DNA of 64,000 nucleotides from an uncultured Gemmatimonadales bacterium (GCA_963730185.1 CAVSQW010000012.1:352001-416000); one strand, 5' to 3'; shown: positions 1 to 64,000, numbered from the stretch's first letter. Numbers and translations are program-made. Notes: generated by a model from the letters alone, not told the origin.

Positions 1-1328
1 AGCACGAGTCCGGTCACCGCGCCGCTCGAATCCCGAACGAAGCTGACCGCGGCGTTCACGCCCTTCAGGAAGAACCGGCTCTCCGACTCTGGAAAGAGCC
101 GGAACGCCGGCTGGTTCGTGGGCCGGGCGAAGAGCTTGTCGCCGTTCAGGGTGACCTCGATCGCGAAGGCCGGCGCCAACTGGTAGCTGCCGACCAGCTG
201 GCGGAGGACGTCGGGGCTCACGGCGACAACTTGGTGTGCCGGAGGGAGATCGCGGACCGGGACCGAGGGATCGAGCACGTGGAGACCGAGATCGTCGATG
301 TCGGCTGCCGCATCGGAGAGGATCAGCACGTTGGCGCCGGTCGACGGCCGGAAGCCGATGAAGGAGTGATAGCCGGCGGTCTGCCCGTTGTGCCAGACGA
401 TCTGGTCCTCCCCGCGAACCACGACGTGCCAGCCCAGGCCGATCCGGAGGCCCGGTGAACCGGTGTTCCGCCGGGGTACGATGGCCAGCTTGATGCCCTC
501 GCCCAGGGACCCCGCCGGCGGGTGGAGCTGGGCTCCGAGAAAGCGAAGCATGTCGGCCGCGGTGGAATGCCAGCCGCCCGCGCCCGCAAGCACGTCGAAG
601 TCCCAACTCGGAACCGGCTCGAGATCGACCCCGTGGCCGCCCACCAGGCGGGCGCGGAGCGCGGGAGTGAGCGTGATCCGGGTGTCGTGCATGCCCAGCG
701 GATCGAGCATCCGCTCGGTGACCGCCTCTTCGTACGACCGGCCGAGCCGCCGCGCCAACAGGTGGCCGAGGAGACCCACGCCGAGGTTGGAGTACTCGTA
801 GCTGGCCCCGGGCTCACGGGGGAGGCTGTAGGTCGACAGAAACGCGTAGAGCTCCTGGACGCCGTAGTGGGCGTAGGGATTGTCGGCCCTCGTAAGGTCG
901 AGATTCGAGGGCAGCCGCGGGAGCCCGGACGACTGGGTGGCCAGATCCAGCAGGGTGATTGCCTTCCCGTCCTTCGAGGGCGCGCGCACGGAATCGGGCA
1001 GGTACTTCTGGATCGGGTCGTCGAGGGAGACCTCGCCCCGGGCCACCATCTCGCCGAGCAGGGTGGTGGTGAAGACCTTCGAGACCGAGCCGATCTCGAA
1101 CCCGGTGGCTCCGTCGAGCGCCGGGCTGCCGGGTCCGTCCCAAAGGCCGGCGGCCACCACCCGGGGCGCGCCCTGTTCCAGCACGCCAAGCACCAGGCCG
1201 GTGCTCCCGCCCCGGGCAATCCGCTCGGTCAGCATCGCCTCGAGCGAGTCGGTGGACGGAGCCCGCCATTGGCCCCAGAGCGGGGCGGCCAGTCCGAGCG
1301 TCAGGATGGTCATGGTCAGGGTCTTCAT
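1..1328 (-). CDS. Secreted serine hydrolase, class C beta-lactamase/D-peptidase-like, with C-terminal DUF3471-like domain (3' end runs off window)
   Basis: Own translation from ATG 1328: MKTLTMTILTLGLAAPLWG signal, FEIGSVSK (SxxK), YEYSN (YxN), WHNGQT (HxG); ATGA overlap with upstream gene. Confidence 0.88.
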   Translation of the reverse strand, partial: MKTLTMTILTLGLAAPLWGQWRAPSTDSLEAMLTERIARGGSTGLVLGVLEQGAPRVVAAGLWDGPGSPALDGATGFEIGSVSKVFTTTLLGEMVARGEVSLDDPIQKYLPDSVRAPSKDGKAITLLDLATQSSGLPRLPSNLDLTRADNPYAHYGVQELYAFLSTYSLPREPGASYEYSNLGVGLLGHLLARRLGRSYEEAVTERMLDPLGMHDTRITLTPALRARLVGGHGVDLEPVPSWDFDVLAGAGGWHSTAADMLRFLGAQLHPPAGSLGEGIKLAIVPRRNTGSPGLRIGLGWHVVVRGEDQIVWHNGQTAGYHSFIGFRPSTGANVLILSDAAADIDDLGLHVLDPSVPVRDLPPAHQVVAVSPDVLRQLVGSYQLAPAFAIEVTLNGDKLFARPTNQPAFRLFPESESRFFLKGVNAAVSFVRDSSGAVTGLV

Positions 1329-1921
1329 ACGTCCACTCCGGGTAGAGGTTTCGCGCGGGCCCCCTCCTCGAGACCGGCCAGCCACGAGAGGAGCTCGCGA
1401 ATCCGGGGCTCGAGCTGGCGTTCGACCGCCCGCTGGTTGAGCCGCCAGATCTGCCAGTAGAGCCACGCCATGACGGTCAGCGACCCGGCCGCCGGCCAGA
1501 ACGATGGCAGACTCCCGACGATGAGAAGCGCCAATCCCACGCCGAGCGGCCCCAGGTACCACCAGAGAACGGTCCGCAGCAAGCGTTCCTGGGCGCGGAC
1601 CCGGGCCAGCTCGTGACGGATCGCCCCGGCGATCGAATCACCCCGGTCGAGCGGCAGTCGCCGGGCCGCTCGCAGCCGGAACGGGATCACGACACACGCG
1701 CCGACGACGATCAGTGCCCCGGCCCGCGTCAGCGTCGCGGTCGCCGCGACCGCCACCCAGAGGAAGATCGGGATCATCGCCAAGGCCGATCCGGTCTCCA
1801 TCCAGTCCCGGCGGCGGATTGTCCGGTCCAGGGCCCGGAGCCGCTCCAGAACCGGCGCCAGCTGAGCGGGCGGCGGAACGGCGCCGCGGAGCCAGATCTC
1901 GCGCAGCTGGTCGAGTTCCAT
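1325..1921 (-). CDS. Membrane protein (~4 TM), probable anti-sigma factor
   Basis: MELDQLREIW N-terminus and four hydrophobic segments; lies 2 nt downstream of an ECF sigma gene. Confidence 0.7.
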   Translation of the reverse strand: MELDQLREIWLRGAVPPPAQLAPVLERLRALDRTIRRRDWMETGSALAMIPIFLWVAVAATATLTRAGALIVVGACVVIPFRLRAARRLPLDRGDSIAGAIRHELARVRAQERLLRTVLWWYLGPLGVGLALLIVGSLPSFWPAAGSLTVMAWLYWQIWRLNQRAVERQLEPRIRELLSWLAGLEEGARAKPLPGVDV

Positions 1922-1923
1922 GG

Positions 1924-2412
1924 CTAGCCCTCCACGTAGCGGGACGACAAGGTCTGCTTGATCCGGTGCAGACGCACCCCGATCGCCCCGGGACTGGTTC
2001 CCACCACGTCGCTGATCTGCTGGTGCGTCAGCCCCTCCATGTACAGCACCAGCACCGAGCGATCGATGGGCCCCAAGGCGGCCAGGAAGGACCGGAGCAA
2101 GCTCGCGTCGCGATCGGCATCGCCGAAGGGTGGACCGGCCGCGTCATGGTCCGGATCGGCCGGGACCTCACGGCGCGTCCGGCGGGTCGACTGCCGCCGG
2201 TGGCTCAAGGCGGTGTTCAACGCCACTCGATACACCCAGGTCCCGAGCGTAGCCCGCCCCTCAAACGACGGGAGGCTCCGCCAGAGCTGGAAGAGGATCT
2301 CCTGGTGGAGGTCGTCGCGGTCGGCCTCGTCGTCCGCGTAGGTCCGGGCGATCCGCCAAAGCGCCGCTCCATACTCGCTGAGGATCTCCCGCAGCGGACG
2401 ATCATCGGTCAC
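1924..2412 (-). CDS. ECF-type RNA polymerase sigma-70 factor
   Basis: DRDDLHQEILFQLWRS..F.GR...TWVYRVALN (region 2) and LYMEGLTHQQISDVVG..PGAIGVRLHRIK (region 4); GTG 2412 chosen, ATG 2457 is an alternative. Confidence 0.92.
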   Translation of the reverse strand: MTDDRPLREILSEYGAALWRIARTYADDEADRDDLHQEILFQLWRSLPSFEGRATLGTWVYRVALNTALSHRRQSTRRTRREVPADPDHDAAGPPFGDADRDASLLRSFLAALGPIDRSVLVLYMEGLTHQQISDVVGTSPGAIGVRLHRIKQTLSSRYVEG

Positions 2413-2490
2413 TCGTGGCTCGCTTCCGGCATGGCGCCTCCTGCCCGTTCTCTTCATTGGTCGCCGGCCGACAGGAACACTTACATGATA

Positions 2491-2737
2491 GTGATTCGTG
2501 AGTGGGGACTGGTGAGTGGGGAGGGAGTGGGGACTGGTGAGTGGGGAGGGAGTGGGGACTGGTGAATGGGGAGGGAGTGGGGACTGGTGAGTGGGAAGGG
2601 AGTAGGGAGTGGGAGTAGGGATTAGTGCGTGGGGAGGGGGGAGCGTGAGTTGGGACACGCGAAAGGAGCGGGACCGGAACCGGCCCCGCCCTACTCACGA
2701 CCCCCTACTCACTCCCTAGTCACTACTCACGAGTCAC
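2491..2737. repeat. G-rich tandem repeat (4 x 25 bp, 2501-2600) inside an element bounded by ~36-bp imperfect inverted repeats
   Basis: Unit agtggggactggtgagtggggaggg at 2501, 2526, 2551, 2576; C-rich 2702-2737 is the reverse complement of 2491-2526 at about 28/36 positions. Confidence 0.8.
2662..2692 (-). terminator. Probable intrinsic terminator of the porin operon
   Basis: GC hairpin gcgggaccgg-aa-ccggccccgc followed on the - strand by a short T run, ~50 nt after the stop at 2744. Confidence 0.4.
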
Positions 2738-2743
2738 AAATCA

Positions 2744-3334
2744 CTACTTGTAAAGAGCCTGATAGAGGGCCAACCCCCGTCCCACGGCCTTGGTAAGCTC
2801 CTGGGCCACATAGTACGGCATCGCACCGAGCTCGGCCTTGGACACGCCATGGAGAGCGACGCCGACGTCGTCGCCCGGGTGCATCCCGCCGAAATGGTCG
2901 AGCAAACGCGCCTTGATCGCCTTCTCGACCCAGGGCTTGGTCTCCACGGTGGCCTTGGTCGCCACCACCTTGGTCACGGTCCCGGACGGGTCGACCGTCA
3001 CCCCTACCTCGAACGGTCCGTGCTGGGTGTTGACCTGGGGGAAGAACACCACGCCGGCCGCGCCGCCGTCGGACGTCTTGCCATAGTAGAACTTGAATTC
3101 GTCCTCATCGGGCGTGAAGTCGGCGGCCCGGTGGATCGCGGCGAGCGCTTCCTTGCCGATCTTCACGTCGCGGACGAAGAAACTCCGGGCCTCGGGCAGC
3201 GTGGCCTTGATGACGTCGGCCTGCTTGTTCAGGACCACGGTCGGGGTGATGTGCCAGGCCGCGGCGCCCATGACGAGCGCGGCGACCGGCAGGGTCAGGG
3301 CCAGACGGGCCCGGCGAATCAACGACACGGTCAT
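2744..3334 (-). CDS. Exported protein resembling RnfG/NqrC-type FMN-binding domains but lacking the SGAT motif
   Basis: ATG 3334 with AGGAGG RBS and ATGA overlap; N-terminal hydrophobic helix; NTQHGPFEVGVTVDPSGTVTKV segment. Confidence 0.6.
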   Translation of the reverse strand: MTVSLIRRARLALTLPVAALVMGAAAWHITPTVVLNKQADVIKATLPEARSFFVRDVKIGKEALAAIHRAADFTPDEDEFKFYYGKTSDGGAAGVVFFPQVNTQHGPFEVGVTVDPSGTVTKVVATKATVETKPWVEKAIKARLLDHFGGMHPGDDVGVALHGVSKAELGAMPYYVAQELTKAVGRGLALYQALYK

Positions 3335-3888
3335 GCCAACCTCCTTGACGAGCGTCCCGGCAGGATCCGTCGGACGGTCGCCACCAGGATGATGAGATAG
3401 ACCAGCGCCATGCCCCACCCGGACGCGATGGTGAGCCAGGCGAAGCCCGGGATGCCGGCCTTCATGAGCCACTGGCCGGCGAAGTCGAGCGCGCCAAAGC
3501 CGAACGCGCCCAGAATCAGGGTATTGCGACGCGCCGCGGACCACTCGAGCCCCAGAATGATCAGGGTCTCGAGTGCGCCCACGATCGCGTAGATCATGAT
3601 GTGGATATGACTGTCCTGGATCAGCAGGTTGGTGTCCACCGCGTGCTTCTCTTCGGTCATGTTGCCGAGATCGAGCGGCGCGTTGGTCACCTGGGACTCG
3701 GCGGGCAGCGCCGTCGCGTCCATCCCGGGCTGTGGCACGTAGGTGGCCGCGACCGCCGACGGCGTCGTCCCCGCCCAATGCCGCACCATCAGGAAGGCGA
3801 ACACGTACGAGTACCCCAGCACCAACAGAAACAGGAGGGCGCCGAGCTTGACCGACGAGTCCGCGTTCCTGAGGCTATAGAGCCCCAT
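3331..3888 (-). CDS. Uncharacterised integral membrane protein (~4 TM, HxH motif)
   Basis: ATG 3888 after GGAGG; hydrophobic helices; LLIQDSHIHIM. Confidence 0.7.
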   Translation of the reverse strand: MGLYSLRNADSSVKLGALLFLLVLGYSYVFAFLMVRHWAGTTPSAVAATYVPQPGMDATALPAESQVTNAPLDLGNMTEEKHAVDTNLLIQDSHIHIMIYAIVGALETLIILGLEWSAARRNTLILGAFGFGALDFAGQWLMKAGIPGFAWLTIASGWGMALVYLIILVATVRRILPGRSSRRLA

Positions 3889-3902
3889 CTGAGTGCCTCC
3901 GT

Positions 3903-5045
3903 TCAAAAGACGGTAACCACCTGGAGTCCGAATTCCAGCCCGTAGTTGCTCAGCGTGTCCCCGCCGGTCGGAAAAGCGAGCTCGCTCGAGTGGTTGAGCC
4001 GCATCTCCGCGCGGAGCTGAAAGCGGGGAATGCGGAAGGTCGTGTGCTCGACGTTGGCGAAGATCCCCTCCCGCCCGGAGCCGAGGAAGAAGACCGGCGC
4101 CACGGTGTAGGACTGGAGGGTTTGGGCCACCCCGCTCCGCGCTCCGTCAGGATCGTCGAACACCTCGGCCCGGAACGTCAGCCCGAAGCGCCGCTCCAGC
4201 CGACCGAAGACGGTGAGCAGGGCGCCCTTCCAGGTCGCGGTGCTGCCATCCTCGAGCACGTTGCGATCGCCGCCCAGGTTCGCCTCCCCGGCGATGATCA
4301 ACCCCGCCTTGGGCTGGACGGCATAGTCGACGTTCATGAGGTAACGGTTGTGGGTGTCGCCCTGATCGCCCTCCACCCCATAGACGCCGCTCACGCCCAG
4401 GCTGCTGTTGGCCGAGGGCAGGAGCCCGAGCCGGAGCATGCCGGTCTTGCCATGGTTGGGATCCACCTGCGAGTCCCACCCGTTGGAGATCACCCCGGTC
4501 AGGTCGGCTTTGGGCGACATCGCCCAGCGACCCACCAGGCCCACGAACTTGCCGGGGCGCCCCAGCTCGTAGTTGTAGGACGTGGAGGCCTGGAGGTTGA
4601 GCGGCTCGTCGTCCCGCTCGAACCCGAGCGGCGCGTCGAGCTTGCCGAAGCTCAGGCTCACGTTGCTCGCCCCCGGCATCACGAAGTTCACCAGGAGGTT
4701 GTCGATCTCGGTCGAGGTCGCCACGTCGCCGCCGGCATCACCCTGTTCCAGCGCGGTCGTCAGCTGCCCGAAGAACCAGATGTGGTCGTTGATCTCGCGA
4801 AACGCCGACAGCGCCACCTTGCCGGCCTGGAAGGTGTTGTCGTGGGTTCGGGCGTCGAAATGGAAGGTCCCGACGCCGAACCCGGTGATCTGGAGCGGCC
4901 GGCTGCTCTCGCCGGTCAGGTCCTCGAGGTTCTGGTCACCGCCGAGCGCCACCGGCCGGTCCTGCGCCAGGGCCGAGGCGGGTCGGGCGACGAAGAACGC
5001 GAGACCCACGGCGCCGGCCGCGAGACCCACAGAAAGTCGAAACAC
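3903..5045 (-). CDS. Outer-membrane beta-barrel porin (BBP2/DUF1597-like)
   Basis: Signal peptide, amphipathic beta strands, SFGKLDAPLGFE, NGWD, RAEVFDD, C-terminal LQVVTVF; GGAGGA RBS. Confidence 0.82.
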   Translation of the reverse strand: MFRLSVGLAAGAVGLAFFVARPASALAQDRPVALGGDQNLEDLTGESSRPLQITGFGVGTFHFDARTHDNTFQAGKVALSAFREINDHIWFFGQLTTALEQGDAGGDVATSTEIDNLLVNFVMPGASNVSLSFGKLDAPLGFERDDEPLNLQASTSYNYELGRPGKFVGLVGRWAMSPKADLTGVISNGWDSQVDPNHGKTGMLRLGLLPSANSSLGVSGVYGVEGDQGDTHNRYLMNVDYAVQPKAGLIIAGEANLGGDRNVLEDGSTATWKGALLTVFGRLERRFGLTFRAEVFDDPDGARSGVAQTLQSYTVAPVFFLGSGREGIFANVEHTTFRIPRFQLRAEMRLNHSSELAFPTGGDTLSNYGLEFGLQVVTVF

Positions 5046-5051
5046 GGATGT

Positions 5052-5163
5052 CCTCCGTTTGGTAGCCTGCTCTATGACCGCGATCCGTCCGGCGCGCGGC
5101 CGGGCACAGAACGCATCGGTTGATTGATCGAAAGGGTACGGTCGGCTACGCGAGACGCGGAGG
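5052..5163 (-). promoter_or_regulatory. Shine-Dalgarno-sequestering stem-loop (putative translational attenuator)
   Basis: Nested complementary pairs: 5158-5163 with 5052-5057 (SD), 5144-5149 with 5062-5067, 5139-5143 with 5076-5080. Confidence 0.65.
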
Positions 5164-5532
5164 GGGGTGGTCGACGGCGGGTTCGTGCGACTGGAGGGTC
5201 AGGGCCGCGGGGGCCGCCGATCCGAGCGCCGCGTCCGACTCAGCCAGCGCCAACTCGGCGTGGGTGGGAAGGGCGGGCGGCAGCACCGCGGCGATCGTCA
5301 CTTGCGGCGTCGTCAGCTGCCGAGAATGACAGGACGGCGTCCCGGGTGCGCCGGGACCCTGGTGATTCATGGGTCCCGGCATCGAAGCCTGGGAATGTGA
5401 CGCCATCTCGTGCCCCTGCGACAGGCACATCAGGGTACACACGATGGCCGGGTGCGCCACGAGGAACGTGACGCACAGCACCAGCGACGCGAAACGCGTC
5501 CGCCGGGACCGTTGGTGGCGCGGGAGAGCCAT
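5146..5532 (-). CDS. CutF/DUF2946-like leader protein (signal/TM, CxxxC, His/Met-rich, C-terminal PPPR)
   Basis: Basic N-terminus plus hydrophobic helix, CTLMC, HEMASHSQASMPGPMNH, ends EPAVDHPPPRLA. Confidence 0.68.
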   Translation of the reverse strand: MALPRHQRSRRTRFASLVLCVTFLVAHPAIVCTLMCLSQGHEMASHSQASMPGPMNHQGPGAPGTPSCHSRQLTTPQVTIAAVLPPALPTHAELALAESDAALGSAAPAALTLQSHEPAVDHPPPRLA

Positions 5533-5588
5533 GCTGATAAGCTAACGCCGACCGGCGCCCCCCGTCCAACCGGGGCCCTGAGTTCCGC

Positions 5589-6473
5589 TCAGAGGGCCTC
5601 CACCACCACCTGAGCCGCGATCTCGCCGGACCGCCGGCTGTCGAGAAGCGGGAGGACCGTCCCGGCCGTCTTGGTCTCGGCGATGGTGTTCAGGTTGAGC
5701 GACCCGATCACCATGCTCTCCTGGTTCGGGAGCCCCTCCGCCAGGATGCCGTCTCGGGAAAACTCGAAGTCGCTCGGAGTCAGGATCGCCGCCTGGCCGT
5801 AGTTGAGCGACACCGCCGGCACCATCGGCAGCGAGCCGACGGTGTGGGCCACCATCACGTACATCTGATTCTCGATGGCCCGGGCATGGGCGCAGTAGCG
5901 GACCCGGAGCATGCCCTGGCGGTCGTCGGTGCAGCTGGGGACGGCCAGGATATGGACGTTCTCGCGGGCGGCGGCCCGGACGATCTCGGGGAACTCGACG
6001 TCGTAGCAGATCGCCACGGCCAGCCGGCCGAACGCGGTCTCGAACACCTTGAGCGCCGACCGGGGCTTGATCTCCCACTCCTCCGCTTCGAACCGGGTCA
6101 TGTGGAGCTTGCCCTGGACCCGGTGCTCGCCGTCGGGGCCGAAAACGTAGCAGTCGTTGTGGACGGCTCCGCCATTGTCCAGCACCGGAATGGTGCCGCC
6201 CACCAGGTAGATCCGGCGGGTCCTGGCCAAGCCGCTCATCATCTCCACGAAGCGCGGTACCTGCCGGGCCAGGTCGCGGACCTGCTCGGGCATGGGCCGC
6301 TTCACGTCGCCCAGGGTAAGGAGCTGGACCGTGAAGTACTCGGGAAAGACCAGGAGCTGACACTTGTTGTCGACCGCGGTGTCGACCAGCGACTCGACCT
6401 GGTCCTCGAACTCCTCGAACTTGGCCACCGGTCGGATGTAGTACTGGAGCGCGGCGACCCTGATCCGATCCAT
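5589..6473 (-). CDS. Carbon-nitrogen hydrolase (nitrilase superfamily)
   Basis: MDRIRVAALQY; LLVFPEY, QGKLHM, AICYDVEFPE (E-K-C triad), ARAIENQ. Confidence 0.93.
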   Translation of the reverse strand: MDRIRVAALQYYIRPVAKFEEFEDQVESLVDTAVDNKCQLLVFPEYFTVQLLTLGDVKRPMPEQVRDLARQVPRFVEMMSGLARTRRIYLVGGTIPVLDNGGAVHNDCYVFGPDGEHRVQGKLHMTRFEAEEWEIKPRSALKVFETAFGRLAVAICYDVEFPEIVRAAARENVHILAVPSCTDDRQGMLRVRYCAHARAIENQMYVMVAHTVGSLPMVPAVSLNYGQAAILTPSDFEFSRDGILAEGLPNQESMVIGSLNLNTIAETKTAGTVLPLLDSRRSGEIAAQVVVEAL

Positions 6474-6484
6474 CGGCCGCCCCG

Positions 6485-8173
6485 CTACCGGCGACCGGGC
6501 GCGGCGTAGACCACCTCGCCCCCGATCACCGTCATCACCGGCTTGGTCTTGAGGATGTCGGCGTTTGGCACCGTCATGACGTCCTGGTCGAGGATCGTGA
6601 AGTCGGCCCACTTGCCGACGGCGATCGATCCCCGGACGTTGTCCTGGAACGCCGCGAACGCCGGGTAGAGCGTGAACATCTTGAGGGCTTGCTCCCGGCT
6701 CACCTTCTGCTCCGGATGCCAGAGCGAGTCCGGGCCGGCGTTGCCCTGCAAGTCGCGCCGGGTCACGGCCGCGTAGAATTCGATCATCGGCTCGCCCCGC
6801 TCGACCGGCGCGTCGGAGCCGCCCGGCACGGGAAGCCCGAGGTCGAGGAAGGTCTTCCAGGCGTAGGCGCCCTCCAGGCGCTTGGCCCCCAGCCGGCGGG
6901 GCGCGAAGTAGAGGTCGCCGATCGCGTGCGAGGGCTGCATCGAGGGGATGATGTTCAGCTGCTTGAACCGGGGCAGGTCGGCCACCGCGACGATCTGGGC
7001 ATGCTCGTCGCGCCAACGCGGCTCGGCGACGGCCCGATCCGACGCCGGGACCTGTTGGAAGGCCCACTCGTAGAGGTTGAGGAGGATGTGGTTGGCCCGG
7101 TCGCCGATCGCGTGGGTTTCGACCTGGATACCCTTCTGGAGCGCCGTCACCATCATCGTCTTGAAAGCCGTGGTGTCGGTCGTGATCAAACCGCGGTTGC
7201 CGGGGTCGTCGGAATAGGGCTCCAGGAGCGCCGCACCTCGGGAGCCGAGGGCGCCGTCCATGACCACCTTGATGGTCCGGAGGGTGTAGCGGCCATCGAA
7301 CTCGTCGAGGCTCGGCCCCACGGCGAGCAGCGAGTCGGTGGCCGCGCTCGGGCCCAGGATCGCCTCGTAGACGCGGAGCTTGATCTGGCCGGCGCCGTAG
7401 AGCCGCCGCATCCGGCCGACCGTGGCCCAGTCGGTCCCGGCGTCCTGCACCTCGGTCCAGCCCAGCTCGGTGCTCCGGCGCGCCCCGATCACCAGGGCCG
7501 AGTCGTCCTGGGCCTCGGTCGCCGAGGGGAGGGCCGGGCCCATCAGCCCCTGGGCCCGGTCGATCAGCATGCCGGTGAGCTCCCCCCGGGCGTCTTTGTT
7601 GATGGCACCGCCGAACGGCGCCTTGGTGGCCTTGGTGATGCCGGCCAGCTCCAACGCCTTGGTGTTCGCGATCAGGGCATGGCCGTCGGCCCGGCCCAGG
7701 ACCACCGGGTTATTGGGAGCGACCGCGTCCAAATCGTGGCGGGTCGGAAAGACCGGCGGCGTCCAGAACGTCTCGATCCACCCGCGGCCCACCACCCACT
7801 CGCCCGGCGGGGTCCGGTCCACCCGTTCCTTGATCCGGGCCAGAAAGGCGTCCTTCGTCGGGGTCCCCTCCAAGTTGAGCGTCATCTCCCGCTCGCCGAC
7901 GCCAGCCAAGTGGTAGTGGGCGTCCGCCCACCCCGGGTAGACGAAGGCGCCCTTCAAGTCGACCACCCGAGTGCTCGGACCCCGGTACGGCGCGACCGCC
8001 GCGGTCGAGCCCACGAACACGATCTTGCCCTCGGACACCGCCACGGCCTCCGCCTTGGGCAGCTGGTCGTCGACGGTGTAGACCGTGGCGTTCTCCAGCA
8101 CCAGGTCGGCGGCCGGAGTGGAGTGGCAGGCCAGCGCGGCGAGCGCGAGCAGCGGAAGCGACGAACGGCGCAT
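6485..8173 (-). CDS. Amidohydrolase, YtcJ-like lipoprotein
   Basis: LAALAC lipobox; PGWADAHYH, DGALGSRGA, THAIGDRA, EHAQ, GSDAP. Confidence 0.92.
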   Translation of the reverse strand: MRRSSLPLLALAALACHSTPAADLVLENATVYTVDDQLPKAEAVAVSEGKIVFVGSTAAVAPYRGPSTRVVDLKGAFVYPGWADAHYHLAGVGEREMTLNLEGTPTKDAFLARIKERVDRTPPGEWVVGRGWIETFWTPPVFPTRHDLDAVAPNNPVVLGRADGHALIANTKALELAGITKATKAPFGGAINKDARGELTGMLIDRAQGLMGPALPSATEAQDDSALVIGARRSTELGWTEVQDAGTDWATVGRMRRLYGAGQIKLRVYEAILGPSAATDSLLAVGPSLDEFDGRYTLRTIKVVMDGALGSRGAALLEPYSDDPGNRGLITTDTTAFKTMMVTALQKGIQVETHAIGDRANHILLNLYEWAFQQVPASDRAVAEPRWRDEHAQIVAVADLPRFKQLNIIPSMQPSHAIGDLYFAPRRLGAKRLEGAYAWKTFLDLGLPVPGGSDAPVERGEPMIEFYAAVTRRDLQGNAGPDSLWHPEQKVSREQALKMFTLYPAFAAFQDNVRGSIAVGKWADFTILDQDVMTVPNADILKTKPVMTVIGGEVVYAAPGRR

Positions 8174-8247
8174 GGGAAGTTCTTCGGCGTGATGGTGAGG
8201 CCAACGTTACCGCACGCGGGCCGGGGACACAACCGAGGGATGGGCCC

Positions 8248-8817
8248 TCAGCGGTCGCCGCCCACGGTGCGCTGCACGATGGTGATCGGCGTGGGATAGT
8301 CGATCGGCCCCAGGGGCGTTTCGACGGTCGGGACGGCCTGCAGGCGGATGGTCGTCGGATCCGCGTTCTGACCGAGGACCGCGAGCGCCACGTTGACCAG
8401 ACTCGCGGCCGACCCCTGGAAGAACTGGAGCAGATCGAGATGCATCACCACGGGGATCACGGTCGGACTGCCCGGCGGGAGCTCCACCGCCTGCTCGACC
8501 GTGCCGTCGATCGTTTCGCGGTCCTGGAGGTAGAGCGACCAGCGGAGCCGGGTGAGCTTGGCCGTGACTCGGTTCTCCGCCGGGTTCACCGCCCGGACGT
8601 TGACCGTCATCTCGAAGGGCAGATGGCCGCCGGCCACTGCGAGTCCGATCGCGGCCGCCTGGGTCACGCTCAGGCTCTGGTACGAGCGAATCGACGCCAG
8701 GTCGACGCCCGCGACCCGCCCGGCGGTCACCCCGGCCAGATCAAAATCTACCTGGCGGAGCGCGGCCAGCTGCTGGAGGGTGGCGCAGCCGCCCAGCAGC
8801 AATGCCCCGCCGGCCAC
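8248..8817 (-). CDS. LEA_2/WHy-like lipoprotein
   Basis: LLGGC lipobox; VRAVNP followed by beta-rich domain; start uncertain. Confidence 0.65.
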   Translation of the reverse strand: MAGGALLLGGCATLQQLAALRQVDFDLAGVTAGRVAGVDLASIRSYQSLSVTQAAAIGLAVAGGHLPFEMTVNVRAVNPAENRVTAKLTRLRWSLYLQDRETIDGTVEQAVELPPGSPTVIPVVMHLDLLQFFQGSAASLVNVALAVLGQNADPTTIRLQAVPTVETPLGPIDYPTPITIVQRTVGGDR

Positions 8818-8854
8818 CAGCCAGCCTCGCCGGCGCCGACCGCCCGAAGGCCGC

Positions 8855-10216
8855 CTAACGAATGAGATACCACGCCTCCTGACGGGGGACGAAGAACTCC
8901 CAGCCCTGCTCGGTCAGGTAGGCGTCGTCCTCCATCATGACGAACACCTTCCGGCCGTTCCATTCGGGTACCGCCGTGGCGGTATTGAGCTCGATCGAAA
9001 TGTACGACCCCAGCCGGAGCGGCTTGGCCTCGCGGCCCGACGCCGCGCCGTACGCGATCCCGGCTCCGAGCCCATGGCCCTGGTTGCCGATCGGGTGGGA
9101 GTAGATCTGCGCCTCGGTGCCCCGGGACGCCATCGCCGCCATGGCGCAGTCGTACACCGCGGTGTTGAGGGCGCCCGGGCGGGAGCAGGTCCGCATCACC
9201 GCATCCTGGAGCGCGTTGGTGTTGGCCATCGCTCGCACCAGCCCGGCTGGGACGTCGCTCTCTCCCTCCCGAAGCACGTAGGCCATCTTCTGCCAGTCGG
9301 TGTTGAACCCCATCGCGGTAATGCCCATGTCGACGTGGAGCACGTCGCCCCGCTCGATCACCGTGCCCTCGCGGGCGGGGCCAGGCGCGGTGGGGGTGGC
9401 GGCGTGCTTCCCGATCTCGACCGACCCGCCGGCCACCCGCTGCACCCGAAGATCCGGCTGGAACCAGGTGGTGGCGCCCTGCCGCTGGTACTCGTCGAAG
9501 AGCCACCGCCGGACGTCGCCGACGGTGGTCGTGCCGGGCGTAATCACTTCGTTCGAGAAGGCTCGGCCGGCGATCCGGTCGGTGATCTCGACCATCGTCC
9601 GGTAGCTCTCGAGCTCCTCCGGAATCCGGGTGTCGAGGTACTCCTCGATCAGGTCGGTGGCCGGCACGAACCGCCGGGCCACCTCGGGGCCGAGCCACCG
9701 GCGGAGCTCCTGGTAGGTGGCGTGAGTGAGGCCCCGGGTTACCCCCCGTGAGCCGGCCATCGCCAGCCCGATCGTCTTGGGCCGGTACCGCGCCACCAGC
9801 TCCGCCAGCATTTTGTCGGGACGTCGCCCGTCGGGCATCGCCTGGAAGAACCGGGCGAGGTTCTCCTCCGGATACCCGGTGATCGAGTACCGGGCCAACC
9901 CCTCCGCGCCCGCGTCCACGAAGACGAAGAAGTCCCGATTCCCCGCGTAGGGCCGGGGCGGCGCCACCAGCTGGGTCAGCGGGTCGTCGTGGAACTCCTC
10001 GTTGATCACGATCCACATCGCGATCCCGTGCCGCCGCATCATCGGGAGGAGGAGCTGGTGATGCTTCGCCAGCCATCCCTCGCGGATGGCCAGCTGGGCC
10101 GACCAGCTGGGCAGGTGCGGCCCGGCCTCAGTCGACTGCGCGGGGGCCGGCGCCGGCCTCGCCACCAGGCCGGCAAGGAGCGCCAGGGCGAGCCGGACCG
10201 GGAACCGGCGGCTCAT
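8855..10216 (-). CDS. Secreted M24 family (Xaa-Pro) metallopeptidase
   Basis: GDVLHVDMG..FNTDWQ, YSHPIG, SIELN, MEDD metal ligands; signal peptide; ATGA overlap. Confidence 0.88.
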   Translation of the reverse strand: MSRRFPVRLALALLAGLVARPAPAPAQSTEAGPHLPSWSAQLAIREGWLAKHHQLLLPMMRRHGIAMWIVINEEFHDDPLTQLVAPPRPYAGNRDFFVFVDAGAEGLARYSITGYPEENLARFFQAMPDGRRPDKMLAELVARYRPKTIGLAMAGSRGVTRGLTHATYQELRRWLGPEVARRFVPATDLIEEYLDTRIPEELESYRTMVEITDRIAGRAFSNEVITPGTTTVGDVRRWLFDEYQRQGATTWFQPDLRVQRVAGGSVEIGKHAATPTAPGPAREGTVIERGDVLHVDMGITAMGFNTDWQKMAYVLREGESDVPAGLVRAMANTNALQDAVMRTCSRPGALNTAVYDCAMAAMASRGTEAQIYSHPIGNQGHGLGAGIAYGAASGREAKPLRLGSYISIELNTATAVPEWNGRKVFVMMEDDAYLTEQGWEFFVPRQEAWYLIR

Positions 10217-12459
10217 GGCGTCTTCATCCCCGTTTTGGTGCTGTCGTCCAGGGTGCTCAGCATCTCCTTCCACGAGAACCAGTCCGGCTTGCCCCGAATC
10301 CACTTCTGGAACCAGTCGAACTCCACGATCGCCTTGGTCAGTTGGTTCCGGGGGTCGGGAATGCCGTGGGTGCTCCCCGGATACACGAAGAACTCGGTCG
10401 GCACCCCCAGCTTCTTGAGCGCCATGTGGAGCTCTTCGCTCTGAGGCCGGGGCACCCGCGGATCGCCCTCGACGACGTGGATCAGGGTCGGGGTGTGGGC
10501 GTTCTTGATGTACTTGAGTGGCGAAACCTGCCAGTACGCGTCGAAGTCGTCGTAGGGCAGCTTCCCGCCCATGTACCACTGGCGGTTCCGCTGGACGTCG
10601 CTCTGAGCGTACATCGAGATCCAGTTCATCGTCCCCGCCCCGCTCGAGATCGCCTTGAACCGATCGGTGTGGGTCAGGATCCAATCCGAATAGTGCCCGC
10701 CCGCGCTCCACCCCATCGCCCCCATGCTGTCGGCCGCGACCAGACCCTGGGCGATCAGGTTGTCGACCCCCAGCATGATGTCGGAGAAGCCCTTCTCGAA
10801 ATACTTGCCGACCCCGGCCGTCTCCATCCGGTGCCGCTCGCCGTAGTTGGAGGACCCGCGGTAGTTCGGCATCAGCACCAGGTACCCGGCGCCGGCGTAG
10901 ACCTGCGAGCCGTATCCGGGATCGAAGCGGAGCAGATCGGCGCCGGCCGGCCCGCCGTGGATCTGGACGATCAGCGGATAACGCCGTCCCGCCGTAAAGC
11001 CCACCGGCTTGAGCAGCACCCCGCCGATCGTCTTCCCATCCTTGCCCTTCCAGGTGATCTCCTCTTCCTGGCCCAGGGCGAAGCCCGCCACCTGGGGGTT
11101 CGCGTCGGTCAGCTGGGTCCAGGTCGACCGGTTGGCGAGATCACCCTCGGTGCGAGCCAGGTAGAGATTGGCCGGCGAGGTCGCTTGATCGAGCGTCACC
11201 AGGATGAGCCCGGTGTCGTCGTCACGGGTCGCGAAGAGCGCGGCCGGCAGGTTGGTCGCCTGGGTCACCGCTCCCGAGGCCACGTCGAGCGCGAAGACCT
11301 GGTTGGTGACCCGGAGCCCTTCGTTGAAGTAGATCGTCCGGCCGTCCTTCGACCACCAACCGACCGTCACGTCCCCGTCGAAATCCGCCCCCAGCTTCCG
11401 CCACTGTCCGCCGGCATCCGCGGTGGCGCGGACGTACACCTTCTGGTCCCGCATGTAGGTGAAGTCGTTCGAGGCCGAGAACGCGATGGAGGCCCCGTCC
11501 GGCGAGAACCGGAGCGGGCTCTCGCCAATCTCGGCGTTGTTGGTCAGCCGCTCGATCCGGCCCGACGCGACGTCGAGGAGGTAGAGGTCGTGATAGATCC
11601 CCGCCTCGGTGACCGTCCTCTTGTAGCGGTCGTTGGGCGTCCCGGCAAATCCCACCATCCGGCCGTCGTCGGACAACGTTACGTTGCCGACGCTCAGATC
11701 CGACCCGCTGGTCAACCGCCGTTCCTGCTTGGCGTCCAGCTCCATCGTCCAAAGGTGCTCCACCGGCTCCTCGGGGTTCCGGATCCGGACGGTGAACTTT
11801 TTCTCGACCCGAAGCCGGTTGTCCGCCTCGACCGTGTCGGGCGCGGTGAAGAAGAGCCGGGTGCCGTCCTTGGTCAGCGTCCACCAGGCGATCGGGGTGG
11901 CGTGCTTGGTCACCTGGATCGGCTTGGCGTCGCCTTCCAAGAGTCCGGCTACCGGAAGGGCCCAGAGCTGACGGTCCTCCGCCTTGCCGGCCCCGTACAC
12001 CAGCCAGCGACCGTCCCGGCTCAGCTCGAAGCGGCCGACCCCGTCCTTCGCGTCGGTGACCCGCCGCGCTTCGCCTCCATCCGGCCGCATCACGTAGAGC
12101 TGATCGGGCGCCTTGGCGCCGGAGCCGTCGCGGTCCGACGAGAACACGAAGAACCGGCCGTCCCGCGACCAGCGCGGGTCGTTCTCGCTCTTGGCAGGGG
12201 TAAACGTCAGCTGCCGGGCCGACGAGACGCCGCCCGACGTCGACACCAACCAGATGTCCGTATCCCGCCGCGCCGCCTGCCAGTCGGGGACCGACAGGGT
12301 GTACAGCATCCAGCGCCCGTCGGGGCTCAGATCTGGTGACCCCGCCCGCTGAAGACGCTGGAGGTCGAGGAACGTCATCGGGCGCTGCTGCGCCACGGCC
12401 GCGTGCCTGGGGACGATCGCGCCGGCGATCGCGGCAGCGAGGAAAACCGCACGGGTCAT
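10213..12459 (-). CDS. Secreted S9 family peptidase with beta-propeller
   Basis: SPDG/SRDG propeller repeats; IHGGP, NYRGS, GWSAGG, DPRVP, THG. Confidence 0.93.
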   Translation of the reverse strand: MTRAVFLAAAIAGAIVPRHAAVAQQRPMTFLDLQRLQRAGSPDLSPDGRWMLYTLSVPDWQAARRDTDIWLVSTSGGVSSARQLTFTPAKSENDPRWSRDGRFFVFSSDRDGSGAKAPDQLYVMRPDGGEARRVTDAKDGVGRFELSRDGRWLVYGAGKAEDRQLWALPVAGLLEGDAKPIQVTKHATPIAWWTLTKDGTRLFFTAPDTVEADNRLRVEKKFTVRIRNPEEPVEHLWTMELDAKQERRLTSGSDLSVGNVTLSDDGRMVGFAGTPNDRYKRTVTEAGIYHDLYLLDVASGRIERLTNNAEIGESPLRFSPDGASIAFSASNDFTYMRDQKVYVRATADAGGQWRKLGADFDGDVTVGWWSKDGRTIYFNEGLRVTNQVFALDVASGAVTQATNLPAALFATRDDDTGLILVTLDQATSPANLYLARTEGDLANRSTWTQLTDANPQVAGFALGQEEEITWKGKDGKTIGGVLLKPVGFTAGRRYPLIVQIHGGPAGADLLRFDPGYGSQVYAGAGYLVLMPNYRGSSNYGERHRMETAGVGKYFEKGFSDIMLGVDNLIAQGLVAADSMGAMGWSAGGHYSDWILTHTDRFKAISSGAGTMNWISMYAQSDVQRNRQWYMGGKLPYDDFDAYWQVSPLKYIKNAHTPTLIHVVEGDPRVPRPQSEELHMALKKLGVPTEFFVYPGSTHGIPDPRNQLTKAIVEFDWFQKWIRGKPDWFSWKEMLSTLDDSTKTGMKTP

Positions 12460-12844
12460 GCTCGGCTCCGAGGCGAAAGGGCATTCATGAATTGTTAGGC
12501 GGCTGAAATCGGCGCGGAGCGCCTGTCATGAATCTAGCCGCTCCCTGGCCCCACGCCATTCGGGGTTGCAAACTGCTCGGCCCCGTCGCCGGCGCCCGGG
12601 TGCAACTGCCAGCACGCCGGAACGACCTCGATCCCAAGGGGTCAACTCTCGGTCCTCGTTGCTGGGTCGATCCGTTGCACAGGATTCGCCGGATTGTCCC
12701 GATTCGTTACACCGGCTTCGGATCTTCTGCAGCCTGTGTGTGTTACCACGTCGGTGCACGTCAATAGCGCGATCCTTGCTACAGGACAACTACGGAGTTT
12801 CGCTCGATTCCAGATTCCCGTGAACGGAGCATGAACACCGACCG

Positions 12845-15709
12845 ATGGTGACCTCCCCGCCGCGGGCACCGGCCCGCTCAGGCCACCCCAGCCGCTCGTT
12901 CCGAGCGGTCTGGCGCCGACTGGCGCTGGTCGCGGCGTTCGGATCCGCTCCGCTTGGGTTGGCTGCGGCGCAGCAGCAGATCACCCAGGCCGATCCCAAC
13001 CCCCACGGCAAGCTCAATACCCCGTGCGCCACCTGTCACACGGCGGACGGGTGGAAGCCGGCCCGGATCGACCGGACTTTCGATCACGGAAAGACCGGCT
13101 TTCCGCTGGTGGAGTCGCACGCGGCCGTCGCCTGCACCAGCTGCCACACCTCGCTCGAGTTCTCCAATGCCCCGATCGCCTGCGCTTCCTGTCACCAGGA
13201 CGTGCACCAGGGCGAGTTCGGGACCACCTGCGACCAGTGCCACAACGCCCGGGCGTTCAACGACCGGACCGCGATGGCGCAGAACCACGCGCTCACCCGC
13301 TTTCCGCTCGATGGTGCCCACCGTGACGTCGACTGTCGGAGTTGTCATGCCTCGTCCGGCGGGGGCACGTTGGCTTTCAAGGGCGCGCCGACTCAATGCG
13401 TCGGGTGCCACCAGGCCGACTATGCCCGCACTACCACGCCGCCGCACAAGGCGTCGGGGTTCCCGACGGATTGCACTACCTGTCACACCAACCTGACGTG
13501 GCAGGGAAGCGGCTTCGATCACAACACAACCCAGTTCCCGCTCACCGGCGCGCACCAGGCGGCCGTGTGCCAGGACTGCCACCAGGACGGCATCTACAAG
13601 GGCAAGTCGACCACCTGCGTCAGCTGCCACCAGACCAACTACGACCAGACCGCGACCCCGCCCCACAAGAGCGCGGGATTCGCAACCGACTGCGTCACCT
13701 GCCACACCACCGTCACCTGGCAGGGGGCACAGTTCGACCACAACACCACCCAGTTCCCGCTCACCGGCGGGCACCAGGCCGCCGCCTGTCAGGACTGCCA
13801 CAGGAACGGCGTCTACAAAGGCCTGGCCGCCACTTGCGTGAGCTGCCACCAGACCGACTTCGACAAGACCACCAACCCGAACCACCGGTCGGCCAGCTTT
13901 CCGACCGATTGCACCACCTGCCACACCACCATCACCTGGCAGGGCGCGACGTTCGACCACAACACCACCCAGTTCCCGCTGACCGGGGCCCACCAGGCCA
14001 CGGCCTGTCAGGACTGCCACAAGAACGGGGTCTACAAGGGGCTGGCCACTACCTGCGTGAGCTGCCACCAGACCGACTACAACACCACCACCACGCCCAA
14101 TCACCAGTCGGCCGGGTTCCCGACCGACTGCACCACCTGCCACACCACCGTCACCTGGCAGGGGGCACAGTTCGACCACAACACCACCCAGTTCCCGCTG
14201 ACCGGGGCCCACCAGGCCACGGCCTGCCAGGACTGCCACAAGAACGGGGTCTACCAGGGGCTGGCCGCCACCTGCGTGAGCTGCCACCAGACCGATTTCA
14301 ACACCACCACCAACCCGAACCACCAATCGGCCGGGTTCCCGACCGACTGCGTCACCTGCCACACCACCGTCACTTGGCAGGGAGCACAGTTCGATCACAA
14401 CAGCACCCAGTTCCCGCTAACCGGGGCCCACCAGGCCACGGCCTGTCAGGACTGCCACAAGAACGGGGTCTACAAGGGGCTGGCCACCACCTGCGTGAGC
14501 TGCCACCAGACCGACTACAACACCACCACCAACCCGAACCACCAGTCGGCCGGGTTCCCGACCGACTGCGTCACCTGCCACACCACCGTCACTTGGCAGG
14601 GAGCACAGTTCGATCACAACACCACCCAGTTCCCGCTGACCGGGGCCCACCAGGCCACGGCCTGTCAGGACTGCCACAAGAACGGGGTCTACAAGGGGCT
14701 GGCCACTACCTGCGTGAGCTGCCACCAGACCGACTACAACACCACCACCACGCCCAATCACCAGTCGGCCGGCTTCCCGACCGACTGCACCACCTGCCAC
14801 ACCACCGTCACCTGGCAGGGGGCCGCGTTCGATCACAACAGCACCCAGTTCCCGCTAACCGGGGCCCACCAGGCCACGGCCTGTCAGGACTGCCACAAGA
14901 ACGGGGTCTACAAGGGGCTGGCCACCACCTGCGTGAGCTGCCACCAGACCGACTACAACACCACCACCAACCCGAACCACCAGTCGGCCGGCTTCCCGAC
15001 CGACTGCACCACCTGCCACACCACGGTCACCTGGGTCGGGGCGCAGTTCGATCACAACAGCACCCAGTTCCCGCTGACCGGGGCCCACCAGGCCACGGCC
15101 TGTCAGGACTGCCACAAGAACGGGGTCTACAAGGGGCTGGCCACCACCTGCGTGAGCTGCCACCAGACCGACTACAACACCACCACCAACCCGAACCACC
15201 AGTCGGCCGGCTTCCCGACCGACTGCACCACCTGCCACACCACGGTCACCTGGCAGGGGGCCTCGTTCGATCACAGCACCACCGCGTTCCCGCTCACCGG
15301 CGTGCACACCACGACGCCGTGCCAGGACTGCCACACGAACGGGATCTACAAGGGGCTGCCGAGCACCTGTGTGAGCTGCCACCAGACCGACTACAACAAC
15401 ACCACCAACCCGAACCACACCGCGGCCGGGTTCCCGACGGACTGCGTCTCGTGTCACACGACCTCGACCTGGCTGGGCGCGCAATTCGACCACGACGGCC
15501 AGTACTTCCCGATCTACTCGGGCAAGCATCGGGGGCAGTGGAACGCGTGCTCCGATTGTCACCAGAACTCGTCGTCGTACGCCGTGTTCACCTGTCTCAC
15601 CTGTCACGAGCACAGCAAGTCGCGGATGGACAGCGAGCATCAAGGACGGTCAGGCTACGTCTACGACAGCCAGGCGTGCTACAGCTGCCATCCGAGAGGG
15701 CGGTCGTGA
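12845..15709 (+). CDS. Giant multiheme c-type cytochrome, 37 CxxCH motifs, triheme repeats
   Basis: Counted 37 CxxCH in 954 aa; Sec-type signal ending LAAA-Q; repeats FDH..FPL.G.H..CxxCH..CxxCH..H..CxxCH. Confidence 0.95.
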   Translation: MVTSPPRAPARSGHPSRSFRAVWRRLALVAAFGSAPLGLAAAQQQITQADPNPHGKLNTPCATCHTADGWKPARIDRTFDHGKTGFPLVESHAAVACTSCHTSLEFSNAPIACASCHQDVHQGEFGTTCDQCHNARAFNDRTAMAQNHALTRFPLDGAHRDVDCRSCHASSGGGTLAFKGAPTQCVGCHQADYARTTTPPHKASGFPTDCTTCHTNLTWQGSGFDHNTTQFPLTGAHQAAVCQDCHQDGIYKGKSTTCVSCHQTNYDQTATPPHKSAGFATDCVTCHTTVTWQGAQFDHNTTQFPLTGGHQAAACQDCHRNGVYKGLAATCVSCHQTDFDKTTNPNHRSASFPTDCTTCHTTITWQGATFDHNTTQFPLTGAHQATACQDCHKNGVYKGLATTCVSCHQTDYNTTTTPNHQSAGFPTDCTTCHTTVTWQGAQFDHNTTQFPLTGAHQATACQDCHKNGVYQGLAATCVSCHQTDFNTTTNPNHQSAGFPTDCVTCHTTVTWQGAQFDHNSTQFPLTGAHQATACQDCHKNGVYKGLATTCVSCHQTDYNTTTNPNHQSAGFPTDCVTCHTTVTWQGAQFDHNTTQFPLTGAHQATACQDCHKNGVYKGLATTCVSCHQTDYNTTTTPNHQSAGFPTDCTTCHTTVTWQGAAFDHNSTQFPLTGAHQATACQDCHKNGVYKGLATTCVSCHQTDYNTTTNPNHQSAGFPTDCTTCHTTVTWVGAQFDHNSTQFPLTGAHQATACQDCHKNGVYKGLATTCVSCHQTDYNTTTNPNHQSAGFPTDCTTCHTTVTWQGASFDHSTTAFPLTGVHTTTPCQDCHTNGIYKGLPSTCVSCHQTDYNNTTNPNHTAAGFPTDCVSCHTTSTWLGAQFDHDGQYFPIYSGKHRGQWNACSDCHQNSSSYAVFTCLTCHEHSKSRMDSEHQGRSGYVYDSQACYSCHPRGRS
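13514..15484 (+). repeat. Intragenic tandem repeat, 9 x 219 bp (73 aa, 3 hemes each)
   Basis: FDH codons start at 13514, 13733, 13952, 14171, 14390, 14609, 14828, 15047, 15266; central units nearly identical in DNA. Confidence 0.95.
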
Positions 15710-17346
15710 GGCGGGCGATCGTCACCGGCCTGGTGCTCGCGGCCGTGACCAGCCACGCCGCGGCGCAAGGGAAGGACTCGCTCGCCGCAACCGGCGAGGC
15801 CAGGCCCGCGGCCGACACCGTGCCGGCGGGCCGCCCCGCCGGGCGCGCGGTGGTCACGGCCGTGACCCAGGGTCTGGTCTACGTGGACGCCGGCCGCAAC
15901 GCCGGGGTCCGGGTCGGGAGCGTGCTCCACGTGCCCCGTCTCGGCGATCGGGGCGTATACCGGGTCGCCTTCCTCTCGTCCAAGTCGGCGTCGGCCCGAG
16001 CCGACTCGACCTCGGGGCTGCCGGAAATCGGGGACACCGCGGTGTTCACTCCCGCGGCCGACGACGCGGTGGTCGCGGAACGCCGCTCGGTCGCGCGGGC
16101 CGGCGACGGCGCGCCAGCGACCTGGCGCCGCCACGAGCGAGGCCTCCGCGGCCGGATCGGCTTTCGCTATCTCGGCACCAGTGACAAGATCAGCGGCATC
16201 GCGCTCCGCCAGCCGGGTCTCGAGCTGCTGCTCAACGGGCCCGTCACCCCCGGCGCGCCGGTCGGACTCAACGTCGACATTCGGTCTCGGCGCACGGTGA
16301 TGTACCGGCCCGGCGAAGATGCGGCGACCCAGGCCCTGATGGGCGTCTACCAGGCCGCGGTCCGGTTTCAGGCGGCCCGCGGCCCAGTCCGGCTGGTCCT
16401 GGGCCGCCAGTACGCGCCGACCCTCGCCGGCGTAGGCCTCTTCGACGGCGCCCTGCTCGACCTCCAGCGACCCCGCTGGGGGGCCGGCATCATGGGCGGC
16501 CTCGCGCCGGAACCCGGCTCGCTCGGCCTCTCGTCGGAGATTCGCCAGGTGGGCGGGTACTTCCAGGGCCGGAGCTCCCTGACGGCGCCGGTCCGCTGGA
16601 GCCTCACGCTGGGCGGGATGGGCTCCTACGCCCAGGGGGAGCTGAATCGAGAGTTCGGGTTCTTCCAAGGCACGCTCAGCTCGCGCGTGGTGACGGCCGT
16701 CCTCCTCCAGGAACTCGACCTCAACCGGGGCTGGAAGCTGGCCGCCGGCGAACCGCGGCTCGCCCTCACCAGCACCTTCTTTTCGCTCAACCTGACCCCC
16801 ACCCGCTGGTTCGCGATCAACGGCGGGGTCGACAACCGCCGCAACGTCCGCCTCTACCGCGATCTGGTCACGCCCGAAGAAGTGTTCGACGATCGGTTCC
16901 GCTTCGGCGTCTGGGGCGGTGCCAGCCTGACGATCGCCCGGAAGCTCCGGATCGGTGCCGACACCCGACGGAACTCGGTCCAGGGAGCCGATTCGCTCCA
17001 GACCACGGCCGTCAGCGCCACCCTCAACCTCGATCGGATCACGCCGCTGGGACTCGGGCTTCGCGCTCGGGCCACCCGCTACGAAACCCCGGGTCGCGGG
17101 CCCGGCTGGCTCTACGTCGGGGCGTTTCGAGTCGCTCCGGGGTCGTTCGGCGCGCTCGAGGCGACCGGTGGCAGCAGGCAGGAGATGCAGAGCCCGACCT
17201 CGGACCGGTTCTGGGCCGGCGTGAACGCGGAGGTCTTCGTCCGCCGCTCGTGGTTCGGGCTGTTTTCGTTCACCCGCGAATGGGGCCGAAGCGGCGCCAC
17301 GCCCACCACCGACCAGCTGTACGCCGGACTGAGCTACCGGTTCTAA
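15706..17346 (+). CDS. Outer-membrane beta-barrel, candidate porin of a porin-cytochrome conduit
   Basis: GTGA overlap with the cytochrome stop; signal ending HAAA-Q; alternating beta strands; ends QLYAGLSYRF; 546 aa. Confidence 0.82.
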   Translation: MRRAIVTGLVLAAVTSHAAAQGKDSLAATGEARPAADTVPAGRPAGRAVVTAVTQGLVYVDAGRNAGVRVGSVLHVPRLGDRGVYRVAFLSSKSASARADSTSGLPEIGDTAVFTPAADDAVVAERRSVARAGDGAPATWRRHERGLRGRIGFRYLGTSDKISGIALRQPGLELLLNGPVTPGAPVGLNVDIRSRRTVMYRPGEDAATQALMGVYQAAVRFQAARGPVRLVLGRQYAPTLAGVGLFDGALLDLQRPRWGAGIMGGLAPEPGSLGLSSEIRQVGGYFQGRSSLTAPVRWSLTLGGMGSYAQGELNREFGFFQGTLSSRVVTAVLLQELDLNRGWKLAAGEPRLALTSTFFSLNLTPTRWFAINGGVDNRRNVRLYRDLVTPEEVFDDRFRFGVWGGASLTIARKLRIGADTRRNSVQGADSLQTTAVSATLNLDRITPLGLGLRARATRYETPGRGPGWLYVGAFRVAPGSFGALEATGGSRQEMQSPTSDRFWAGVNAEVFVRRSWFGLFSFTREWGRSGATPTTDQLYAGLSYRF

Positions 17347-17360
17347 GTGGAGTTTCGTCG

Positions 17361-18200
17361 ATGACCAGCGCCAGCACCCCGACCCCGATTCCCGCTTCGC
17401 ACCGGACCACGGGCGTCCAGCGCCGAACCCGGCCGAGCCAGACGCACCTCACGGCTCACTGTCCGGAGTGCGGCACCCTCGCGACCGGCCGGTTCTGCTT
17501 CAGCTGCGGCGCCGCCGTGGGCGAGGAGACCTGTCCCAGTTGCCACGCCGCCTCGCGGCTCGGCAGTAAGTACTGCACCGGCTGCGGCGCGACCATGCAT
17601 CCCGGCGTCCGCGACCGGCTCCGCCAGTTCGCGCCCTGGCTGATCGGGGGCTCGATGTTCGCCGTGCTGCTCGTCGGGATCTTCCGGCCGCTCGGGCAGG
17701 CCGCCCCCGAGCCGCAGGGCCTCGGCGCGCCGCCCCATGCCGCCGCCACCTCGGCGCCGCCCGACCTCAGCACCATGTCACCCCGGGAGCGGTTCAACCG
17801 CCTCTACCAACGGGTCATCACCGCGGCCCAGTCCGGCGACCAGGCCACGGTCAAGCAGTTCACGCCCATGGCCGTGGCCGCATTCGGCCAGCTCGATCGA
17901 GTCGACCCGGACGCCCGATACCACCTGGCCATGCTCGAGCTCCACGTCGGCGACCTGAAAGGCGCCGACGCCCAGGCCGACTCGCTCCGGACGCTCGAAC
18001 CCCAACACCTCTTCGGCTACGTGATCGGGGCGGCCGTGGCGAGCTGGACCAAGGATGACGCCCGCCGGGCGACCATGTATCGAGCCTTCCTGACCCGGTA
18101 CGACACCGAGATGGCCACCAAGAAACCCGAGTATCTGGAGCACCAGGCCATGCTGGTCGAGGTCAAGCGCCAGGCCGACTCGATCCTCAAGACCCCCTGA
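17361..18200 (+). CDS. Double zinc-ribbon, single-TM protein with helical (TPR-like) C-terminal domain
   Basis: CPEC..CFSC..CPSC..CTGC, TM WLIGGSMFAVLLVGIF; GGAG RBS before ATG 17361. Confidence 0.75.
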   Translation: MTSASTPTPIPASHRTTGVQRRTRPSQTHLTAHCPECGTLATGRFCFSCGAAVGEETCPSCHAASRLGSKYCTGCGATMHPGVRDRLRQFAPWLIGGSMFAVLLVGIFRPLGQAAPEPQGLGAPPHAAATSAPPDLSTMSPRERFNRLYQRVITAAQSGDQATVKQFTPMAVAAFGQLDRVDPDARYHLAMLELHVGDLKGADAQADSLRTLEPQHLFGYVIGAAVASWTKDDARRATMYRAFLTRYDTEMATKKPEYLEHQAMLVEVKRQADSILKTP

Positions 18201-18213
18201 TTCCCAGGGCTCC

Positions 18214-20228
18214 TCAGGACTTCTTGGTGTGGCAGGTCTCACACTTGCCCGACAGCGGCCGGTAGAGGAGCCGGCCCGGGCCGGTGGCGGCCGGATCGGG
18301 CCGGTGACAGCTGGCGCAGGGTACGTCGCGATGGCCGCCCTTGAGAGCGAACGAGGCGTCCTTGTCGTGATCGAACCGGCTGGCCGGCGCGAATGCGTCG
18401 GTGCCGTGGCAGGCATCGCAGCGCCCACCGTCCTTCCGGCCGTCGAACTGAGCGCCGTGTACGGTCCGATGGCACTGGGCACAGGCGGTCGGCGCTTCGA
18501 AGGTCAGGGTGGGAAGCCGGCCTCCGCCGGCCACCAGCGTCGACTGGGCGGAATCGGGCAGTCGTTTCGATTCCGAGTGGCAGCCGCTGCAGGGGGTGGC
18601 CCGGTGGGCGCCGGTCAGCGGAAAGGCGAACGCCTCGTGCGCGGTCATCCCCACGGTCGTCGGGCGGAAGGCCCGGGTGTCGTGACACGAGAGGCACCCA
18701 TCCTTCGCGGGCTCGGCCCCTTTCGGACCGAAGCGCCCGGCGTGCGGATCGAGGTGACACGCCGTACAGGTCGGATCCACCCCCTTGAAGGCGAAGCCGG
18801 CCGGTCCCAACGCCCCGGCTCGGTCGAGCGGAGGAAGGCCCTTCCGATCGGCCCCGTGGCAATCCCGGCAGGCGATCTCGCCGTGACGGCCGTCGAGCGG
18901 CAGGCGGAGTTTGGCATGCGCCCCAACGTCGAACCGGCTTGGGGCCCACCCGCTCGGCTCGTGACAGCTGGCACACTCCGATCCGCCCGCGCGGCCGGCG
19001 AGCTGGGCCCCATGCTGGTCCGCATGGCAGCCGGCGCAGGTCGCGAAGGCGGGCCGAACGATCACCCGCGAGGTACCCCACTTCACGGCTCCCACCCCCG
19101 ACTTGTCCTTTCGATGGCAGGCCGAGCACTTCACCGCTTCGTGCTTTCCGAGCAGTGGAAACCTGGTCTTCTGGTGTCGCTCCAGCGGGAACGTCGACGG
19201 GCTGAAGCCGCGCTCGTCGTGGCAGCTGGCACAGTCCACGGGCCGGCCGGTCAGAGTGGCGTTGCCGCCGTGGGCGTCGGCGTGGCAGGCGGTGCAGGTC
19301 CCGAACGCGGGACGCTTGTCCTGCTCGGTGGCGAAGCCGCGATGGCAGGCCGAGCAGGCCGTCGCGGCGTGGCGCCCGCGGAGGGGAAACCTGGTAGCCG
19401 AGTGGTTGAAGCCTCCCCTCGCGATCTGCTTGAACGGGCGAGTGGTCGCGTGGCAGGTGGCGCATTCGGCCCCGAACTGCCCGTTGTGCGGATCGGCGTG
19501 GCAGGCGGCACAGCTGTTGTGCGGCACGGGGCGATACACCGGCACCGGGTGGCCGGCGGCGTCACGCCGAGGCGAGAGGCGGGCTGCCAGGTGGCACTTG
19601 TTGCAGGTGACCGTGGCGTGCCGGCCGGTGAGTGGATAGTCGGTGGTGTCGTGCGCGAACCCCGGGGTGACCTTCCACTTGCCGGTGTCGTGACAGCTCG
19701 CGCATTGGCTGCCGAGCGCCCCCCGGTGCGCGTCCTCGTGGCAGCTGGCACAGGCGGTCTCGAGACCGGTCCAATGCGAGGTGCCGTTCGGGGCGAGGGC
19801 CGCCGCCGGCGACTTCCGGCTGGCGGCCGTGTGACACTTCTCGCAGGTCAGCGCGGCGTGGCTCTTCTCCAGACGCCAGCCGGTCCGGGCGTGATCGAAC
19901 CGCTCCGCGCGGCCATCAGGCCACTTGACCAGCCGGAAGTCCACGCCGGCGTGATCCGGGTGGCAGGTGGCGCAGCGCTCCCCCGGACCGTCGGGCTCCC
20001 GTGATAGCCTCGGTTCCGCCCGGCCAACCAGCCGATGTCCTGGTGACAGGCGACGCACCGGGCCTGCATCGCCTCCTTGCCGCCCGCGTGGCACTTGGTG
20101 CACTTGAGGGTGCCCTCGAGCTCCCGATGCACCCGGGCCAGGGGCCCTGGTGAGACCTGCGCCGAAAGCCCCGCCACCGGCGGGGCCAGCAACAGCAGCA
20201 CCAACCCGACCAGTCGGCCGAGTCGCAT
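18214..20228 (-). CDS. Multiheme c-type cytochrome, 23 CxxCH, split by a 1-nt frameshift at 19980-19984 (assembly error or pseudogene)
   Basis: N-terminal frame: signal, SPGPLARVH, 2 CxxCH; C-terminal frame: 21 CxxCH; one extra G in the G5 run joins them into ~671 aa. Confidence 0.88.
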
Positions 20229-21244
20229 CACCAGAACCAGGTCATTCCCATCGAGATCACGACGCCCACGTGAATCAGCACCGCCAGCAGCGCGGCCATC
20301 GCAAACGGCCGGTGCGCCACGTGCCAGAGGCGGAACACCCGCTGGGTGGCGGTCAGCATCCTGGCTTGCTGCGTCAGGGCCATCTCTCGGCCCGCCAGCT
20401 TCACCACCCGGCGGAGCGCCCCGCGGTCGAGCCGGTCACCTGTCTTCCGCGTCGCGCAGATCCGGCGGAGCGACCGGGCCGCCCGCCAGCGCGAAAGCTC
20501 GTCGGTCGCCATCCGGCGGACGGTCGCGAGCAACCCGAGACCATCACACGGAGAGGGATCGGAGCGGAGCAACGACTCGACTTGAGCCGCGGGCAGACCG
20601 GAAGTGCGCACGACGTCCTCCAGCAGCCCCCGACGTTCCGCCGCGATCTCTTCGGCGGTGAGCTCGAGACCGCTCGCGCTCCGCGGAATGTGCACGTAGA
20701 GATATCGCCCGGCCACGCCGCTCAGGCAGACCACCATCATCGACCAGAACCCCAGACCGATCACACCGTCGAACCGCCAGCTGGCGTGTACCGCGGCTAG
20801 GACCGGAAGGATCAACGCGGCCGCGACGTGGACATCCAGCCACTTGGACATCGCGCCGGTCCATCGGAGCCACCGGAACTTCTTTCGAAGGGGGTAGAGC
20901 CAGAGAAAGACGAATATGGAAACCGCCAAGATCCCGGCAGTTTGCCCAACGTAGCCCGATGGTCGGAGCCAGACGTGCAAAGGATCGCGCACCCGCTCCG
21001 CGGGCGGCGCCAGGTAGTACGGGGCTCCGAGGACGGTCACGGCAAGCAGCAGGCTCACCGACGCGATGACCGGCGTCCAGGAAGGGCCCCTGCGGCGAGC
21101 GGGAGGGGCCGTCGCGGCCTTCGGCGAGGCCGGGGGCGCCGCCGCGCGCCCCCCAAGGCCTGGCCCCGGATGGAGCGGCGTCACCGGTCGGCCGAGGGCC
21201 GGCTGGCTGGGGCGAACGGTCGAATGCAGCTGCTTCGCGGACAT
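20228..21244 (-). CDS. Di-heme cytochrome b-like integral membrane protein (ferric reductase-like TM domain)
   Basis: About 5 TM; two H-x13-H helices (HVAAALILPVLAAVH, HRPFAMAALLAVLIH); TGATG overlap with cytochrome gene. Confidence 0.8.
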   Translation of the reverse strand: MSAKQLHSTVRPSQPALGRPVTPLHPGPGLGGRAAAPPASPKAATAPPARRRGPSWTPVIASVSLLLAVTVLGAPYYLAPPAERVRDPLHVWLRPSGYVGQTAGILAVSIFVFLWLYPLRKKFRWLRWTGAMSKWLDVHVAAALILPVLAAVHASWRFDGVIGLGFWSMMVVCLSGVAGRYLYVHIPRSASGLELTAEEIAAERRGLLEDVVRTSGLPAAQVESLLRSDPSPCDGLGLLATVRRMATDELSRWRAARSLRRICATRKTGDRLDRGALRRVVKLAGREMALTQQARMLTATQRVFRLWHVAHRPFAMAALLAVLIHVGVVISMGMTWFW

Positions 21245-21332
21245 GGATTCCCTGGCTTCGAGCTACCCCACTCAAGGCACAAAGTGTGCGAGATGGAGAC
21301 GCGCGGTCGTCATCTTGCTTGTACACCGTAAG

Positions 21333-21392
21333 TTGTTCCATGACAACGAGATGAACGACTGTTTTTCGCCTCGTTGTCATGAAATGACGTCA
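21333..21392. promoter_or_regulatory. Putative operator in the divergent promoter
   Basis: Perfect 12-bp inverted repeat catgacaacgag (21339-21350) / ctcgttgtcatg (21370-21381); overlapping TTGT-N6-ACAA at 21333-21346. Confidence 0.55.
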
Positions 21393-21442
21393 CGAATCAT
21401 TACAGTAGGAACGGCCCGTTACCTCTCGGCGGGAATTCGGCC

Positions 21443-22804
21443 ATGCTGATTGACGCGGTGTTCGCCGCCGTACTGCTCTTCGCCATCACCACTCACCTCC
21501 TGGGCCACCGCCGGAAGGAGCGGGCCGCCCGAGAAGCGGGCGTGAAGGTCGGCCTCGCCGGTGACGGGCCGCAGGGGCAGCACCCGCACATCGAGATCGA
21601 CGATTGCATCGGCTGCGGCGCCTGCGTCACGGCGTGCCCCGAGGGCGACGTGCTGGCGGTCATCGGCGGCAAGGCCGGAATGGTCAACGGGCACAAGTGC
21701 ATCGGTCACGGTCTCTGCGCGGAGGCCTGTCCGGTCGGCGCGATCGAGATCGTGATGGCGCCGCCTTCCATGTCGGCCGACCTGCCCGCGCTTACGCCGG
21801 AGTACGAGACGTCGGTCGAGAACCTCTTCGTCGTCGGCGAGCTGGGCGGGCTGGCACTGATCAAGAACGCGGTGAATCAGGGCCGCGACGCGGTCGACAC
21901 GATTCTCGAGCGGCTTCCCCGACTCCGGCATCGTCCGGACGTCGGCCCGCCGCCGCTCGACCTGGTGGTCGTCGGGGCTGGTCCGGGCGGCATCTCCGCC
22001 TCGCTCCGAGCCCAGGAGCAGGGCCTGAGCTACCTGTGCCTCGAGGCCGAAGACCTGGGCGGCACGGTGGCGAAGTACCCCCGCCAGAAGCTGGTGATGA
22101 CCAGCCCGGTCGAATTCCCGATGTACGGAAAGTTCAAGAAGCTGGAGATCACCAAGGAGAGTCTCTTGGCGCTCTGGACCAGAGTGGCCGAGACCACGGG
22201 CGGACGGATCCATACCCAGGAGCGGGTCGAGGAGATTCGGCCCGAGGCGACCGGCCGGTTCACCGTGCGCACAGCCAAAGGCGAGTACCAGACGTTGGCG
22301 GTGGTCCTGGCCATCGGCCGCCGGGGCACGCCCCGGAAGCTGGGCGTTCCGGGCGAGGAGCTCCCTCACGTGATGTACAGTCTGCTCGACGCCGAGGCCT
22401 ACACCGGCCGGCGGATCCTGGTCGTGGGCGGCGGCGACAGTGCCGTCGAGGCGGCGATGGGCCTGGCGCACCAGAAGGGCAACCGGGTGGTCCTCTCCTA
22501 CCGGAAGGGCGCCTTCAGCAGGCTCAAGGACCGGAACCAGAAGCGCCTCCAGGACGCGCTCAAGGCCCGACAGCTCGAGGTGGTCTTCGAGTCGGCCCCG
22601 GTCGAGATCCGCCCCGGCACCACCGTCCTCGACGTGGCCGGCGCGCGCCGTGAGGTCGCCGCCGACTACGTGTGGGTCTTCGCGGGCGGCTCGCCCCCCA
22701 AGCCGTTCCTCGAGAAGATCGGCATCCGGTTCGGCCGCCTGGAGCTGAGCGACGCCGCCCACGCTGAAGCCGAGGCCTCGGGCGGGCGGGTCGCGGCCGC
22801 CTGA
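21443..22804 (+). CDS. Membrane-anchored ferredoxin-domain FAD/NAD(P)H oxidoreductase (thioredoxin reductase/YpdA-like)
   Basis: N-terminal TM; CIGCGACVTACP and CIGHGLCAEACP; VVGAGPGG; VVGGGDSAVEAA; SYRKGAFSR. Confidence 0.9.
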   Translation: MLIDAVFAAVLLFAITTHLLGHRRKERAAREAGVKVGLAGDGPQGQHPHIEIDDCIGCGACVTACPEGDVLAVIGGKAGMVNGHKCIGHGLCAEACPVGAIEIVMAPPSMSADLPALTPEYETSVENLFVVGELGGLALIKNAVNQGRDAVDTILERLPRLRHRPDVGPPPLDLVVVGAGPGGISASLRAQEQGLSYLCLEAEDLGGTVAKYPRQKLVMTSPVEFPMYGKFKKLEITKESLLALWTRVAETTGGRIHTQERVEEIRPEATGRFTVRTAKGEYQTLAVVLAIGRRGTPRKLGVPGEELPHVMYSLLDAEAYTGRRILVVGGGDSAVEAAMGLAHQKGNRVVLSYRKGAFSRLKDRNQKRLQDALKARQLEVVFESAPVEIRPGTTVLDVAGARREVAADYVWVFAGGSPPKPFLEKIGIRFGRLELSDAAHAEAEASGGRVAAA

Positions 22805-22823
22805 GCCAGGGGGGCCCCCCGGC

Positions 22824-25800
22824 TCAGGGACGCTTGACGGGGTCCGGCACCGGCGGATAGAGGCCGGCGTCCGCCAGCCGCCGGTAGAACGCCTTCAGGT
22901 CCGCCAGGAACCCGTTGACGTCGTCCACCGCTCGGGGCACCTCCCGGCGCACCTGATCCACGGACTGGAGGTCCATCCGGGTCGGGGGCGCCATCGCCCC
23001 GCCGATGTTCCCGGCCACCATCCCGACCTTGAACGGCAGCACCTGTCGGAAGATCGCGAAATCGAACTCGAACGGCTCGTCGGGGTTCCGGACGCCGAAC
23101 CGTTGGCGGAGCGAGTCGAGCCGGGTCACGAGCGAGTCGAGGCCGGCCCGGATCGGCCCGGGCACCTTGGTGGAGTCGGCCAGCTCCTTCTTGACGTCGC
23201 GGAGCTGAGTGTTGGCCTGGCGGACCGCGTCGCCGGCGTCCGCGGTGGCGGCCTGGAGCCGCTGGAGCTCCTCCAGGATCCGTTGACGACTCTGCCGATC
23301 CGCTTCGGTGATCTGGATGTCCGGATCGCCGCGGACGTTCACCGGCTTGACCGCCACCTGGGTCCCGTTCACCACCAAAGCCACCTGGTAGGTGCCGGGC
23401 AGCACCACCGGGCCGGGCGTCCCTGGCTCGCCCCCACCGCCGCCGAACAGCGCGGCCAACCCACCCCCACCACCCCCACTCCCCTTCCGGGCCGGTTCGA
23501 TCGGGTTGCTTTGCAGGTTCCAGACCACCGTGTGGACGCCCGGGCTCAGCTTGTCGGCCACCGCCTTGCCCTTGATCGTCCGCACCTCCGCCCCGGAAGC
23601 GTCCCGGACCACCAGCCGGAGACTGTCCGCCTTGGACTTCAACGAATAGGCGATCACCGAGCCGACGGGAGGGTTCTCCCCGAGCCACTGCATGTCGCCC
23701 TCGAACACCCGCTCGCGGTCCTGGGCCGGTGACCGATAGACCGCGGCGGGCACGTCGAACAGGAAGGCGCCGGTGGCGGCCCCGGCGGCGGCGTACTGCT
23801 GGATCGGCGCCAGGTCGTCGAGGATCCAAAGCCCCCGCCCGTGGGTGGCCAGGATCATCGCGTTGTCGCGCGGGTGGAGCGTGATTTCGTAGACCGGCAC
23901 GGTCGGGAGGTTGGCCCGAAGCCGGCCCCAGCTGGCCCCGCGGTTGGTGGTGACGTACACGCCGGTCTCGGTCCCGAGGTAGAGCACGTCGGGATTCTTG
24001 AGGTCCTCGGTGATGGTCCGCGCCACCTCCCCTTTCGGCAGGTTGGTCGCGAGCGAGGTCCAGGTGGTGCCGTAGTCCGGGCTCTGGTAGACGTAGGTGC
24101 CGTAGTCGCCCATCCGATGGCCGTCGAAGGTCGCGTACACGGTACCCTCGGCGAACTTCGAGGGCTCGACCTTGGAGACGTAGGCCCATTTCGGAACCCC
24201 GGCAATCTTCGCCGTCACGTTGGCCCAGGTGGCCCCGCCGTCCCGGGAGACGTTGAGCTGCCCGTCGTCCGACCCCGTGTAATAGAGCCCGGCCTTGAGC
24301 TTCGACTCCGCGATCGTGAACAGGGTGGCGTAGGTCGAGACGCCGTCGTTCTTGGCGATCTTGATGTCCTTACCCTGCACGCCCATGATCTGGAGCGTGT
24401 CGCGGTCCACGCCGGTGGTCAGGTCGGGGCTGATCGCCGCCCAGCTCATGCCCCGGTCGGTCGACTTGAAGAGCTGGTTGGCGCCCACGTAGATCGTGCT
24501 CGGGTCGTGGGGCGAGAGCATCATCGGCGTGTCCCAGTTCCAGCGGTACGGCGCCTCGCCGTCGGCCGGCTCCGGGCGGATGCTCTGCCGCTCGTTCGTG
24601 ACCCGGTCGATCCGGTTCATGAAGCCTTCCTGCGACTCGGCGTAGATGATCCGGTGGTTGGTCGGATCGATCAGGCCGACGAACCCGTCGCCGCCGTTCA
24701 CCACGAACCACGCGTCGTTCCCGATCCCGTCGGCGGAGCGAACCTGGCTGGGCCCGCACCAGGCGTCGTTGTCCTGGAGCCCCCCACAGAGGTTGTAGGG
24801 CTCCTGCAGGTCGAAGCCGACGTGATAGAACTGCCCGACCGGCAGGTTCGGGAGCCACATCCACTTCTTGGCCTTGTCCCAGGTGATGCCGACGCCACCG
24901 TCGCCGCCGATCATCATGTGGTCGGGGTTGTTCGGGTCGATCCACATCGCGTGGAGGTCGACGTGGATCTTCTCGGCCCCGTCGAACCGGAACGTCTTGC
25001 CTCCATCGTCGGAGATCCCGAGCGGGGTCTGGGGCTGATAGACGCGGAGGTCGTTCTCGGGATCGACCCGGACGACCCCGAAGTACATCGGCCGCGAATT
25101 GGAGGAGCCCATCTTCCGCCAGGACATCCCGGCGTCGTCGGAGCGGTAGTAGCCGCCCTCCTTCTCGTGCTCGACCCGGGCGTAGATCACGCTCGGATTC
25201 TTGCGCCAGATGTCGAGCCCAATCCGGCCCATGGCGCCTTTCGGGAGCCCCTTTTCGAGCCGGGTCCAGGTCCGGCCGGCGTCGGCGGTCTTGTAGATCC
25301 CGCTCGCGGCGCCGCCGCCGTTCATGCCCCAGGTGGTTCGCCGCCGCTGGTAGACCGCCGCATAAAGCACCTTGTCGTTCATCGGGTCCATCACCAGCTC
25401 GGTCCCGCCGGCGTCGGGTCCGCCATCGAGCACCCGGGCCCAGGTGAGCCCGCCGTCCGTGGTTTTGTAGACGCCCCTGTCGCCGCCCGACCTCCAGAGA
25501 TCGCCCAAGGCCGCGACGTAGACCACGTCGTGGTCGATCGGGTCGACCACGATCCGGGCCACCTGCTTCGAGTCCCGGAGCCCCATGTTCTTCCAGCTGA
25601 GCCCGCCGTCGGTCGACTTGTAGACCCCGTCGCCCCAGCTCGAGCTCTGCCGGTTGTTGTTCTCGCCGGTCCCGACCCAGACCAGGTTCGGATCGTTCTG
25701 TGCGATGGTCACCGTGCCGATCGAGGCCATCCCGGCCGAGTCGAACACGGAGGCGAAGGTGACCCCGCCGTTGGTGGTCTTCCAGAGGCCGCCGGTGGCA

Positions 25801-26027
25801 GCCGCGACGTAGAAGATCCGCGGATCTCGGTCCAGGACCGCGAAATCGTCGATCCGGCCGCTCATGATCGACGGGCCGACGTCGCGGAAATGGAGCCGGT
25901 CGAAGGGCCCACCCTTCCACTCGGCGGTGTCGGCCGGCGGAGCCGGGCGGGAGGGCGCCTGAGCGGCGGCCATCACGGGAACGGTCAGTACGGCACCCAG
26001 GAGCACCGGGAGGGAAAGCGTGCGCAC
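22824..26027 (-). CDS. Secreted VPS10/sortilin-like BNR-repeat protein (glycosyl hydrolase-like)
   Basis: GPSIMSGRI; repeated SxDGGxTW Asp-boxes; GGLQDN; ATHGRG. Confidence 0.9.
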   Translation of the reverse strand: MRTLSLPVLLGAVLTVPVMAAAQAPSRPAPPADTAEWKGGPFDRLHFRDVGPSIMSGRIDDFAVLDRDPRIFYVAAATGGLWKTTNGGVTFASVFDSAGMASIGTVTIAQNDPNLVWVGTGENNNRQSSSWGDGVYKSTDGGLSWKNMGLRDSKQVARIVVDPIDHDVVYVAALGDLWRSGGDRGVYKTTDGGLTWARVLDGGPDAGGTELVMDPMNDKVLYAAVYQRRRTTWGMNGGGAASGIYKTADAGRTWTRLEKGLPKGAMGRIGLDIWRKNPSVIYARVEHEKEGGYYRSDDAGMSWRKMGSSNSRPMYFGVVRVDPENDLRVYQPQTPLGISDDGGKTFRFDGAEKIHVDLHAMWIDPNNPDHMMIGGDGGVGITWDKAKKWMWLPNLPVGQFYHVGFDLQEPYNLCGGLQDNDAWCGPSQVRSADGIGNDAWFVVNGGDGFVGLIDPTNHRIIYAESQEGFMNRIDRVTNERQSIRPEPADGEAPYRWNWDTPMMLSPHDPSTIYVGANQLFKSTDRGMSWAAISPDLTTGVDRDTLQIMGVQGKDIKIAKNDGVSTYATLFTIAESKLKAGLYYTGSDDGQLNVSRDGGATWANVTAKIAGVPKWAYVSKVEPSKFAEGTVYATFDGHRMGDYGTYVYQSPDYGTTWTSLATNLPKGEVARTITEDLKNPDVLYLGTETGVYVTTNRGASWGRLRANLPTVPVYEITLHPRDNAMILATHGRGLWILDDLAPIQQYAAAGAATGAFLFDVPAAVYRSPAQDRERVFEGDMQWLGENPPVGSVIAYSLKSKADSLRLVVRDASGAEVRTIKGKAVADKLSPGVHTVVWNLQSNPIEPARKGSGGGGGGLAALFGGGGGEPGTPGPVVLPGTYQVALVVNGTQVAVKPVNVRGDPDIQITEADRQSRQRILEELQRLQAATADAGDAVRQANTQLRDVKKELADSTKVPGPIRAGLDSLVTRLDSLRQRFGVRNPDEPFEFDFAIFRQVLPFKVGMVAGNIGGAMAPPTRMDLQSVDQVRREVPRAVDDVNGFLADLKAFYRRLADAGLYPPVPDPVKRP

Positions 26028-26220
26028 GGAGGCCTCCGGCGAGTTCGGTCGTTCGGGGAAGTTGCCTGCGGCCCAAGGTTATCCCTGCCGGCGGCAACGG
26101 ACAACTCGGACGGGATCAACTGGCCTGCCGGCGCGCCCCCCGCCCCAACGAGTTTGCGAAGCCCCGCCGGCCCCCGGTACGATTCACGAGACTCTCGTCC
26201 CCCACCGGAGCGCCTCGTCC

Positions 26221-27693
26221 ATGCCCCAGGTCCGGTCCATGGGGCCGGCGTTCCCGGCCCTGGCGATGCTCCTCGCGATCGTGGCCTGCGGTGAACGGAA
26301 CCGGGTCATCGCGCCACCACCGGACCGCTTCGCCGAAGCCGCCTTGCCCCCTCCGCCGGCCCTGGCGCCGTCCGTGGTCGACGCCCCGATCCGGCTCGAT
26401 CTCGACACCGCGCTCGCGATCCTCGACTCACTCCTTCCCACCCGCTTCGGCAGCCTGAACCGACGGATCCGGATCGCGGCCAACTCCCGGGAGAGCTTCG
26501 CGTTCTCGGTACGGCGGGAGCGGTTCCGGGCCACCTTCCGCTCGGACGCGGTCCTCCTCTCGACGGTCCTTCACTACGCCGGCCGGGGATGGTACGACCC
26601 CCCGCTGGCCCCGGAGATGACCGGGTCCTGCGGCACCGATCCGCCGATGCCGCGAGCCCGGATCGCGGTGAGGCTCCGCCCCGAGATCACCCCCGATTGG
26701 GCCCTTCGCCTCCATCCCCAGCTGGCCGGTCTCGCTCCGGTGAGCCGCGCGGCGCGAGACCGATGCGAGGTGACCTTCCTGCACCTCGACGTAACCCGTC
26801 ACGTGCTGGCTGCGGCGCGCGACGCCCTCGTCGATCAGCTCGCGGCGCTCGACCGCCGGGTGGCCGGGCTCGACGTCCGGGGCGTCTTCGCCGACGTCTG
26901 GCGGGAGATGCAGCACCCGATCCGCCTCACCGACAGCGTGTGGCTGGTGCTCGATCCGGCCGGTGTCCGAGCCGGCCGGCTCCGGGGGTCAACCCACGAC
27001 GTCGGTACCACGGTGGGAATCGTGGCTCGTCCCCGGATCGAGACCGGCCCCCGACCCACGCCCGGCACGACGCCCCTGCCGGCGCTCGAGCCGGTCGGGC
27101 CGACCCAAGGCCTCAGCCTGCTGGTCCACGGGCGGTTCGACTATTCCGTCGCCAGCCGGCTCCTCGACCGGGAGCTGGCCGGAACGACGGTCGACGTCCC
27201 GGGCGGCTCCGTGATCGTCGAGCAGGTTCGTCTCTTCGGCATCGGCGGCGGCCGGATCGCCCTCGGCCTCGAGTTCCGGGGTAGCGCGCAGGGCAGGATC
27301 TACTTCGTCGGCAGGCCGGCCTACGATCGGGCAACCGACCGGATCACGATGCCCGATCTGGAGATCGACGCCTCGAGCTCGGGGCTGCTCATCCGAGGAC
27401 TGGCCTGGCTCCGAGCCGACGAGCTCCGCGACGAGCTCCGCGCCAAAGCGACGTTCAGCGCCGACGAGGTGTTGAGCGGCCTGACCCGGCTGGCCATGGA
27501 CGGCATGAACCGCGAGCTCACCCGCGGGGTGCGGCTCCGAGCCGAGCTCACCGGCGCCGAGCTGCTCCGAATCGAGCCTCGCCTCGACGGTCTCTACCTC
27601 GAGGCGCGGGCCATGGGGAGCGCGGGTCTCGCGCTCTCCGCCAGCGCCTTCCAGGATCGATCGCCGAGCACCCCGAACCCACGCCACGACTGA
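26221..27693 (+). CDS. DUF4403-like lipoprotein
   Basis: LLAIVAC lipobox; W..MQHPIRL.DSVWLVLDP; GRIYFVGRPAYD. Confidence 0.7.
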   Translation: MPQVRSMGPAFPALAMLLAIVACGERNRVIAPPPDRFAEAALPPPPALAPSVVDAPIRLDLDTALAILDSLLPTRFGSLNRRIRIAANSRESFAFSVRRERFRATFRSDAVLLSTVLHYAGRGWYDPPLAPEMTGSCGTDPPMPRARIAVRLRPEITPDWALRLHPQLAGLAPVSRAARDRCEVTFLHLDVTRHVLAAARDALVDQLAALDRRVAGLDVRGVFADVWREMQHPIRLTDSVWLVLDPAGVRAGRLRGSTHDVGTTVGIVARPRIETGPRPTPGTTPLPALEPVGPTQGLSLLVHGRFDYSVASRLLDRELAGTTVDVPGGSVIVEQVRLFGIGGGRIALGLEFRGSAQGRIYFVGRPAYDRATDRITMPDLEIDASSSGLLIRGLAWLRADELRDELRAKATFSADEVLSGLTRLAMDGMNRELTRGVRLRAELTGAELLRIEPRLDGLYLEARAMGSAGLALSASAFQDRSPSTPNPRHD

Positions 27694-27824
27694 TCCCGAC
27701 CCGGCCTCGGGACACCGAGCTGATCCGGTCCTTGCCTCACCCAACTTGCGATCCCGCAGGAGAGCGGTATCGTACGTTCGCGGCCGTTCATCGAAATTTC
27801 ATCGATCCCGTTAGCGCCAGCATC

Positions 27825-28778
27825 GTGTCCTTCCGCCAAACGCACGTCTCGGGTCTCCCCGCCATTGCGCTCCGTTCCGCGGAGCTCGAGGTCGTCGTCG
27901 TGCCGGTCGCCGGCGGCAAAGTCACCAACCTGCGCCGGTTGACCGGCCGTGAGTGGCTCTGGCGGAGCCCGTCGATCCCGCTTCGTCCCTACCTGAGGGG
28001 AACGCCCTACCTCGACCGGGGCGATTCCGGCGGCTGGGACGAGTGCTTCCCGACCATCGCGCCCTGCACCGTGACGCTGCCCGGCGGCCGGACCGTGGCG
28101 CTCGACGACCACGGCGAGCTCTGGACGGCCCACGTGGCGTCCGCGGTCTACGAGGCCCAGGGTGAGCCGATCCTCGACTCCAGCGTGGCCGGGGCCGCGT
28201 TCCCCTTCCAGTTCAGCCGGCGCATCAGGCTCGAGCGGAACCAGCCCGTCGTCCACTTCGAGTACCAGGTCCGGAACGTCGGGGCCGACCCCTTTCCCTG
28301 GATCTGGGCGGCACATCCGCTGCTCACGATCCAACCGGGAACCCGGATCGAGCTGCCCACCGCCACCCGGCTCCGGGTGGGCCGGGCGTTCGGCCGGACC
28401 GACCTCGCCCCGGACCAGGAGCTGACCTGGCCCGACGACCTCCTGCCGGGCGGGGTGCTCGACGGTCGTCGGGGCTGGGCGGTCAAGGCGTTCGGCGACC
28501 TCGGCCCGTCGGGCCGGATGATCGTGGTCGATCCCCATCGCGGGGAACGCCTCGAGATCGAAGTCGACCCCTCGCTGGTGCCCCAGGTCGGAGTCTGGCT
28601 CAACCTCGAAGGCTGGGCCCTTCCCGGGACCCATCCGCACTTCGTCGCCGCGCTCGAGCCCTGCATCGGCGCGCCCGGCAGCCTGGCCCGCGCCATCGAC
28701 GACTGGAAGACCGCCCAGACCCTGAACCCCGGTGAGGTTCGGACCTGGGCGGTGCGGGTTCGGCTGCCCGAACCGTAG
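27825..28778 (+). CDS. Aldose 1-epimerase/galactose mutarotase-like protein
   Basis: REWLW, GGWDECFPTI, DHGELW, WAAHPLL, ALEPC; start approximate. Confidence 0.8.
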   Translation: MSFRQTHVSGLPAIALRSAELEVVVVPVAGGKVTNLRRLTGREWLWRSPSIPLRPYLRGTPYLDRGDSGGWDECFPTIAPCTVTLPGGRTVALDDHGELWTAHVASAVYEAQGEPILDSSVAGAAFPFQFSRRIRLERNQPVVHFEYQVRNVGADPFPWIWAAHPLLTIQPGTRIELPTATRLRVGRAFGRTDLAPDQELTWPDDLLPGGVLDGRRGWAVKAFGDLGPSGRMIVVDPHRGERLEIEVDPSLVPQVGVWLNLEGWALPGTHPHFVAALEPCIGAPGSLARAIDDWKTAQTLNPGEVRTWAVRVRLPEP

Positions 28779-28782
28779 GACG

Positions 28783-30210
28783 CTAGACCCGCTTGGTCGT
28801 CCAGCCTCCTCTCCGAAACACGATCGCGCTGACCACGGCGATGGCGGAGAAGGCCAGGGTGATCGCGACGAATACGCCCCGGGGGCCGAGCCCCAAGGGA
28901 ATCGCGAGCGTGTAGGCCAGCGGGATCTCGAACAGCCAGAAGCAGCAGACGTTGATCGCCGTCGGCGTGGCCGTGTCGCCCGCGCCGTTGAACGCGTTCG
29001 AGAGCACCATCCCGAAGGCGTAGAACGGGAACCCCAGGCTCACGATCCGGAGGGCCTCGGTCGCGAACCGGGCGACCTTCACCTCGGTGGTGAATACCCC
29101 GGCGATCGCCGGCGCCAGGGCGACGAACAACACCGCCACGCTGCCCAGGAACACCAGGTTGTAGCGACCCGCCAGCCAGACCGACGCCGCGGCCCGCTCG
29201 GGTTTGCCCGCCCCGAGCGACTGCCCCACCATCGTGGCGGCCGCGTTGCTCATTCCCCACGACGGGAGCAGGGCGAACAGGAGCACCCGGATGGCGACCG
29301 TGTAGCCGGCCAGCGCGTCGGCCCCGAACGTGGCCAAGACTCGAACCAGTCCGATCCAGCTGCTGGTGCTGATCAGGATCTGGACGATTCCGGTCGACGA
29401 GAGCCGGAAGAGCCGCCGCATGACCCCGAGGTCGACCACCAGGTGCTCCCGCTCGATCACGAAGCGACGATCGCGCCGGGCCAGCCGATGGAACTGGTAG
29501 GCCACCCCCAGCCCTCGACCGACCGTGGTCGCCACCGCGGCTCCCATCACGCCGAGGCGGGGAAACGGTCCCACGCCAAAGATCAGCAGGGGATCGAGGA
29601 CCAGATTGCCCAGATTCGCGATCCAGAGGCAGCGCATGGCGATGGCCGCGTCGCCGGAGCCCCGGAAGATCGCGTTGATCAGGAACAGCAGCAGGACCAC
29701 GAAGTTCCCGACGAACATCACTCGGGCAAAGCCGGCCCCGTTCGCCACGATCGACGGGCCGGCCCCCATCAGCCGGAGCAGATCGGGCGCGAAGATCCCG
29801 CCGCCCACGCTGATCGGCACCGCGACCAGGATGCCCAGCAGGATGGCTTGCACCGCCACCCGGGCGGCTTCGCCGGGTTGCTTCTCGCCGATCCGGCGGG
29901 CCACCATCGCGGTGGCGCCGATTCCGAGCCCCATGCCGAGGGCGTAGATGACGCTGAACATCGCCTCGGTCAGCCCGACCACAGCCACCGACTCGGCCCC
30001 CAGCCGGTTCACCCAGAACACGTTCACCACGGCGAACACCGACTCGAGCGCCACCTCGAGCACCATCGGGATGGCGAGCAGGAGCAGCGCCCGGCCGATC
30101 GGGCCGGTCGTGAAGTCGCGCCCCTCGGCGCCGCGCAGGGCGAGGCGGGCCGTGGGCCAGAACCCCTCGGGCTCGTCGCCGGGGGGAAGCGGAATCGGTT
30201 CCGCCGTCAT
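28783..30210 (-). CDS. MATE family efflux transporter
   Basis: LLLAIPMVLE, RGSGDA, NLVLDPLLIFG, VGQSLGAG; about 12 TM. Confidence 0.95.
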   Translation of the reverse strand: MTAEPIPLPPGDEPEGFWPTARLALRGAEGRDFTTGPIGRALLLLAIPMVLEVALESVFAVVNVFWVNRLGAESVAVVGLTEAMFSVIYALGMGLGIGATAMVARRIGEKQPGEAARVAVQAILLGILVAVPISVGGGIFAPDLLRLMGAGPSIVANGAGFARVMFVGNFVVLLLFLINAIFRGSGDAAIAMRCLWIANLGNLVLDPLLIFGVGPFPRLGVMGAAVATTVGRGLGVAYQFHRLARRDRRFVIEREHLVVDLGVMRRLFRLSSTGIVQILISTSSWIGLVRVLATFGADALAGYTVAIRVLLFALLPSWGMSNAAATMVGQSLGAGKPERAAASVWLAGRYNLVFLGSVAVLFVALAPAIAGVFTTEVKVARFATEALRIVSLGFPFYAFGMVLSNAFNGAGDTATPTAINVCCFWLFEIPLAYTLAIPLGLGPRGVFVAITLAFSAIAVVSAIVFRRGGWTTKRV

Positions 30211-30330
30211 GGGAGTGCTGCTTTCCGTCCAGCAGTGGAACTGGATGAGGTGCCGGGCGGCCTGCTGGGACGGTGGAGCGCGCTCGGGGCACCTCGGGCC
30301 CGTTTCGAGTGGCGCGCTCCGGCGGGAAGA

Positions 30331-30375
30331 CTAGGCCAGGTGCGCGCCGAGGATGGTGACCGGGGTGGCAAACAT
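30331..30375 (-). CDS. Putative 14-aa leader peptide MFATPVTILGAHLA upstream of the MATE gene
   Basis: GGAG RBS ~10 nt before ATG; TATATT -10-like box at 30434-30439; followed by two hairpins. Confidence 0.45.
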   Translation of the reverse strand: MFATPVTILGAHLA

Positions 30376-30638
30376 CGGCGGCTGACTCCGTCGGATGGTG
30401 GAGCTCCCCGCCAGGCGCGGGGGAGGATCGAGGAATATAGGGGTCGAAGGCCGGCGGGCCAGTGATCTAGCGCACAGGACGGCGGAGTCGGTATAGCACG
30501 ACCGGTCCGGCCGCCTTCGTCCGCCCACCCGCGGCCACGATCACCAGCGCGCCGGTCCACCAGATAGCAACGCGGCCCATTGGCACCTCCGGCTCCGGCG
30601 AGGGCATCCCCGCGGCCGGATCGTGCCACCGCCCGCCG

Positions 30639-31115
30639 TTAGAAGGTCACGTCGAACGTGCCCTCCGTCACCACCTTGTTCCCGCTGGCGCCCGTGCCGG
30701 TTGCCGGCACGGCGGTGAATTGGAAGGTTCCCTGGGCTCCGGTGCTGGTGAGCGAGGTGATGGTGACCGACCCGCTGCCACCGGTGATCGCGGCGGACCA
30801 GGCCTGCCCGCCGATCGACACCGAGGCGTTGCCTGGCCCGCCGACCCCGATGGCGTAGGTGCCCGGCCCGCTCGCGATCACGCCGACTCCGATCGTCCCC
30901 AGCTGGAGGTTGGCCCCGGCGAAAGCCAGGATGCCGTTGCCGTAGGACCCCGAGGCCGACGGGGCGGACCAGGCGGTCCCGTCGATCTTGGCCGTCATCG
31001 GAGCCGAGCCGTTGGCGGCAGGCCCGGTGGAGCTGCTTCCGCAAGCGGTGGCAAAGATGAGACCCGCGACCGCGAAGGCCCGAGACGCGATCGAACGGTG
31101 GAATATTGTGGTCAT
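30639..31115 (-). CDS. Gly/Ser/Thr-rich lipoprotein (DUF6252-like)
   Basis: IFATAC lipobox; MTAKIDGTAW..GTFQF..VTEGTF; GGAGA RBS. Confidence 0.7.
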   Translation of the reverse strand: MTTIFHRSIASRAFAVAGLIFATACGSSSTGPAANGSAPMTAKIDGTAWSAPSASGSYGNGILAFAGANLQLGTIGVGVIASGPGTYAIGVGGPGNASVSIGGQAWSAAITGGSGSVTITSLTSTGAQGTFQFTAVPATGTGASGNKVVTEGTFDVTF

Positions 31116-31274
31116 GGTGATTCTCCGGTGTGAGGGGTGCCCCGGAGGGGCACGGTGGCACCGGATCACGTTGCGAAATTCGGGGGCGTCAACCGTCATC
31201 GGTGAGACTTGGACTCGGTCGGAAACGAGCTCGGGGGCCGAAGCCAGGAGCGAGTCGACCATCCCATGCAGGGC

Positions 31275-32039
<765 letters not shown>

Positions 32040-32104
32040 GGGAATGTCGGCTCGTGAGAGAGAGGGGGAGAGGTGGGCGCGAGCCGAAGATAGCGCGCGG
32101 CGCG

Positions 32105-33916
32105 CTACCCGGGCACGAGCGATTTGAGCCGGGCCTCGAGATCCGCCTTCGCCTGGTCCAGCTGACCCTGGACCTGGTCCAGCCGGCCGGTGACCTCGGT
32201 CCGATAGGAGTCGAGCTTCGCCCGGGCGTCGGCGACCGGGCCGGCCACCCGTTGATCCACCTCCGCCTTGACTCGCGCCTCCGCTTTGGCAAATGCCTCG
32301 CCCAGGAGGCTCCGGAGCCGAGCCGCGACGGCGTCGTCGAGGTTGGAACGGACGTGGAGCGCGGGCTTCCGGATGTCGCCCTCGAGCTGGGCGGTGACCT
32401 GGAGATCCGAGAGACCAGACACCACCTCCCAGACGATCGTCTTGACCGGATCGGCCCGAAGGGTGGTCGCCGAGTCGCGGCTCCAGGTGGCGCCCGCGGC
32501 CCGGAGGGTCCACTGGGCGGAGATCTGGTCTCCTCTCCGGGAGAAGGCGAGTCCGGTCGTGCCGACCCCCGGGTCGACCCGGAAGGGAAGCCCCGGAATC
32601 GACACCGCCGGAAGCCGGATCCCGACCACCGTGGCGGCGACGGAGTCGTGCACTGTCTGACCGGTATGGTCGAGCAGGCCGTTCACCGCCAGCCGGAGGG
32701 CGGTGCCGCCGACAGTGCCGGTGGCGTCGAACGTGGCCGGCCGCCCGTAGAGCACCGGCTCGGTGGTGAGACCCGCGACGCTGGCCTCGAGGGTGTGGGT
32801 GGCCCCACCCACCTGCAGGGCGAGCGAGAGCTTGCCCTGGGAGAGGAGGAAGGTGGGGTATTCCTCCACTTTGGGGAACAGCACCGTCGTCCCCGCTTCC
32901 CGGAGCCGCTTCGGTCCGCTGACCCGCCTCGGCTGCAGGCCGGGCGGCAGGTACTTCTGGGCCAGCTCCGACCAGTAGACCACCTGCTGGAAGCGGTCGA
33001 TGCTGACCTTCCCGAACAGCGCCTCGCCGATGTGGGGCGCATCGAAGCTCGGCAGCTGGAGGAGCGAGCGGGCCAGATCGTAGTCCCGCTGGCGGGCCTG
33101 GTCGAGCGACGCCACCCCCCGCTGCAAGCGCTCGAGCCCCGCCTGGCCGCTGGCCTGGAGCGCCGACACCCGCCGCTTGACGCTGTCGACCGCCGCGATG
33201 GTCCGGCGGACCGATTGCACCGTGTTACGAAGACCCAGGAGCCCCAGCGTGGCGGGGTTGGTGGCGGCCAGCCGCTCGGTCAGGGCCCTGGCCGAGTCGA
33301 TCACCGGCCTCGGATCGAGGGCCTCGACGTCGGCCCGAAGGGAGCCGAGCAGGGAGTCGGCCGAGCCGGCCAGGGCCTTGGCTTCCTTGACCGTGCCGAG
33401 CTGGCTCGGGTCGAGCGCCAGCTGCTTGATCGTGTCGACCGTGGTGAGCGTCAGCGCCGGGACCTTGAACTGCTGCCGCCACTGGGCGACCTGACCGAGC
33501 AGATTCGAGGCAAAGCCGCTCTTCGCCGCGGGCCGGGCCGGCCGGTCGCGCTCGGTCCCGAACCGGACGTCGCCGATGGTCAGCTGATCGATCACCAGCT
33601 TCTTCTCGAGGAGCGCCGCCGGCTCGACATCCACCACGATCCCGCCAGTCTCGATCAGGTTCCGGGTCGAGTCGAACGGGTTGGCGATCTGGACCCGGTC
33701 CAGCGTCAGGGCGGCGTCGGTCTCGCGGATGTGGAGCCCGGCGAGGTCGACCTCCGTCCCCAGGAGCTCGCTCCCGGCCTCCTCACCGGTGTCCTGAACG
33801 ATTCGGTCGCCGAAGATCACCCACAGCGTGATCAGCAGCGCCAGCAGCAGCAGCAGCGGTCCGATCCCCCGCCAGCGGAAGATCTTCGTTTTGGACGCCG
33901 CGGTCGGGGCGCTCAT
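32105..33916 (-). CDS. TIGR03545-like membrane-anchored protein
   Basis: IFRWRG + TM, QIANPF...NLIE, VRSNLD; ATGA-coupled to a TIGR03546-like gene. Confidence 0.78.
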
Positions 33917-34434
33917 TCGGGCCGGAACCAGCGATAGAGGTTGTAAGCCTTCGACGCCTTGACCGCCTTCATGAAGCGGGAGGCCTCCACCCGCGCGCCC
34001 AAAGTGGCCCGATAGCGGACCACCCCGAACCGGGCCAGGAAGTAGATCGGGAGCGCGAGCGCCAGCCAGGCCACGACGCTCCCCAGCACCACCGTGTTGT
34101 TGAAGTTCGTGTAGGGGAGCACCGGGGAGTTGTACAACGAGGTCCAGAGCGGCCGGAGTCCGGACGAGTCAATCAGCAGCCACCGGCCGATCTGATCGAA
34201 CACCGGGTCGAGCAGAAACCCAAGCGGGGCGAACACCACCATCGCGAGCAGGCCACCCGCGAAGGAGACGTTGAGGATGACGAGGAGGAAGAGGACGACC
34301 AGGTTGTGAACGTTGACCAGCGGGGTCAATCCGAGTGCGGCCCCGAGGGCCATCCCGGCGGCGATCTGGCCGGGCGTGCCCTCGGAGTGGAGCGTCTTGA
34401 CGAACCGCTGGAGCAATTTGAGCAGGGTGAGCAT
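33913..34434 (-). CDS. TIGR03546-like (DUF2062) membrane protein
   Basis: LHSEGTPGQIA, LDPVFDQIG, FNNTVVLGS. Confidence 0.82.
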   Translation of the reverse strand: MLTLLKLLQRFVKTLHSEGTPGQIAAGMALGAALGLTPLVNVHNLVVLFLLVILNVSFAGGLLAMVVFAPLGFLLDPVFDQIGRWLLIDSSGLRPLWTSLYNSPVLPYTNFNNTVVLGSVVAWLALALPIYFLARFGVVRYRATLGARVEASRFMKAVKASKAYNLYRWFRPE

Positions 34435-34512
34435 CGCGCCTTGCCCGGAATCGACCCTCGGACCATAACGCCGGTCCGGAGCCGCGTCACCTCCCTCCGA
34501 CCAGCCCGGCCG

Positions 34513-35022
34513 TCAAACCGTGCGCCGGTCTCGCACCAGCCAGACGATGGGCGGCCCCACCACCGTCAGATGGGCGGCCAGCACCACCCAGAATCCCGAA
34601 GCCGAAAAGGCCATCGCCCTGCCACCGAGCGCGGGCACGACCAGCCGGTTCATGAGGAGCCAGATCGCGGCTCCGTAGACCAGCGCGACCGCCAGCGCTC
34701 CACCGCTGCCCTCGACCGTTCGGCGGAGCCCGGCCGACCCACGATAGAGCAGCGCGAAGACGGTCGTCCAGCCGAAGGCCACTCCGAAGTGCATCGCCAG
34801 GCCGACCAGCGCCGTCGGCACGCCCCCCTGAAAGGCGCTCGGTCCGAGCAGCCGCGAGGCGATGCCCTGGAAGATCCGAACGGCGGTGGAGACCGGCATG
34901 ACGATGGTATAGGCGACGACCACGTATAGCCCGTCCAGCACGCCGACGACGCTCCCGGCAAGGAGGATCCGCCGGACGACCATAGGGGCAGCGGGCGGAG
35001 GGGCGAGAGCTCCAGCGGTCAC
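34513..35022 (-). CDS. Uncharacterised membrane protein (~4 TM)
   Basis: FQGIASRLLG..AF.GG, GLAMHF, AHL..VGPPI; hydrophobic helices. Confidence 0.7.
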   Translation of the reverse strand: MTAGALAPPPAAPMVVRRILLAGSVVGVLDGLYVVVAYTIVMPVSTAVRIFQGIASRLLGPSAFQGGVPTALVGLAMHFGVAFGWTTVFALLYRGSAGLRRTVEGSGGALAVALVYGAAIWLLMNRLVVPALGGRAMAFSASGFWVVLAAHLTVVGPPIVWLVRDRRTV

Positions 35023-35095
35023 GACAGGCTCCAGTGGATGGGGTGACAGACCCTACGACCCCGCTCGAGAGCGTGTTTCCGACGTCGGCAGTGGT

Positions 35096-36157
35096 CTATC
35101 GTCCCAACCCGGCCTCGATCGCCGCGTGGTCGGCCAGCACGGCGACCATCCGATCCATGGCCCTGAATCGCTCGTCGCGAGTGACACCTCGGACGTATCG
35201 GGCGTAGATCTGCTGGAGGATCACGGCCAGCTTGAAGAGGCCGAAGACCAGATAGAACGACGGGTCGTCGACGGCGAGATCCCTCCGGCGCGCGTACTCG
35301 TCGACGATCCGCCGGCGGGTCCACATCCCGGGCATCGCGGTGGGTCCCATCGCCACCGCCCGGAGGGGCTCGGGATCGGTCGCCTCGATCCAGTAGGCCA
35401 AGCTGCACCCCAGGTCCATGAGCGGGTCGCCCACGGTGGCCATCTCCCAGTCGAGCACGGCCACCAATCGGCCGGGATCGTCCCCGGCCACCATCACGTT
35501 GTCGAACTTGAAGTCGTTGTGGACCACCGCCGCGCCCCGCTCCGGTGGCATTCGCTCGGCCAGCCAGGCCGCCACCTCGTTCAGGGCCCGGACCTCGCTG
35601 GTCGCGGCGGCCTGGTAGCGCCGGGTCCACCCTTCCACCTGCCGGCGGACGTAGCCGGCCGGCTTCCCGAAGTCCTCGAGACCGACGGCTCGGTAGTCGA
35701 GTCCGTGCAAGGCCACCAGCGTCTCGACCATCGCGGCCGACAGCCGGTCGGCCAGCTCGGGGCCGAGCACGAGGCCTTCGGGCAACGTCCGTCGGAGCAC
35801 GAGCCCGTGCCGCCGTTCCATGAGGTAGAACGGGGCGCCGATGACCGACGGGTCGTCGCAGAGGACCAGGGGGGCGGGCGCCAACGGAAAGACCGGCGCG
35901 AGAGCGGAAAGGACCCGAAACTCGCGCCCCATGTCGTGCGCGGTCTTGACCAGGTTGCCGAACGGCGGCCGGCGGAGCACGTACTCGGCGTCGCCGATCC
36001 GGACCAGGTAGGTGAGGTTCGAGTGTCCCTTCCGGAACTGCCGCACCGCGATCGGCCCGCCGGGGGCCGGAAGGCGGGACCCGAGGTAGGCCACCAGCGC
36101 CCCCTGGTCGAGCGCCTCGCCCTCGCGGATGGCGCCGGGCTCGTCGAGCGCGGTCAT
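35096..36157 (-). CDS. Phosphotransferase family protein (APH/ACAD10-11 kinase-like)
   Basis: GHSNLTY, LRRPP, AHDMGRE, HNDFKFDN, LDWEM..GDP. Confidence 0.92.
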   Translation of the reverse strand: MTALDEPGAIREGEALDQGALVAYLGSRLPAPGGPIAVRQFRKGHSNLTYLVRIGDAEYVLRRPPFGNLVKTAHDMGREFRVLSALAPVFPLAPAPLVLCDDPSVIGAPFYLMERRHGLVLRRTLPEGLVLGPELADRLSAAMVETLVALHGLDYRAVGLEDFGKPAGYVRRQVEGWTRRYQAAATSEVRALNEVAAWLAERMPPERGAAVVHNDFKFDNVMVAGDDPGRLVAVLDWEMATVGDPLMDLGCSLAYWIEATDPEPLRAVAMGPTAMPGMWTRRRIVDEYARRRDLAVDDPSFYLVFGLFKLAVILQQIYARYVRGVTRDERFRAMDRMVAVLADHAAIEAGLGR

Positions 36158-36933
36158 TCCGGATGGGCCCCGTCCAACCGGCGTTGGAGGCGCTGCATCC
36201 CCCGAATCCAGCGGTCGGTGTCGTCCCACTTCCGGCGGACGTACTCGCGGACCAGGGGGTGAGGCAGGATCAGGAACTCCTCCCGGGCCACACCGAGGGC
36301 CACGGCGTCGGCGACCGCTTCGGGTTCGATCGCCTCAGGACCGAGCAGGGCCGTGATCCGCTCGTCGCTCTGCTCGAGCATCGGCGTCCGGACGCCGAGC
36401 GGGCAGACGCAGGACACCCTGATCCCGTGCTCGCCGTAGGTCACCGCCAGCCACTCGGCGAAGGCCACGGCGGCGTGTTTGGATACGGCATATGGCGCCG
36501 ACCCGATCTGGGTCACGAGCCCCGCGGCTGAGGCGACGTTGACGAGGTAGCCCTGACCGCGGCGGAGCATGTCGGGCACCAGCACCCGGGCCGCCCGGAC
36601 GTGGGCCATCAGGTTCACGTCCAGCACCCGGTACCACTCGGCGTCCGGCACTTCCGGTCCGCCGCCGACGGCGATCCCGGCGTTGGAGCAGAAGAGGTCG
36701 ATCGGCCCGACCCGCTGCTCCACGTGGGCGACGAGCGAGATCAGCTGCCGATCCTCCCCGACGTCGACCCCGAAGGCAACCGCACCAAGCTCGGCCGCGA
36801 CCCGCTCGGCTCCGTCGACGTCGACGTCGCTCACCACCACCACGGCGCCCTCCGCCGCGAACCGCCGGCAGATCGCCCGGCCGATCCCGCTCGCCGCCCC
36901 GGTGACGACGCACACCCGGTTCCGGAGCTCCAT
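36154..36933 (-). CDS. Short-chain dehydrogenase/reductase
   Basis: TGAASGIG, CSNAGI, YAVSK. Confidence 0.94.
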   Translation of the reverse strand: MELRNRVCVVTGAASGIGRAICRRFAAEGAVVVVSDVDVDGAERVAAELGAVAFGVDVGEDRQLISLVAHVEQRVGPIDLFCSNAGIAVGGGPEVPDAEWYRVLDVNLMAHVRAARVLVPDMLRRGQGYLVNVASAAGLVTQIGSAPYAVSKHAAVAFAEWLAVTYGEHGIRVSCVCPLGVRTPMLEQSDERITALLGPEAIEPEAVADAVALGVAREEFLILPHPLVREYVRRKWDDTDRWIRGMQRLQRRLDGAHPE

Positions 36934-36963
36934 GGATTGCCGTCCCGTCTGGAAAGGGCAACG

Positions 36964-36998
36964 AAAAGCGCGGCCCGGGAGCCGCCCGGGGCCGCGCT
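36964..36998 (-). terminator. Intrinsic terminator
   Basis: agcgcggccc...gggccgcgct stem with T tail on the - strand, downstream of the 37042 stop. Confidence 0.65.
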
Positions 36999-37041
36999 GG
37001 ATTGTAACCCCCCGCGAGCGAGGGGGGAGCCTAGACCGTCG

Positions 37042-37431
37042 TCACCAGACGAACACCCCGCTGGTGCTGAGCAGCGGCGAGATGGTGAAGGCCACCGTAT
37101 CGCCGGCGCGGACATTCAGGAGCCCGGTGGACGCGTAGCCCCAACCGCCGATCGGCCGGGCCACGACCTGGAACAGGCCGTTCTTGAAGTTCATCGGGCG
37201 GATCGCGAAGGTACCCTTGGTCTCGCCGACCACCATGCCGATCCGGTAGAACACGCCGTTGTCGACGGCGTACAGATCCATGTCCGCAAAGTTCTGGTTG
37301 TCGACCGTCAGGGTGACGATCCGTTCGGGAGCCTTCGCCTTCGCCTGTGGTTGCGTATCGGCGGAGGCGATTCCCGGCGTGGCCAGCGTGCCGGCCATCG
37401 CAAGCGACAGGTACAGCGCCAGGTGTCTCAT
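37042..37431 (-). CDS. Small secreted hypothetical protein
   Basis: GGAGG RBS; signal ending ASA; beta-rich mature domain. Confidence 0.75.
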   Translation of the reverse strand: MRHLALYLSLAMAGTLATPGIASADTQPQAKAKAPERIVTLTVDNQNFADMDLYAVDNGVFYRIGMVVGETKGTFAIRPMNFKNGLFQVVARPIGGWGYASTGLLNVRAGDTVAFTISPLLSTSGVFVW

Positions 37432-37548
37432 ACTACCTCCTCAGTGGGCCATTCTCGGATCGCGCTCATCGCGATCCCGCCACCCACTTACGCCAAGAAG
37501 GTAGTCCGGGCCCCCTGAACCCCCGATAAACGCCGAAAACCCACCCGG

Positions 37549-38769
37549 CTAGCCGTCCGCCCGTCCAGCCGCCTTGCGCAGCTCCAGCTTGGCCACGGCT
37601 TCCCGGTGCACCTCGTCCGGTCCGTCGGCCAGCCTGAGGGTGCGGGCCTGGGCCCAGGCGTAGGCGAGGAAGGTGTCCTGGCTGACCCCGGCCCCGCCGT
37701 GCACCTGAATGGCCCGGTCGATGGCCCGGAGGGCCACCCTGGGCGCCACCACCTTGATCATGGCGATCTCGGCTCGCGCCGCCTTGTTGCCGACGGTGTC
37801 CATCAGGTGCGCGGCCTGGAGCACCAGGAGCCGCGCCTGATCGATGTCGATTCGCGACTCGGCGATGTCGGCCCGCACGGTCCCCTGGTCGGCCAGCGGC
37901 TTGCCGAAGGCCACCCGGCTCCGGGCCCGCCCGCACATCAGCTCGAGGGCTCGCTCGGCCAGCCCGATCAAGCGCATGCAGTGGTGGATCCGGCCGGGAC
38001 CCAGTCGCCCCTGGGCGATCTCGAACCCCCGGCCTTCACCGAGAAGGAGGTGGTCGGCCGGAACCCGGACGGCGGTGAACGAGACTTCGCCGTGGCCGTG
38101 GGGCGCGTCGTCGTAACCGAAGACGGTGAGCATCCGTTCGATCTTCACTCCTGGCGCGTCCATCGGCACCAGGATCATCGACTGCTGGAGATGCCTGGGC
38201 GCATCCGGGTTCGACCGCCCCATCACGATCGCGATCTTGCAGCGGGGATCGCCGGCGCCGGAGGTCCACCACTTCCGCCCGTTGACGACGTACCCGTCTC
38301 CGTCACGGACGATCGACGCCCGGATGTTGGTCGCGTCGGAGCTGGCGACGTCGGGCTCGGTCATCGCGAAGCAGCTCCGGATCTCTCCGGCCAGGAGCGG
38401 CTCGAGCCAGGCGGTCTTTTGCGCCGCGGTGCCATAGCGGACCAGCACCTCCATGTTGCCGGTATCGGGCGCGGAGCAGTTGAAGACCTCGGGCGCCATG
38501 GGTGAGCGGCCCATGATCTCGCAGAGCCCGGCGTACTCGAGATTGGTGAGCCCCGCCCCGTATTCCGACTCCGGCAGGAACAGGTTCCAGAGACCGTCGG
38601 CCCGGGCACGGGCCTTGAGCGACTCCATGATCCGGGTGGGTTGCCAGCGATCCCTGGCGATCTCCGCGAACCAAGTGGCTTCGTTCGGCAAGACATGCTC
38701 GGCCATGAAGGCCCGAAGCCGGCCCGCCAGGTCGACGGCGCGGGAGGATGGGGTGAAGATCGAGGTCAC
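37549..38769 (-). CDS. Acyl-CoA dehydrogenase (ACAD10/11-like)
   Basis: [51 protein letters not shown]. Confidence 0.95.
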
Positions 38770-38893
38770 GGCCGATATCTCCAGGGAGGACGGCGGGAAC
38801 ATACGAACCGCGGCACCCGGGCGCGATGCCTGGCTGGCGCCGCCGGGCCTCACCCTTGCCGAACCGGGTCGGGACAGGCATCGTAAGGCCCGC

Positions 38894-39829
38894 ATGCCAT
38901 TTTCAACCTACACCAGCTTCAACCGGGTCGAGTGGGCGGCGCTCCGCTTCAACACGCCGCTCACGCTTTCCCAGGCCGACCTGGCCGAGCTCCAGGGCAG
39001 CAACGAGCGCCTGGAGATCCTCGAGGTGGAGGAGGTCTACCTCCCGCTTTCCCGGCTCCTCAATCTGCACGTCGGGGTGTCGCGCGAGCTGGGGCGGGTG
39101 GCCGACATCTTCCTCGGCAAGACCGCCGGCGAGCGTCCCTATGTGATGGGGATCGCCGGCAGCGTCGCGGTCGGCAAGAGCACCACCGCCCGAGTGATGC
39201 GCGCGCTGCTGGCCCGCTGGCCCGACCATCCCCGGGTCGACCTGGTCACCACGGACGGGTTCCTCCTTCCCAACCAGGAGCTCGAAGCCCGCGGCATCAT
39301 GCATCGGAAGGGGTTCCCGGAGAGCTATGACACCAGGCGGCTGGTGCAGTTCGTCGCCGACCTCAAGTCGGGCGTGCCGAGGGTGGAGGCGCCCGTCTAC
39401 TCTCACTTGGTCTACGACATCGTTCCGGGCCGGACCCAGGTGGTGGAGCGACCCGACGTCGTGATCATCGAGGGGCTCAACGTGCTCCAGGGCGCCGACC
39501 GCCGCTCAGGCGACGGCGACCGGCCGTTCGTGTCGGACTTCTTCGATTTTTCGATCTACGTCGACGCCGACGAGGACCACATCCGGCACTGGTTCCTGGA
39601 GCGGTTCCGGCGGCTCCGGCAGACGGCGTTCCGGGACCCCAAGTCGTTCTTCCGCCGGTACGCGGACATGCCCGAGGACGAGGCCGTGGCCTTCGCCAAC
39701 CGGGTCTGGGACGAGATCAACGGGGTCAACCTCAAGGAAAACATCGAGCCGACCAAGGAACGGGCCCACCTGGTGCTGGAAAAGGGTCCCGGGCATGAGG
39801 TCCTCGGGGTTCGGCTCCGACGGCTCTGA
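38894..39829 (+). CDS. coaA: Type I pantothenate kinase
   Basis: [44 protein letters not shown]. Confidence 0.97.
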
Positions 39830-39908
39830 TCGTCCGGACCCGCGGGTCGAAACCTTCCGATCCCCGGGCCCGTTCTGCCATTCCACCCCTCCAATGCGGA
39901 GCCCCATC

Positions 39909-40334
39909 ATGTCGCGGTCCCGGCCTCTGTGGGCGGCATCCCTGGCCCTCCTCGTCTCCACGGCAGCCGCTTCCCCAGCCCTGGCGCAGGCCTCGGCCAC
40001 CCCGACCCCCGGCTCGACCAAGCTGGTGGGCGAGTGGGTTGGGCCCTACACCACCGACGGCCCCTCGGGCACGATGTCGCTGAAGGTGCTTCAGGCCGCC
40101 GCGGCCTGGAAAGTCGACGTGGACCTTGGCGCCGAGGCCCCGGCGCCGGGGGCGCCCTCGGAGGTCAAGGCCGACGGCAACGTGCTGACCTGGCGGCAGC
40201 CGTTCGGGGAATACGACGTGCTGTTCAAGGCCACGCTGGACGAGACCGGCGCCAAACTGACCGGGACGATCGAGGCCAACCAGGGCGGGTCCTACGTGGG
40301 CGGGGGGTCGTTCACGCTCAGCAAGAAGACCTGA
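39909..40334 (+). CDS. Small secreted hypothetical protein
   Basis: Signal ending ALA-Q; LVGEWVG beta-rich domain. Confidence 0.7.
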   Translation: MSRSRPLWAASLALLVSTAAASPALAQASATPTPGSTKLVGEWVGPYTTDGPSGTMSLKVLQAAAAWKVDVDLGAEAPAPGAPSEVKADGNVLTWRQPFGEYDVLFKATLDETGAKLTGTIEANQGGSYVGGGSFTLSKKT

Positions 40335-40355
40335 CGGTACCCCCACCGGAATTGC

Positions 40356-40393
40356 CGAAGGGGGCGGGGCCCGGTCGGGCCCCGCCCCCTTCG
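40356..40393. terminator. Strong hairpin between convergent genes
   Basis: cgaagggggcggggcccg-gt-cgggccccgcccccttcg, perfect 18-bp inverted repeat. Confidence 0.65.
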
Positions 40394-40419
40394 TCACGAT
40401 TGGCCGGAGCGCCGACCCG

Positions 40420-40971
40420 CTAGTGGATCGAGCGGGTGGTCGTGAGCAGAATGGCGCCGGCTTCGTGTCCCGCGCCGTACCGCCCAGACGCCATGGTGCC
40501 GTTCAGATATTCGATCTCGGCGATTTCCTCGACCCGGATGTTCCGGAGCTGCTCGATCCGGTCCTGCTTGACGTCGTCGATGTAGAGGACCGGCAACCCG
40601 CTGGCCTCTCCGGCGGCAGCGAACTCGTTGTCGCGGTTCTGAATCCCCGCCTGGGCGTTGGCGTCCTGGGTGGCACCTCCGGCCTCGCCGTCGCCTGGCT
40701 TGCTGGGCTTGGGACGGTACGGGCTCGAGGCGAAGGCGCCACCTCCGAGGGTTCCCTTGCCCCGGGCCGGCCTGAGCCATTGCGATCGAAGGAGCCTGAC
40801 GGCGTCGTAGGCGTTGGTCAGATCCTGGCGCTCCTTGATCTCGTCGATGGTCAGGTGGTAGCGGTCCTTCTTGACGGTCCTTTCCTTGGTCTTCTGCGCC
40901 GCGGCCGGATGAACGCCCACGGACAACACCAGGCCGAGCGTCACGAGCCCGGCAAGCACCGAACGAGTCAT
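40420..40971 (-). CDS. Secreted stand-alone TonB-receptor plug-like protein
   Basis: NAYDAVRLLRSQWL..PVLYIDD..EIAEIEYL..GRYG..GAILLTT. Confidence 0.7.
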   Translation of the reverse strand: MTRSVLAGLVTLGLVLSVGVHPAAAQKTKERTVKKDRYHLTIDEIKERQDLTNAYDAVRLLRSQWLRPARGKGTLGGGAFASSPYRPKPSKPGDGEAGGATQDANAQAGIQNRDNEFAAAGEASGLPVLYIDDVKQDRIEQLRNIRVEEIAEIEYLNGTMASGRYGAGHEAGAILLTTTRSIH

Positions 40972-41070
40972 CTGTCCCTCCCGTGATGGGCCGACTTGGG
41001 CGCCCCTTGAAGCGCCCCGGCACTCCGGGCTCGGCCCCGAACCCGGCGTCCGCGGACGACCGCCCCTCGA

Positions 41071-43170
41071 TCAGCGGCCGTCGACTACCTCGACCCGGTC
41101 CATGACGTCTCCCTGGAGGATCGCGTCGACCACGTCGAGGCCGGAGACGACCCAGCCCCAGACGGTGTAGTTGAAGTCCAACCGGGGGTTGTCCACCAGG
41201 TTCACGAAGAACTGGGCGTCGCCGGTGTCCCGCCCCCGGGTGGAGATCCCCACGGTCCCGCGCTCGTGGGCCACCGGGCCGATCTCGTCGCGCAGGTACA
41301 TCCGGTCGCCGGCGTATTCGTTGGCGCCGGGGCTCCCGCCCTGGATCACGAAGTTCGGGACCACCCGGTGGAAAGTCAGCCCGTCGTAGTAGCCGGCCTC
41401 CGCCCGCTCGGCCACCCGCCAGACCGTGGCCGGGGCGCGGTCCGGGTCGAGGGCAATCTCGAACACCCCACCGCCCGCGGTCGGGCTCATCGTAACCCGG
41501 ATCCGCTTGCCCCGGAGCCGCTGGATCTCGTCCCAAGGGAGGTCGGGCTCCGCCAGCGGGTGCGGGGTCGGAGTCTGGAGCCGTCCGGTCCACAGGGAGA
41601 GCAGGGCCGCGGCCTTCTCGGCCACCACCGCGTCGTAGTCGGTCAGGTAGGGCTCGAGGGCGTCGGCTTGCGCCGGTCCGCCCAGGGCCTCGATCCGGCG
41701 GAGGAGCGCCATCCGGACGTCCCGCGAGGTCTCCTTCCGCTCCGCGGTGATCCGGCGGAGCGCCGCCACCAGGGCCGGCAGGGCCTCGTCGACCCGGGTG
41801 GTGCCGTCGAGGAGGTCGGCGGCGGTCATCACCAGCTGGTAGCCGGGCCGCTCCAGCTGACGGATCACCACGTCGTCGACGGCCCGCCCCTGCACCGTCA
41901 CCAACCCGCGAATGGCGGCCTCGCGGACGTTGTCGTCCCGATCCCCCGCAATCACCAGCAGGCGCTCGTGATCGCCGAGGATGGCGCTGGCCTCGGCGGC
42001 GGCCGCCCGCACCTGCCAGGCGTTGTCGGTCGCCGCCCGGCTCAGCACGCCCCTGATCCGGCCGGGGGCGAGCCTGGCCACCCCCACCAGCGCCCGCGCC
42101 CCACGATGCCAGTTGGCCAGGGCCCGGATGTCGAGCCGGGTAGCGCCGGTCAGGCTGTCCACGAAGGGCCAGAGCACCGGCACGGGATCGGTCCCGTCGG
42201 GGCAGCCATCGCCCAAGAGGGTGATGGCTTCGATGGACACGTGGTCGTTCGGGTCACCGACGGCATGCACCACCGGGCCGCACTGCCGACTCTGCACCCG
42301 ACGACCCCAGACTCCGAGGGCCTCGTAGCGGACCAGGCTCGAGGGATCCTTGAGCGCCTGAGCCAGCAGCTCGTCACGGGTCTCGAACTGATCCGGCAGG
42401 CCGACCGCTCGGACCACCAGCCGGCGGACTTGCTCGTCGGGATCGCCGAGGCCCTGTCGCGCCAGGTCCGGGGTGACGGCCCTCAGGGTGGCGAGCGCAG
42501 CCCAAGCCACTCGGCGCACCTTGGCCCCATCGCTCCCGGCGGGACCGGCACTGGCGGCGAGCTTGGTCAACCGATCGATGGTAGGGGCGTGGGGCGGGAG
42601 CCAGGGAGCGCTCAACCGGACCAGCGCCTCCAGGGCGCGGGCCGCGTCGAGCTGAAGGCCGGCCGACAGGTTGGCCCGGCCGAGGAGCTCGAGGAGGGTG
42701 CGGCGGGCGCCACCGGCGGTCGGGGCGTCACGGTAGGGGAGCCTTCCCAACGATCGGGCGGCCGCGCCGAGCACGAGCGGGTCGGAGTCGCGGCCGATCA
42801 AATCGGCCAACGCTCCGGCGATGGTCGCGACCTCGACGCCGGCGTCTCGCGCGGTCGAGTCGATCCCTTGAGCGGCCTGGGCGAGCGCGGTGGCCGTCTC
42901 GATCCGGACCAGCACGCGAGGGTCCTTGAGGCGGGGCATGATCCGGTCCACCAGGGCGGGCCGCTCGAGCCGACCCAGGCCCCGAATCGCCGCCGCTGCG
43001 GTGGCCGCGTCGCGGCTCTCCATTCCCTTGAGGAGGGGAGTGATCCCCTCCTCCCCGCCTCCCCGGCTGTCTTCGGCCGTCAACATCGCCTGCCGGAGCG
43101 CCGACCCGGTCTGGGCCGCCGCCGGGCCGGCCATCATCAGGCCGAGGAGCATCGCACTTCGTAACGTCAT
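41071..43170 (-). CDS. HEAT-repeat cyclophilin-type peptidyl-prolyl isomerase
   Basis: HEAT-like helical repeats; GYYDGLTFHRVVPNFVIQGG, DTGDAQFF. Confidence 0.92.
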   Translation of the reverse strand: MTLRSAMLLGLMMAGPAAAQTGSALRQAMLTAEDSRGGGEEGITPLLKGMESRDAATAAAAIRGLGRLERPALVDRIMPRLKDPRVLVRIETATALAQAAQGIDSTARDAGVEVATIAGALADLIGRDSDPLVLGAAARSLGRLPYRDAPTAGGARRTLLELLGRANLSAGLQLDAARALEALVRLSAPWLPPHAPTIDRLTKLAASAGPAGSDGAKVRRVAWAALATLRAVTPDLARQGLGDPDEQVRRLVVRAVGLPDQFETRDELLAQALKDPSSLVRYEALGVWGRRVQSRQCGPVVHAVGDPNDHVSIEAITLLGDGCPDGTDPVPVLWPFVDSLTGATRLDIRALANWHRGARALVGVARLAPGRIRGVLSRAATDNAWQVRAAAAEASAILGDHERLLVIAGDRDDNVREAAIRGLVTVQGRAVDDVVIRQLERPGYQLVMTAADLLDGTTRVDEALPALVAALRRITAERKETSRDVRMALLRRIEALGGPAQADALEPYLTDYDAVVAEKAAALLSLWTGRLQTPTPHPLAEPDLPWDEIQRLRGKRIRVTMSPTAGGGVFEIALDPDRAPATVWRVAERAEAGYYDGLTFHRVVPNFVIQGGSPGANEYAGDRMYLRDEIGPVAHERGTVGISTRGRDTGDAQFFVNLVDNPRLDFNYTVWGWVVSGLDVVDAILQGDVMDRVEVVDGR

Positions 43171-44585
43171 CGGACTCCCACCAGGCCTCGGACACTCGCC
43201 AGGAGCTTCGCTGGATCGTACCCCACGCCATCCTTGAACACCAGCGCCACCCGCCGAAGGTCGGATGGCCGGGCCACGGGGTCCCCGTCTAGGACGACCA
43301 GATCGGCCCGCTTGCCCACACTCACCGTCCCGATCTCCCGATCCAGGCCCAGGACCATCGCCCCGTGGCCGGTCATGATCTGGATGGCCTCGACGGGGGT
43401 GAACCCGGCCTCGACCAGGAGCTCGAAGTTCCGATGATCGCCGAATCCGGGCAAGCTGCCGTTCCCCCAAGGGTCGACCCCTGCCGCCAGCAGGCCTCCC
43501 GCCCGGACGAACATCCGCTCGAACTGTTTCATCTTCTCGAACAGGACCGGCGGAACCCCGAAGCTCGCTCCCGAGTTCACGCCGGCCAGATCGCGCTCGG
43601 CGGCCGTCCGGGTCTCCGGTGAGAGCATCGACAGGGCGGCGTCGGGCAGCTTGGCCCGCCCCGGAACGAAGAGCTCGTAGACCGACAGGGTGGAGGTGAG
43701 GGGCACGTGATCGGCGACCAGGGTCCGGATCACGCTGTCGACGACCGGGCTGGCCAGGTCCACTTTGGCCTGGTAACGCATGTTGTCGGCCGGGCACTTG
43801 TCCAACGCCTTGTTCGGCACGAAGTCGCTGTTGGTGATGAAGCCGTGCTCGAGGTTGTCGATCCCGAGCGCCGCGGCCTCCCGGAAGGTCACCGAGCAGA
43901 GATGGCCCGTAACCCTCATCCCGTGCCGGTGGGCTTCCTCGATGGCCGCGCCCATCACGTTCCGGGGCACGTTGCCGGAGAATTTGAGCCAAGTGGCGCC
44001 CTCGCTGGCCCAGTAGGCCACCACCCGGCGAGCCTCCTCTTCGTTGGCCAGCCGGCGTTCCCGACTGGGGCCGGCGGCTATTCCATCGAGATAGGGACCG
44101 GTAATCAGCATCCGGGGCCCCGGGGCCCGACCCTGGTCGATCTCCTGCTTCATGTTGAGCTCGGCGTAGGGGAACTGGGCCCCCGCCGTCCGAATCGTGG
44201 TCACCCCGCCCGCCAGGTACATCCGGGGCCCGCTCACGGTCATCTCGGTGAGTCCGGCGGACGAGTAGAAATAGGTGTGACCGTGGAGGTCGATCAGGCC
44301 GGGGATCAGGGTCTTGCCCGCCAGGTCGAGCTCGCGGGCGCCGGCGGGGACCGGCACGAGGGCGTCGTCGCCCACGGCCACGATCAGGCCGTCTTTCACG
44401 AGCACGGTCTGGCCGTCGCGGACCGGGGCGCCGGTGCCGTCGATCAGCCGGGCATGCCGGAGGGCCAGGACGGGCTCGTCGTAGACCACGAACTCGCGCA
44501 CGGCGGGATCGAGGGGGGTGGGGCTCTGGGCCGCGAGGGGAAGCACGCCAGCCAGCAGGAGGCCCAACCCGGTCAGCCAACGCAT
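43167..44585 (-). CDS. Secreted amidohydrolase
   Basis: PGLIDLHGH, GVTTIR, LEHG, GKRADLVV. Confidence 0.92.
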   Translation of the reverse strand: MRWLTGLGLLLAGVLPLAAQSPTPLDPAVREFVVYDEPVLALRHARLIDGTGAPVRDGQTVLVKDGLIVAVGDDALVPVPAGARELDLAGKTLIPGLIDLHGHTYFYSSAGLTEMTVSGPRMYLAGGVTTIRTAGAQFPYAELNMKQEIDQGRAPGPRMLITGPYLDGIAAGPSRERRLANEEEARRVVAYWASEGATWLKFSGNVPRNVMGAAIEEAHRHGMRVTGHLCSVTFREAAALGIDNLEHGFITNSDFVPNKALDKCPADNMRYQAKVDLASPVVDSVIRTLVADHVPLTSTLSVYELFVPGRAKLPDAALSMLSPETRTAAERDLAGVNSGASFGVPPVLFEKMKQFERMFVRAGGLLAAGVDPWGNGSLPGFGDHRNFELLVEAGFTPVEAIQIMTGHGAMVLGLDREIGTVSVGKRADLVVLDGDPVARPSDLRRVALVFKDGVGYDPAKLLASVRGLVGVR

Positions 44586-44654
44586 CGTGTCACCTCGCTC
44601 CAGTATGGGCCGCGACGCCCCGATCCCGTCCCTCCCAACCCCCCACGTCCTTCC

Positions 44655-46391
44655 CTACTTCCCGGTCGTCGTCCCGTCCCAACCCGGACCCCGGAGCGCC
44701 CGCCCCGGCGTGGCACCGGTGTGCTTCCCGTCCTTCCAGACCGCGACGCCGTTCACGAACACCTCCCTGACGCCGACCGAGACCTGGTGCGGCTGCTCGA
44801 AGGTCGCCTTGTCGATGACGGTGGCGGGGTCGAAGATCACCAGGTCGGCGAACATCCCCTCCTTGACCATGCCCCGCTCGCGGAGACCGAGGATCTGGGC
44901 GGTCGACCAGGTCATCTTCCGGACCGCGTCCTCCAGCCGGAGCACCTTGTCCTCGCGGACGTACTTGCCCAGCACCCGGGCGAAGGTGCCGTAGGACCGA
45001 GGGTGGACCAGCGCGGTGGTGGTATCGGGGTCGTAGCCGCCGGCGTCGCTCCCGATCACCACCCAGGGCTGGGAGATCATGAAGGCCACGTTCTCGTCCG
45101 ACATCCCGAAGCTGATCTTACCGAGCCGGTTGTTCTCGCCCAGGGTCAGCTCGATGATGGCGTCCATCCAGTCCAGTTTGAGCCCCTTGGCGATGGCGTC
45201 GAGCCGCTTGCCCTCGTACTGCTTCCACTCGGGCGTCTGGAACCCTGAGATCTGATAGGCGTCGGGCGGGTTATGCTGGCAGTAGACCGGCGCGCCCGGC
45301 GTGAGGTCGGACATCTCCCGTCGGATCCGGGCCCGGAGCGACTGGTCCTTGAGGCGCTCGAGCAGCTTGCCGTCGGCGTGGACCCAGTCCGGGATGCAGG
45401 AGGAGAGGTTGTTGCCCGACGCCGGATAGGAATACATCGTCGCCTTCACGTCCTGGCCGGCGGCCCGGGCGGAGTCGATCTTGGCCACCGCCGGCTTGGC
45501 CAGCGGCCAGTTGATCCGGCCCGATGCCTTGAAGTGGTAGATCACCACCGGGACGCCGCCCTCGCTCCCAATCCGGATGGCTTCGTCCATCGCCTCGAGC
45601 AGCTTGCTCTCCTCGGACCGGATGTGGGTGATGTAAGTCCCGTGAAGCGGGGCCATGGCCTTGGCCATCTCGATCAGCTCGTCGGTGCCGGCGTAGCTCC
45701 CGGGGGGGTAGATCAGCGCGCTGGAGATCCCGAAGGCCCCGTCGCGCATCGCGTCCTGGACCACCGCCCGCATGGTGTCGAGCGCCGCGGCGTCGGGCTT
45801 CCCCTCCTTCTGCCCCATCGCGTAGGCGCGGACCGTGGTCGCGCCGAGGTAGCTCCCGGCATTGACGGAGTTGGCGTGCTGGTCCATGGCGTCGAGCCAG
45901 GCGCCGAACCCATGGGAGCCCCGGAAGGTCCGCTCGTCTTGGGCCATCTTGGCGTCGTCGGGGTCGCCGCCCGTATAGAGCGAGTCGACGTTGCCGTTGG
46001 AGGGCCCCGGGGTCGTCGCCTCACCCAGAATCTCGGAAGTGACGCCCTGGGAGACCTTGCCGATCACCCGCCCGTCCGCGAACAGGAGCTGGTTCCAGGA
46101 GTGAGCCTGGATGTCGATGAAGCCGGGTGAGACGACCAGCCCCTGGGCGTCGACCTTCTCCTTGGCCTGGGCGTTCGCCAGCGCCCCCCGCGGTGCCACC
46201 CGAACGATCCGATCGCCTCGGACGCCGACGTCGCCGTAATACCAGGGGTTCCCGGTCCCGTCGACGATCTTGCCGTTGGTGATGACGAGGTCGTAGGCCC
46301 CGGTGTCACGATCAGCGGCCCCGGGTGCACAGCCGACGATCAGGGCGAGCGCGAGCGCGGCAGGGCACCGGAGCGAGGCGAAGTTCGGCAT
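44655..46391 (-). CDS. N-acyl-D-amino-acid deacylase family lipoprotein
   Basis: IVDGTGNPW, PGFID, THIRSE, GSDAG, HPRSYGTFARVL; IVGC lipobox. Confidence 0.9.
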   Translation of the reverse strand: MPNFASLRCPAALALALIVGCAPGAADRDTGAYDLVITNGKIVDGTGNPWYYGDVGVRGDRIVRVAPRGALANAQAKEKVDAQGLVVSPGFIDIQAHSWNQLLFADGRVIGKVSQGVTSEILGEATTPGPSNGNVDSLYTGGDPDDAKMAQDERTFRGSHGFGAWLDAMDQHANSVNAGSYLGATTVRAYAMGQKEGKPDAAALDTMRAVVQDAMRDGAFGISSALIYPPGSYAGTDELIEMAKAMAPLHGTYITHIRSEESKLLEAMDEAIRIGSEGGVPVVIYHFKASGRINWPLAKPAVAKIDSARAAGQDVKATMYSYPASGNNLSSCIPDWVHADGKLLERLKDQSLRARIRREMSDLTPGAPVYCQHNPPDAYQISGFQTPEWKQYEGKRLDAIAKGLKLDWMDAIIELTLGENNRLGKISFGMSDENVAFMISQPWVVIGSDAGGYDPDTTTALVHPRSYGTFARVLGKYVREDKVLRLEDAVRKMTWSTAQILGLRERGMVKEGMFADLVIFDPATVIDKATFEQPHQVSVGVREVFVNGVAVWKDGKHTGATPGRALRGPGWDGTTTGK

Positions 46392-46574
46392 AGTCAGCGG
46401 GGATTGGATGGTGACGGGACGCCGGCGCCGGCCGGCGAGCGAACGCGCATCCCAGAATCTCCACCCGCCGCCCGAACCAGGCAACAGCAAGCCTCCTGGC
46501 CCACTTCCGGTAGCATCCGGCGACGAAATGGTACGGTCCCCGGCGGCTTCCCGCCCAACCTTCCGTTCTCGGTC

Positions 46575-46703
46575 AGTTCCTCGGCGTCCTCTCCGACCTC
46601 AGCGGTTGAATCCGTTGCATCGGGGTTCCGGGCGTCGATCGGCGTCCGGGCGGAGCGATGGTAACTGCAATAACCGCAGAGGTCGCGGAGTTCGCCGAGG
46701 ACC
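46575..46703. repeat. Left palindromic repeat pair flanking the GxxExxY gene
   Basis: ctcggcgtcctctccgacctcagcggtt ... aaccgcagaggtcgcggagttcgccgag, imperfect inverted repeat. Confidence 0.7.
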
Positions 46704-46759
46704 TGACCGAGAATAGTGGGGTGGTTGCCGAGGCACTGATCGAGAAAAGTGGGGTGGTT

Positions 46760-47139
46760 ATGGAGGAACAGCTCACTCGGGAGATCATCGGGGCGGCGAT
46801 CGAGGTGCACCGGGCGTTGGGGCCCGGGCTGCTCGAGTCGGCGTATCAGGCGTGTCTCGCCCAGGAGCTGGTGACCCGCGGGATGCGATCGAGTGCCAGA
46901 AGCCGCTTCGAGTGAGCTACGAGGGCGTGGAGCTCGGCTGTGCCTACCGCCTGGACGTCGTGGTGGAGGGTCGGGTCGTCGTGGAGGTCAAGACGGTCAG
47001 CCGGATCGAGCCCGTACACGAGGCCCAGATCATCTCCTACCTCAAGCTCTCGGGTTACCATCTCGGCCTGCTCATCAACTTCCACGCTCCCCGCCTGATC
47101 CACGGCGTCCGGCGGTTCGTGAACCAGCTTCCGGAATAG
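46760..47139 (+). pseudogene. GxxExxY protein (PD-(D/E)xK nuclease-like), 1-nt frameshift near 46885
   Basis: [21 protein letters not shown] in one frame; YRLDVVVEGRVVVEVK..HEAQIISYLK..GLLINF in another; atg[g]cg restores the frame. Confidence 0.9.
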
Positions 47140-47177
47140 CACCTCCGAGTAACCAGCATCCCCCCTCCCAAACAGCT

Positions 47178-47240
47178 TAACCGCAGAGAACGCAGAGGTC
47201 GCAGAGACACCTCTGCGTTCCCTGCGACCTCTGCGGTTAA
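47178..47240. repeat. Right palindromic repeat flanking the GxxExxY gene
   Basis: ttaaccgcagagaacgcagaggtcgcagag-acac-ctctgcgttccctgcgacctctgcggttaa; 9-nt subrepeats. Confidence 0.8.
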
Positions 47241-47274
47241 TGTGTTGCTGTTGCTGTTTGCTGCCGCCGTCGCC

Positions 47275-49341
47275 CTACTGGCCCGTAGCCGCCGACTGCT
47301 TGCCGCCCCACTTCTGGTACCAACTCTGCATGTAGAGCATCGTCCGGATGTAGTTCGACGGCTTGGAGCCGGTCCCGTGGTACTCGCCCGCGAACTGGAG
47401 CAGTTCGGCCGGGACGTGGTTCAGCTTGAGCGCCGCGTAGAACTCTTCGGTCTGCGGCATCGGGGTCCGCATGTCCAGTTGGCCGGTCATCAGCAGGGTC
47501 GGCGTCTTCACGTTCTGGACGTACATCAGCGACGACTGCTTGAGCCAGGGCATTGGATCTTCCCAGAACGGCTTGTCGAAGAAGTTCGCCGTGAAGAGCG
47601 GGATGTCGGTGTGGCCCATGAAGCTCAGCCAGTCGATCACCGGGCAGCGAACCGCGGCCGCCGCGAAGCGGGTGGTGTGACCGATCGTCCAGCTGGAGAG
47701 CACCCCGCCGCCGCTGCAGCCACCGACGTACATCCGGCTGCTGTCGATGTAGCCGCGGCCCACCACCGTGTCGACGCCTGCCATCAGGTCTTCGTAGTCC
47801 ACGCCGGGATAGCGCCGCTCGATCGCGTTGCCGAAGGCGGTGCCGTAACCCGTACTGCCGCGAGGATTGAGGTAGAGCACCACGTCGCCGTCGGCGGCGA
47901 AGTTCTGGTACATATAGTTGAAGCCGACGTTGTACATCCCGTGAGGCCCGCCGTGGATCTCGAGTACCAGCGGATAGGTCTTCTTGGGATCGAAGTCGTG
48001 CGGCTTGACGATCCAGCCCTGGATCTTGGCCCCGCCGGTGGACGGGTACCAGATCTCCTCTACCGTGCCGAGCTTGATGTTGGCCAGGACGTCGTCGTTG
48101 ACGTGGGTCAGCTGGGTCACGTCGCCGGGTTTGGCGAGCGAGAAGGCCACCACGTCACCGGGCTCGAGGTAGGACGACTGGGTGCCGACCGCGATCCCGG
48201 TCTTCGAGATCGAGCTCACCCCCAACATGTGGTTGCCCTGGGTGACCTGTCGATAGTTGCCCCGGATCGGCTGGAAATAGAGGTTGGCGGTGCCCTGGTT
48301 CGCGGTGCCGAAGTAGAGCCCGCTCCCGTCGGTCGCCCAGATGAAGCCGCCCACGTCCCGGTCCAAGTTGCCCGAGACCAAGTGCGGGTTGCTCCCGTCG
48401 ATCCCCATCAGGTAGAGCTCGCTCGTCTTGTAGCTCTTCCGGGTGGAGTCGTAGCCCGCGTAGGCGATGGTCTTGCCGTCCGGCGAGATCGAGGGGTTGG
48501 TCCAGGTGCCGGTCGTCCGGGTCAGCTTTCGCATCTGACCGGTGGCCACGTCGACGATATGGAGATCGGAGTTCCGGTAGTTGAAGTCGGCGTTGGACTC
48601 GAGATAGCCGTCGAAGACGATCGACTTGCCGTCCGGCGTCCAGTCGTAATTCACGCCGATCCCGAGGTCGTCGAACCGGTAGCCGACGTTGAAGTCGCCG
48701 TGGGTGACCTGGCGCGCCGTGCCGCCCGTGGCCGGGACCACGAAGAGATGAGTGTAGGTCGGCTTGGTGTAACCCACCCGGTCCTGCCGGTAGTGGTAGG
48801 TGTTCACCCGCCGGGGCGCCGGGGTCCACTTGGCGCCCGCCGGCGCGGCCGGCATGGCGATCTTCCAGGTGTTGTCGTACGGCACCGCCATGCTGAACGA
48901 GAGCCAATTCCCGTCCGGAGACCAGGCCAGGCTCCCCGGCGACTCGGTCAGCCGGGTGATCTGCGACGTCGCTCCCTCCGCGTCCATCCATCGGACGAAG
49001 ATCTGAGCCTTGCCGTCGGCGGCCGCGATGTACGCCAGCCGGGTGCCGTCCGGCGACCAGCGCGGGCTCCCACCCCCCACCAGAAAGCGCTGCCTGCTGC
49101 CGTCGGCGTTCATGATCCAGAGCGCCGACTCCCACTTGTCCTCCATCTTGTTGATCCAACGGCGGGCGTAGACGACCTCCGCGCCGTTGGGTGAGATCTG
49201 GGGATCGCCCACCGTCTCCCAATCGAGATAGTGATCAGTCGTGAGCAGTGTGTCCGACGGCACTTCCTGGGCCCGAAGCCCCGCCGGAACGAGCGTGAGG
49301 GCGCCGAGAACCAGCCCGGCGAGGGCGAAACGAGGACGCAT
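47275..49341 (-). CDS. Secreted S9 family peptidase
   Basis: WSPDG repeats; IHGGP, NPRGS, GCSGGG, DMRTP, EYHG; GGAGGA RBS. Confidence 0.93.
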   Translation of the reverse strand: MRPRFALAGLVLGALTLVPAGLRAQEVPSDTLLTTDHYLDWETVGDPQISPNGAEVVYARRWINKMEDKWESALWIMNADGSRQRFLVGGGSPRWSPDGTRLAYIAAADGKAQIFVRWMDAEGATSQITRLTESPGSLAWSPDGNWLSFSMAVPYDNTWKIAMPAAPAGAKWTPAPRRVNTYHYRQDRVGYTKPTYTHLFVVPATGGTARQVTHGDFNVGYRFDDLGIGVNYDWTPDGKSIVFDGYLESNADFNYRNSDLHIVDVATGQMRKLTRTTGTWTNPSISPDGKTIAYAGYDSTRKSYKTSELYLMGIDGSNPHLVSGNLDRDVGGFIWATDGSGLYFGTANQGTANLYFQPIRGNYRQVTQGNHMLGVSSISKTGIAVGTQSSYLEPGDVVAFSLAKPGDVTQLTHVNDDVLANIKLGTVEEIWYPSTGGAKIQGWIVKPHDFDPKKTYPLVLEIHGGPHGMYNVGFNYMYQNFAADGDVVLYLNPRGSTGYGTAFGNAIERRYPGVDYEDLMAGVDTVVGRGYIDSSRMYVGGCSGGGVLSSWTIGHTTRFAAAAVRCPVIDWLSFMGHTDIPLFTANFFDKPFWEDPMPWLKQSSLMYVQNVKTPTLLMTGQLDMRTPMPQTEEFYAALKLNHVPAELLQFAGEYHGTGSKPSNYIRTMLYMQSWYQKWGGKQSAATGQ

Positions 49342-49529
49342 CACGATCCTCCGAGTACGGTTGCAATTTACGGAAACCAACATGCCTGAATCTCCACCCT
49401 TGCGCCCGTTCTGCAAGCGCCCGCCCCAAACGCGGCGCCAGGGCGAGCTCGCCTCGGTGGCGATCCGCCCGACTTCGGAGCTATCCTATGCCTTAGCCGG
49501 ACCTCTCACTCAAAGACCGAAAGCCAGTC

Positions 49530-51713
49530 ATGAAGAAGCTCGCCTACGCGCTCGCGGCGCTTTCCCTTGCCTGCTCCCCCCGCCCGGCCCCGAACCCCGA
49601 CGTGGGCCGCTGGGAGGCCCAGGCCCAGAACGTCACCATCGTCCGCGACGACTGGGGCATCGCCCACGTCCACGGAAAGACCGACGCCGACGCCGTGTTC
49701 GGGGTGGTCTACGCCCAGGCCGAGGACGATTTCAACCGGGTCGAGACCAACTACGTCAACGCCATGGGACGGCTCGCCGAGGCAGAGGGCGAGGGCGAGA
49801 TCTGGCGTGACCTCCGGATGAAGCTGTTCATCGACCCCGACAGCATGCAGACCATCTACGCCGCGAGCCCCGACTCGCTCAAGGTGCTGATGAACGCCTT
49901 CGCCGACGGGCTCAACTACTACCTCTACACCCATCCTCAGGTGAAGCCGCGGGTGATCACCCACTTCGAGCCTTGGATGGCCCTGACCTTCAGCGAGGGG
50001 AGCATCGGGGGCGACATCGAGCGGGTGAACCTCCGCGAGCTGGAGGCGTTCTACGGGAGGCACCCAGTTAGCAACCTGGCCCTGACCGACGCCGCCGAGG
50101 CTGACGGTCCCGCGGAGCCGACCGGCTCCAACGGGTTCGCCATCGCACCGAGCAACACCAAGGACGGCCACGCGCTGCTCTGGATCAATCCCCACACGTC
50201 TTTCTTCTTCCGGGCCGAGCTCCAGGCCACCAGCGACGAGGGGCTCGACGCCTACGGTGCCGTGACCTGGGGCCAGTTCTTCATCTATCAGGGCTTCAAC
50301 GCCCACGCCGGCTGGATGCACACCTCGAGCGGGGTGGACAACATCGACGAGTACGCCGAGACCATCGTCAAGAAGGGCGACAGCCTGTTCTACAAGTACG
50401 GCACCGAGCTCCGGCCGGTGATCACGAGCACCATCGCCGTCCCCTTCACGACCGACACCGGGATGGCCACCCGGCGGTTCACGGTCTACCGGACCCATCA
50501 CGGGCCGATCGTCCGCGCGGCCGACGGCAAGTGGATCAGCGTCCGGCTGATGGAGGAGCCGATGAAGGCGCTGACCCAGTCGTACTACCGGACCAAGACC
50601 ACCGACTACCAGAGCTTCCGGCAGGTGATGGAGCTCCACACCAACTCGTCGAACAATACCGTGTTCGCGGACGGCCAGGGCAACATCGCCTACTTCCACT
50701 CGAACTTTATCCCGAAGCGCGACACCCGGTTCGACTGGACCAAGCCGGTGGACGGGAGCGACCCGGCGACCGAGTGGATGGGCGTGCACTCGATCGACGA
50801 GACCCCGAACGCGCTGAACCCGCCCAACGGCTGGATCCAGAACACCAACAACTGGCCCTACTCGGTGGCCGGCGCCAACAGCCCCAAGCAGAAGGACTAT
50901 CCCGCCTACATGGAGACCGGCGGGGAGAACCCGCGCGGGGTCCACGCCATCCGGGTGCTCTCGGGCAAGAAGGACTTTACCATCGAGTCGCTCCGGGACG
51001 CGGCATTCGACAGCTATCTGACGGAGTTCGCGATCCTGGTGCCTCGGCTCCTGGACGCCTACCGAAAGACCCCGGCGACGAATCCCCTCAAGAAGAAGCT
51101 GGCCGAGCCGATCGACTCGCTGGCAAAGTGGGACCTGCGGTGGGGCGTGGGCTCGGTGCCGACGGCGGTGGCCGTCTTCTGGGGACGGGAGCTCTTCCGG
51201 GGCGCCATGCCGGAGGTCCGGAAATCCGGCGGCTCGCCCTACGACTACATCGAGCACGCCTCGGCGGCCCAGCAGCTGGCGGCGCTGGACTCGGCGGTGA
51301 CCAAGCTGACGGCGGACTTCGGGACCTGGAAGACGCCCTGGGGCGACATCAACCGGTTCCAGCGGATCACCGGCGACATCGAGCAGCCGTTCGACGACGC
51401 GAAGCCGAGCCTTCCGGTGGGCTTCACGTCGTCGCGGTGGGGGTCGCTGGCGTCGTTCGGGGCCAACCCGTACCAGGGCTCGAAGAAGCTCTACGGTACC
51501 AGCGGCAACAGCTTCGTGGCCGCGGTGGAGTTCGGCGACAGCGTCCGGGCCATCGCCATCACCGCGGGCGGCGAGAGCGGGCATCCGAGCTCGAAGCACT
51601 TCAACGACGAGGCCGAGCGATACGCGACGGGCAATCTCCGGCCGGTGTACTACTACCCGAACCAGCTGGTGGGCCACACCGAGCGGACGTATCACCCCGG
51701 TGGGGCCCAGTAG
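49530..51713 (+). CDS. Penicillin acylase family (S45, Ntn-hydrolase) lipoprotein
   Basis: RDDWGIAHV, YAQAED, G/SNGFA nucleophile site, INPH, QNTN. Confidence 0.92.
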   Translation: MKKLAYALAALSLACSPRPAPNPDVGRWEAQAQNVTIVRDDWGIAHVHGKTDADAVFGVVYAQAEDDFNRVETNYVNAMGRLAEAEGEGEIWRDLRMKLFIDPDSMQTIYAASPDSLKVLMNAFADGLNYYLYTHPQVKPRVITHFEPWMALTFSEGSIGGDIERVNLRELEAFYGRHPVSNLALTDAAEADGPAEPTGSNGFAIAPSNTKDGHALLWINPHTSFFFRAELQATSDEGLDAYGAVTWGQFFIYQGFNAHAGWMHTSSGVDNIDEYAETIVKKGDSLFYKYGTELRPVITSTIAVPFTTDTGMATRRFTVYRTHHGPIVRAADGKWISVRLMEEPMKALTQSYYRTKTTDYQSFRQVMELHTNSSNNTVFADGQGNIAYFHSNFIPKRDTRFDWTKPVDGSDPATEWMGVHSIDETPNALNPPNGWIQNTNNWPYSVAGANSPKQKDYPAYMETGGENPRGVHAIRVLSGKKDFTIESLRDAAFDSYLTEFAILVPRLLDAYRKTPATNPLKKKLAEPIDSLAKWDLRWGVGSVPTAVAVFWGRELFRGAMPEVRKSGGSPYDYIEHASAAQQLAALDSAVTKLTADFGTWKTPWGDINRFQRITGDIEQPFDDAKPSLPVGFTSSRWGSLASFGANPYQGSKKLYGTSGNSFVAAVEFGDSVRAIAITAGGESGHPSSKHFNDEAERYATGNLRPVYYYPNQLVGHTERTYHPGGAQ

Positions 51714-51725
51714 CGGCCCGCCGGT

Positions 51726-54700
51726 CTACGGCTTCAAGAGCGTCTTGACCGCGGCCTCGATCTGCTGATCGCGGCCGGCGGTCAGGACCGCCGGCTCGTT
51801 GGGCACCCGGATGTCCGGCTCCAGCTGGGTCCCCTCGCCGAACTTTCCGTCCGGCATCCGCCACCCGCCCATCGGGATCCCGAACACGATCGTGGGATCG
51901 ATCTGCCGCTCCCACCAGACGAAGGTGCCCGTCCCCGGCACCGGCATCCCCAGCGTCTGGCCGATGCCCTTGAGCTTGTACGCCAGCGGGAAGAGGTGGG
52001 CATCGGAGTAGTCGCCCTCGTTGATCAGGACGATCGACGGCTTGGTCCACTTGTCGGAGGGTTCGAACCCGACCCGCTGGCCGTGCGGCACGATGTCGAA
52101 GTAAACCTTGCCGCTCAGGAAGTCGGAGAGCTGCTCGTGGATGTTGCCGCCCCCGTTGAACCGGGTGTCGACGATCACCGCCTGCTTGCCCCATCCCCTT
52201 CCCAGGACCTCCTCGAACACGTCCCGCATGCTGGCATCGTTCATCGAGCGGACGTGGACGTACCCGATCTTCCCGCCCGAGAGCGAGTCGACCTCAACCC
52301 GGCGCTGGCGAACCCAGCGCTCGTAGAGGAGCTGGTTCTCCTCGCCCCCGCCGATCGCCGTGATCGACTCGTCCCAACGCTGGTTGGTCGCGGGATCGAG
52401 CAGGGTGAGCAGCACCAGCTGGTCGTCCTTGCGGTTGAGGAGGGTGTAGAAGTCGAGGTCCGGTCCGATCGCCCGGCCATCGATCTTCTCGATCACGTCG
52501 CCGGCCTTGATCCGGGAGGCCGCTTTGTCGGCGGGCCCGCCGGTGACCACCTCCGCGATCTTGACGCCGTTCCCGGAGTAGGAAAAATCGTAGAGCAGGC
52601 CCAGCTCCGCGGTCTGATCCGTGTTCGGCCGGCCGGCGGCGAATCGGGCCCCCGTGTGGGAGGCGTTGACCTCGCCCAGCATCTCGCTCAGCATCTCGGC
52701 GAAGTCGTAGTTGTTGTCGATGTACGGCAGGAACCGCCGGTACTCCCGGTAGTAGTAGCCCCAATCGGCGCTGGTGATCTCCGGGAGATAGAACTTCTCC
52801 TTGAACTGCCGCCAGGCGTGGTCGAAGATGTAGGCCCGCTCGTTCCCCGCCTTGAGCACCATCTCGCCCTTGGTATGGATCGGCGCCGCCTTCCCGTCGT
52901 CGGTCCCGATCTTCATCGCCTTCCCGTCCGCGAGCAGGAACAGGAACTTCCCGTCGGGCGAGAGCTCCATGCCGGCCCGGCGGGCGCCCAGCTTGGTGAA
53001 GAGCTTGGTTTCGCCGGTGCGGGGCTCGGTGACCCAGAGATCGGTGCCCTTGTCGAAGACCGTGAGGTAGAAGAGCTTCTCGCCGTCCTTGGAGAGCACC
53101 CAGTCGCGCACGGGTGAGGTGTGGGTGGTGAGCCGCTTCTTCCGCTCGTCCAGGTTGGCCCAGTCGATGGTGATCGCGGAGGCACCGGAGTCCGCGGCCG
53201 CGCCCTTGGCGTCCTTCTTCGCCTTGGCGGCCGAGTCCTCGGGCTCCTTCACCAGGGCCAGTTCGTCCTTGCTCAGCTGGAAGCGGTCCCATGCCGCCCG
53301 CGAGAAGAACATCGCATAGACGTCGCCGCTGAAGTTGCCGCCGCCCTGCTCGCGGGTGCCCTCGCGGTCGGAGCTCCAGATCATCGCCTTGCCGCCCAGG
53401 ACCCACTTGGGCTGGGCGTTGTCGTAGCCGCTGTGGGTCAGATCGTGGAGCTCGCCCTTCCCGTCGGCCGAGACCAGCCCGACCTGGGACGTGAAGATCC
53501 GGTCGTGAAGCCCGAACTGCACCAGGAACCACTTCCCGTCCGGCGACCAGGTGTAGTACTGGTCGCCGTCGGCGTAGGAATAGTTGTGGTCGGCGGTGAG
53601 GATGGTGCGGGTCGCTTTGGTGGCCAGGTTGATGACCTTGAGGACGACCCGGTTTTCGAGATAGGCCACCTCCTTCCCGTCCGGCGAGAAGCTCGGCTGA
53701 TACTCCTCGGCCGACGTGGCGACGACCGGCTGCTCCTCGAGCACGGTCGAGGCGTAGAAGTAGGGCTCTTCCTTCCGGGTGATCGACGTCCGGTACACGT
53801 TCCACGAGCTGTCCCGCTCGGCCGCGTAGACCAGAGAACGGCCGTCGGGGCTCCACTGGACGCTCCGCTCCTGCCACGGCGTGTCGGTGATCCGCTTGGT
53901 GACGCTGCCGTCGAGGCTGCTGACGAAGATCTCGCCCCGGAACACGTAGGCGAACTCCTTGCCGTCGGGCGAGAGCGCCGCCTCGGTGAACCCGCCGTCG
54001 ACCGGGACGATCTGGTCGATGGCCTGCCGGCCGTCCACCGCGATCCGGATCGCGACCTTCTTGGGTTCGGCGCCCGGCCTCATGGTGTAGATCTCGCCGT
54101 CGTACCCGAAGCAGAGGAGCCCGTCGTCGGCCCGGGTCAGGAAGCGGACCGGGTTCCGGGTGAAGTGGGTGACGGCGGTCGAGGCCGAAGGATCGGACAA
54201 GGAGCTCCGGTACACATTGAAGGAGCCGCTCTGCTCGGTCAGGTAGTAGAAGCCGTTGCCGTCGGCGTCGAAGACCGGATTCCGGTCCTCGCCCTTGAAC
54301 TGGGAGACCTGGCGATACTGGTGAGTGCCCAGGTCGTAGGTCCAGATGTCGCGGGTGACGGACGAGGTGTGGTGCTTCCGCCATTCGCTCTCGTAACCCT
54401 TCACGTCCTCGTAGATCAGCCTGTCGCCCCGTTTGGAGACCGTGGCGTTCACCGCGGGCACCGGGAGGGTCATCGAGACCTTGCCGCCAGTGACCGGCAC
54501 CGAGTAAAGCTGGGTCAAGAGCCCACTCGGGAACTGGGCGTTGGTGGCCAGCTCCTGCCGGTAGGCGGAGAAGAGGACGGCCTGGTCATCGGCGGTGAAG
54601 CTGCTCGGGATCTCGCGGGCGGAGTGGAACGTGAGCCTGGTCGCCTCGCCGCCGGTGGCCGGCATCACGAACACGTCGAAGTTGCCGTAGCGGTCCGACG

Positions 54701-54965
54701 CGAAGGCGATCGACTTCCCATCGTGGCTCCAGACCGGGGCGAACTCATACGACTCGCCCACGGTGAGCGGGACGGCCGAGCCACCGGCCGCGGGAACCGA
54801 ATAGAGGTCGCCGCGATAGCCGAAGACGATGGTCTGTCCGTCGGGCGAGATGGCGGGGTACCGGAGCCAGAGCGGATTCTGGGCGGCGCCACCGGCCGGC
54901 AGTAGGAAGACGAGCCCGGCCAGCAGGGCCAGGCGACGGGTATTTCGAAGGATGGTGAGCGCCAT
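51726..54965 (-). CDS. Tricorn-like S41 protease
   Basis: WLRYPAISPDG, propeller repeats, PDZ region, IGYVHV, DTRFNGGG, YSDA. Confidence 0.93.
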   Translation of the reverse strand: MALTILRNTRRLALLAGLVFLLPAGGAAQNPLWLRYPAISPDGQTIVFGYRGDLYSVPAAGGSAVPLTVGESYEFAPVWSHDGKSIAFASDRYGNFDVFVMPATGGEATRLTFHSAREIPSSFTADDQAVLFSAYRQELATNAQFPSGLLTQLYSVPVTGGKVSMTLPVPAVNATVSKRGDRLIYEDVKGYESEWRKHHTSSVTRDIWTYDLGTHQYRQVSQFKGEDRNPVFDADGNGFYYLTEQSGSFNVYRSSLSDPSASTAVTHFTRNPVRFLTRADDGLLCFGYDGEIYTMRPGAEPKKVAIRIAVDGRQAIDQIVPVDGGFTEAALSPDGKEFAYVFRGEIFVSSLDGSVTKRITDTPWQERSVQWSPDGRSLVYAAERDSSWNVYRTSITRKEEPYFYASTVLEEQPVVATSAEEYQPSFSPDGKEVAYLENRVVLKVINLATKATRTILTADHNYSYADGDQYYTWSPDGKWFLVQFGLHDRIFTSQVGLVSADGKGELHDLTHSGYDNAQPKWVLGGKAMIWSSDREGTREQGGGNFSGDVYAMFFSRAAWDRFQLSKDELALVKEPEDSAAKAKKDAKGAAADSGASAITIDWANLDERKKRLTTHTSPVRDWVLSKDGEKLFYLTVFDKGTDLWVTEPRTGETKLFTKLGARRAGMELSPDGKFLFLLADGKAMKIGTDDGKAAPIHTKGEMVLKAGNERAYIFDHAWRQFKEKFYLPEITSADWGYYYREYRRFLPYIDNNYDFAEMLSEMLGEVNASHTGARFAAGRPNTDQTAELGLLYDFSYSGNGVKIAEVVTGGPADKAASRIKAGDVIEKIDGRAIGPDLDFYTLLNRKDDQLVLLTLLDPATNQRWDESITAIGGGEENQLLYERWVRQRRVEVDSLSGGKIGYVHVRSMNDASMRDVFEEVLGRGWGKQAVIVDTRFNGGGNIHEQLSDFLSGKVYFDIVPHGQRVGFEPSDKWTKPSIVLINEGDYSDAHLFPLAYKLKGIGQTLGMPVPGTGTFVWWERQIDPTIVFGIPMGGWRMPDGKFGEGTQLEPDIRVPNEPAVLTAGRDQQIEAAVKTLLKP

Positions 54966-55205
54966 GAGCGGGTTCCCGAGCGGAAGCGACGAGGAAGCAA
55001 CCGGCTTGCTGCACATACTACCGTTCCAACGATCGGGACGCGAGCCGGGGCCGGAGGACCGCGGGCCACTTGGTGCGACGCCAGGCGGCCAGATCGGCCG
55101 GGACCGCCAACGACCCGAGCCCGCCGTCGCAGGATCGCTCGCCCGCGGACCGAACCGACGGGTAGCTTGTGATGAAGATCCAGTACGTTCCCAGAGGAGA
55201 CCGAC

Positions 55206-56129
55206 ATGAAGATCGCCGTGATCGGCGCGGGTGGGGTGGGAGGATACTTCGGCGCCCGGCTGGCCGCCGCCGGTGAGGACGTCACCTTCATTGCGCGCGG
55301 CGAGCATCTCGCCGGGATGCAACGCGACGGCCTGCAGGTTCTCTCCCCCCTCGGCGACCTGGCTCTTCGGCCGACCCGAGCCACCGGCGACCCTGGGTCG
55401 GTCGGCCCGGTCGACCTGGTCCTCATCGCCGTCAAGCTCTGGAGCACCGAGGAAGCCCTCGATGCGGCGACCGCCCTGGTGGGGCCCTCCACCGCGCTGG
55501 TCTCGTTCCAGAACGGGGTCGACGCGGTCGATCGCCTGACCCGGCGGTTCGGCGCCTCCCGAGTGATGGGCGGCGCCGCCCGGATCGCCGCGGTGATCGA
55601 ACGGCCCGGCGTGATCCGCCACAACGGCACCATGGCCAAGCTCGTCTTCGGCGAGCTCGACGGCAGCCGGAGCCCCCGGGCGGAGGCGCTGCTCGAGGCC
55701 TGCCGGCGCGCGAACGTCGACGCCGAGCTCACCGACCAGATCCAGCGGGCCATCTGGGAGAAGTTCGTCTTCCTGGTCGGGATCTCCGGACTCACCGCCC
55801 TCACCCGCCAGCCGGTCGGACCGGTCCGGAGCCACCCCCTGACCCGCGCGATGCTCCATGACGTCATGGCGGAGGTCTGGTCCGTCGCCCGGGCGCGGGG
55901 AGTCGCGCTGGCCGACGACCTGGTCGACAGGCTGATGACGTTCGCCGACGGACTCCCGGCCGCCATGGTGTCGTCGCTCCTGGGCGACCTCCAGCGAGGG
56001 AACCGGCTCGAGGTCGAATGGCTCTCGGGCAGGGTGGCGCGGATGGGAGCCGAGCTGGGCGTGCCGGCCCCGCTCAACCGGGCCATCCAGGCGGCGCTCG
56101 CCCTGTGCGCCGAAGGGGCGCCCGGCTGA
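55206..56129 (+). CDS. panE: 2-dehydropantoate 2-reductase (ApbA/PanE family)
   Basis: GAGGVGG, AVK, FQNG, WEKF, SSL..D..LE. Confidence 0.9.
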   Translation: MKIAVIGAGGVGGYFGARLAAAGEDVTFIARGEHLAGMQRDGLQVLSPLGDLALRPTRATGDPGSVGPVDLVLIAVKLWSTEEALDAATALVGPSTALVSFQNGVDAVDRLTRRFGASRVMGGAARIAAVIERPGVIRHNGTMAKLVFGELDGSRSPRAEALLEACRRANVDAELTDQIQRAIWEKFVFLVGISGLTALTRQPVGPVRSHPLTRAMLHDVMAEVWSVARARGVALADDLVDRLMTFADGLPAAMVSSLLGDLQRGNRLEVEWLSGRVARMGAELGVPAPLNRAIQAALALCAEGAPG

Positions 56130-56345
56130 GGGCACTCGCCGGTCCGGATACCGAATCGCGACAGATCCGGGCTCGAACGGGGTTGCATCGCAACCGCCAC
56201 CGGAAAGAGACTTCCGGTGCGCGACGTGTTCGCGCCGCGGCACGGCGATCAGGCGGGCGGATGGCGCCCGGATCGAGCCCGGGCCGTGAGGAGAGGTCAG
56301 GCCCGACGGCCAGACCAGCTGGAGCAGGGAGAGGAGGAAGTACCG

Positions 56346-56621
56346 ATGCCCAAGAAGACCACCGGAACGTCCAGCACGGCCAAGAGCACCAACGGGAAGG
56401 CACCCAGGACCCGGGCCAAGGCCCGGAAGGCGCCGGAGCGGAACGAAGAGGCAATCCGAATCCGGGCGTACGAGCTGTTTCTGGCCCGGGACGGCGCGTC
56501 GGGCTCCCAGATGGACGACTGGCTTCAAGCCGAGCGGGAGCTGGTCGTGGAGGCCGTGGGGACCGGCGGGCGTTCGACCCCGAAAAGGCGGACCCCGAAA
56601 AGGCGGACCCCGAAAGCATAG
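56346..56621 (+). CDS. DUF2934-like small basic protein
   Basis: IRIRAYELFLAR..DDWLQAEREL; GAGGAGG RBS. Confidence 0.85.
   Translation: MPKKTTGTSSTAKSTNGKAPRTRAKARKAPERNEEAIRIRAYELFLARDGASGSQMDDWLQAERELVVEAVGTGGRSTPKRRTPKRRTPKA
56576..56615 (+). repeat. 15-bp tandem repeat (about 2.7 copies) encoding TPKRR
   Basis: gaccccgaaaaggcg at 56576 and 56591, partial at 56606. Confidence 0.85.
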
Positions 56622-56721
56622 CCGTAAGGTGTTTCGTGACAACTGGTTATGCGAACCAGCCATTTCACGCTCCAGCCTCGGCTAACGGCACCGATTATCT
56701 CGGCGTGATCGGGTTCGGCGT

Positions 56722-58605
56722 TCAGGTGGGCTGAGACGTGCCAGGAGCCCGGCTCGAGGGTTCGCTCCCGTCCGGGCTCCAGTCGCTGAACATCTCCATC
56801 CCTTCGCCCAGCGCCTCCGCCAGGTGCGCCATTGTGACGAGCCCGATCACCTTCGGGCCCGTCCCGGACGCGGCGGGTGGTGCCAGCACGACCGCGACCG
56901 AGGCGTGAGCCGCCTGAAGACCGGCCAGCAGCGTGAAGATCGTGGCGTCCGGGCCGATCGTCATCCACGGCTCGGGACGGAGCTCCGCCGCTCGGCCGAC
57001 CGTGCAAGCCGCGCCCAGCTCGGCCGCGTGCGCTTGGGCCCACTCCCGGGACAACACCCCGACGACCGCGTTCCGATCACACACCACCACATGGGGCGAC
57101 TCCACCGGACCGTCGCCGGCCGTGAGGTGTTGGAGCGGGGCGTCGGCCGGGAACACCGCGGCCGGAACGAGGTGCATGTCGCTCACATGATGGACGAGCG
57201 AGGCGTTGGCATGGAGCGCCTTGGGCATGTAGTGGCCCCGCCGGGCGAGCTTCATCGTATAGATGCTCTCGGCCAGCAGCAATCGGCGGAGCCCGTAGCT
57301 CGCCGCGACCGTCAGCGTCATGGGGAGCACGACGGCGTAATCGAGCGTCATCTCGAAAATCATGACGATCGCGGTGAGCGCCGCGCCGGTCGCGCCCGCC
57401 ACCATGCCGGCCATCCCCGCCAGGGCGAGCGCGACCGGATCGATCTGCCAGGCTGGAAAGAGGACTTGGAGAGCGATCCCATAGGCGGCGCCGACGGTGG
57501 CCCCCACGAACAGCGACGGCGAGAAGATGCCACCCGAGGCACCCGATCCGAGGGTGAGGGAGGTCGCCGCCAGCTTGAGCACGGCGAGGACGAGGAGCAG
57601 CCCGATCGCCGTCTGGCGCCCCGACAGCACCTCGGCGATGGTGGCATAGCCGACCCCCTCCACGTGGTAATGTCCCGTGAAGTGCATCAGGAGGGCGGCG
57701 ATGACGCCTACCCCGAGCATCCCCACGACGTGCCGGAGATAGTCCCGATCGGGGAGGATCCGCTCGAAGAGGTCCTCGGCACCGTAGAGCCCCCGAATCA
57801 GCGCGACCGACGCGAGCGCCATGAGGCCGCCCAGACCGAGGTACGCCGGGAGCAACGCCACCTCGGTGCCGGCGGGCATGTGAACGTCGGGAACCGGGAA
57901 GGCCGGGTGGGTGCCGAAGAAAAACTGACCGACGTAGGTGGCCGTCGCGGTGGCCAGGGCGACCGGGACCAGGGTTCGGACGCTGATTTCTGGCATCAGC
58001 ACTTCCGCCGCGAACAGCACGCCGCCGATCGGGGTGTTGAACGTCGCGGCGATGCCGGCCCCGCCGCCGGCCGCGACCAGGGTGGCGAGCTCCCAGCGAG
58101 TGACCCGCCAGAGCCGTCCCGACCAGGAACCGAAGGCCGCCCCGATCTGGATGATGGGTCCTTCCCGCCCCACCGACCCCCCGCTCCCGATCGACGTTGC
58201 CGAGGCCAACGACTTGATCAGGGCGACAATCGGACGGATGACCCCCTTCTGGTAGTAGATGGCGTCCATCACCTCGGGCACGCCGTGCCCCTTGGCCTCC
58301 GGCGCGAAGTGCTTGATCAGGAACACCACGACAATGGCGCCAACGGCCGGTACCAAAATGACGCCGAGGCCCCACGGCGACGGCGGGGTGTGGACGAGAG
58401 TGTCGTACCGAAAGGAGAACGAGCCGAGGAAGAAGAGATGGTGAAGGAACCCGATGAGCGCTCGGAAGGCGAAGGCACCCAGCCCGACCACACCGCCCAA
58501 AGCCACGCTCAGGAGCGCGAACCCGAACGGACCGAGCCCACCACGCCGGGTGTCCACCCGAAGGCGACCGCGGACGGGGGCCGGTCGGTCCCGGTCTCGC
58601 CCCAT
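56722..58605 (-). CDS. ClC chloride channel/antiporter with C-terminal CBS-like region
   Basis: GHGVPE, GREGP, FNTPIGG, GGIFSP, ESIYT. Confidence 0.92.
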   Translation of the reverse strand: MGRDRDRPAPVRGRLRVDTRRGGLGPFGFALLSVALGGVVGLGAFAFRALIGFLHHLFFLGSFSFRYDTLVHTPPSPWGLGVILVPAVGAIVVVFLIKHFAPEAKGHGVPEVMDAIYYQKGVIRPIVALIKSLASATSIGSGGSVGREGPIIQIGAAFGSWSGRLWRVTRWELATLVAAGGGAGIAATFNTPIGGVLFAAEVLMPEISVRTLVPVALATATATYVGQFFFGTHPAFPVPDVHMPAGTEVALLPAYLGLGGLMALASVALIRGLYGAEDLFERILPDRDYLRHVVGMLGVGVIAALLMHFTGHYHVEGVGYATIAEVLSGRQTAIGLLLVLAVLKLAATSLTLGSGASGGIFSPSLFVGATVGAAYGIALQVLFPAWQIDPVALALAGMAGMVAGATGAALTAIVMIFEMTLDYAVVLPMTLTVAASYGLRRLLLAESIYTMKLARRGHYMPKALHANASLVHHVSDMHLVPAAVFPADAPLQHLTAGDGPVESPHVVVCDRNAVVGVLSREWAQAHAAELGAACTVGRAAELRPEPWMTIGPDATIFTLLAGLQAAHASVAVVLAPPAASGTGPKVIGLVTMAHLAEALGEGMEMFSDWSPDGSEPSSRAPGTSQPT

Positions 58606-58610
58606 CGCGA

Positions 58611-60144
58611 TCAGCCCTCCCGGAGGCCGGGCCGTCCCCGCTCGAGCACGAACGATTTGACGGTCGAGATCGGCGCGTCCGGTCGACTCACGTAGGGAAC
58701 CACCCGGTAGTCCGCCCGCCAGCGGTCCCGGTCGAGCTCGCAGCGAACGTACCCGCGCTTGCCGTTGTAGAACTTGAGGTGCGGGTTGGCGGCCAGGATG
58801 TCGGCTACGCCCTCGAAGGCCTCGTTCCCGTCGCCACCCGAGCTGATCGAGGTCCCGACCAGCTCCGACGCGACCGCCGGCGAGGATTCGGCCCAGTCGC
58901 GTTTGAGATCGTTCGCCCAATTGGAGTGTACGTCGCCGGTCAGCACCACGGTGTCGGCCCCGCCCCGTCCGGCCACGAAGTCGAGCAGCCGCTGCCGGGC
59001 CGCGGGGTAGCCGTTCCAGGAGTCCATGTTGTAAGCCTGGCCTCGGCCCCGGGTCGTGATCGGCCTGGGCCATGAACACCTGGTTCGCGATCACCTGCCA
59101 GCGGGTTCTCGACGCCGTCATGGCATCGAACAGCCAGCGTTCCTGCTCGGGCCCCATCATCGTGGCTTGGGGGTCGTCGCGCTCGGGACAGGGTGGCTTG
59201 ATTCGATCGCCGCAGGGCTGGTCGGTCCGGTACTGCCGGGTGTCGAGCACGTAGAACCGGGCCAGGGCGCCGACGTCGATGGTGCGATAGAGGCGGGCGT
59301 CGGGGCCGTGCGGGCGGGCCGTAACCCGGAGCGGCTGGTGTTCGAAGTAGGCCTGATAGGCAGCGGCCCGCCGGAGGCGGAACCGGTCGACCGGGTCGTG
59401 GGTGGCCGAGAAGTCGCCGGCGTAGTTGTTGGAGACCTCGTGATCGTCCCAGGTCACGATCCAGGGTCGCTCGGCGTGGGCGGCCTGGAGGTCGGCATCG
59501 CACTTGTAGAGGGCGTAGCGGTTCCGGTAGTCCTCGAGGGTCATCACCTCGGGGCTGGTGTGGTGCCGGGTGGCGCCGGGCATGACCCCGCCTTCGTAGA
59601 TGTAGTCGCCCAAGTGGGCGACCAGATCGAGGTCTTCGCCGGCGAGATGCCGGTACGCCGTGTAGTAGCCCTGCTCGTAGTGCTGACAGGAGACGAAGGC
59701 GAAGCGGAGCCGGTCGGGGGTAGTGCCGACGGCGGGCATGGTTCGGGCCCGTCCCACCGCGCTCGCTGCGCCGCCCACGTGGAAGCGGTACCAGTACCAC
59801 CGGTCGGGCGCGAGCCCCTCGACCTCCACGTGGACGCTGTGGGCGAGCTCGGCCGGGGCGACGGCCGACCCCTTCCTCACGATCTTCCGCATCGACTCGT
59901 CGGCGGCGATCTCCCAACCGACGGTGGCATCGTCGGCGGGCATGCCGCCGCCCCTGAGGGGATCGGGAGCCAGCCGGGTCCAGAGGACAAAGCCATGGGG
60001 GGCCGGGTCACCGGAGGCCACGCCGAGCGAGAAGGGGTAGGCCTCGAAGCGGGGTCGGAGCCAGCGGCGCGGGCTCGAGCCGGTCACGGCCAGCGCGCCA
60101 AGGGAGAGGGTACGAATGAAGGTCCGGCGATCGAAGTCGAGCAT
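58611..60144 (-). CDS. phoD: Tat-exported alkaline phosphatase D, frameshifted near 59040-59053
   Basis: DRRTFI Tat motif, GVASGDP, HLGDYIYE, WDDHE, LDTRQYR; continues in another frame with DSWNGY, TGDVH. Confidence 0.9.
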
Positions 60145-60222
60145 CGCGTCCCGTGGATCCTCGAGGATGGACGGAAGATAGCGCGGCGTCCGGACGAGCC
60201 CATTCGGCCGGCTCCCGAGTTC

Positions 60223-60272
60223 GGGTTGACATTCTACCCGAGAGAGGTCACTGTTGGGTAGAATGTCAACCC
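60223..60272. promoter_or_regulatory. Perfect 17-bp inverted repeat, candidate PadR operator
   Basis: gggttgacattctaccc (60223-60239) -N16- gggtagaatgtcaaccc (60256-60272); each arm holds TTGACA; right arm covers the padR ATG. Confidence 0.75.
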
Positions 60273-60622
60273 AAAAGAGCTCCCGCGAACGCGAGGCCCT
60301 GCTCCAGGGCACCCTCGATCTCCTGATCCTTCGAACGCTCCTGCTTGGGCGGGAGCACGGACAGGGCATCGCCCGGGCCATTCAGACCAACTCGGGCGAG
60401 GCCCTGCTCGTGGACCACGGCTCGCTCTACCCGGCCCTCCAGCGGCTCGAAGACCGCGGATGGATCGAGGCCGAATGGGGGGTCTCGGCCAACAACCGCC
60501 GGGCGCGCTTCTATCGGCTGACCCGGGCCGGCCAGAAGCAGGTCCACGTCGAAGCCGGGCGCTGGCATCGCCTGGTGGAAGCGGTCGGCCGGGTGCTCGG
60601 ACCCGAGCTGGCGCCGGAGTGA
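60263..60622 (+). CDS. PadR family transcriptional regulator (acidobacterial type)
   Basis: [30 protein letters not shown]. Confidence 0.95.
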
Positions 60623-60625
60623 CAG

Positions 60626-63253
60626 ATGCGTTGGCGCAAGCGGCGACGCGACGCTGACTTCGCGGAGGAGATCCGGGCCCACCTGGCGCTCGAGGAGGAG
60701 GCGCACCGGGCGCGCGGTCTCTCGTCGACCGAGGCGCGGGTGGCGGCCCGCCGCGCCTTCGGCAACCTGACTGCCGCGACGGAACGGTTCCACGAGGCTC
60801 GCCGCGGCGCTTGGCTCGAGACCGCCTGGCGGTCCATCCGCCAGGCGACCAGGAGCCTGACCCGGGTGCCGGGTGTCACCGTCGCCGCCGTGGTGGCGCT
60901 GGCCTTTGGGATCGGCGTCAACTCCGCCCTTTTCACGGTGCTCTATTCGATCCTGGTCCGGCCGGTGCCGGGCATCGACCCGTCGGGTCTGGTCGGCGTC
61001 GGCCGGCGGGTGGCCGAGGCGCCCGGGTACGGCCTCGAGGTGAACGGCCGGGCGTCGATGCTGTCCTACCCCGACTACCTGGCCCTCCGCGACGGCACCC
61101 GAACGCTCGAGCAGCTGGCCGTCTACCGCCAGGAGCCGCTGACCCTCTCGGCGGGCGAGCGTTCCCGGGCGGTCCAGGGAGAGCTGGTCAGCTGCAACTA
61201 CTTCGCGGCCGTGCGGGTCCCGATGTCGGCCGGCCGGGCGTTCGTCCCCGAGGACTGCTCGCAGCCGGGTCAGGGTCGGGTCGTGGTCCTCGCCAACCAG
61301 TATTGGCGGACGGAGTTCGGAGCCGACTCGACGCTCGTCGGGCGCTCGATCGTCCTCGACCGCATTTCGGTCCGGGTGATCGGCGTCGCCGGGCCGTCCT
61401 TCGGCGGCATGGGCTTCGACGAGACCGGCGCGTGGATGCCGGTCACGATGTACCCCGCGCTGCATCCGACCGATCCGACCGCCCTGACCCGGGACCTGAG
61501 CTGGCTGGCGGCCGTCGGCCGCCTCCGGGAAGGGGCCGCCCCGGCCGGCGCCCAGTCGGAGCTGACCGCGCTCTCGCGAGCCCAAGACGCGAGGTGGCCG
61601 GGACGAACGTCGACCATCACCGTGACCAAGGGCACCCGCCTCACCGATCCGGAGGACCGAGCCGTCGTCACCGGGCTCGTTGCCGCGATGACGACCCTGG
61701 GCGGGCTGGTGCTGCTGATGACCTGCGCCAACGTGATGAGCCTCCTGCTGGGCCGTGCCGCGGCCCGGCGGCGGGAGATCGCGATCCGGGTGTCGCTGGG
61801 GGCGTCGCGGTCGCGGCTCGTCGGGCAGCTGATGGTGGAGAGCGCGCTGCTGGCGGCGCTGGGGGGCGGCGCCGGTCTCGTGCTCGCCTACCTTCTTCCG
61901 CCGTTGATCCGGGTCGCCCTGCCGACCCAGGCGGCGAACCTGGTCTTCACCCCGAACGGTAGCGTCGTGGCGACCACCGCCGTCATCGCGCTGGGCGCGG
62001 CGCTCCTCACCGGTCTGATCCCGGCCCTCCAGTCGACCGACCTCCAGCTGACCGGGGCGCTCAAGAACGAGGCGCCTGCGGGGCCCCGCGGGACCTGGCG
62101 CTGGCGGAACCGGGCGGTGGGCGTCCAGGTGGCCGCGAGCGGAATGTTGCTGATCGCCGCCGCCCTGGTGCTTCGCGGAGTCCAGCGATCGCTCGCGGTC
62201 GATCCGGGGTTCCGGATCGAGGGCGTGCATACGCTCACGCTCAACCTTCCACAGGTCGGGTACGACGGCGCTCGCGCGGCCGCTTTCGTCACCGAGCTCG
62301 AGGCGCGGCTCGAGGCGATGCCGGGCGTCGGCTCCGTCGGAGCCGCGATGCTGATCCCCCTTCGGGGCCGGGGCGAGACCCAGGCGACGCTGGTCACGGG
62401 TGGCGCTGACGCCGCCGGCCGCACCATGCAGACCCTGTTCAATGCGGTGTCGGGCTCCTACTTCGGCACGGTCGGCATCCGGCTGGTTCGAGGCCGCGCC
62501 TTCGACGATCACGAGGCGGCCGACGACCCGATGCCGGCGGTGGTCAGCTCGGCGTTCGCCCGGGCGGCGTGGGGCGCCGGCGACCCGATCGGGCGGCGGA
62601 TCACCTCCGACGGCCGGCAGCTGGTCGTCGTGGGCGTGGCCGCCGACGTCCAGACCATCACGCTGGGCGTCCCGGACGGACCCTACCTCTACCGGCCGAT
62701 CCGGCCCGACGATCTCCTCGGCAAGCGACTGGTCGTCCGGGCCGACATCCCCACGGCCGCCTTACGCGAGCACGCCGAGCGGATCGTCCACGCTCTCGAC
62801 CCGGCGGTGCTGGCCGAGGTGCGAAGCTTCGGCGAGGAACAGACCCGGGCGATCGCGCCGATCAGACTGGCCGGACTCTTCACCACCGGACTCGGCCTGA
62901 TCGCGCTGCTGCTCGCCGCGATCGGGGTATCCGGCGTGGTCGCCTTCGCCGTGTCGCAACGGCAGCGGGAGATCGGCGTCCGGATGGCGCTCGGGGCGAC
63001 CCGGCGGAGCGTGCAGGGACTCGTGTTCCGGCAGGGCGTTCGACCCGTCGCGATCGGCCTGGTGGTCGGAGTGGTGCTGGCCCTCGCCGTATCACGCGCG
63101 CTCCGCCATGTGCTGACGGCGCTCGGCGCCTTGGACGCGGCGATGATCGGCCTGGTCGTGCTCCTCCTCTTCGCGGTGGCCGGCCTGGCCGTCGCGGTCC
63201 CCGCGGCGCGGGCCGCGCGGGTGGACCCGACCACGACGCTCCGGGCGGACTGA
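60626..63253 (+). CDS. Duplicated MacB/FtsX-type ABC permease (ADOP-like)
   Basis: EEIRAHL prefix; two permease halves; RRREIAIRVSLGA, REIGVRMALGA, VDPTTTLRAD. Confidence 0.93.
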   Translation: MRWRKRRRDADFAEEIRAHLALEEEAHRARGLSSTEARVAARRAFGNLTAATERFHEARRGAWLETAWRSIRQATRSLTRVPGVTVAAVVALAFGIGVNSALFTVLYSILVRPVPGIDPSGLVGVGRRVAEAPGYGLEVNGRASMLSYPDYLALRDGTRTLEQLAVYRQEPLTLSAGERSRAVQGELVSCNYFAAVRVPMSAGRAFVPEDCSQPGQGRVVVLANQYWRTEFGADSTLVGRSIVLDRISVRVIGVAGPSFGGMGFDETGAWMPVTMYPALHPTDPTALTRDLSWLAAVGRLREGAAPAGAQSELTALSRAQDARWPGRTSTITVTKGTRLTDPEDRAVVTGLVAAMTTLGGLVLLMTCANVMSLLLGRAAARRREIAIRVSLGASRSRLVGQLMVESALLAALGGGAGLVLAYLLPPLIRVALPTQAANLVFTPNGSVVATTAVIALGAALLTGLIPALQSTDLQLTGALKNEAPAGPRGTWRWRNRAVGVQVAASGMLLIAAALVLRGVQRSLAVDPGFRIEGVHTLTLNLPQVGYDGARAAAFVTELEARLEAMPGVGSVGAAMLIPLRGRGETQATLVTGGADAAGRTMQTLFNAVSGSYFGTVGIRLVRGRAFDDHEAADDPMPAVVSSAFARAAWGAGDPIGRRITSDGRQLVVVGVAADVQTITLGVPDGPYLYRPIRPDDLLGKRLVVRADIPTAALREHAERIVHALDPAVLAEVRSFGEEQTRAIAPIRLAGLFTTGLGLIALLLAAIGVSGVVAFAVSQRQREIGVRMALGATRRSVQGLVFRQGVRPVAIGLVVGVVLALAVSRALRHVLTALGALDAAMIGLVVLLLFAVAGLAVAVPAARAARVDPTTTLRAD

Positions 63254-63271
63254 CCGGGCCGGCCGGACCGC

Positions 63272-64000
63272 CTAACCCTCCCTGAGGACGATCGCCGGGT
63301 CGATCCGGGCCGCGCGCCGGGCCGGCAGCCAGCCCGCCGCCGCGCCGACGGCCGCTAAGACGAGGGCGGCGACCACCGTCGTCGTCAGGTCGCCGGGGGC
63401 GAGGCCGTAGAGGAGCGACGCGACGAGTCGGGACAGCCACCAGCTGACCCCGACCCCGATCGCGACGCCAAGCCCCACCTGCACCGCCACCCGCCGGAGC
63501 ACGAACCGGAGCACCCCGCCCGGCGCCGCGCCCAGCGCCATCCGGATCCCGATCTCGGCCTTCCGGCGATTGACCGAGTACGAGGTCACGCCGTAGAGGC
63601 CGAGGCCGGCCAGCAGGAGCGCCAGCCCGCCGAAGAAGGCCGAGAGCATCGCCACGACCCGCTCCTGGGTGAGCGAGTCGGCGATCTGATCGGTCAGCAC
63701 CTTGAAGCTCAGATTGAGATCGGGATCGATGCCCACCACGACACCGGTCAGCGGGCGGGCCAGCAGGGCGGGCGAGCCGCCTTTGGCGCGGACGCTGAGG
63801 GCGACGTATGGTCCGATGTCGTCCTGGGTCAGAGGCAGGTACATGGTCGGTGGAATCGGGCTCCGGACCGAGTTGTAGACCGCGTCCTTCACCACGCCCA
63901 CGATCTCCATGATCTTCGGTGCCTCGCCCGGACGGAATTCGCGCCGAACGGTTCGGCCCAGCGGGTTAGCGTTGCCCAGGAACTTCTTGACGAACGCCTC
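63272..64000 (-). CDS. MacB/FtsX-type ABC permease (ADOP-like), C-terminal part
   Basis: EIVGVV, GLYGVTSY, EIGIRMALGA, IDPAIVLREG; 5' end outside window. Confidence 0.92.
   Translation of the reverse strand, partial: EAFVKKFLGNANPLGRTVRREFRPGEAPKIMEIVGVVKDAVYNSVRSPIPPTMYLPLTQDDIGPYVALSVRAKGGSPALLARPLTGVVVGIDPDLNLSFKVLTDQIADSLTQERVVAMLSAFFGGLALLLAGLGLYGVTSYSVNRRKAEIGIRMALGAAPGGVLRFVLRRVAVQVGLGVAIGVGVSWWLSRLVASLLYGLAPGDLTTTVVAALVLAAVGAAAGWLPARRAARIDPAIVLREG

Follow-up and report, generated by a model that had tools for sequence, protein, structure and literature searches.

The closest described counterparts of the locus analysed here are CutF, CruR and the SecM/MifM/ApdP-type arrest peptides; the comparison draws on the available parts of seven sources (PMC9973294, bioRxiv 10.1101/2025.02.05.636593, PMC8456105, PMC9426467, PMC10987492, PMC12697547 and PMC12992588). 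CutF is the small exported CxxxC peptide encoded first in the Rhodobacter capsulatus cutFOG operon (PMC9973294, PMC8456105). An mRNA helix hides the next gene's Shine-Dalgarno (SD) sequence and is opened by a paused ribosome, although the proline tail of CutF alone is described as no strong arrest sequence (PMC9973294). CruR of Bordetella pertussis (Bp2923) stands before an outer-membrane import gene and ends in a C-terminal Pro-Pro; it carries CxxC and RAPP motifs, keeps a conserved spacing between cysteine and stall site (C93 precedes the last Pro by 49 residues) and works through Rho termination (PMC9426467). Its arrest has been shown in vitro (PMC12992588). The SecM/MifM/ApdP-type peptides combine an export signal with a C-terminal arrest site, and their stalled ribosome disrupts an SD-sequestering stem (PMC10987492).

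The window is a 64,000-nucleotide stretch from an uncultured Gemmatimonadales bacterium, in which the initial annotation had proposed a CutF-like leader controlling a porin operon by a stall-coupled anti-SD switch. Comparative data and a PPPRL tail common to CutF and the window leader (PMC8456105) give this proposal good support, whereas the position of the CxxxC motif departs from CutF. As in CutF, the leader would be a small exported CxxxC peptide, first in its operon, with a predicted mRNA helix that hides the SD of the next gene and would be opened by a paused ribosome. It also has several of the properties used to define CutF-like proteins (Ozturk 2023): fewer than 150 residues with PP in the last 15 (128 aa, PPP at 123–125), a short distance to the next gene (100 nt here; median 98, range 35–249 in 76 loci), cysteines (C32 and C36 invariant, C68 in at least 90% of 58 rows). 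Like CutF itself, it has by computation an SD-shielding helix, which is weaker in the window locus. The CxxxC motif, however, is central in CutF (C73, 43 residues before the last Pro), while here it comes after the signal and precedes the last Pro by 89 residues. The position that is fixed here is a single Cys-His at 57 residues, and the Cys motifs stand in reverse order; CTLMC does not correspond in position to the central CxxxC of CutF, the residue held at a fixed distance being C68. The SD-shielding stem of CutF is described as intergenic with the anti-SD CTTC, whereas here the Pro codons themselves are the anti-SD. The target is a multicopper oxidase for CutF and a BBP2 porin operon here, and the mRNA is apparently leaderless, unlike that of CutF.

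CruR resembles the window locus in its import-type target, its Pro-Pro end and its Cys-to-stall-site spacing, which is shorter; the evidence here points to SD occlusion instead of Rho termination. The pattern of DUF2946 proteins (CxxC and RAPP, 45 residues apart) was not found, R[AG]PP occurring in 1 of 96 leaders, and the profile check for DUF2946 suggested earlier came out negative: none of 36 leaders reaches the 23.7-bit cut-off of PF11162 (best 10 bits) and the window leader gave no match. Unlike the SecM/MifM/ApdP type, the leaders have no RAPP/RAGP motif and carry conserved Cys/His ligands, and the genes that follow are not sec/yidC; a RAPP-type motif upstream of secA, secDF or yidC, as in Sec/YidC monitoring, is missing. 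The available main text of PMC9973294 does not name Gemmatimonadota, and the terms Gemmatimonad, porin, BBP2, PF07642 and Acidobacter have no match in three of the Ozturk 2023 supplements. A literature search that largely excluded subscription papers and the CutF protein list found no description of Pro codons acting as anti-SD or of this leader family. This class of mechanism being already known and reported to be widespread, the novelty is that of a variant and not of a kind.

The leader ORF and the loci that carry it

The leader ORF lies on the minus strand between a nitrilase-family gene (stop at 5589) and the BBP2 porin gene. Its features are:

5564-5569, minus strand: -35-like hexamer, 19-nt spacer to the -10-like hexamer (from sequence)
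5539..5544, minus strand: -10-like TANNNT hexamer, 6 nt before the leader ATG (from sequence)
5146..5532, minus strand: leader ORF, 128 aa, candidate exported Cys/His peptide with PPPR tail (from its translation and homologous leaders)
5440..5493, minus strand: hydrophobic segment of signal/TM type (residues 14-31) that follows the basic N-region (from sequence)
5425..5439, minus strand: C32-x3-C36 (CTLMC), invariant in 58 aligned group-A leaders
5326..5331, minus strand: C68-H69 with the "ruler" cysteine, which precedes the last Pro by 57 residues, a spacing conserved in group A
5158..5166, minus strand: Pro123-125 codons CCC CCU CCG, putative stall site, with the anti-SD at 5163-5158 (from codon bias and pairing tests)

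Translation of 5532..5146 confirmed the signal/TM-like segment, the CTLMC motif and the His/Met-rich linker (residues 41–57) that had been described. The HPPPR motif, given as C-terminal, is present but ends two residues before the C-terminus, the tail being VDHPPPRLA. In the family consensus the N-terminus is signal-like and A-Q-P directly precedes CxxxC. Pfam and NCBIfam scans gave no family assignment for the leader, a search with the leader profile found no second member in its own genome, and Rfam over 2400–6000 returned sub-threshold miRNA-type matches only.

The leader ATG of the window locus has no SD. A TANNNT hexamer is found 4–10 nt before the ATG in 61 of 91 ATG-starting leaders, compared to 153 of 2627 long ORFs. 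A strict sigma-70 scan predicted no promoter and one terminator-like site, at chance level. The lack of an SD together with TANNNT close before the ATG suggests that most leaders would be translated from leaderless transcripts.

Porin homologues were collected from genomes and metagenomes at 158 loci, 139 of which match the porin at E<=1e-30. A filter for same-strand ORFs with a hydrophobic stretch and PP within the last 12 residues finds a leader before the porin in 124 of the 139 loci and fires at 3 of 168 arbitrary positions. In four of the 15 loci missed the porin is at a contig edge. Nine inspected misses comprise four truncated leaders with a PP tail, one complete leader, one frameshifted leader and three porins at loci without leader; the remaining misses L090 and L144 are outside these nine. 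A single frameshift splits the leader of L048 (probably also that of L144) shortly before the tail, and may be an assembly error. Porin homologues without an upstream leader (L044, L124, L140) are natural controls for asking whether the operon is constitutive without it. The loci are partly redundant, 96 being unique around the leader stop. Judged by this sequence conservation, the leader is a real, conserved gene.

The porin loci belong mostly to Gemmatimonadales and Longimicrobiales, plus four Acidobacteriota. On the porin tree, genomes of the window's own family are interspersed among these, in keeping with a Gemmatimonadota origin. Distribution is patchy (45 of 401 genomes of the phylum), and none of 21 same-genus genomes has a close porin match (best E 6.6e-7), a pattern that points to uneven retention of the operon 2744–5532 or to its transfer. 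The leader profile has 27 matches in the 401 genomes, 19 of them at this porin. Seven of the eight found elsewhere are full leaders: five stand before a His-rich MetA-type beta-barrel and one before a TonB receptor (these six being L179-L182, L184 and L185), and one before an unannotated protein. CCU-CCN is present in six of these seven and, by eye, is paired with the SD in the MFE structure.

Predicted pairing between the proline codons and the porin Shine-Dalgarno

The elements of the mRNA around the leader stop and the porin start are:

5144..5149, minus strand: 5' arm of the stop-spanning helix, over the leader stop codon (pair probability 0.38–0.97 by folding window)
5062..5067, minus strand: 3' arm of the stop-spanning helix (MFE and pair probabilities)
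5052..5057, minus strand: porin SD CGGAGG, which doubles as the 5' arm of a local hairpin that competes with the long helix (sequence and folding)

As initially annotated, three segments are complementary in correctly nested order: CCUCCG (5163-5158) with CGGAGG (5057-5052), the PPP:SD helix; GUAGCC (5149-5144) with GGCUAC (5067-5062), the stop-spanning helix; and GACCG (5143-5139) with CGGUC (5080-5076). Folding of 5040–5175, the check suggested at the time, places the PPP:SD and stop helices in the MFE structure, but its energy is no better than that of shuffled sequences (z 0.19; 106 of 200 shuffles equally stable). Folding energy was accordingly rejected as evidence for a switch. Pair probabilities were computed over two folding windows of 136–201 nt and two longer ones, 4980–5300 and 4950–5545. 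In that order they are 0.82, 0.88, 0.21 and 0.39 for the PPP:SD helix and 0.94, 0.97, 0.38 and 0.73 for the stop helix. The third helix has 0.12–0.20 in all four and was dropped. The PPP:SD helix falls to 0.21–0.39 in the longer windows because a competing local 5-bp hairpin, which covers the SD and the porin start codon (about 5058–5044), takes 0.54–0.73. Since this hairpin re-masks the SD and the start, the predicted switch is modest at the window locus: with a ribosome at the prolines the SD-opening cost goes from 7.35 to 6.1–6.5 kcal/mol (about 6.3). With z 0.19 and a pairing that depends on the folding window, this one locus is therefore too little to rest the claim on. What exceeds chance comes from comparison among loci: leader conservation, CCU bias, SD pairing relative to controls, and flank covariation.

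The penultimate Pro codon is CCU in 60 of 85 leader PPP runs, compared to 42 of 329 PPP runs in ordinary genes. CCU makes up 74 of 1022 other leader Pro codons (7%) and 5% of Pro codons genome-wide. This rare codon at the penultimate Pro writes the anti-SD CCUCC, which 83 of 96 leaders, but only 11 of 271 control genes, carry within their final 30 nt. Pairing was tested in 76 of the 96 loci, leaving out 13 without in-frame CCUCC and 7 without GGAG at a start. The predicted pairing of SD and Pro run has P>0.5 in 42 of these 76 loci, compared to 1 of 90 control gene pairs, and is below 0.2 in 28. A ribosome footprint placed at PP lowers the computed median SD-opening cost over the 76 loci from 8.9 to 4.7 kcal/mol. 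The drop exceeds 1 kcal/mol in 63 of 76 loci; it does so in 14 of 76 when the ribosome is placed upstream, and in 25 of 90 controls. When the Pro codons are recoded in silico, the cost falls in 62 of 76 loci.

Covariation in homologous loci had been named as a further check. The flank pair, formed by the wobble position that follows CCUCC and the nucleotide preceding GGAG, is Watson-Crick in 44 of 76 loci (C-G 20, G-C 13, A-U 10), while permutation gives a mean of 23.5 and a maximum of 37. When the SD-side column was simulated on a quick porin tree, this excess was reached in 0 of 1000 runs. For the pair that closes the opposite helix end, 40 of 1000 tree simulations reached the excess, and slid registers are at chance. 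The flank thus co-varies by tree simulation, but a test on independent pairs, which is underpowered by too few informative pairs, was not significant (median p 0.5–1), so that the signal lies mainly between clades. In 22 short-spacer loci, RNAalifold recovers only this 7-bp PPP:SD helix, with two-sided compensatory changes at both ends; for a clade of 16 loci its consensus retains only 3 bp of this helix, one of them varying. A perfect complement of at least 5 bp in the stop helix is found in 38 of 76 homologues, compared to 17.8 after partner swapping (not tree-corrected).

Cysteine spacing and the downstream operon

C32, C36, P123-125 and R126 are invariant in 58 aligned group-A leaders whose mean column identity is 28%. 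CxxxC is found in 81 of 96 leaders and CxC in 15. Taking as ruler the last Cys inside an interval of 45–70 residues before the last Pro, 69 of the 71 group-A leaders have a Cys 56–60 residues ahead of that Pro (standard deviation 0.7). Counted without this interval, 62 of 71 have their nearest Cys 52–56 residues ahead of the first Pro, and in 54 of 71 a His comes next after the nearest Cys. His is abundant in the leaders (median 6–7). The distance from CxxxC to the ruler Cys varies in group A from 16 to 49, CxxxC standing 73–107 residues before the last Pro (median 82), and the Cys-to-Pro segment has a pairwise identity of 18%. In a divergent group of 25 leaders the motifs are replaced by a single Cys near the signal and a central CxC, and all 25 keep a Cys at 54–59. 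A leader profile search yielded 126 representatives with a spacing of 56–59 in 100 of 114 that could be measured, a weaker count since these were selected by profile. A length that is fixed without a fixed sequence is what a nascent-chain force sensor predicts, and 57 residues span the ribosome tunnel and SecY.

Three genes follow the leader:

3903..5045, minus strand: outer-membrane beta-barrel porin, Pfam BBP2, 380 aa, GTG start (PF07642, E 9.7e-24)
3331..3888, minus strand: four-helix membrane protein, 185 aa from ATG 3888, Aq_1264_TM-like (atlas score 0.95 to PF27139 clusters)
2744..3334, minus strand: 196-aa candidate exported protein with an RnfG/NqrC (FMN-binding) fold (predicted fold comparison)

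The membrane protein is encoded directly after the porin in 133 of 139 loci. It has invariant M36, H84, D94, H96, H98, D137 and M162 in 60 rows (numbering from 3894). Fold searches with it returned generic four-helix bundles only (best Z 9.2) and no Foldseek match at E<=0.001, and no paper was found on aq_1264 or its neighbours. The 196-aa protein is second after the porin in 122 of 139 loci. It aligns with RnfG over 137 residues (Z 11.7–11.8, rmsd 2.9) and has invariant His28 (just after the signal), His105 and Glu131. Its G-x-M-P is presumably at the position of the flavinylation motif, where flavinylated proteins carry S/T-G-A-S/T. With His28 and His105, this makes metal rather than flavin binding a reasonable guess. 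A complex of the membrane and FMN-fold proteins was predicted with a score of 0.53 (best control 0.00); the runs agree in at least 85% of contacts and the partner pLDDT is at least 85. Of 157 solved pairs 116 attain the mark used, as do 2 of 215 mismatched ones; among those attaining it, 18 solved pairs and both mismatches score at most 0.60, and the candidate complex was discarded as weak evidence.

The operon is probably metal-handling. SCO1/SenC follows it in 7 of 139 loci (5 distinct proteins), and these neighbours together with the import-type targets make copper the best single guess for the ligand. The copper link rests on a minority of operon neighbours, and a small literature listing gave no link between BBP2 and copper. 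In two loci (L024, L083) a second, paralogous leader and a TonB-dependent receptor come directly after the three-gene operon. The only SCO1/SenC match of the window's own genome is elsewhere, at G000:C7:550001-553405; the genes ahead of it look like CopC and CtaG.

Proposed switch and competing explanations

We propose that the leader ORF encodes a sensor peptide related in kind to CutF and CruR, which acts in cis and is exported during its translation. From a promoter immediately ahead of the ATG would come a leaderless mRNA covering the leader, the porin, the membrane protein and the periplasmic protein. When the 3' end of the leader is free of ribosomes, CCU-CCN is predicted to prevent initiation by pairing with the SD of the porin gene. 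A ribosome that pauses at PPP would cover the anti-SD, as the computed geometry allows, free the SD and turn the operon on; EF-P is present in the genome. With the ribosome at PPP, C68, 57 residues away, would be about at the SecY exit into the periplasm and CxxxC already outside. Binding of a metal, or a disulfide, among C32, C36, C68 and His might then alter the pull on the stalled chain and the duration of the pause. That a stall-coupled anti-SD switch operates, whatever its trigger, we consider likely from the sequence comparisons; that it is a sensor peptide switch of the CutF/CruR kind triggered by a metal appears fairly probable. For copper as the ligand the chances are about even. Import-type targets suggest, by analogy, that metal turns expression off, as for CruR although by the SD route of CutF: relief of the stall by metal, shutting off an import operon, is slightly favoured, and the CutF-like direction, in which metal turns the operon on as first supposed, falls somewhat below an even chance. 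Doubtful as a whole is the joint reading of a leaderless exported sensor family of Gemmatimonadota and Acidobacteriota in which the same nine nucleotides serve as stall site and anti-SD, a 57-residue ruler places its Cys at the periplasmic mouth of SecY, and the BBP2 porin, the His/Met four-helix protein and an FMN-fold protein that binds metal in place of flavin import copper independently of TonB, by a route not described before.

The same stall-and-unmask switch could respond to secretion capacity, in the manner of SecM, or to the disulfide/redox state of the periplasm. A signal peptide with a Pro tail is indeed SecM-type architecture (PMC10987492), and the three conserved Cys could form disulfides, as proposed in the available part of a report on CutF (bioRxiv 2025.02.05.636593). 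The targets, however, are porins, a TonB receptor and His-rich barrels instead of sec genes, and the abundance of His, its conservation after the ruler Cys and the SCO neighbours fit a metal better, so that we hold such a signal to be unlikely. The output might also be chiefly Rho-dependent termination, as for CruR, with the stalled ribosome shielding a C-rich rut site and SD pairing being secondary. The genome encodes a Rho N-terminal domain, the targets are of the import type as for CruR, and the C>G skew is 0.24–0.46 across the final 60 nt of each leader plus the 30 nt that follow, compared to about 0 in 2627 controls. This skew is largely forced by the Pro codons, and a rut site would call neither for a preference for CCU to CCC nor for covariation with the base next to the SD. 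Termination as the main output is thus quite unlikely, but Rho termination and SD occlusion can coexist through polarity.

Plain translational coupling, in which any ribosome finishing the leader melts the helix without sensing, accounts for part of the same data: a terminating ribosome covers the same bases, and the Pro run is 2–5 codons before the leader stop. It leaves the invariant cysteines, the signal segment and the 57-residue ruler unexplained, and we give it a small probability, slightly under that of Rho termination. Even the absence of any switch can be considered, the leader being an ordinary small periplasmic metal chaperone and the complementarity a by-product of its Pro codons. 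The Cys/His/Met ligands and the signal would suit a chaperone, any CCN-CCN run is partly complementary to GGAGG, and the fold z-score of 0.19 gives no reason to object; the position-specific CCU bias, the flank covariation, the fixed ruler and the 18% identity of the mature part nevertheless make this explanation very improbable.

If the stall-coupled, metal-triggered switch is true, periplasmic sensing by nascent peptides extends to an abundant soil and sediment phylum. Its design would be compact, the stall codons being the anti-SD, and synonymous changes could separate the contributions of peptide and RNA. The tight 57-residue spacing would offer a handle on a question already raised for CruR and CutF, namely by what means a ligand on the far side of the membrane exerts force on a stalled ribosome. 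The leader would also mark the conserved three-gene operon (122 of 139 loci) as a candidate metal-uptake system.

Two other leaders were noted in the genome of the window. One, in L159:1486-1840 (G000:C15:89760-90113, minus strand), looks like a canonical DUF2946-type leader with CxxC and RAPP, scores 19.2 bits, under the cut-off, and stands before an outer-membrane efflux protein gene. The third leader of the genome (G000:C8, minus strand, stop near 169346) has CxCxxxC and an LPFATAPP tail; it ends 97 nt before a gene for a 774-aa TonB-receptor-like protein, and in the MFE structure the codons at its 3' end are paired to the SD region. Within the window, a tandem repeat at 2500–2621 (25-nt unit, 4.9 copies), strongly purine/pyrimidine-skewed, separates the operon from an ECF sigma factor gene. 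A 954-aa ORF at 12845–15709 (plus strand) has many repeated CxxCH heme motifs and is followed by a beta-barrel-like frame, the two possibly forming a porin-cytochrome conduit.
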